DNA of 64,000 bases from positions 254,303 through 318,302 of the forward strand of contig NIVC01000302.1 of NCBI GenBank assembly GCA_002269645.1. The letters are read 5' to 3'. Below the pieces are notes generated by a model. The model had not been told where the DNA came from. It made no database searches and was given only the letters and a program-made list of their open reading frames with translations. The stretch is from Macrostomum lignano. Lineage: Eukaryota. Positions 1 to 64,000 of the stretch are shown here, piece by piece. Each line of letters opens with the position of its first letter. Position 1 is the stretch's first letter. Both the position numbers and the translations under genes were made by a program.

Positions 1-660
<660 letters not shown>

Positions 661-739
661 GTTTGCCTTTTTATTCATCTATAATGGCTGTCTTATTGCC
701 AGACAAAATAATCCGAGCAAGTGCACCCCGCACCCTCAG

Positions 740-5083
<4,344 letters not shown>

Positions 5084-5589
5084 GACTGAGGCAGGCAGAG
5101 AGGACTCAACGGAAGGTTGTTCGGAACAATCATTTTCATTAACGATTGAAACAATTTTTGTACTCAAGAGCACTATAGTTTTTTCAACCTACCAATATTC
5201 TGATTAGTATTTCATCAGTCTCCGGTTTTTTATTGACAAATTTCACTTTTTAAGTAAAATTTTGCGTGGCTTAACCAGACAATATATAGATTATTCCAGA
5301 GTTGTTTTGTAATTTATGACGCAGCCATGTCGTTTTTTTATTTTTTTATCATTCGTGTTTGATGTCAAAATTTGTTCCAATAATAATGTACATTATTTAA
5401 ATAAAACCACTCCTGATCTCTTTTTCAGCTACATATTTATTCACTAAAAACAAACCAACCATTTGCCGTGTTCAATATTACTTATAATAAATACCAATAT
5501 TATACCAGTATACCGGTAATGGATTGTAAAATCATAATTGGTGCTGATTTCGCCTTCTCGTTGGTCTTAGTCAGTTTCTAATATCAAGC

Positions 5590-5990
5590 TGACACTCATA
5601 TTGGCACTCGTATGTGGCATACTCGTAGTGTCGTACTGTGTCACTCATATTGGCTCTGGTACCTGCCCTGTGTCACTCATATTGGCTCTGGTACCTGCCC
5701 TGTGTCACTCATATTGGCTCTGGTACCTGCCCTGTGTCACTCATATTGGCTCTGGTACCTGCCCTGTGTCACTCATATTGGCTCTGGTACCTGCCCTGTG
5801 TCACTCATATTGGCTCTGGTACCTGCCCTGTGTCACTCATATTGGCTCTGGTACCTGCCCTGTGTCACTCATATTGGCTCTGGTACCTGCCCTGTGTCAC
5901 TCATATTGGCTCTGGTACCTGCCTTCGCCACTAGTATTGGCTCTGTTACCTGCCTTCGCCACTAGTATTGGCTCTGGTACCTGGCCACTA
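5590..5990 (+). repeat. 32-bp minisatellite (GTGTCACTCATATTGGCTCTGGTACCTGCCCT) between the convergent VWA5A and NDUFB8 3' ends
   Basis: Tandem units; ORFs show a 32-aa period equal to three units. Confidence 0.96.
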
Positions 5991-5993
5991 GTA

Positions 5994-6530
5994 CACCATT
6001 TTACCTCCTATTTTGAACAAAGTCATCCCCAACAATCAGCAGCCCTGATGATACGGTATCGTCACTGTTGCTTAAACAATAGCGCACTGCCAAGGCTGCT
6101 GTTCCATGATATCTTCATCGAATTCTGCTTCAAATTCATTGATTCCACCTTCTTCCAGCAATTCGTCTTCTTCAATCTGATCTTCAGCATTCATATCGTT
6201 TCTTGTTGTGCAACGATTGTACAGTTATGCAGTACAGAAAAAACTAAAAAGTTAGATTAATGTTCTAAAATGTACTCGTATCTATGTGCGAAAATCTCTG
6301 TCTAAATAGAATGTGACTTTGTTTCTTTTGAATTTCAAGTTTGCGCATGCACGTCAACTCGGGGACAATTTTGGCCACAGACAGTCTGAATGGAAGTTCT
6401 TCTGTTTCAATAGAAAGGGACTTTGTTTGATTTGAATTTCCGCAAGGGCTGTTATTTATTAGTGTTTGAATTAAAGTTCTGCTTGTTTCTTTTGAACAAG
6501 ACTTTGTTCAAAATAGGAGGTAAAATGGTG
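5994..6530. mobile_element. MITE, 537 bp, with perfect 31-bp TIRs and TA target duplication (Tc1/mariner-type)
   Basis: CACCATTTTACCTCCTATTTTGAACAAAGTC at 5994 and its reverse complement ending at 6530; TA on both sides; removing it restores the unit CACTAGTATTGGCTCTGGTACC. Confidence 0.88.
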
Positions 6531-6839
6531 TATTGGCTCTGGTACCTGTAGAAGCGAGTACCCCGACGTTCTCGTACCCTACGAAACGTAAAAATTCTTG
6601 TTAATCTTCGAATAAAAAAGACAACAAAAGATCAAACTAGGGCGATTAGTTCTTATTTTCTATAGCACACTCGCACTGCAGATGAATATTTATATCGCTA
6701 TTTGTATATTTATAAGCACAACTACACTGCCACTATCAACAAGTAAATGGTGCAATCTAGTTTTGGGGGAGGGGGAACTGAGAGTGTCAGTTTAAGTCAA
6801 TGATTTAAACAAGCTACAGACTTGCTGAAGTTCAGAGAA

Positions 6840-7373
6840 TTACTCATCGGCCGGCTCAAACAAATAGTGCTTCTGTCCCTTCTTATCATAGGGAAACTGC
6901 TTAGCCATCACTGGGGGGAAATAGCGATACCGATTGCCGATGGACAGCAGGCCAAACACGCTGGCCACAGCGGTGACAAGCAGTAGCAGCTGTTTCCAAT
7001 ACGGCATCCGCCAGTGCCAATAGTCCGCATTGTTCGGATCCACAAAGCCCAGTCTGTACAGCTCGGCATTGATGTGCATGGGCTCGCCATAGTGCCTAGT
7101 GAGCTGTCTGTGCTCATAGTTAGCAAACAGATCCCGGTGGTGAGCGGAGTAGGCTGGCAGATTTGGGTAGTCACCAGGCGCGTTGCCGTCGTCTGGGAAT
7201 GGCTCGTAGTCTTCGGGCAGCAGGCCGTATCGCTTAGCGGCACGGTCGCGCTCCTCCTTGGTGCGCGGATATGGACCCGGCTGCCAGTCGTGGTCCCAGT
7301 CTGCGAGGTTGGGTAGTTGTGAATATGTGAATGTGAATTTTTTGCATTCTTGTTCGCATACAAGGCGATGGAC
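6840..7373 (-). CDS. NDUFB8: NADH dehydrogenase (ubiquinone) 1 beta subcomplex subunit 8, left-arm copy; start not resolved
   Basis: Frame reads WQPGPYPRTKEERDRAAKRYGLLPEDYEPFPDDGNAPGDYP...YGEPMH, matching the NDUFB8 signature; hydrophobic segment, then PPVMAKQFPY; stop at 6840. Confidence 0.88.
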   Translation of the reverse strand, partial: VHRLVCEQECKKFTFTYSQLPNLADWDHDWQPGPYPRTKEERDRAAKRYGLLPEDYEPFPDDGNAPGDYPNLPAYSAHHRDLFANYEHRQLTRHYGEPMHINAELYRLGFVDPNNADYWHWRMPYWKQLLLLVTAVASVFGLLSIGNRYRYFPPVMAKQFPYDKKGQKHYLFEPADE

Positions 7374-7389
7374 CTTAGGGATAAGTGCT

Positions 7390-8990
7390 TTTAAAGGGTG
7401 GATTAGTTGATTATTTTTAAAGTATGATGGCTCTGAAGGATTAGTGCTTTTAAAGGATGATGGCTCTGAAGGATTAGTGCTTTTAAAGGATGATGGCTCT
7501 GATGGATTAGTGTTTTTAAAGGATGATGGCTCTGATGGATTAGTGCTTTTAAAGGATGATGGCTCTGATGGATTAGTGTTTTTAAAGGATGATGGCTCTG
7601 ATGGATTAGTGCTTTTAAAGGATGATGGCTCTGATGGATTAGTGTTTTTAAAGGATGATGGCTCTGATGGATTAGTGTTTTTAAAGGATGATGGCTCTGA
7701 TGGATTAGTGCTTTTAAAGGGTGGATTAGTTGATTATTTTTAAAGTATGATGGCTCTGAAGGATTAGTGCTTTTAAAGGATGATGGCTCTGAAGGATTAG
7801 TGCTTTTAAAGGATGATGGCTCTGATGGATTAGTGTTTTTAAAGGATGATGGCTCTGATGGATTAGTGCTTTTAAAGGATGATGGCTCTGATGGATTAGT
7901 GTTTTTAAAGGATGATGGCTCTGATGGATTAGTGTTTTTAAAGGATGATGGCTCTGATGGATTAGTGTTTTTAAAAGGTGATGGCTCTGATGGATTAGTG
8001 TTTTTAAAGGGTGATGGCTCTGATGGATTAGTGCTTTTAAAGGATGATGGCTCTGATGGATTAGTGTTTTTAAAGGGTGATGGCTCTGATGGATTAGTGC
8101 TTTTAAAGGATGATGGCTCTGATGGATTAGTGCTTTTAAAGGATGATGGCTCTGATGGATTAGTGTTTTTAAAGGGTGATGGCTCTGATGGATTAGTGTT
8201 TTTAAAGGATGATGGCTCTGATGGATTAGTGCTTTTAAAGGATGATGGCTCTGATGGATTAGTGTTTTTAAAGGATGATGGCTCTGATGGATTAGTGCTT
8301 TTAAAGGATGATGGCTCTGATGGATTAGTGCTTTTAAAGGATGATGGCTCTGATGGATTAGTGCTTTTAAAGGATGATGGCTCTGATGGATTAGTGTTTT
8401 TAAAGGGTGATGGCTCTGATGGATTAGTGTTTTTAAAGGATGATGGCTCTGATGGATTAGTGTTTTTAAAGGGTGATGGCTCTGATGGATTAGTGTTTTT
8501 AAAGGATGATGGCTCTGATGGATTAGTGTTTTTAAAGGATGATGGCTCTGATGGATTAGTGTTTTTAAAAGGTGATGGCTCTGATGGATTAGTGTTTTTA
8601 AAGGGTGATGGCTCTGATGGATTAGTGTTTTTAAAGGGTGATGGCTCTGATGGATTAGTGTTTTTAAAGGGTGATGGCTCTGATGGATTAGTGCTTTTAA
8701 AGGATGATGGCTCTGATGGATTAGTGCTTTTAAAGGATGATGGCTCTGATGGATTAGTGTTTTTAAAGGGTGATGGCTCTGATGGATTAGTGCTTTTAAA
8801 GGGTGATGGCTCTGATGGATTAGTGCTTTTAAAGGATGATGGCTCTGATGGATTAGTGCTTTTAAAGGATGATGGCTCTGATGGATTAGTGTTTTTAAAG
8901 GGTGATGGCTCTGATGGATTAGTGTTTTTAAAGGATGATGGCTCTGAAGGATTAGTGCTTTTAAAGGATGATGGCTCTGATTGATTAGTG
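7390..8990 (+). repeat. 33-bp minisatellite (GGATTAGTGYTTTTAAAGGRTGATGGCTCTGAT) just upstream of NDUFB8
   Basis: About 48 units; source of the LKDDGSDGLV ORFs. Confidence 0.98.
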
Positions 8991-10411
8991 CTTAAATGAA
9001 CCTTTAAAAATCTGTTTACAGAATTTTTTTGTTAAAATATCAGGATGTAAGCCTATTAAAAATAAGTAGAAAATATACATTTATAAAGTGCAAGTTAGAT
9101 TAACCAATAATTGTGTTTTATAATAATTTTGCCAAAAAAGTTATGCCCCACATGCACTAGAGATCTCAATATCTACCATGATCATGTGCCAAGTGCATCA
9201 GAGACCATTTGCATGCACCATGATTGTGCACCAAGAGCATTGTGAATCCCCTGTGTGCACCATGATTATGTACTGAGTGCATTTTGGACTCCTTGTGTGT
9301 GCCAAATGTGTCCATGGCAAAGGCCACATTCCTGACTATGTAGCTACAGGAGCTATAGACTATGGAGATTTAATGGAAAGATTTAAAAAATAAGTTTCAA
9401 CAGAGATGGTGAACTATCAACTAATAAAACTAATAAATGGGTAGTCCTTAGATAAAATGACATAAGTGCAGGTGGGAGGCCAGCCATCTTTTCAATTGTG
9501 CATTAAGATAATTGAATTGTATAATACTAATAGCTGAGTTATAATTTTATTGCATTTACTAGATATAGACTAAGTATTGACTAATTCAACCCACCCAATT
9601 CTTAGACTCTGAAAAAAGACCTAAAGTATATCATTGATGTATAACTTGGTATACAGAGGGGCCTAGTATGCCTTCTTAGTATATCTTCTTATATAGTATA
9701 CTTAGCATACCTTCTTAGTATTAGCTTAGCATATAGAGATCACCAAGATAGCAGATGGGACCAAAGTTCTAAGTCCCAAAGAATATACATAGTTAGTGTA
9801 CAAAAAATGATTAAGTTCAAGCTTGTAATATTCTTTATGACAATGTATATAGTTAGAATAGCAAAGTTTTGATTAAAAAAAATGAAAAACTAAATTTAAA
9901 AATCATGTTTAACTTTTCTAAAAAGTTAAAAGTAAAACAAAAAAGTTATAGAAAACATTTTATGATTTAGTAAAAAATTAACCATATTTTTTCTAATCAT
10001 ATAGAAGAGTTAATGTTAAATGGAAAAAAGACAGAAAAGCTCATTTTGAAACATAAATTTTTAGCTTTTAGGTTTCTAAGGTGTAATAAAGCATTTAAAA
10101 AATGTTTATATATATTGTTTTTTGCTGGAAATAGTATAGGCAAGAAAGTTATTAGCTAAACTATGTATAACCAAAAAACAACCAAATTATTAGCCAAAAA
10201 AGGTCTTTTACACAATGCAAAAAAGATCATTTATTGTTATATTACTAGCCTAGAATTTGAATATAGGTGTATATTGAAATTTTGACATGTATTAGTAACA
10301 ATTTAATTTTTGTTTGGGCATATACCCAGCAGGATCTAGACTCTTTAGTCTTAGACTTTATGCTAGAGTTAGAAACAAATCTTTTAAGCTAGGCCTACAT
10401 CACTTTGCATA

Positions 10412-10908
10412 CCATAGTGCAGAAGTATGGGTATATGATAGAAATTTCTGTTGTAGACAAGGATCAACTGTCATACATATCGTACATCACTTTTTTTTGG
10501 GGGTGCTATATTTTATACTATTGTAGTCATACATGAGTCATACATAGCAAAGTATTTTTTCTGTTAACTGTACAGCTATAAGTCATTTTCATATTTAAAA
10601 CTCATTCACCATGGCACTGTTGCCAACGAAAAAAAATTAAAAAATTCATGCGTAAGAAAACTTTCATATTTGTTTTGTCTTTCTAACTGATGTGCATTGT
10701 ATGCAGTCAGTAAATAACAACATAATTGTTGTTTTACTTTGCACTTTCTAAAAAATTAGAATATATTTAAATTATTTATTTTTATGTTCGCATTTTTTTC
10801 TTATCGTACACCAGTGGTAACATTTTTCAATCAATGTTGTACTGTCGTACAACAAGCCAAAATTTTAATTTATATTCTGTCATACATGGACATCCTTCTG
10901 CACTATGG
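10412..10908. mobile_element. Putative MITE with 14-bp TIRs (CCATAGTGCAGAAG)
   Basis: Perfect inverted 14-mers at both ends, subterminal GTCATACAT/TCGTACA repeats, AT-rich core; TSD unclear. Confidence 0.5.
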
Positions 10909-10989
10909 TCTGCATACTTTTGAATTGCAAATTTTTAAGAAAATAATTTAAAAAAGCAACAAAAGTAAATGATAGCTAGTCTTAAAGGG

Positions 10990-13262
10990 CTTCCAGTTAA
11001 TTCAGCGACAAGCTAATTCAGCGACAACCAATTCGGCAACAAGTCAGTTCCGCGAAAGGCAATTTGGTGAATGCTGAAGGTTAAAGAAAGCTATATACAA
11101 CACTCGTTAAAATTTAAAATATTGCATTACTCATATAGTCATTATATAGTCCTTGCCATTCAAGTAAGGTGTAATTATATACAGTGTAGTTGTGTTGTGT
11201 GAGAGGGGTTGAGGGGGAAGTGGGGTAGGAATTTTCTTTGTTTTGATGCGTCACCCAGTGCTTGCTTGTTCATTCCTTCCTTTTCCCTTTGCCCCTTTTG
11301 CTTTGCGTAACAGTGTATGAGACCCTCAAGGGTCTTCGTTGCTTGCTAAATATATAGAAGCAACGGGCTCTTTCAGAGCCTTAATCTTTCTTCTGCAGTG
11401 ACATGGTCTACAAAATAAGGTAATATTTTGTTTTAATCATGCCGAATAACACGTTTTCAAAGAGGTGCATGCATATGCCCCCTTAGCAGTCTTAGACTTG
11501 TCCAGACCAGGTACATATGGATCCAGAAAATTTTGAATGGGGGGACATGCAGATTACTAAAGGTACTTATAAGTGTATATTATGTACATGTATATGTACA
11601 CGATATTGCATATTTAGCATATAAAAAATAAATAAAATCAGACTCAATGGGGGTGCGCGCCCTGTGCACCTCCCCCCCTTTAAATCTGCCACTGGTCCCA
11701 ACGGAGTAGGGACAACCGTGTCAAAGGCAATCAACCATATAAGTTGACGTAGTTTACGTGATGGGGGGGGTTTCACAAACTCGAAATTTCACAATGTTGA
11801 AAGCACACTCTTTCATAAGGTTGAAATTTCACAAGGTCAAAATTTCATAACATCAAAAACTCGAAAAGCAGCCACTTTCATAAGGTCGAAATTTCACAAG
11901 GTCAAAATTTCACAACATTGAAAACTTTAGCAAGAGACTTCATAAGGTCGAAATTTCACAAGGTCGAAATTTCACAACATTGAAAACTCGAAAAGCAGCC
12001 ACTTTCACAAGGTAGAAATTTCACAAGGTCAAAATTTCACAACATCGAAAACTCGAAAAGCAGCCACTTTCATAAGGTCGAAATTTCACAAGGTCAAAAT
12101 TTCACAACATTGAAAACTTGAAAAGCAGCCACTTTCATAAGGTAGAAATTTCACAACATTGAAAACTTTAGCAAGAGACTTCATAAGGTCGAAATTTCAC
12201 AAGATCGAAATTTCACAACATTGAAAACTTTAGCAAGAGACTTCATAAGGTCGAAATTTCACAAGGTCAAAAACTCAAATAGCAGCCACTTTCATAAGAT
12301 CAAAATTTTACAATGTAAAAACTGAGAATTTAACAGCTTCAAGTATGAAAATATCAAAATTTTACAATGTAGAAAAATAAAGTCTTTATTGTGTTAATGT
12401 TTATATTATTATTTTTTTGTTTTAATAGCTTTGTTTCAGATGTTTTTAATCACCTCTTCTTTAAGTAGTTCAACGTCAAGGAGTGCTGAGTGCTCTGCTA
12501 AGTGTCTTATGACTACTGGGACGATGGGTTAGTTTACATAAGCTGTAAGTTTAGCTATATAGTTGAGAAGCATTTTGGAATTAGAGCAGTAAAAAGCACC
12601 TAAAATTTGGTATCAGAAGTAGGATAAATTTAGGGGAAAAGAGAAAAACTTTGAAAAGAAAAAAAAGCCCTATAACTTTGGCAATGACTGGTTAGGATAA
12701 ATTAGACTAAGTGACAAACAGAAAAACACCTACAACATATATAGGCCTACTAAACAACAATAGGATATAGAAAAGCCTTGAAGGCTTACAATTATTAAGT
12801 CTTCTGCTAGAGTTTTTGATGTTGTGAAATTTCGACCTTATGAAGTCTTCTGCTAGAGTTTTCAATGTTGTGAAATTTCGACCTTGTGAAAGCACCTCTA
12901 CGTGATTAGAGAAGTACATGTACACATGTATATGTAATTCACGATCATTACAAAATACACAATTCAACCAGGATTTTTGATAGTCTGTTCAACAATTGTT
13001 CTTAGGGTCTCAACATTTGTTTTACTATAAGCATATGTAACACACCAGGAAAAGCATAGTATATGTACGAGCTATATGTGTGGTATGTGAGGCTTACCAC
13101 TTTGGCTTATTTAACATGAAAACACAACACAATGGATGACAACTTAACTGCCCCTCTGTTTTAACCACTCCTTGGTTGTATGTGGCCAAACTGACTGTTG
13201 CTGAATTGACTTGTTGCTGAATTGCCTGTCGCCAAGTCAACCTGTCGCCAAATTACCTGGTT
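10990..13262. mobile_element. Putative foldback-type DNA transposon relic with modular inverted termini
   Basis: AATTC/TRGCRACA repeats at 10990-11075 are inverted at 13190-13262; the internal GAAATTTCACAAGGTC array (11770-12330) has inverted copies at ~12815-12895. Confidence 0.45.
11770..12330 (+). repeat. Complex tandem array of GAAATTTCACAAGGTC / AACATTGAAAACT modules
   Basis: Direct reading; mirrored at ~21810-22370. Confidence 0.9.
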
Positions 13263-13276
13263 CCTGTCTCAAAGAT

Positions 13277-13636
13277 TTTTATTAGAGGCAGGGGGGTTGT
13301 GTGCACCCTGGCGCAATTTAAGCGTCATTGGCACACAACCGGCGAGAGGCATTACTGCCCATTCCGCCGACTCCCTTGAGCAGGCATACAAGCGCGCGGA
13401 TACGTTACGCAGGCACACACTCACACAGGAGTGTACAGCGGCCCTAACTTTATCAATTGTTAGGCATGTACACTTCACTGCGCCTTGGGGGGGGGGTTGG
13501 CTCTCAAGGCCGTTAATTGCACAAGCGAGCCAAGCCAAGATTCCAATCCAGCCCCAAATTAATGTGGCTGCACTTGGAATCGAGCCTGGGTCGCGGCACA
13601 CCAGAGCAGCTGCGCTACCCCTGGGCTACGGCCCCC
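13277..13636 (-). mobile_element. tRNA-derived SINE (family 2), ~360 bp, with a 14-bp TSD
   Basis: CCTGTCTCAAAGAT at 13263-13276 and 13637-13650; head GGGGCCGTAGCCCAGGGG...GGCTCGATTCC; tail AATAAAA. Confidence 0.82.
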
Positions 13637-14200
13637 CCTGTCTCAAAGATACATATATACCAGTGAAGAAGTAGGCCTATAGGCCTATTAATAAAATAGT
13701 CAATTTATCATAGTTTACACTTGAACCAGCATGGAATTCTTGCATCTGGCATATAAAACAGAAAATTGCAACTTTTTTTGGTGCGCAATTCCATATTAAA
13801 CCAAACGCAATTTTACAATCCTAAACAAAATTTAGTGGCACAATTTTTAGCATTACCAATTGTCAAAATAATGTTTTGCGATAGTCTTATTCTTGCATTT
13901 TTTGATGACTTGTTACAATAAATATTAAACTGATTATCTTTGTTTTTTAAGTAGAGAATTTTAAATTTGAACAGTTCATAAATAATGAACTATAAATGTT
14001 ACATTTTTGTAGTAATTCTAGATTAAAAATAGTAAAGTCAGTAATTTAAACTGTGCAAACAATCGCAAAAAATTCACAATTTTTGTTGCATTTTTTGCAG
14101 CCTGTACAGGTGCACATTTTTTTTGCGTTGCACAATTTTTTGCAATTTTTTTTCCCGAATGCAAAAATGTGTTGCAATTTTTGTGCAAGAATTCCAGGCA

Positions 14201-14303
14201 ATCTTCAAGTTTCGTTCGTTTAATTATTTCCGGAATTATTTCGCCCTCTATTCAAGGGTGGTGGGGGGTGGGTGTTGGAATTAAACGAACGAAACTTGAA
14301 GAT
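14201..14303. repeat. Small hairpin/MITE with perfect 25-bp inverted repeats
   Basis: ATCTTCAAGTTTCGTTCGTTTAATT at 14201-14225 and its reverse complement at 14279-14303. Confidence 0.85.
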
Positions 14304-16800
14304 AACCGAATTCCATCCTGGCACTTGAACAATATAGATAACCTAGACACTACTTAGACACTACCGCACTATTTTAGTGTCTAAAATTTGGGGGCTACAC
14401 AGAGCTTGGTAATTAGAAAGTGAAGTAGAATGAAGTCTGAAGAATCTAGAATTAGATATATCAACACAGTAGCTTAATGTAATTATGACTAGGGTCTAGG
14501 CCTGTATGTGTTTCAAATAATTTTTATGTTCTCTTTCCTATCTAACATTACAAACGATAGATAGGCCATTTGAAACTTGATGAACGATCTAGCAGCAGGG
14601 ATTATGAAAATAAAATACTTACACGAGGCACTTCGAGCAACTACAGTTGGAGAAACAAGTCGCAGAATCTTGTGCTTAAAAAGTCCAGAGCTAAAGCATG
14701 GGCCTTTTGCAAGAACTTTCAAGCTAGCAGACATTTTAAGCAATTGTTTTATTTTTTATTGATAATATTGTATAATAAACTGAGGAACTTCAGACTTCGT
14801 ATTTCGTGAATGTAAAAATATATTTTCAGGTGTAGATATCGTTTATGCGAAGGAAGAGGTGTTTAAAGTTTTTCCAGGAAAGTAGCATGAACCTTTGTCC
14901 ATTTTAACAAATCAAATTACTTAAACCGAATGCCACAAGAACTTCTAGAACATTTATTTCAGATATATCAAAAGAAAATAAACAGCTGTTTTTATACAGC
15001 AGCAGTTTACATATATTTGTCATAAATTTTCTTTGCTATTTTCTTAGCGTTGCGTTTAAAGATATATGTACTAGTATATTTCCATCTTCAATCAATTAGA
15101 CATTAATAAGAAGCCAGTGATACGGCATTGGAACCTAATACGGCATTGGAGCTTCTTAAGCAATCTCTAAGGAGCAAAGGTGAAGTAACGCTTATTATAA
15201 TTGGGTTTATAAAGCACAATATAGTTCTGCTGCTGCTAAAGTAATTATTCGTTTCTTTTTATACTACCATCTGATCGAGATTCTTGGCAATTTATGTATG
15301 AAATAAAACTATCTGACATGCATGTTTACATTTTCCATGTTCCACTACAATTATACATGTCCATAATGTACTTTAAAATAATGGACAGAGTACACCCGGA
15401 TCGCAGGGAGGAAGCTGGGGAGTGTGCAAAAATAATATTAGTGCTGGGGAGGCCCAGGGCGTGCCTACATCAAACACATGTGATTTTACTGCAAGCATGT
15501 CCAAAACTTGACATACATGTGCGCTTGCAGCCATGACAATCTGCATGGTGGCGCGGCCGTGTATACGAGCTATATTACCCTGCAATTAAAGATCGCGAAG
15601 TCGCAATGATGAAGCCTTCGGTGCAATTACGATCAACAATCAAGCAAGGAGAGACCCTTGGCATTGGACATTAGTTAGCATGGAGCATGTACGTATAATC
15701 TTCTACATGTATTTGAATATGATTGTTGCATCTTTGCAGCATTTTTGCCTATGTTGATTGGCCTTCTCCTTAAGAAGCAAAACGTACACAGTTTACTGAG
15801 TCTATAGTAAGTGAACATGATAACTGATTCAAATATGATTACACCTCGTGCGTCAGCCATGCATCTTCAATCTTGTAACAAAGGACCACTGGAACACTTC
15901 GTTATATAGTCTAGTAGTCCTTGTCTTGTAAGCGCACTATCGTTACGCAGTACATATACATGTAGTGCTGTACGTCATATGCTGGTACATGTACATTTAC
16001 ACGTCAGAATTTCTCTATAAAAACAAAATGAATAGCAGAGAGAAAATCTTCAATTAAAAGTATAAAGCCTTTTGAAACTGTGATATAGTGACACGATGGA
16101 CTTTCAAATAGTTTGTGTGTACTCATACTCGTTGACTCACTAGCAGTGGCGTTTGTTATTTACCGACTTAGTGAATTCTATTCAACCCCACCCCATGCGC
16201 CCGTGCATCTGTCTGCACCCACCACCTCATTGCTATAACTAATAAATATTGTCAGCCTAGCTCTCAAGCGAGCACCTACAATTCAACACTGTTGCCTCAG
16301 TTAATAAAGTTATCACAGAAACAAACAAAAGGTATAATATTTTTACAAAATGACACAAAAAGGACGGATAAAATTTAGGCGTATGCTGCACGTACACACT
16401 TATATTTTTGGGTTGCTCATTTTCACAGATAATTCAGGCATTACATGAAGATTCGCACACGAGCGTCAGTAGTCTGTCGCATATTTTCCAAACTGACACC
16501 TGAACCAGCCTGAGTTGGCTCAAGGGAAATATCCCTTACAATTTTTTGGTGCAGGCACACGAAATTCGAAAGTTACACATGCTAAAGTTCTGTTGCGCAC
16601 CTCTCAAACAATAATGAAATCGTCAGCGAGCCAGAACATTCGAGATATTCAACAATTCTGCCAGAAGGTCCCAGTCCCAGCCTTGCCAAGCTCAAATTTC
16701 ATCAGCACGTCGATCACATGTGCTCGTATCTCAGCTCTGATGAAGGCACTTGTTGATGACCCAGAAGTTCCTCCTGGGTGAAGGCCAGTGACCAACGAAG

Positions 16801-17161
16801 NNNNNNNNNNNNNNNNNNNNNNNNNNNNNNNNNNNNNNNNNNNNNNNNNNNNNNNNNNNNNNNNNNNNNNNNNNNNNNNNNNNNNNNNNNNNNNNNNNNN
16901 NNNNNNNNNNNNNNNNNNNNNNNNNNNNNNNNNNNNNNNNNNNNNNNNNNNNNNNNNNNNNNNNNNNNNNNNNNNNNNNNNNNNNNNNNNNNNNNNNNNN
17001 NNNNNNNNNNNNNNNNNNNNNNNNNNNNNNNNNNNNNNNNNNNNNNNNNNNNNNNNNNNNNNNNNNNNNNNNNNNNNNNNNNNNNNNNNNNNNNNNNNNN
17101 NNNNNNNNNNNNNNNNNNNNNNNNNNNNNNNNNNNNNNNNNNNNNNNNNNNNNNNNNNNNN
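16801..17161. other. Assembly gap (361 N) covering the palindrome axis
   Basis: Direct reading. Confidence 1.
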
Positions 17162-17590
17162 ACACGAAATTCATGAGCACGTGCTAATTTTTTGTTGTGC
17201 TCCTTTTCTCCAACAAGAATCAAGTCGCCAGCCTCTGGGGGGCGTCGAGATATTCAACAATTCTACCAGAAGATCAGGTTGCGGCCTTGCCAGGCCTCCA
17301 AATTTCATCAGCAAGTCGACCACATTGTCTGCATCAGCTCTGACTTCGTTGGTCACTGCCTTCACCCAGGAGGAACTTCTGGTCATCAACAAGGGCCTTC
17401 ATCAGAGCTGAGATACGAGTACATGTGATCGACGTGCTGATGAAATTTGGAGGCTTGGCAAGGCTGGGACTGGGACCTTCTGGCAGAATTGTTGAATATC
17501 TCGAATGTTCTGGCTCGCTGACGATTTCATTATTGTTTGAGAAGGGCGCAACAGAACTTTAGCATGTGTACTTTCGAATTTCGTGTGCCT
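17162..17590. repeat. Imperfect long fold-back: 17162-~17344 pairs with ~17400-17590
   Basis: Shared blocks CACGAAATTC, CGAGATATTCAACAATTCT, GCCTTGCCA, GCCTCCAAATTTCATCAGCA and TCAGCTCTGA occur in inverted orientation. Confidence 0.88.
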
Positions 17591-19835
17591 GCACCAAAAA
17601 ATTGTAAGGGATATTTCCCCTTGAGCCAACTCAGGCTGGTTCAGGTGTCAGTTTGGAAAATATGCGACAGACTACTGACGCTCGTGTGCGAATCTTCATG
17701 TATGCCTGAATTATCTGTGAAAATGAGCAACCCAAAAATATAAGTGTGTACGTGCAGCATACGCCTAAATTTTATCCGTCCTTTTTGTGTCATTTTGTAA
17801 AAATATTATACCTTTTGTTTGTTTCTGTGATAACTTTATTAACTGAGGCAACAGTGTTGAATTGTAGGTGCTCGCTTGAGAGCTAGGCTGACAATATTTA
17901 TTAGTTATAGCAATGAGGTGGTGGGTGCAGACAGATGCACGGGCGCATGGGGTGGGTTGAATAGAATTCACTAAGTCGGTAAATAACAAACGCCACTGCT
18001 AGTGAGTCAACGAGTATGAGTACACACAAACTATTTGAAAGTCCATCGTGTCACTATATCACAGTTTCAAAAGGCTTTATACTTTTAATTGAAGATTTTC
18101 TCTCTGCTATTCATTTTGTTTTTATAGAGAAATTCTGACGTGTAAATGTACATGTACCAGCATATGACGTACAGCACTACATGTATATGTACTGCGTAAC
18201 GATAGTGCGCTTACAAGACAAGGACTACTAGACTATATAACGAAGTGTTCCAGTGGTCCTTTGTTACAAGATTGAAGATGCATGGCTGACGCACGAGTGT
18301 AATCATATTTGAATCAGTTATCATGTTCACTTACTATAGACTCAGTAAACTGTGTACGTTTTGCTTCTTAAGGAGAAGGCCAATCAACATAGGCAAAAAT
18401 GCTGCAAAGATGCAACAATCATATTCAAATACATGTAGAAGATTATACGTACATGCTCCATGCTAACTAATGTCCAATGCCAAGGGTCTCTCCTTGCTTG
18501 ATTGTTGATCGTAATTGCACCGAAGGCTTCATCATTGCGACTTCGCGATCTTTAATTGCAGGGTAATATAGCTCGTATACACGGCCGCGCCACCATGCAG
18601 ATTGTCATGGCTGCAAGCGCACATGTATGTCAAGTTTTGGACATGCTTGCAGTAAAATCACATGTGTTTGATGTAGGCACGCCCTGGGCCTCCCCAGCAC
18701 TAATATTATTTTTGCACACCTCCCCAGCTTCCTCCCTGTGATCCGGGTGTACTCTGTCCATTATTTTAAAGTACATTATGGACATGTATAATTGTAGTGG
18801 AACATGGAAAATGTAAACATGCATGTCAGATAGTTTTATTTCATACATAAATTGCCAAGAATCTCGATCAGATGGTAGTATAAAAAGAAACGAATAATTA
18901 CTTTAGCAGCAGAACTATATTGTGCTTTATAAACCCAATTATAATAAGCGTTACTTCACCTTTGCTCCTTAGAGATTGCTTAAGAAGCTCCAATGCCGTA
19001 TTAGGTTCCAATGCCGTATCACTGGCTTCTTATTAATGTCTAATTGATTGAAGATGGAAATATACTAGTACATATATCTTTAAACGCAACGCTAAGAAAA
19101 TAGCAAAGAAAATTTATGACAAATATATGTAAACTGCTGCTGTATAAAAACAGCTGTTTATTTTCTTTTGATATATCTGAAATAAATGTTCTAGAAGTTC
19201 TTGTGGCATTCGGTTTAAGTAATTTGATTTGTTAAAATGGACAAAGGTTCATGCTACTTTCCTGGAAAAACTTTAAACACCTCTTCCTTCGCATAAACGA
19301 TATCTACACCTGAAAATATATTTTTACATTCACGAAATACGAAGTCTGAAGTTCCTCAGTTTATTATACAATATTATCAATAAAAAATAAAACAATTGCT
19401 TAAAATGTCTGCTAGCTTGAAAGTTCTTGCAAAAGGCCCATGCTTTAGCTCTGGACTTTTTAAGCACAAGATTCTGCGACTTGTTTCTCCAACTGTAGTT
19501 GCTCGAAGTGCCTCGTGTAAGTATTTTATTTTCATAATCCCTGCTGCTAGATCGTTCATCAAGTTTCAAATGGCCTATCTATCGTTTGTAATGTTAGATA
19601 GGAAAGAGAACATAAAAATTATTTGAAACACATACAGGCCTAGACCCTAGTCATAATTACATTAAGCTACTGTGTTGATATATCTAATTCTAGATTCTTC
19701 AGACTTCATTCTACTTCACTTTCTAATTACCAAGCTCTGTGTAGCCCCCAAATTTTAGACACTAAAATAGTGCGGTAGTGTCTAAGTAGTGTCTAGGTTA
19801 TCTATATTGTTCAAGTGCCAGGATGGAATTCGGTT

Positions 19836-19938
19836 ATCTTCAAGTTTCGTTCGTTTAATTCCAACACCCACCCCCCACCACCCTTGAATAGAGGGCGAAA
19901 TAATTCCGGAAATAATTAAACGAACGAAACTTGAAGAT
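19836..19938. repeat. Mirror copy of the 25-bp hairpin
   Basis: Reverse complement of 14201-14303. Confidence 0.85.
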
Positions 19939-20502
19939 TGCCTGGAATTCTTGCACAAAAATTGCAACACATTTTTGCATTCGGGAAAAAAAATTGCAAA
20001 AAATTGTGCAACGCAAAAAAAATGTGCACCTGTACAGGCTGCAAAAAATGCAACAAAAATTGTGAATTTTTTGCGATTGTTTGCACAGTTTAAATTACTG
20101 ACTTTACTATTTTTAATCTAGAATTACTACAAAAATGTAACATTTATAGTTCATTATTTATGAACTGTTCAAATTTAAAATTCTCTACTTAAAAAACAAA
20201 GATAATCAGTTTAATATTTATTGTAACAAGTCATCAAAAAATGCAAGAATAAGACTATCGCAAAACATTATTTTGACAATTGGTAATGCTAAAAATTGTG
20301 CGACTAAATTTTGTTTAGGATTGTAAAATTGCGTTTGGTTTAATATGGAATTGCGCACCAAAAAAAGTTGCAATTTTCTGTTTTATATGCCAGATGCAAG
20401 AATTCCATGCTGGTTCAAGTGTAAACTATGATAAATTGACTATTTTATTAATAGGCCTATAGGCCTACTTCTTCACTGGTATATATGTATCTTTGAGACA
20501 GG

Positions 20503-20863
20503 GGGGGGCCGTAGCCCAGGGGTAGCGCAGCTGCTCTGGTGTGCCGTAACCCAGGCTCGATTCCAAGTGCAGCCACATTAATTTGGGGCTGGATTGGAAT
20601 CTTGGCTTGGCTCGCTTGTGCAATTAACGGCCTTGAGAGCCAACCCCCCCCCCAAGGCGCAGTGAAGTGTACATGCCTAACAATTGATAAAGTTAGGGCC
20701 GCTGTACACTCCTGTGTGAGTGTGTGCCTGCGTAACGTATCCGCGCGCTTGTATGCCTGCTCAAGGGAGTCGGCGGAATGGGCAGTAATGCCTCTCGCCG
20801 GTTGTGTGCCAATGACGCTTAAATTGCGCCAGGGTGCACACAACCCCCCTGCCTCTAATAAAA
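20503..20863 (+). mobile_element. tRNA-derived SINE (family 2), mirror copy with 14-bp TSD
   Basis: ATCTTTGAGACAGG at 20489-20502 and 20864-20877. Confidence 0.82.
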
Positions 20864-20877
20864 ATCTTTGAGACAGG

Positions 20878-23150
20878 AACCAGGTAATTTGGCGACAGGT
20901 TGACTTGGCGACAGGCAATTCAGCAACAAGTCAATTCAGCAACAGTCAGTTTGGCCACATACAACCAAGGAGTGGTTAAAACAGAGGGGCAGTTAAGTTG
21001 TCATCCATTGTGTTGTGTTTTCATGTTAAATAAGCCAAAGTGGTAAGCCTCACATACCACACATATAGCTCGTACATATACTATGCTTTTCCTGGTGTGT
21101 TACATATGCTTATAGTAAAACAAATGTTGAGACCCTAAGAACAATTGTTGAACAGACTATCAAAAATCCTGGTTGAATTGTGTATTTTGTAATGATCGTG
21201 AATTACATATACATGTGTACATGTACTTCTCTAATCACGTAGAGGTGCTTTCACAAGGTCGAAATTTCACAACATTGAAAACTCTAGCAGAAGACTTCAT
21301 AAGGTCGAAATTTCACAACATCAAAAACTCTAGCAGAAGACTTAATAATTGTAAGCCTTCAAGGCTTTTCTATATCCTATTGTTGTTTAGTAGGCCTATA
21401 TATGTTGTAGGTGTTTTTCTGTTTGTCACTTAGTCTAATTTATCCTAACCAGTCATTGCCAAAGTTATAGGGCTTTTTTTTCTTTTCAAAGTTTTTCTCT
21501 TTTCCCCTAAATTTATCCTACTTCTGATACCAAATTTTAGGTGCTTTTTACTGCTCTAATTCCAAAATGCTTCTCAACTATATAGCTAAACTTACAGCTT
21601 ATGTAAACTAACCCATCGTCCCAGTAGTCATAAGACACTTAGCAGAGCACTCAGCACTCCTTGACGTTGAACTACTTAAAGAAGAGGTGATTAAAAACAT
21701 CTGAAACAAAGCTATTAAAACAAAAAAATAATAATATAAACATTAACACAATAAAGACTTTATTTTTCTACATTGTAAAATTTTGATATTTTCATACTTG
21801 AAGCTGTTAAATTCTCAGTTTTTACATTGTAAAATTTTGATCTTATGAAAGTGGCTGCTATTTGAGTTTTTGACCTTGTGAAATTTCGACCTTATGAAGT
21901 CTCTTGCTAAAGTTTTCAATGTTGTGAAATTTCGATCTTGTGAAATTTCGACCTTATGAAGTCTCTTGCTAAAGTTTTCAATGTTGTGAAATTTCTACCT
22001 TATGAAAGTGGCTGCTTTTCAAGTTTTCAATGTTGTGAAATTTCGACCTTGTGAAATTTCGACCTTATGAAAGTGGCTGCTTTTCGAGTTTTCGATGTTG
22101 TGAAATTTTGACCTTGTGAAATTTCTACCTTGTGAAAGTGGCTGCTTTTCGAGTTTTCAATGTTGTGAAATTTTGACCTTGTGAAATTTCGACCTTATGA
22201 AGTCTCTTGCTAAAGTTTTCAATGTTGTGAAATTTTGACCTTGTGAAATTTCGACCTTATGAAAGTGGCTGCTTTTCGAGTTTTTGATGTTATGAAATTT
22301 TGACCTTGTGAAATTTCAACCTTATGAAAGAGTGTGCTTTCAACATTGTGAAATTTCGAGTTTGTGAAACCCCCCCCATCACGTAAACTACGTCAACTTA
22401 TATGGTTGATTGCCTTTGACACGGTTGTCCCTACTCCGTTGGGACCAGTGGCAGATTTAAAGGGGGGAGGTGCACAGGGCGCGCACCCCCATTGAGTCTG
22501 ATTTTATTTATTTTTTATATGCTAAATATGCAATATCGTGTACATATACATGTACATAATATACACTTATAAGTACCTTTAGTAATCTGCATGTCCCCCC
22601 ATTCAAAATTTTCTGGATCCATATGTACCTGGTCTGGACAAGTCTAAGACTGCTAAGGGGGCATATGCATGCACCTCTTTGAAAACGTGTTATTCGGCAT
22701 GATTAAAACAAAATATTACCTTATTTTGTAGACCATGTCACTGCAGAAGAAAGATTAAGGCTCTGAAAGAGCCCGTTGCTTCTATATATTTAGCAAGCAA
22801 CGAAGACCCTTGAGGGTCTCATACACTGTTACGCAAAGCAAAAGGGGCAAAGGGAAAAGGAAGGAATGAACAAGCAAGCACTGGGTGACGCATCAAAACA
22901 AAGAAAATTCCTACCCCACTTCCCCCTCAACCCCTCTCACACAACACAACTACACTGTATATAATTACACCTTACTTGAATGGCAAGGACTATATAATGA
23001 CTATATGAGTAATGCAATATTTTAAATTTTAACGAGTGTTGTATATAGCTTTCTTTAACCTTCAGCATTCACCAAATTGCCTTTCGCGGAACTGACTTGT
23101 TGCCGAATTGGTTGTCGCTGAATTAGCTTGTCGCTGAATTAACTGGAAGC
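20878..23150. mobile_element. Mirror copy of the foldback-type relic, including the 21810-22370 array
   Basis: Reverse complement of 10990-13262. Confidence 0.45.
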
Positions 23151-23230
23151 CCTTTAAGACTAGCTATCATTTACTTTTGTTGCTTTTTTAAATTATTTTC
23201 TTAAAAATTTGCAATTCAAAAGTATGCAGA

Positions 23231-23728
23231 CCATAGTGCAGAAGGATGTCCATGTATGACAGAATATAAATTAAAATTTTGGCTTGTTGTACGACAGTAC
23301 AACATTGATTGAAAAATGTTACCACTGGTGTACGATAAGAAAAAAATGCGAACATAAAAATAAATAATTTAAATATATTCTAATTTTTTAGAAAGTGCAA
23401 AGTAAAACAACAATTATGTTGTTATTTACTGACTGCATACAATGCACATCAGTTAGAAAGACAAAACAAATATGAAAGTTTTCTTACGCATGAATTTTTT
23501 AATTTTTTTTTCGTTGGCAACAGTGCCATGGTGAATGAGTTTTAAATATGAAAATGACTTACAGCTGTACAGTTAACAGAAAAAATACTTTGCTATGTAT
23601 GACTCATGTATGACTACAATAGTATAAAATATAGCACCCCCAAAAAAAAGTGATGTACGATATGTATGACAGTTGATCCTTGTCTACAACAGAAATTTCT
23701 ATCATATACCCATACTTCTGCACTATGG
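23231..23728. mobile_element. Mirror copy of the 14-bp TIR MITE
   Basis: CCATAGTGCAGAAG ... CTTCTGCACTATGG. Confidence 0.5.
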
Positions 23729-25194
23729 TATGCAAAGTGATGTAGGCCTAGCTTAAAAGATTTGTTTCTAACTCTAGCATAAAGTCTAAGACTAAAGAGT
23801 CTAGATCCTGCTGGGTATATGCCCAAACAAAAATTAAATTGTTACTAATACATGTCAAAATTTCAATATACACCTATATTCAAATTCTAGGCTAGTAATA
23901 TAACAATAAATGATCTTTTTTGCATTGTGTAAAAGACCTTTTTTTGGCTAATAATTTGGTTGTTTTTTGGTTATACATAGTTTAGCTAATAACTTTCTTG
24001 CCTATACTATTAACAGCAAAAAACAATATATATAAACATTTTTTAAATGCTTTATTACACCTTAGAAACCTAAAAGCTAAAAATTTATGTTTCAAAATGA
24101 GCTTTTCTATCTTTTTTCCATTTAACATTAACTCTTCTATATGATTAGAAAAAATATGGTTAATTTTTTACTAAATCATAAAATGTTTTCTATAACTTTT
24201 TTGTTTTACTTTTAACTTTTTAGAAAAGTTAAACATGATTTTTTAATTTAGTTTTTCATTTTTTTTAATCAAAACTTTGCTATTCTAACTATATACATTG
24301 TCATAAAGAATATTGCAAGCTTGAACTTAATCATTTTTTGTACACTAACTGTGTATATTCTTTGGGACTTAGAACTTTGGTCCCATCTGCTATCTTGGTG
24401 ATCTCTATATGCTAAGCTAATACTAAGAAGGTATGCTAAGTATACTATATAAAAAGATATACTAAGAAGGCATACTAGGCCCCTCTGTATACCAAGTTAT
24501 ACATCAATGATATACTCTAGGTCTTTTTGTAAGCTAGAAAATTCTGGCATACATGTATACTATCCAGAGTCTAAGAATTGGGTGGTTTGAATTAGTCAAT
24601 ACTTAGTCTATATCTAGTAAATGCAATAGAATTATAACTCAAGCTATTAGTATTATACAATTCAATTATCTTAATGCACAATTGAAAAGATGGCTGGCCT
24701 CCCACCTGCACTTATGTCCTTTTATCAAGGACTACCCATTTATTAGTTTTATTAGTTGATAGTTCACCATCTCTGTTGAAACTTATTTTTTAAATCTTTC
24801 CATTAAATCTCCATAGTCTATAGCTCCTGTAGCTACATAGTCAGGAATGTGGCCTTTGCCATGGACACATTTGGCACACACAAGGAGTCGAAAATGCACT
24901 CAGCACATAATCATGGTGCACATATGGGATTCACAATGCTCTTGGTGCACAATCACGGTGCATGCAAATGGTCTCTGATGCACTTGGCGCATGATCATGG
25001 TAGATATTGAGATCTCTAGTGCATGTGGGGCATAAATTTTTTGGCAAAATTATTATAAAACACAATTATTGGTTAATCTAACTTGCACTTTATAAATGTA
25101 TAATTTCTACCTATGTTTAATAGGCTTACATCCTGATATTTTGGCAAAAAATGTTTCTGTAAACAGATTTTTAAAGGTTCATTTAAGATCATTT

Positions 25195-25585
25195 AAGCAC
25201 TAATCCATCAGAGCCATCATCCTTTAAAAGCACTAATCCTTCAGAGCCATCACCCTTTAAAAGCACTAATCCATCAGAGCCATCATCCTTTAAAAGCACT
25301 AATCCTTCAGAGCCATCACCCTTTAAAAGCACTAATCCATCAGAGCCATCATCCTTTAAAAGCACTAATCCATCAGAGCCATCATCCTTTAAAAGCACTA
25401 ATCCTCAGAGCCATCACCCTTTAAAAGCACTAATCCATCAGAGCCATCACCCTTTAAAAGCACTAATCCTTCAGAGCCATCACCCTTTAAAAGCACTAAT
25501 CCATCAGAGCCATCACCCTTTAAAAGCACTAATCCATCAGAGCCATCACCCTTTAAAAGCACTAATCCACCCTTTAAAAGCACTT
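25195..25585 (-). repeat. 33-bp minisatellite upstream of the right-arm NDUFB8 (short version)
   Basis: Same unit as 7390-8990, about 12 copies. Confidence 0.96.
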
Positions 25586-25594
25586 ATCTCTAAG

Positions 25595-26128
25595 GTCCAT
25601 CGCCTTGTATGCAAACAAGAATGCAAAAAATTCACATTCACATATTCACAACTACCCAACCTCGCAGACTGGGACCACGACTGGCAGCCGGGTCCATATC
25701 CGCGCACCAAGGAGGAGCGCGACCGTGCCGCTAAGCGATACGGCCTGCTGCCCGAAGACTACGAGCCATTCCCAGACGACGGCAACGCGCCTGGTGACTA
25801 CCCAAATCTGCCAGCCTACTCCGCTCACCACCGGGATCTGTTTGCTAACTATGAGCACAGACAGCTCACTAGGCACTATGGCGAGCCCATGCACATCAAT
25901 GCCGAGCTGTACAGACTGGGCTTTGTGGATCCGAACAATGCGGACTATTGGCACTGGCGGATGCCGTATTGGAAACAGCTGCTACTGCTTATCACCGCTG
26001 TGGCCAGCGTGTTCGGCCTGCTGTCCATCGGCAATCGGTATCGCTATTTCCCCCCAGTGATGGCTAAGCAGTTTCCCTATGATAAGAAGGGACAGAAGCA
26101 CTATTTGTTTGAGCCGGCCGATGAGTAA
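25595..26128 (+). CDS. NDUFB8: NDUFB8, right-arm copy; open frame of 177 codons from an AG acceptor, no in-frame ATG before codon ~99
   Basis: DWDHDWQPGPYPRTKEERDRAAKRYGLLPEDYEPFPDDG...; stop TAA at 26126-26128. Confidence 0.88.
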   Translation, partial: VHRLVCKQECKKFTFTYSQLPNLADWDHDWQPGPYPRTKEERDRAAKRYGLLPEDYEPFPDDGNAPGDYPNLPAYSAHHRDLFANYEHRQLTRHYGEPMHINAELYRLGFVDPNNADYWHWRMPYWKQLLLLITAVASVFGLLSIGNRYRYFPPVMAKQFPYDKKGQKHYLFEPADE

Positions 26129-26431
26129 TTCTCTGAACTTCAGCAAGTCTGTAGCTTGTTTAAATCATTGACTTAAACTGACACTCTCAGTTCCCCCTCC
26201 CCCCAAAACTAGATTGCACCATTTACTTGTTGATAGTGGCAGTGTAGTTGTGCTTATAAATATACAAATAGCGATATAAATATTCATCTGCAGTGCGAGT
26301 GTGCTATAGAAAATAAGAACTAATCGCCCTAGTTTGATCTTTTCTTGTCTTTTTTATTCGAAGATTAACAAGAATTTTTACGTTTCGTAGGGTACGAGAA
26401 CTTCTCGCTTCTACAGGTACCAGAGCCAATA

Positions 26432-26970
26432 CATCATTTTACCTCCTATTTTGAACAAAGTCTTGTTCAAAAGAAACAAGCAGAACTTTAATTCAAACAC
26501 TAATAAATAACAGCCCTTGCGGAAATTCAAATCAAACAAAGTCCCTTTCTATTGAAACAGAAGAACTTCCATTCAGACTGTCTGTGGCCAAAATTGTCCC
26601 CGAGTTGACGCGCACGCGCTAACTTGAAATTCAAAAGAAACAAAGTCACATTCTATTTCGACAGAGATTTTCGCACATAGATACAAGTACATTTTAGAAC
26701 ATTAATCTAACTTTTTTGTTTTTTTCTGTACTGCATAACTGTACAATCGTTGCACAGCAAGAAACGATATGAATGCTGAAGATCAGATTGAAGAAGACGA
26801 ATTGCTGGAAGAAGGTGGAATCAATGAATTTGAAGCAGAATTCGATGAAGATATCATGGAACAGCAGCCTTGGCAGTGCGCTATTGTTTAAGCAACAGTG
26901 ACAGAGACCGTATCATCAGGGCTGCTGATTGTTGGGGATGACTTTGTTCAAAATAGGAGGTAAAATGGTG
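26432..26970. mobile_element. Mirror copy of the TA-TSD MITE (one substitution in a TIR)
   Basis: CATCATTTTACC... versus ...GGTAAAATGGTG, flanked by TA. Confidence 0.85.
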
Positions 26971-26974
26971 TACT

Positions 26975-27420
26975 AGTGGCGAAGACAGGTACCAGAGCCA
27001 ATACTAGTGGCGAAGGCAGGTACCAGAGCCAATATGAGTGACACAGGGCAGGTACCAGAGCCAATATGAGTGACACAGGGCAGGTACCAGAGCCAATATG
27101 AGTGACACAGGGCAGGTACCAGAGCCAATATGAGTGACACAGGGCAGGTACCAGAGCCAATATGAGTGAAACAGGGCAGGTACCAGAGCCAATATGAGTG
27201 ACACAGGGCAGGTACCAGAGCCAATATGAGTGACACAGGGCAGGTACCAGAGCCAATATGAGTGACACAGGGCAGGTACCAGAGACAATATGAGTGACAC
27301 AGGGCAGGTACCAGAGCCAATATGAGTGACACAGGGCAGGTACCAGAGCCAATATGAGTGACACAGTACGACACTACGAGTATGCCACATACGAGTGCCA
27401 ATATGAGTGTCAGCTTGATA
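26975..27420 (-). repeat. 32-bp minisatellite, mirror copy
   Basis: Direct reading. Confidence 0.95.
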
Positions 27421-27970
27421 TTAGAAACTGACTAAGACCAACGAGAAGGCGAAATCAGCACCAATTATGATTTTACAATCCATTACCGGTATACTGGTAT
27501 AATATTGGTATTTATTATAAGTAATATTGAACACGGCAAATGGTTGGTTTGTTTTTAGTGAATAAATATGTAGCTGAAAAAGAGATCAGGAGTGGTTTTA
27601 TTTAAATAATGTACATTATTATTGGAACAAATTTTGACATCAAACACGAATGATAAAAAAATAAAAAAACGACATGGCTGCGTCATAAATTAATTGAGCA
27701 GCAGCGCTCGTGCGCCTGGTCTGGTTATAAAAGTACAAAACAACTCTGGAATAATCTATATATTGTGTATATTGTCTGGTTAAGCCACGCAAAATTTTAC
27801 TTAAAAAGTGAAATTTGTCAATAAAAAACTGGAGACTGATGAAATACTAATCAGAATATTGGTAGGTTGAAAAAACTATAGTGCTCTTGAGTACAAAAAT
27901 TGTTTCAATCGTTAATGAAAATGATTGTTCCGAACAACCTTCCGTTGAGTCCTCTCTGCCTGCCTCAGTT

Positions 27971-37192
<9,222 letters not shown>

Positions 37193-37249
37193 TGCGGCTG
37201 CATGAAGATTGGAAACCAGTTTCATAAATACAGGTAATTGTCTCTGTAA

Positions 37250-39546
37250 CCTACTGGTGGACAGGTGTCTGTCTATAATAAGCTACTGGTGGACAGGTGT
37301 CCGTCTATAATAACCTACTGGTGGACAGGTGTCCGTCTAAAATAAGCTACTGGTGGACAGGTGTCTGTCTATAATAACCTACTGGTGGACAGGTGTCCGT
37401 CTAAAATAAGCTACTGGTGGACAGGTGTCCGTCTATAATAACCTACTGGTGGACAGGTGTCCGTCTATAATAACCTACTGGTGGACAGATGTTCTGTCTA
37501 TAATAAGCTACTGGTGGACAGGTGTCTGTCTGTAATAAGCTACTGGTGGACAGGTGTTCTGTCTAAAATAAGCTACTGGTGGACAGGTGTCTGTCTATAA
37601 TAACCTACTGGTGGACAGGTGTCTGTCTATAATAACCTACTGGTGGACAGATGTTCTGTCTATAATAAGCTACTGGTGGACAGGTGTGTCTATAATAAGC
37701 TACTGGTGGACAGGTGTTCTGTCTATAATAAGCTACTGGTGGACAGGTGTCCGTCTATAATAACCTACTGGTGGACAGGTGTCTGTCTATAATAACCTAC
37801 TGGTGGACAGGTGTCCGTCTATAATAACCTACTGGTGGACAGATGTTCTGTCTATAATAAGCTACTGGTGGACAGGTGTCTGTCTATAATAAGCTACTGG
37901 TGGACAGGTGTCCGTCTATAATAACCTACTGGTGGACAGGTGTCTGTCTATAATAACCTACTGGTGGACAGGTGTCTGTCTATAATAACCTACTGGTGGA
38001 CAGGTGTCTGTCTATAATAACCTACTGGTGGACAGGTGTTCTGTCTATAATAAGCTACTGGTGGACAGGTGTCCGTCTATAATAACCTACTGGTGGACAG
38101 GTGTCTGTCTATAATAACCTACTGGTGGACAGGTGTCTGTCTATAATAACCTACTGGTGGACAGGTGTCTGTCTATAATAAGCTACTGGTGGACAGATGT
38201 TCTGTCTATAATAAGCTACTGGTGGACAGGTGTTCTGTCTATAATAAGCTACTGGTGGACAGGTGTCCGTCTATAATAACCTACTGGTGGACAGGTGTCT
38301 GTCTATAATAACCTACTGGTGGACAGGTGTCTGTCTATAATAACCTACTGGTGGACAGGTGTCTGTCTATAATAACCTACTGGTGGACAGGTGTTCTGTC
38401 TATAATAAGCTACTGGTGGACAGGTGTCCGTCTATAATAACCTACTGGTGGACAGGTGTCTGTCTATAATAACCTACTGGTGGACAGGTGTCTGTCTATA
38501 ATAACCTACTGGTGGACAGGTGTCCGTCTATAATAAGCTACTGGTGGACAGGTTTCTGTCTATAATAAGCTACTGGTGGACATGTGTTCTGTCTATAATA
38601 AGCTACTGGTGGACAGGTGTCTGTCTATAATAACCTACTGGTGGACAGGTGTCTGTCTATAATAACCTACTGGTGGACAGATGTTCTGTCTATAATAAGC
38701 TACTGGTGGACAGGTGTGTCTATAATAAGCTACTGGTGGACAGGTGTTCTGTCTATAATAAGCTACTGGTGGACAGGTGTCCGTCTATAATAACCTACTG
38801 GTGGACAGGTGTCTGTCTATAATAACCTACTGGTGGACAGGTGTCCGTCTATAATAACCTACTGGTGGACAGATGTTCTGTCTATAATAAGCTACTGGTG
38901 GACAGGTGTCTGTCTATAATAAGCTACTGGTGGACAGATGTCCGTCTATAATAACCTACTGGTGGACAGGTGTCTGTCTATAATAACCTACTGGTGGACA
39001 GGTGTCTGTCTATAATAACCTACTGGTGGACAGGTGTCTGTCTATAATAACCTACTGGTGGACAGGTGTCTGTCTATAATAAGCTACTGGTGGACAGGTG
39101 TCCGTCTATAATAACCTACTGGTGGACAGGTGTCTGTCTATAATAACCTACTGGTGGACAGGTGTCTGTCTATAATAACCTACTGGTGGACAGGTGTCTG
39201 TCTATAATAAGCTACTGGTGGACAGATGTTCTGTCTATAATAAGCTACTGGTGGACAGGTGTTCTGTCTATAATAAGCTACTGGTGGACAGGTGTCCGTC
39301 TATAATAACCTACTGGTGGACAGGTGTCTGTCTATAATAACCTACTGGTGGACAGGTGTCTGTCTATAATAACCTACTGGTGGACAGGTGTCTGTCTATA
39401 ATAACCTACTGGTGGACAGGTGTCTGTCTATAATAAGCTACTGGTGGACAGGTGTCTGTCTATAATAACCTACTGGTGGACAGGTGTCTGTCTATAATAA
39501 GCTACTGGTGGACAGGTGTCTGTCTATAATAACCTACTGGTGGACA
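37250..39546 (+). repeat. 32-33 bp minisatellite (CTACTGGTGGACAGGTGTCTGTCTATAATAAS), ~2.3 kb, in the MSH2-VWA5A spacer
   Basis: About 70 near-identical units, with no unique spacers. Confidence 0.98.
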
Positions 39547-39604
39547 CTTAGCTATTTGTTAATCTACTACTACTACTACTTCTTTTACTACTACTACTAA
39601 TACT

Positions 39605-39710
39605 AAAAAAGTAGGCGATCTACTACTATAAAAAGTAGGCGATCTACTACTATAAAAAGTAGGCGATCTACTACTATAAAAAGTAGGCGATCTACTACTA
39701 TAAAAGTAGC
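39605..39710 (+). repeat. 24-bp tandem repeat (AAAAGTAGGCGATCTACTACTATA) x4
   Basis: Direct reading. Confidence 0.9.
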
Positions 39711-40146
39711 TAGATAGAACCAACTAAACAAAAAACCAATACAAAAGAAAATACAAAGAAACTGCCGTCAACCAGAACGGGTTTATTAAATTTGTTATAA
39801 AAATATGAAAGGGCCTGATCCGTTTCCTTCATTCGAAAGCTTTAATTTCTTGTTTCACAAAGATGACAGTCCAATGATTGGAGCTATAATGAAGAGTTCG
39901 ATTAATAAATGCACAAAAATGCACAAATTTATGGGGAAAATGCTTTTCTAAATCAATTTTAACAGTTTCAGAAGTTCGGGTTCAGGGGTAGGTTATGAGA
40001 TCCACTGGTGACGCAAAATATGCGAGAACTGCACCAAAATAGTAAAACTGCTTTGAGATCAAATCACACTACTTATTAATTGTTGATCAGTAGTCAGTGA
40101 CGATAAAAACTGATATCCAAAGCCAAGCCCCCATTGGCCCCCATTA

Positions 40147-47603
<7,457 letters not shown>

Positions 47604-47789
47604 GCTTGACAAGCTGGCGGCTGGAAATTTAGTGCAATTCAGTGCAAATATGATTGTCTCTCACCTCTTTACTGCATGCTTATTGTAAATCATAACTTAG
47701 GCTTGCTTTAAACCAATGAAAGCACTATTTTATACATTTTTCGACACGACAAACAGTCAACAGTCGATGAAAACAAAAACTGTTGAATT

Positions 47790-49510
47790 CCACAATCTCA
47801 AAAGCTTCACTTCATAATCTCAAAAGCTTCACTTCACAATCTCAAAAGCTTCACTTCACAATCTCAAAAGCTTCACTTCACAATCTCAAAAGCTTCACTT
47901 CACAATCTCAAAAGCTTCACTTCACAATCTCAAAAGCTTCACTTCACAATCTCAAAAGCTTCACTTCACAATCTCAAAAGCTTCACTTCACAATCTCAAA
48001 GCTTCACTTCACAATCTCGAAGCTTCACTTCACAATCTCGAAGCTTCACTTCACAATCTCAAAGCTTCACTTCACAATCTCGAAGCTTCACTTCACAATC
48101 TCGAAGCTTCACTTCACAATCTCAAAAGCTTCACTTCACAATCTCAAAAGCTTCACTTCACAATCTCGAAGCTTCACTTCACAATCTCGAAGCTTCACTT
48201 CACAATCTCAAAAGCTTCACTTCACAATCTCAAAAGCTTCACTTCACAATCTCGAAGCTTCACTTCACAATCTCAAAAGCTTCATTTCACAATCTCAAAA
48301 GCTTCACTTTACAATCTCAAAAGCTTCACTTCACAATCTCAAAAGCTTCACTTCACAATCTCAAAAGCTTCACTTCACAATCTCAAAAGCTTCACTTCAC
48401 AATCTCAAAAGCTTCACTTCACAATCTCAAAAGCTTCACTTCACAATCTCGAAGCTTCATTTCACAATCTCAAAAGCTTCACTTCACAATCTCAAAAGCT
48501 TCACTTCACAATCTCGAAGCTTCACTTTACAATCTCAAAAGCTTCACTTCACAATCTCAAAAGCTTCACTTCACAATCTCGAAGCTTCATTTCACAATCT
48601 CAAAAGCTTCACTTCACAATCTCAAAAGCTTCACTTCACAATCTCGAAGCTTCACTTTACAATCTCAAAAGCTTCACTTCACAATCTCAAAAGCTTCACT
48701 TCACAATCTCGAAGCTTCATTTCACAATCTCAAAAGCTTCACTTCACAATCTCAAAAGCTTCACTTCACAATCTCGAAGCTTCACTTTACAATCTCAAAA
48801 GCTTCACTTCACAATCTCAAAAGCTTCACTTCACAATCTCGAAGCTTCATTTCACAATCTCAAAAGCTTCACTTCACAATCTCAAAAGCTTCACTTCACA
48901 ATCTCGAAGCTTCACTTTACAATCTCAAAAGCTTCACTTCACAATCTCAAAAGCTTCACTTCACAATCTCGAAGCTTCACTTCACAATCTCAAAAGCTTC
49001 ACTTCACAATCTCAAAAGCTTCACTTCACAATCTCAAAAGCTTCACTTCACAATCTCGAAGCTTCACTTTACAATCTCAAAAGCTTCACTTCACAATCTC
49101 GAAGCTTCACTCAACAAGCTCGAAACTTCACTTCACAATCTCGAAGCTTCACTCAACAAGCTCGAAACTTCACTTCACAATCTCGAAGCTTCACTCAACA
49201 AGCTCGAAACTTCACTTCACAATCTCGAAGCTTCACTCAACAAGCTCGAAACTTCACTTCACAATCTCGAAGCTTCACTCAACAAGCTCGAAACTTCACT
49301 TCACAATCTCGAAGCTTCACTCAACAAGCTCGAAACTTCACTTCACAATCTCGAAGCTTCACTCAACAAGCTCGAAACTTCACTTCACAATCTCGAAGCT
49401 TCCCTCAACAAGCTCGAAACTTCACTTCACAATCTCGAAGCTTCACTCAACAAGCTCGAAACTTCACTTCACAATCTCGAAGCTTCCCTCAACAAGCTGG
49501 AAACTTCACA
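47790..49510 (+). repeat. 21/22-bp minisatellite (TCACTTCACAATCTCAAAAGCT), switching to a ~40-bp higher-order unit after ~49090; CTNNBL1-MSH2 spacer
   Basis: Direct reading; source of the 584-aa KLHFTIS ORF. Confidence 0.97.
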
Positions 49511-49984
49511 AGCTTGAAACTAAGTCCTGAAAATTAAACAATTACAGTAAATGAATGAAACGGAAATAAGATCACACGCATATACGATTGAACAATGAAC
49601 ATAGAATCATATACTACTATTAGTATCGATCAGTGCTACATTTACTTACTAAGCGCATTATATGAAAAACAGGCCATTATAACTATAGAGCGGACAAGCA
49701 CATGATGAATACAGGCTACAATTAGTCCGACTCTGTAACCGACTGTCCCTTCAATATATGCATCAGGTATAATACAAAAGCATGTCAAAGCAGGCTGACA
49801 AAAACTAAAAAAAACTGAAGCGGCACAAAAAGTGACTATTGTGTTTTTTGACAGTGTAATTTGTTTTTTTATATTCCGAAGTTTGTAAAGAAATCTAAGA
49901 GCCCGTTTATAAGTTGAAAACTTATTAACCCATGAGATTTAGCTGACTTTCCTGTGTCCAATGTCTGAATCGGATTTCGAGCAC

Positions 49985-50560
49985 TATTACGAGTAATAAC
50001 ATCCTTAACAGCACTATTAACAGCATCCTTAACGGCACTATTAACATCATCCTTAGCGGCACTATTAACAGCATCCTTAACAGCACTATTAACAGCATCC
50101 TTAACGGCACTATTAACATTATCCTTAGCGGCACTATTAACAGCATCCTTGACAGCACTATTAACAGCATCCTTGACAGCACTATTAACAGCATCCTTAA
50201 CGGCACTATTAACAGCATCCTTGACAGCACTATTAACAGCATCATTAACAGCACTATTAACAGGATTTTTGTAACAGCACTATTAACAGCATCCTTGACA
50301 GCACTATTAACAGCATCCTTAACGGCACTATTAACAGCATCCTTGACAGCACTATTAACAGCATCATTAACAGCACTATTAACAGGATTTTTGTAACAGC
50401 ACTATTAACAGCATCCTTGACAGCACTATTAACAGCATCCTTAACGGCACTATTAACAGCATCCTTGACAGCACTATTAACAGCATCCTTGACAGCACTA
50501 TTAACAGCATCATTAACAGCACTATTAACAGTATCCTTAACAGCACTATTAACAGCATCA
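49985..50560 (+). repeat. 24-bp minisatellite (GCACTATTAACAGCATCCTTRACR) downstream of CTNNBL1
   Basis: Direct reading. Confidence 0.95.
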
Positions 50561-50678
50561 TGAGCCTTAGAATTCCACCTGTCTATATGCTGTTATGAAG
50601 AACCTCTAACCATATAGGAAAAATAACCCTAAAGAAGCGCACTCCAGTCCATCTGAAAGTAGTCCTTGGCAGTGAAAT

Positions 50679-53600
50679 TCACTCGGCCAATCCGAATCGT
50701 TCTTTAAACACGGCCAGCAGCGGCTCCAGCCGGGCCTTCTCCTCTGCGTCATCGCTGTGCGCCAGGTGCTCTTTGACAACTCCGTGCACGGCGGGCAGCG
50801 GACTAGATCGCATGTTGAACATCTGGCGGACTGGCCGAACAACGCCGGCATCTGGCGGCGACATGGCGCACACTTGGAGCAGGATTAGGTCCACCAGCTG
50901 CAGGGTGAACAGGCCCATTTCCAGTCTGAGGACAAGTAGGAAAATTAAACACTAGAATAGCCTGGTGGAGTCATATAGGATTTGTTTTAAAAAGATGATA
51001 CTAAATTGGCTTGTCATATTTTTTTCAAATCTCACTAATCTTTTCAACAAGTATGATTGCCTTATCAAGACAGGTAATTTTGTAATCCCCTACAGATAAA
51101 CCGCTAATCTCATAGATAATCTGCTAATCTCCTACAGAAAATCCGCTAATCTCCTATAGAAAATCCGCTAATCTCGTATAGAAAATCCGCTTATCTCCTA
51201 TAGAAAATCCGCTAATCTCCTATAGAAAATCCGCTAATCTCCTACAGAAAATCCGCTTATCTCCTATAGAAAATCCGCTTATCTCCTATAGAAAATCCGC
51301 TTATCTCCTATAGAAAATCCGCTAATCTCCTATAGAAAATCCGCTAATCTCCTATACGAGCGTAGATGATCAGCTAATCTCCTATAGATGATCAGCTAAT
51401 CTCCTATAGATGATCAGCTAATCTCCTATACGAGCGTAGATGATCAGCTAATCTCCTATACGAGCGTAGATGATCAGCTAATCTCCTATACGAGCGTAGA
51501 TGATCAGCTAATCTCCTATAGATGATCAGCTAATCTCCTATAGATAATCCTATATATAGAGCTCGAGTGAAGCTCGATTGTCTCCTATAGGTATAATTCG
51601 CTAATTTCCTATAGATAATCCGCTCATCAGCTATAGATATAATCCGCTAATCTCCTATAGATGATCTGCTAATCTCCTATGGACAATTCGCTAATCTCCT
51701 ATCGATAAAATCCACAAAGCCCCAACGCCAACAGTGACCCGCTAATCTCAGCAGCGTTAATCGTCTAATTCCCGCACCGTCTCAGATAGACTTCCTCCTC
51801 CAGCTCCTCCTCAGTGCTGGCATTCCACAGCTCCGGCTGGCGCCGTTCAGCCAGCAGCCGCCTGTCAGCCGCTTTGACAGAATCGCGCCATTTAAAATGC
51901 AGCTCAGCCAGCCGCTCCATCTTGGCGTGATCGTTCTCAACAAACTTAGCCAGAATCCTAGTCTTGTGCGTAGGCGAATTAGCGCAGTGCCGCAACAGAT
52001 TGTGCAATATTGAGCACAGGTGCTCTTCAATCTCTTGTACTGAGAAGCCGCTTTTTTTCGGTTTTGGCGGTCGCATAAACACCGGGAAGATAGTTCTTAG
52101 GCCGAGAATGTCCACGAATTTTAAGGCGTTATCCGCACCGTCTGGCCCGTTCAGTGCGTAGTCCAGCACCTGCGGTGGTTATGTGAGTGAGTCAGTGAGT
52201 GAGTGAGTAAGTGAGTGAGTGAGTGAGTCAGTTAGTGAGTCAGTGAGTCAGTCAGTGAGTCAGTCAGTCAGTCAGTCAGTCAGTCAGTCAGTCAGTGAGT
52301 CAGTCAGTCAGTGAGTCAGTCAGTCAGTCAGTCAGTGAGTCAGTCAGTCAGTCAGTGAGTCAGTCAGTGAGTGAGTGAGTCAGTCAGTCAGTGAGTCAGT
52401 CAGTGAATCAGTGAGTCAGTCAGTCAGTCAGTCAGTGAGACAGTCAGTGAGTCAATAAGTCAGTCAGTCAGTGAGTCAGTCAGTGAGTCAGTGAGTGAGT
52501 CAGTGAGTGAGTCAGTCAGTCAGTGAGTCAGTCAGTGAGTCAGTGAGTCAGTCAGTGAGTCAGTGAGTCAGTCAGTGAGTCAGTCAGTCAGTGAGTCAGT
52601 CAGTCAGTCAGTGAGTCAGTCAGTGAGTCAGTGAGTCAGTCAGTGAGTCAGTCAGTCAGTGAGTCAGTCAGTCAGTCAGTGAGTCAGTCAGTGAGTCAGT
52701 GAGTCAGTCAGTGAGTCAGTCAGTGAGTCAGTCAGTGAGTCAATAAGTCAGTCAGTCAGTCAGTCAGTCAGTCAGTCAGTCAGTCAGTCAGTCAGTCAGT
52801 CAGTCAGTCAGTCAGTCAGTCAGTCAGTCAGTCAGTCAGTCAGTCAGTCAGTCAGTCAGTCAGTCAGTCAGTCAGTCAGTCAGTCAGTCAGTCAGTCAGT
52901 CAGTCAGTCAGTCAGTCAGTCAGTCAGTCAGTCAGTCAGTCAGTCAGTCAGTCAGTCAGTCAGTCAGTCAGTGAGTCAGTAAGTGAGTCAGTCAGTGAGA
53001 CAGTCAGTGAGTCAATAAGTCAGTGAGTCAGTCAGTGAGTCAGTCAGTGAGTCAGTCAGTGAGTCAGTCAGTGAGTCAGTCAGTGAGTCAGTCAGTGAGT
53101 CAGTGAGTCAGTGAGTCAGTGAGTCAGTGAGTCAGTCAGTCAGTCAGTCAGTCAGTCAGTCAGTCAGTCAGTCAGTCAGTCAGTGAGTCAGTCAGTGAGT
53201 CAGTCAGTGAGTCAGTCAGTGAGTCAGTCAGTGAGTCAGTCAGTGAGTCGGTCAGTGAGTCAGTGAGTGAGTCAATAAGTCAGTCAGTCAGTCAGTCTGT
53301 GAGTCAGTCAGTGAGTCAGTCAGTGAGTCAGTCAGTGAGTCAGTCAGTGAGTCAGTGAGTCAGTGAGTCAGTCAGTCAGTCAGTCAGTTAGTCAGTGAGT
53401 CAGTCAGTCAGGCTACCTTCAGAGCCGACGGCCTGGCAACCCGCTTCTCCCTGAGGATCAGATTCATCAATTGCAGCCCTTCGCCTCGCAGGAATCGGTC
53501 TTTATTAGCCTTGGCTAGCAGGGCGCTGCACAGACAATTAAAGAGATTCTCCATCAGCTCGCGCTCCTCAGAATCTGCCGGATCCTGCCGTTTATAATGG

Positions 53601-55156
53601 GCCAGCTGGTTGAGCAGAATATCAACGCCTTTGAGCTCTCCTAGTAGCAGACGATTGGGCTCGGAGCTTTGCAATAGTATGGCCAATAGCTCGCTAGCGT
53701 ACAGCTTATTGGGACTGAAGCCCCGCTTGCCAATGCGTTTAAGCAAGCAGGCTAGCAGGCCTTGCTTAGACGCCATCTGCTCCAGGCAGTCCGGTCGGGC
53801 CTCGCACAGGTTCTCGATTATGCCTGCGATTGGGGAGAGCAGTGACCAGATTGTCAGTCAGAAAGTGGCCAGCTTGTCAGGAAGAGTGACCAGACTGTCA
53901 GTCAGAGAGTGACCAGACTGTCAGTCAGAGAGTGACCAGATTGTCAGTCAGAGAGTGATCAGATTGTCAGTCAGAGAGTGACCAGATTGTCAGTCAGAAA
54001 GTGGCCAGCTTGTCAGTCAGAGAGTGACCAGATTGTCAGTCAGAGAGTGACCAGACTGTATCAGTCAGAAAGTGACCAGATTGTCTGTCAGATAGTGACC
54101 AGATTGTTAGTTAGAAAGCGGTTAGAATATCAGGCAGAGTGACCAAATGGTCATTTTGAGTGACCAGATGTCAGTCAGAAAATAGCCAGATTGTCAGTCA
54201 GTGACAAGATTGTCAGGCAAAGTGACCAGGATTGCTAGTCAGAGAGTGACCAGTATAGACTGTCAGGGTGCCCAATTCGTCATTCAACAGAGTAAACAGA
54301 CGTTTAGCTTAACTGAACAAGTGAAACAGACCTCCGTGAAGGAGTGATTAGTCATACGAGCCATAATTCTCCGAACAACACAAGCACAGCAACATCACTA
54401 ACCAAAAGACGAATGCACTCCGTCAGCCTCCTCCTTGATAGTCTCATCCAGACGGTCAAGATTCTGCACCAGCATCATGACCAGCTGGGCATCCATCAGT
54501 TTGGCAATCAGCTGTTCAGTATCGTCCGGATTCTCGGCCAATACATCAGTGTCTGTCATCTCTTCTATTAGATCAATGACAGCAATAGAAATGTCGGTGT
54601 TCTCGTGCAGCACCAACTGCAGCAGGGTGTCCAGTACAGGCAGTTCGCACAGCACAGGATAAGCGGCTGGCACAGTGGGCAAGGTGTGCAGCTCCTGCAG
54701 AGCTGAGTGCAGTTCAACCTCGGACTCCATGAACTTCTCCGGATTATCCGAATATTTCACTCGAAGTTCGGCATTCCTAGCCGCTCGCTTCTCCAGTTGA
54801 AGCATCAGCAGGCGCATCCCGGACACGCTGTCAGCCTTTGACGGCTTGGAAGCGTCGGCATCGTCGCTGTCGACTTTCGCGTCATCGCCCTCCGCATTGT
54901 CGTCGGCTTCGAGGGCGCGCAGGACGGCCTCTTTATTAAGGCCAGCTGGTTGCTGCGGCGCCGATGCAGAGGGCGGCACTCGAGATGATCGAGCGACGCC
55001 AGCGCCGGTACCCGACGCTGAGGCCGAGGCGGCGGCGGCGGCAACGGCCAGACGAGCTCGCTTCCGCTCCACGTAGCCTGTGTCCGTGTTGTCCGAGAAA
55101 CGCGTCCGGCGCTGGCCGGGCGTGGCCGGCTTGTAGGACAGAACCTCGGTGATGTC
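50679..55156 (-). CDS. CTNNBL1: Beta-catenin-like protein 1 (PRP19/CDC5L complex). Exons 55156-54403, 53823-53417, 52169-51778, 50924-50679; initiator ATG absent from the first exon
   Basis: RNAELRVKYSDNPEKFMESEVELH, HENTDISIAVIDL, KEEADGVH, NKLYASELLAILLQ, GEGLQLMNL, KFVDILGLRTIFP. Phases 1,0,2 are consistent. Confidence 0.94.
51080..51715 (+). repeat. ~22-bp repeat (AATCTCCTATAGAAAATCCGCT) in the last CTNNBL1 intron
   Basis: Direct reading. Confidence 0.92.
52185..53410 (+). repeat. (AGTC/AGTG)n microsatellite filling a CTNNBL1 intron
   Basis: Direct reading. Confidence 0.98.
53835..54265 (+). repeat. 23-bp repeat (GAGTGACCAGATTGTCAGTCAGA) in the first CTNNBL1 intron
   Basis: Direct reading. 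Confidence 0.92.
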
Positions 55157-55279
55157 CTGCAAATGTAAGGGAAATTTTATATCTCGATTCTCGATGGTAA
55201 AGGAATTGGGCCGGAGCCTACACGTAGCTTCAGTTTCAGGCGCCCTGGAATGTTAGCAGTGAGAAGCAGGGTCTGAGAA

Positions 55280-55460
55280 TTTAGTATCTGGGAGGGTTGT
55301 AGCACGGCAACTGAGGATCTGGGAGGGTGGCAGCACAGCAACTGAGGATCTGGGAGGCTGGCGGTGGCCCAGCAACTGAGGATCTGGAGGCTGGCAGCAC
55401 AGCAACTGAGGATCTGGGAGACTGGCTGCACAGTAACTGAGGATCTGGGAGGCTGGCGGT
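55280..55460 (+). repeat. Short degenerate array related to the VWA5A intron 5 28-mer (CAACTGAGGATCTGGGAGGCTGG)
   Basis: Shares the core motif with 29333-30355. Confidence 0.85.
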
Positions 55461-55715
55461 GGCGTCCATATACTAAAAATAGCAACTAAATTTATTTTAA
55501 ATCATTTAAAATATCAAACCACGATTAAAAAAGTATTATTTGTACTGTCCAAAATTTCAACTAACGAAGGCGTTAATAAATAAATTAATATACATATAAG
55601 TAGTAATAACACACATCCATAAATGCACATTGCGTCAATTGTTAAATTGGTGTAAATTTAGTTAACAGAAAACACAGATTGCCAAAAAATGAGCACATCA
55701 TCTAGCGAACGGTAT

Positions 55716-58700
55716 CTAGGACTCTGAGCTTGCCAACGTGTTGCATTTCAACAGGTAGTGCATAGCGGAATCGCTGAGCGACAATTTGAGTTTACGATCA
55801 ACTAATCGAACAAGCGAACGCCTGTTGAAGCCAGCGGATGGGGCCAGGCAGCGGGCGAACTCAGCCCGGTCCAAGGACTCCTGACGGCCGAACGGGCGAC
55901 AGCTGGGCAGCGGCTGGCGAAGGTCTCGGAGTAGACGACCGAGACCTGGCCGCGGCTCTATCAGTGGCAGTTGGTTGCTAGGTAACTTAGCTGATCCTCC
56001 TCCTGACAGCGACTGGCCAATATGGTTGCTAGGCAACTCGGCTGATCCTCCTCCTGACAGCGACTGGCCAATCTGGTTGCTAGGCAACTCGCTGATCCTC
56101 CTCCTGACAGCGACTGGCCAATCTGGTTGCTAGGCAACTCGGCTGATCCTCCTCCTGACAGCGACTGGCCAATCTGGTTGCTAGGCAACTCGGCTGATCC
56201 TCCTCCTGACAGCGACTGGCCAGTCTGGTTGCTAGGCAACTCGGCTGATCCTCCTCCTGACAGCGACTGGCCAATCTGGTTGCTAGGTAAAGAAAGCCGA
56301 GCTAACAGGCTGAGCCCCGACGACGCCAACTGATCAGCCGCCTCGGCGCATCGGCGACGACGTCTACGCAGCCAGTCGGCGAAGGCGAGGACGTCGGCAG
56401 ATTGCGAAATCGTATTCAGCGTAGAAGCAGCAGAATTAGTTCCTCCTAGAAGCAGCAGTGCAGCATCAATAGGCGCCGGCGGTACCGCAATCGACAATCG
56501 ACAATCACCGGCGCCAGATTCCGGCAATACAAAGTGCACCAGGTTCAACAGTTGGCGAATGTCGCCACGGCAGGCGTCGACCAGTTCGATTGCCGCGTCG
56601 GCCGACAATCGACAGCCAAGAGCCAGGCAGACCACGCGAGCGTAGGCCGCCACGAGAGGTCGACTGGGCCGGCGTAGCTTAAAAATCGGCGCCGTGTCGG
56701 TCAGGCCGAGACCGCGTCGTAGCGACTCGGCGTCGGCGGCGGCCAACAGCAGCGGCTTGCGACTGGATGCGCAGACGCTGGACACTAGGCGACGCAACGA
56801 TGGCTCGTCGTCCAACGGTTGATCGGCATCGTCTAGCAAGATTAGCCAGGAGCTGCTGACGGATAGGGCCTGCGGATTTGAGAATGCGTTGGTTGGCGCT
56901 TTCGCAAATTAAAGCACGCACACGTGTGGGCACATCAGGAATCGAACCCGGGACTTTTAACAGCCTAATCCAAGATACGTTTGCCAAAGTAATGGAGCTC
57001 CTGTCTATGGTAGCAAGGCTGGCACAGTAGCATTTAATTTCGTTCATAGCATCACCCATAGATCTTATATTCCCTAAATGCGCCACTTTGTATTGCAGCA
57101 ATAGGGAAAGCGCGACCGCTGTTTTTCGTCACTTGTGCGAAAAAAAGCCGACATGGGTTGCTTGAATTTTGAGTTCAGTAGCTTAGGTACGCTATTTTTT
57201 GAGAATGTGATAGAAATTTTCATAAATTAAATAAAAAGCTACTCAATCCAATTAAAAATGATGCATGCACTGTAGAGACTACTGACGAAATTGAGTTCAG
57301 TAGTTGATTCTCGCGCTGTCGCGAGTTGCTTCTTCTTTTACATTAGCTTCTATGGCCACATAAGCGGTGAATGATGGCCCATCTTGTGTATATATGATCT
57401 TTGGCTTCACCCCCAGATCTTAATTCAGACATGACTGACACAAGCAGTGAGGACGAGAGCAATGTTTCATTTGCAACTGCTGCAGGGGAGCAAGATCAGT
57501 CAAATAATCGTGGACCATTTGCTAAGACTGTCGAACAAACGCCAAGGGACCTCGTGATGGAAGCGGAGTTTTGACATGTTGAAATGCTCTTTTTTGTTTT
57601 GTTATAGTTGAACAGATTGCATTTGTGACGTCACCTTGTATTGGCACAGTGAAATTTGTTTATATAAATTGTATTACACAGCTGTAACTCATGACTGGGT
57701 TTCATAGTCGCTATGGATCAAGTTGATGCTTGTTGGACCAAATTAAATGCCGCTGTGCCAGCCTTGCTACCATAGACAAAAGCTCCGTTGCATTGGCAGA
57801 AATTGTATCGTATATAGCGGACGTTTCAATTTTCATTAGAATGAATGGGTAAACTTGTTCAACCTGAATTTTTTTTTGCCCCGCAATTTAGCAAATATAG
57901 AAAGTAGAACATTTTTTTAACCTTATTAGCCTGCGCACATCAGTGATATCGTGCATGAAACTATAGACTTTGAGATTAGGATTTAATTTTTTGCCTCTGT
58001 TGACAGGCCCTTCTAGTCGTCAGTTTTAGATAGAAACTAGCCCAATAAAACACGTTTAGGTAATCGGCATTAGCACGTGATGTTTTGCAGGTGTTTCGCA
58101 ATTTTTTAATAACATCGTTGAGTTTTATGTAAATGAAACTAGTTTGCTATGATGGCCGATATAAACATTTTATACAGTTGCTGTATTCGATTTTATTTGA
58201 CACAAATTGCGTCAATTTGCTTTACAAGCGCTAATTTGCAGGCGCTCTGCACTGACCCCTCTCAGGCTGCTGCTGCCTGCCACTCCCGCCTGTTCTGCGA
58301 GCGCGTTTGTGCAATGGGTCTCCCCTCTGGGCCTAAACCTAAATAAACTGTAGATGTATATTAAGATATAAATAATAAATTATGTATTTATTTAGAATTC
58401 CAGTGCCATTTGACAGCCTGGGTCTGAGTTCAGGATGTCAAAATTAAAGTTAATGTGCAGAGTTGCCATCAGCGCCAGTAGTGAGACGATGTTGCCCGCA
58501 AATAGTGTGCCTAAAACCTTCCTGCGAATATTTTTATACAGTAAATTCACTCAATAGGCCATGAACCGCAAGCTTACAGGTGCGCCATCGAGCGAATCAG
58601 TCTCATCTTCAGCGTCCGAATCGTTGCGATGACGCCACTTTCGCTCCACCTGACAACACGTGGCCGCCTGGTGCAGCCGCTGCGCCAGCTTAGCCCCGTG

Positions 58701-59543
58701 TCGCCGCTCCTCGGCGCCAATTTCAAAAACGCGCAAGCCATGCTGACGCGCAATCGCCCGGGCTACGCAGCTCCGGCCGGGGCCTTCAATTAGCGCCACG
58801 CGATTCGAGCAACTACTATTCGAAACTGCGGCTGAAGCCAGCCAATCTGACAAATTTCTCACAGCTTCAGCGTTGCCAAGCACGCCAGCTGCGCAGCGAG
58901 GCGCCAGAAGTTCGTCAAGAGAGCGACGGGAGCAAGGTAGCCCTCTATTGTTATTAGCATTAGTATTAGCAATAGCCGCACGCAGCTCGGTCAGGTAGCG
59001 ACCAGCTGGGAAACCTGGCTGCAATGCGCGCACATTGGCCAACACAGCGGCTGTATTGAAATGTTCGCCAACAATTGGCAGGCGGTCCAACCGGAACTGG
59101 ACAACAGCAGCGGCGGAGTCAATCAAGCTAGCCGAGTTCCCTCGATCGCCATAGTTATAAAGTACACTGCCAGTAGTGCAGTCAGCGGTGCACACGCCAG
59201 CTAAACAGCTGTCACTGAACAGCGATGCTGGAGCTTGCCAGCCAACGTGGATGCACCAAGCGGGCGGTAAAGGCCAACAGAATATGGCAGCAGAAACTCC
59301 CTTATCCGAGTCCTTCTCACTAGCTGGCCCAGGCTGACAAAAGTCAGCAGCAAGGAATGCTTGACGACGCACCAGTGGCGCGGAGGATAGCAGCTTTCTA
59401 CCTTCGCTTTGCTCATTATCATTACAATTTTCAACAATAAAGCAGGACGATTCGAGCGCACTGGGTGCCGATTTTGCTGGCAGAAAATAGTCGGCTATGC
59501 GACGACTGCAGGCGGCTGAGGAACGTCGCTGCTGCTTTGGCAT
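55716..59543 (-). CDS. ATAD5: ATAD5/Elg1-like RFC large subunit (PCNA unloader), ~706 aa. Exons 59543-58578 and 56869-55716, with an apparent 1-nt deletion near 56090
   Basis: LLAPRCAAGVLGNAEAVRNLSDWL; LRVFEIGAEERRHGAKLAQRLHQAATCCQV (Elg1-type); WLILLDDADQP..SSRKPLLL; CRGDIRQLLNLVHF; N-terminal IADYF. Phase-0 intron. Confidence 0.75.
55984..56288 (-). repeat. 51-bp x6 tandem repeat, probably coding (LPSNQIGQSLSGGGSAE)
   Basis: In frame with the ATAD5 exon on both sides except for one missing base in unit 4. Confidence 0.85.
56980..57800. mobile_element. MITE with ~60-bp imperfect TIRs in the ATAD5 intron
   Basis: GGAGCT..TGTCTATGGTAGCAAGGCTGGCACAG..GCATTTAATTT at 56994-57040 is inverted at 57740-57786. 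Confidence 0.75.
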
Positions 59544-61166
59544 GCGGAGGCTTCAACCTTAATAGTGATATTGGCTGGCTGAAAGAAACAATACAGTCAG
59601 CTGGGGAATTTTAGTCAATAAGTCCTCTTGTCTTGGTTTTGTGGCTTTTTTGTCTAGATATAAGCCTGCTAAGTTGCCTATGCCTTTTTGGCATGATATT
59701 TAAACTAAGCAGAAATTGTATATATATTCTATTTGTGTAAAAAATTCTATTTGCTTTGTTAGAAAACCTACAGATTGTTTTTTGAAAATTGACATTTTGT
59801 CTACCATAATCACTGCTAATATTTAGCTGGACCAGTTTTAGAGCATGTCAAAATATGCTATAGATAAGATGACATATGTTCTTACTAGTATAAATATCAA
59901 GTATTAATCAAGTGAGATAAAACAATGATGTTTTTTATAAAAGTATTAAATTGTTTGCTTGTTGTCTGTCTTTATTTAGACTCATTTGCACTGTATTATA
60001 GTTCCAAGGCAGATACATAGCTTGTACTCGTATCTCCCTTCTAAGAATTTCTAGACTTCTATTATTTTTTAGATAATCAATTAAGCATATTTATACAATA
60101 CATATACTTGTAATGGGCTTCATTTTTATTTCTTAGAAAATTGCATTTCTAAAGTTTTGCCTATTTTGTTATATTGTACAAATATTAAAAATAGTTTGTA
60201 TATTCTGTATATTAGTGTCAGATTTTTGTTTCAAACAGTAAGGAAAATTTTTAGTACAAATAGGAGCAAGCAGAAAACCAAATTAAATAAACTCACTTTT
60301 TTATCCTATTTTCTTCTCTCAATCACTCAAGCTATTCTGATTTTCTCCAGGTATTCTATTTTGAGATAAAATTGATAATAAGCCTTAGGGCTAGCATTTA
60401 CTTCTATTTTAATTACTTTGAATAATAGACAGTAGCATTGGGCTCATTCCCTATAAGCATGGTTATAACATGACAGGCTATTTAATCATACTCTTTTATT
60501 AGAATATATAAACTCAAAAGGCAACAAAGATACAAAAGAAAAGGCAGCCTTATGGTCGTAACATTATGGTCGTAACATATTTTTTTCTGTCAATTCAGTA
60601 ACTTTGAGGTACTAATACATTAAAAATATAATAGATTATTTGGTCACCAATGCTTTTATCTGATGATGCAAGTACTATACTTTTATCTATCTAGTTTGTT
60701 TTAACCTTCAAAAGCTTTCTATTTGTTTTTAAAAGGTACAAAATCTTAATGATGTCTTTTGCTTTGAAAAATGTCCAAATTTTTACAAAAATGACTTTTT
60801 GCTAATTGTTAACTTACTGATCCAACATTTTACCATTCCTTTATTCTTAGATTGTATATATTGCACATAAAAACATTTGGTAAAAAAATAGGCTAATAAG
60901 GCAACGGCAAGCAAAAATATTGACTTTTTTCTATTTCCAAATATGTCCATCTTATATGGAATGAGCCATTGGAATAACTGCCCAAAGATTGAGAGAATAA
61001 AATATTCAGAATGAGACCTCTAAATTTAGAATCTAAGAAATTGCCTTAATGGAAGAATATCTACAATAGGTAAGATTATATAAGAATAATTAGATTAAAA
61101 ATCTAAGAACCTAATTCAAGGCAAAAAATCTACTAAATTATAAGCTATAACCCATTGGTCCTAGGG

Positions 61167-61905
61167 TAACTGGTCGTTTTGCCTATAAACCATTTTGGCC
61201 ATGGACTGTTTCGCCTCCAATTCGGACCAGGGTTGAAATGAACAAAGTCATGAGCTGAGAGTATGCGAGATAAGACGAAAGTGCCAAGAGCACTGCTGAC
61301 AACCATGCGCACAACTATACAATTTATTATAAGCGAGGTTCAATAGCAGCCACCCCTATTCCAGGGCTAAAACACCAACAATCTATATATTAATGTATAC
61401 TAAAATCATGATAGAGCAACTTAGATTTTGCTAAGTAACTTGATCAGGGTTTTACACTTTGTGCTTTGATTGAAATGACTAATTTTATACAGCATTTTTA
61501 CTTTTATACTTTATCACAGTTTTATGCTTTGTGCTTTAATTGACCAAGAAATCCTTTCTCACCCTCTGATTATACAAATTGGTTTAAATAATTGACGGAA
61601 TGACTTTAAAAAAACTCATAATTTAATTCACAATCGTAGGGCCTAATAAACAAAATCGCAATAACATAATAACACAATTGTTGTGGCAGCAATTTAGATC
61701 ATATTATATTACAAATTAAAACTATAAATTAGCATTGGAAAAAAATAAAGATACATGTATGGCTGTATCTCTAAAATACATAATCACCATTTTGGCCAAA
61801 ACGCCCATTTGCCAAACTGGTTTATGGGCAAAACGGACTATAGGCAAAATGGTCTATGGGCGAAATGTACATGGCTGAAATGGTTTAAAGGCAAAACAAC
61901 CGGAA
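61167..61905. mobile_element. Degraded DNA-transposon relic with modular inverted subterminal repeats
   Basis: GTCGTTTTGCCTATAAACCATTTTGGCCATGGAC at ~61172 versus inverted GTTGTTTTGCCTTTAAACCATTTCAGCCATGTAC near 61865-61900. Confidence 0.55.
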
Positions 61906-63268
61906 TTTGGTCTTAGTAATACCCAGACAAGAAAAATCCTTAATTAGAACAAACAATATCTAAAAAAGATAAGTATCTTATAAGACTGCTCAAACCAATA
62001 GTGTATCTAATATACTATGATATATTTCTAGTATATAATATAGTATTAGCATGACCAAGATAGCCACACACCAAGATGGCCATAGCTTTAAATTTGATAT
62101 CAATAAGAATAGGCCTAGGTTTTCTCTTTCCTCATTTCTTATTAGTAGTGATTAGTATTAGGCCTAGGTATAAATCTTCAAATCTTATGTGACAGATACT
62201 ATATTAAAGAAGTAAATTAACCAAACAAAAAACATTTTTTCTTTATCTTTATTGTAAGATATATATTTACTAAATAAAGAAAATAAGGTCTAGATTAGTA
62301 TAAAATCAATACCTTGTTACTTATGTATCCCAAGTATTCTTGTAGGCCTATACCCATGGCCCTATGGTCTATACAGTATACTATAATATTAATAGTTACT
62401 TTTGGTTAAACTTATAGATATAGATGACTCAATGTTAAACTTTTTTAAATGGTATCAATTAGTAAGGCTTGCAAAAACTAAAAAATATTGAAATATTAGG
62501 CCCTATAAATAATTTGTTTCAAATATATTATTGGATAGGCCTAGTATTTATAGTTGGTTAAAATATAGAGACTATTTGATAATGATATTACAATAGACTA
62601 GGCCCTAGTTCAGTTTATTTATATGCAAAATGAATAGGTCTAATCTTGTTTTTTTATTAAAGCTTATAAGATATATGATCATCAATATAAAATTAATATC
62701 CAGAAAAGAATATTTTCCAATCTATAATATGATATGAACACAAAAATAGGGCTTTGGCCTATTTTTGGCCCATATTTACGCTATTTTAAAACCATAGGTA
62801 TAACTATATTAGGCTAGGCCTAGTATAGACTAGGCCTAGATTAAAATAGGCCACCCTGGCCTAGAAAGCAACTTGAAAAGCAGCACCTAGCCTAAAATCC
62901 TTCAACCTTAGGTCTACATTACAATATATCTTCATTGAAAGTAACACTCTATGTTTTTGTGTGGATGGATAGGCCTAGAAAGGCGATGGCTAAAATATGA
63001 AAATTGCACTCTGAAATTTAGTAGTTAGGGCCTAGCCCTATTTTGTCAGACTAGGGCATAAAGTGTGTATTGCACAATAATGCCTTCAAGAACATTTTAT
63101 TAGTAGTAGTAAGTTGGCTCAGGCAGTTAGCCTGTTTGGCCAATATAAGTCTATATATAATAATGTTCCGAAAAGTGTGTATTGGGTTATAAATACAATT
63201 TTTGTAAATATATTGGATGTTAGGATGTAGATCGCGTCGAGTTTATGTAGGATGCCAAATCATTTTAA

Positions 63269-63653
63269 AAGGGTCTCCCTAAAACACGCCCCGCACCGCC
63301 CTGCAGCGCTACACATTAAAACAAATTGGACTGTAACTGAAGACACTTAAAAATGCGTTTTCTGTTAAGCTCTAAATTTTTTATTAAATTTAGTTTTTTT
63401 TATTATGAAATATAAAATTCGGTGAATAATAAGTGATAATAATAATAATATTATTAAAATAATAATAATGTAATTTAATAATGAAAACGAGAATATAAAA
63501 AATAATAATAATATTGATGATAATAATTAAAGATATTTATTCCGTTACTCTTACAACAAATAGTTTTCTTTGCAATCAAATACTGCATTGACAAAAAAAG
63601 TTATAATGTGTAGCGGTTCGGGGCGGTGCGGTGCGTGTTTTAGGGAGACCCTT
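63269..63653. mobile_element. MITE, 385 bp, with ~50-bp TIRs and TTAA flanks (Kolobok-like)
   Basis: TTAA|AAGGGTCTCCCTAAAACACGC...GCTACACATTA and its inverted copy ending GGAGACCCTT|TTAA; AT-rich interior. Confidence 0.75.
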
Positions 63654-64000
63654 TTAAAACAATGATGAACTTAACGAGTTTTTTTAACAAAATATGAATC
63701 CACTGGCCCAATGCCTCGATGAAACATGGTCAAATATAAAATATTTAGCTCCATGTAACTGAATAATATTTGCTTTTATATAAAAAAGAACAACCAAGTT
63801 ACGGTGTATTAACGTTGTCATCTAAGTTACGGTGCATCCAAGTTACGGTGCATCCAAGTTACGATACCGCATTAGTAGCCGTCAGATTCATGAGCACGTC
63901 TAGAAAAATAAATTTGCTTCATATAAGCTACGTGACCTTCTCTCTCATTTGACGCCTCCTTCCTCTGTCCCTAAAGTTGCAATTGTTTTAAGCGAGTTTG

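What the first reader, a model, noticed from the sequence alone, without database searches (positions are those of the whole stretch)
55140..55180. CTNNBL1 begins at codon 2 right after a splice acceptor: candidate start codon supplied by a trans-spliced leader
Seen: the minus strand reads TTTGCAG|GAC ATC ACC GAG GTT CTG TCC TAC AAG CCG (DITEVLSYKP), and I found no ATG|GT micro-exon in 55160-55716. Established: vertebrate CTNNBL1 starts M-D-V-G-E-L-L-S-Y-Q-P, so only the Met is missing; flatworm spliced leaders end in AUG, which can act as the initiator. Inference: the protein's first residue is encoded at the SL RNA locus, so the gene depends on trans-splicing at exactly this AG.
Basis: partly seen in the sequence, partly recalled or inferred. 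Interest (0 to 1): 0.75.

Follow-up and report, generated by a model that had tools for sequence, protein, structure and literature searches.

The report
Flatworm gene borrowing its start codon
In the flatworm Macrostomum lignano, the CTNNBL1 gene has no start codon of its own and almost certainly receives its AUG from the spliced leader added to its mRNA; this mechanism has been documented in flatworms since 2006, so the case is real but ordinary.

Summary
On the minus strand, ...CCCTTACATTTGCAG|GACATCACC... puts an AG acceptor at 55158-55157. The CTNNBL1 reading frame starts at 55156 with D-I-T-E-V-L-S-Y-K-P. No in-frame ATG lies upstream before a TAA, and no ATG|GT occurs in the 559-nt spacer.

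The window is Macrostomum lignano. My four-exon model (599 aa) is 100% identical to GenBank PAA77058.1, 'Mlig001294g5, partial', which starts at the same D. So does a second genomic copy.

That annotation comes from RNA-seq. Spliced-leader (SL) reads were trimmed, and transcripts were cut at the mapped SL sites. The M. lignano SL ends in ...TTGCATG, which is in frame here and gives M-DITEVLSYKP. Of the 118 best orthologues, 101 start M-[DEN]-[VI]-x-[ED]-[LIV]-[LM].

The gene lies 559 nt downstream of a same-strand gene, a typical operon position. The acceptor fits the species' trans-splice motif [T/C]TNCAG.

I could not reach any SL-bearing read or peptide.

The mechanism is already established: the flatworm SL 3'-terminal AUG acts as initiator Met (Cheng et al. 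2006), with dozens to hundreds of genes in Schistosoma and Echinococcus. This is a further member of a known kind. Interest is low.

The parts
55157..55180 (-). 3' splice (trans-splice) acceptor: pyrimidine-rich tract ATAAAATTTCCCTTACATTTGCAG, with AG at 55158-55157
   Evidence: TTGCAG fits the M. lignano trans-acceptor motif [T/C]TNCAG (PMC8629364). It is identical in two other genomic copies apart from one A/C difference at -22.
54403..55156 (-). CTNNBL1 coding exon 1. It starts with codon 2 (GAC = D), has no ATG, and ends at donor TTTTG|GTTAGT
   Evidence: tblastn of orthologues starts at their residue 2. GenBank PAA77058.1 and PAA85852.1 start here.
53417..53823 (-). CTNNBL1 coding exon 2
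   Evidence: The spliced product is 100% identical to P0035.
51778..52169 (-). CTNNBL1 coding exon 3
50679..50925 (-). CTNNBL1 coding exon 4, with stop TGA at 50681-50679
55159..55715 (-). Spacer between the upstream gene's stop codon and the acceptor. It comprises the upstream gene's AT-rich 3'UTR and the outron (intercistronic stretch). It contains no GT[GA]AG donor.
   Evidence: Alignment of three copies.
55491..55496 (-). The only AATAAA in the spacer. It is the likely poly(A) signal of the upstream gene, about 335 nt before the acceptor.
   Evidence: Its function is inferred.
55286..55457 (-). 31-nt tandem repeat (5.5 copies) inside the outron. Copy number differs between genomic copies.
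55716..55718 (-). Stop codon (TAG) of the same-strand upstream gene (655-aa product with a weak RFC1-like AAA lid match)
55615..55620 (-). ATGGAT followed by GTGTGT. This is the only upstream ATG that could mimic the orthologue N-terminus through a cis splice (MD+DITEV). It is a rival and is not favoured.
   Evidence: It lies upstream of the AATAAA, so inside the neighbour's 3'UTR. Its donor is non-canonical, and no annotation uses it.
55810..55811 (-). Weak GT donor (CTT|GTTCGA) inside the upstream gene's last exon. The ab initio fusion model UniProt A0A1I8FYJ3 uses it to reach the same acceptor.
   Evidence: (P0156 reads ...FNRRSL|DITEV...) and sequence

Best explanation
The window is Macrostomum lignano. 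CTNNBL1 here is a downstream gene of a polycistronic transcription unit (GenBank name Mlig001294.g5).

Its pre-mRNA is most likely processed by spliced-leader trans-splicing at the AG at 55158-55157. This joins the 35-nt SL (...AATTTATTGCATG) directly to GAC at 55156. The last three bases of the SL then serve as the initiator AUG, so the protein is M-DITEVLSYKP... (600 aa), with the first residue templated at the SL RNA locus.

The genomic position where orthologues carry ATG now reads CAG, the acceptor itself.

Shown:
- the anatomy, the frame and the identity of the gene;
- the absence of any genomic start codon;
- the operon-like context;
- that the transcript-based annotation starts at this base in two copies.

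Inferred:
- that the SL is joined at this AG for this particular gene;
- that ribosomes start at the SL AUG.
For: 1. Species and SL. The spliced model is 100% identical over 599 aa to M. lignano PAA77058.1. The M. lignano SL ends in ATG, and 30% of genes are trans-spliced, with conserved genes enriched among them (PMC8629364).

2. No genomic start. There is no in-frame ATG upstream. The next in-frame Met is residue 114 of the 600-aa protein (113 of the genomic ORF).

3. Frame. SL plus exon reads ...IYCMDITEVLSYKP with no stop.

4. Homology. 101 of 118 orthologues begin M[DEN][VI]x[ED][LIV][LM], and alignment to them starts at their residue 2.

5. Annotation. PAA77058.1 and PAA85852.1 are both 'partial', 599 aa, and start at D immediately after TTTGCAG. 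The annotation pipeline trims SL reads, maps them, cuts transcription units at SL peaks and calls ORFs with TransDecoder (PMC5730564). In the same annotation the neighbouring MutS CDS runs to the transcript's 5' end (SSMSATDE / [11 protein letters not shown]). A CDS start therefore marks the transcript start to within 0-2 nt.

6. Acceptor and context. TTGCAG fits [T/C]TNCAG. The spacer has no GT[GA]AG donor. A same-strand gene ends 559 nt upstream, or about 380 nt after removing the tandem repeat, which is below the published 1-kb operon threshold.

7. Precedent. SL-AUG initiation has been shown in flatworms (Cheng et al. 2006, as cited in PMC12582326, PMC5832876, PMC3510090 and PMC7653826).
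Against: I could not examine any SL-containing read, cDNA or peptide for this gene. The protein collection holds no transcript-derived 'MDITEV...' sequence.

The 'partial' flag is compatible with SL trimming but does not prove it.

The context of the SL AUG (TGC AUG G) lacks a purine at -3.

Two older ab initio UniProt models reach the same acceptor by cis-splicing. A0A1I8FYJ3 fuses CTNNBL1 with the upstream gene. A0A1I8FAJ8 carries an MPRASTGVPL exon.
Confidence: 0.88

Rival explanations
1. A cis-spliced 5' exon in the spacer supplies the ATG. The best candidate is ATGGAT|GTGTGT at 55620-55615 spliced to the AG at 55157, giving MD-DITEV...
For: This ATG is conserved in all three genomic copies. 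An in-frame junction is possible. The gene's own donors (GTTAGT, GTAGCC, GTGCGG) are not all canonical either.
Against: It would add a residue relative to the 101 orthologues that start M-D-[VI].

It lies upstream of the only AATAAA, so inside the neighbour's 3'UTR.

The whole spacer is about 95% conserved between copies, so conservation of this ATG says little.

Both transcript-based CDSs start at 55156 and are flagged partial. A 5' exon would have extended or completed the ORF.
Confidence: 0.03
2. The acceptor is used in cis from the upstream gene's last exon (donor CTT|GTTCGA, GT at 55811-55810). This would produce a fusion protein of the RFC1-lid-like gene and CTNNBL1, as in UniProt A0A1I8FYJ3. 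At most this would be a minor isoform alongside trans-splicing.
For: The 1209-aa model P0156 reads ...FNRRSL|DITEVLSYKP. Parasitic flatworms share acceptors extensively between cis- and trans-splicing (PMC12582326).
Against: P0156 is an ab initio model from an older assembly. The RNA-seq-based annotation keeps two separate genes: a 655-aa product ending ...ASSES* and a 599-aa CTNNBL1. The donor GTTCGA is weak (one search gives the GT[G/A]AG motif). Gene predictors commonly fuse neighbouring operon genes.
Confidence: 0.04
3. The SL is added but its AUG is not used, or the mRNA is not trans-spliced. Translation would then start at the first genomic in-frame AUG (Met114, ...SGMRLLML) or at a non-AUG codon such as TTG at 55162.
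For: The SL AUG has a weak -3 position. In Echinococcus not all in-frame SL AUGs are thought to be used when another AUG lies nearby (PMC3510090).
Against: Here the next AUG is 113 codons away. Those codons are open and begin with the conserved motif DI-x-E-V-L-S-Y-K-P.

Exon 1 shows only 5 substitutions and no indel among three copies, whereas the flanks are full of indels.

TTG at 55162 lies in the acceptor tract, upstream of the annotated transcript start.
Confidence: 0.04
4. The missing ATG is an assembly or annotation artefact, and the true locus has ATG where the window reads CAG.
For: The older M. lignano assemblies contain many indel errors. Model P0001, for example, is frame-shifted.
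Against: Three independent sequences read the identical ...CATTTGCAG|GACATC: the window and contigs NIVC01000768.1 and NIVC01000302.1.
Confidence: 0.01

Closest known systems
[quoted passage not shown]
   Same: The SL ends in AUG. The acceptor sits directly before codon 2. The SL AUG is in frame. The orthologue N-terminus is reproduced only if the SL Met is used. In E. granulosus, 143 of 187 SL-bearing clusters are full-length with the SL ATG, and 35 S. japonicum genes are known to use it (PMC3510090).
   Different: The species differs: this is a free-living macrostomorph rather than a parasite. The gene, CTNNBL1, did not appear in the papers and supplements I searched. For this gene the step is inferred, not shown.
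M. lignano SL trans-splicing and operons (Wudarski et al. 2017, PMC5730564; Ustyantsev and Berezikov 2021, PMC8629364)
   Same: The 35-nt SL, the acceptor motif [T/C]TNCAG, a conserved gene, and a same-strand neighbour closer than 1 kb after repeat adjustment. The gene name ends in .g5, meaning it is one gene within a multi-gene transcription unit.
   Different: In the text I searched, those papers do not discuss which genes take their start codon from the SL. A later Macrostomum paper notes only that the final ATG of the SL is likely a start codon (PMC10468722).
GenBank PAA77058.1 and PAA85852.1 (BOX15_Mlig001294g5 and BOX15_Mlig011045g1, 'partial')
   Same: The same protein, 100% and about 99.5% identical, starting at the same D with no Met.
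   Different: The records treat the 5' end as incomplete rather than as completed by the SL AUG.
slORFs: open reading frames created by SL addition in nematodes, ascidians and euglenids (slORFfinder, PMC9851317)
   Same: A start codon contributed by the leader changes or creates the ORF of the recipient mRNA.
   Different: In those taxa the start is mostly a near-cognate NUG codon or a new ORF. Here a canonical AUG restores the ancestral N-terminus of a conserved protein.

Membership tests
SL-AUG-initiated trans-spliced flatworm mRNA | The species has an SL RNA whose exon ends in AUG followed by a GU donor | not testable with these tools
   Taken from the literature: the M. lignano SL is CGG...TTGCATG with GTAAG after it (PMC8629364). 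No SL gene lies in the window (0 matches with up to 3 mismatches; no Rfam hit).
SL-AUG-initiated trans-spliced flatworm mRNA | The first coding exon is preceded by a 3' splice acceptor with no matching cis donor upstream (an outron) | tested here: met
   The acceptor is TTTGCAG|GAC at 55157. The 559-nt spacer has no GT[GA]AG, and no ATG is directly followed by GT.
SL-AUG-initiated trans-spliced flatworm mRNA | The SL is physically joined at that AG in mature mRNA | not testable with these tools
   The evidence is indirect. RNA-seq/SL-site-based GenBank CDSs of two copies begin at this exact base and are flagged partial (method). No transcript-derived sequence is available.
SL-AUG-initiated trans-spliced flatworm mRNA | The SL AUG is in frame with the main ORF, with no intervening stop | tested here: met
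   SL plus exon translates as VSYCEDSIYC-M-DITEVLSYKPATPGQRRTRF.
SL-AUG-initiated trans-spliced flatworm mRNA | No alternative AUG lies near the 5' end, and the N-terminus matches orthologues only with the SL Met | tested here: met
   The next in-frame AUG is residue 114. 101 of 118 orthologues start M[DEN][VI]x[ED][LIV][LM].
SL-AUG-initiated trans-spliced flatworm mRNA | Translation actually starts at the SL AUG (peptide or ribosome-footprint evidence) | not testable with these tools
   No proteomic or ribosome-profiling data were reachable.
CTNNBL1 (beta-catenin-like protein 1, Pfam PF08216) | Full-length match to the CTNNBL domain and to solved human CTNNBL1 | tested here: met
   Pfam CTNNBL E = 6.8e-160, profile positions 10-469 of 474. 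Human CTNNBL1 structures 4mfv and 7abi match at E about 1e-146.
Downstream gene of an M. lignano operon | A same-strand neighbour less than 1 kb away after subtracting repeats, with the downstream gene trans-spliced | tested here: inconclusive
   The distance criterion is met: 559 nt from stop codon to acceptor, of which 172 nt is tandem repeat (threshold). Trans-splicing itself is inferred. The second copy is named .g1, so the transcription-unit structure may differ between copies.

The most novel reading that the evidence does not exclude
The CTNNBL1 acceptor may serve two roles. Most transcripts would be SL trans-spliced and take their Met from the leader. A fraction would be cis-spliced from the last exon of the upstream RFC1-lid-like gene (GT at 55811-55810), giving an in-frame fusion protein as in UniProt A0A1I8FYJ3. 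One AG would then arbitrate between two proteins. Alternatively, loss of the genomic ATG (now CAG) may be ancient and shared across flatworms, making CTNNBL1 a conserved gene obligately dependent on the SL AUG.
Probability: 0.07. Interest if true: 0.4.

Novelty: new member of a known kind. Interest (0 to 1): 0.2.

Why it matters
The value is mostly practical. The case shows that GenBank's '5' partial' M. lignano proteins, such as PAA77058.1, can be complete proteins whose Met is templated at the SL RNA locus. Annotation pipelines that trim the whole leader, ATG included, therefore mislabel them systematically.

CTNNBL1 is also a clean test case. The next AUG is 113 codons away, and the N-terminal motif is invariant across Bilateria. 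M. lignano is transgenesis-competent, so SL-AUG initiation could be tested there.

It does not open a new question. The mechanism has been known since 2006.

Tried and rejected
1. Transcript-derived proteins. I looked for a 'MDITEV...' sequence in the 5.8-billion-protein collection using exon 1 and the full length and the cluster listing. Only genome-annotation proteins were found.

2. Literature. I searched papers and supplements for CTNNBL1, Mlig001294 and Mlig011045 and found nothing.

3. SL RNA gene in the window. There were no matches with up to 3 mismatches and no Rfam family.

4. Human N-terminus. I tried to display it through a PDB search with the first 38 residues. That gave no CTNNBL1 hit because the query was too short, so I used database orthologues instead.

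5. The MPRASTGVPL exon of UniProt A0A1I8FAJ8. It is absent from the window, L001 and L002 in all six frames. I treat it as an artefact of an older frame-shifted model.

6. Upstream acceptor-like sites. The site at 55245 (TTCCAG|GGCGCCTGA) would give ATG GGC GCC TGA, which is unproductive.

7. Substitution pattern among the three copies. It rests on too few changes (5 in 754 nt) to measure selection.

Full report
**What is there**

On the minus strand the window reads TATAAAATTTCCCTTACATTTGCAG|GACATCACCGAGGTTCTGTCCTACAAGCCG. The AG is at 55158-55157 and the reading frame begins at 55156 with DITEVLSYKP.

Reading upstream in frame gives 32 sense codons, none of them ATG, before TAA at 55255-55253. 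The codon directly before GAC is CAG. Eight ATGs lie on this strand between the upstream gene's stop (TAG, 55718-55716) and the acceptor, and none is followed directly by GT.

**The gene**

Orthologue alignments and splice sites give four coding exons: 55156-54403, 53823-53417, 52169-51778 and 50925-50679. They total 1800 nt, which is 599 codons plus a stop.

The product matches Pfam CTNNBL at E = 6.8e-160 and solved human CTNNBL1 structures at about 1e-146. It is 100% identical over its full length to GenBank PAA77058.1, 'hypothetical protein BOX15_Mlig001294g5, partial [Macrostomum lignano]'. That record has 599 aa and itself starts with DITEV.

A second genomic copy, PAA85852.1 (Mlig011045g1, also 'partial', 599 aa), starts at the same residue. 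In both contigs of assembly GCA_002269645.1 the CDS begins immediately after ...CATTTGCAG.

The window is 94-98% identical to contig NIVC01000768.1 in non-coding DNA, and tandem-repeat lengths differ. It is therefore another assembly or haplotype of the same locus.

**Why the deposited CDS is 'partial'**

The Mlig_3_7 annotation was built from RNA-seq. Reads carrying the spliced leader were trimmed of the leader and mapped. The TBONE pipeline cut transcription units at the resulting trans-splice peaks, and TransDecoder called ORFs (PMC5730564).

In that annotation, 5'-partial ORFs run to the first bases of the transcript. The neighbouring MutS gene, for example, is deposited as SSMSATDE... or [11 protein letters not shown].... 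A CDS that starts at D immediately after an AG, in two copies, therefore means that the trimmed transcript starts at 55156, give or take 2 nt.

Had the transcript continued upstream, the open frame would have added up to 32 more residues. Had a 5' exon with an ATG existed, the ORF would have been complete. This is strong but indirect evidence for an SL site at this AG.

**The leader**

The M. lignano SL is CGGTCTCTTACTGCGAAGACTCAATTTATTGCATG, 35 nt, followed by GTAAG in the SL RNA gene. About 30% of genes are trans-spliced, most of them conserved genes, and the trans-acceptor motif is [T/C]TNCAG (PMC8629364). The site here, TTGCAG, fits that motif.

Joining the SL to the exon gives the frame ...IYC-M-DITEVLSYKPATPGQRR, with no stop and no other AUG in the leader.

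**Homology**

Among the 118 best orthologues, 101 begin M-[DEN]-[VI]-x-[ED]-[LIV]-[LM]. Their position-by-position consensus is M-D-V/I-G-E-L-L-S-Y/F-K/Q-P.

The flatworm sequence D-I-T-E-V-L-S-Y-K-P aligns with residues 2-11, and tblastn alignments start at orthologue residue 2 opposite base 55156. Only the Met is missing, and the SL supplies exactly that.

The next in-frame AUG is 113 codons downstream. Exon 1 differs at only 5 of 754 positions, with no indel, among three copies, while the flanks are riddled with indels.

**Context**

A same-strand gene ends 559 nt upstream. Its product has 655 aa and only a weak match to the RFC1-like AAA lid domain. The spacer holds the neighbour's AT-rich 3'UTR with a single AATAAA at 55496-55491. 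It also holds a 31-nt tandem repeat at 55286-55457 whose copy number varies between copies. There is no canonical GT[GA]AG donor.

After subtracting the repeat, the distance falls well under the 1-kb operon threshold used for this species. Downstream on the same strand lie a MutS homologue and a VIT/VWA gene. The name '.g5' marks one gene within a multi-gene transcription unit.

**Rivals**

- **Cis 5' exon.** ATGGAT|GTGTGT at 55620 could in principle give MD-DITEV. It adds a residue, has a poor donor, lies inside the neighbour's 3'UTR, and is used by no annotation.
- **Fusion with the upstream gene.** UniProt A0A1I8FYJ3 fuses the upstream gene to CTNNBL1 through a weak donor (CTT|GTTCGA) and the same acceptor. 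It is an ab initio model, and the RNA-seq-based two-gene annotation contradicts it, though a minor isoform cannot be excluded.
- **The MPRASTGVPL model.** The N-terminal exon of UniProt A0A1I8FAJ8 is found nowhere in the window or in either contig.
- **Downstream or non-AUG initiation.** This would discard or fail to explain the conserved N-terminus.
- **Assembly error.** This is excluded by three identical sequences.

**Comparison with what is known**

[quoted passage not shown] 2006, cited).

In Echinococcus granulosus, 143 of 187 SL-bearing clusters are full-length with the SL ATG. For some, the SL Met is required to match orthologue N-termini. Thirty-five S. japonicum genes are known users of the SL AUG (PMC3510090). 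For Macrostomum, the final ATG of the SL has been noted as a likely start codon (PMC10468722).

The present case meets every defining feature that could be tested here. Two features could not be tested: physical SL joining and translation from the SL AUG.

**Verdict**

The phenomenon is a further member of a well-known kind, so interest is about 0.2.

Its main use is as a clean test gene. It is also a reminder that 'partial' M. lignano CDSs that start right after an acceptor may in fact be complete.

Noticed in passing
window 31000-60400, minus strand: Four same-strand genes lie in a row: an RFC1-lid-like 655-aa gene, CTNNBL1, a MutS homologue (Pfam MutS_III/IV/V at about 42900-45600) and a VIT/VWA-domain gene (about 34100-37200). 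This is consistent with one polycistronic transcription unit, Mlig001294.
   Followed up: partly
window 52186-53411; also 51083-51713, 53836-54253 and 50000-50559: The CTNNBL1 introns consist almost entirely of tandem repeats. (AGTCAGTCAGTC) x 102 fills intron 2, a 22-nt unit x 27 lies in intron 3, a 23-nt unit x 18.6 lies in intron 1, and a 24-nt unit x 23 lies just past the stop codon. These arrays account for most of the length differences between the window and the GenBank contigs.
   Followed up: partly
window 55972-56287, minus strand: A 51-nt tandem repeat (6.2 copies, 96% matches) lies inside the coding region of the upstream gene and encodes LPSNQIGQSLSGGGSAE six times. The UniProt model P0156 has seven copies of the unit, so the repeat number in the protein seems to vary between copies.
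   Followed up: no
L001 about 16770-16800 versus L002 about 23130-23150 (start of the MutS gene); the corresponding window region was not located (near 47200 by the alignment): The two GenBank copies differ at the apparent trans-splice acceptor of the MutS gene. L002 reads TTTCCAG|CC, and L001 reads TTTCATGCC. In L001 the annotated CDS starts a few bases further down, after GCCAG. This may be a copy-specific shift of the SL site. In L002 the SL ATG would be out of frame with the genomic ATG.
   Followed up: no
window 47783-49537: A tandem array of about 1.75 kb with a roughly 21-22-nt period lies between CTNNBL1 and the MutS gene. It reads as a spurious 584-aa ORF on the plus strand.
   Followed up: no
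L002 16729-19143: The second genomic copy carries a 756-aa gene with a weak hAT-transposase dimerisation domain between CTNNBL1 and the MutS gene. It is absent from L001. I did not look for it in the window.
   Followed up: no
UniProt A0A1I8FAJ8, A0A1I8FYJ3 and A0A1I8G9T2 (P0001, P0156, P0036): Three UniProt models of this gene from the older M. lignano assembly are each wrong in a different way: one is frame-shifted with an invented first exon, one is fused to the upstream gene, and one is truncated. All three nevertheless use the same acceptor.
   Followed up: yes
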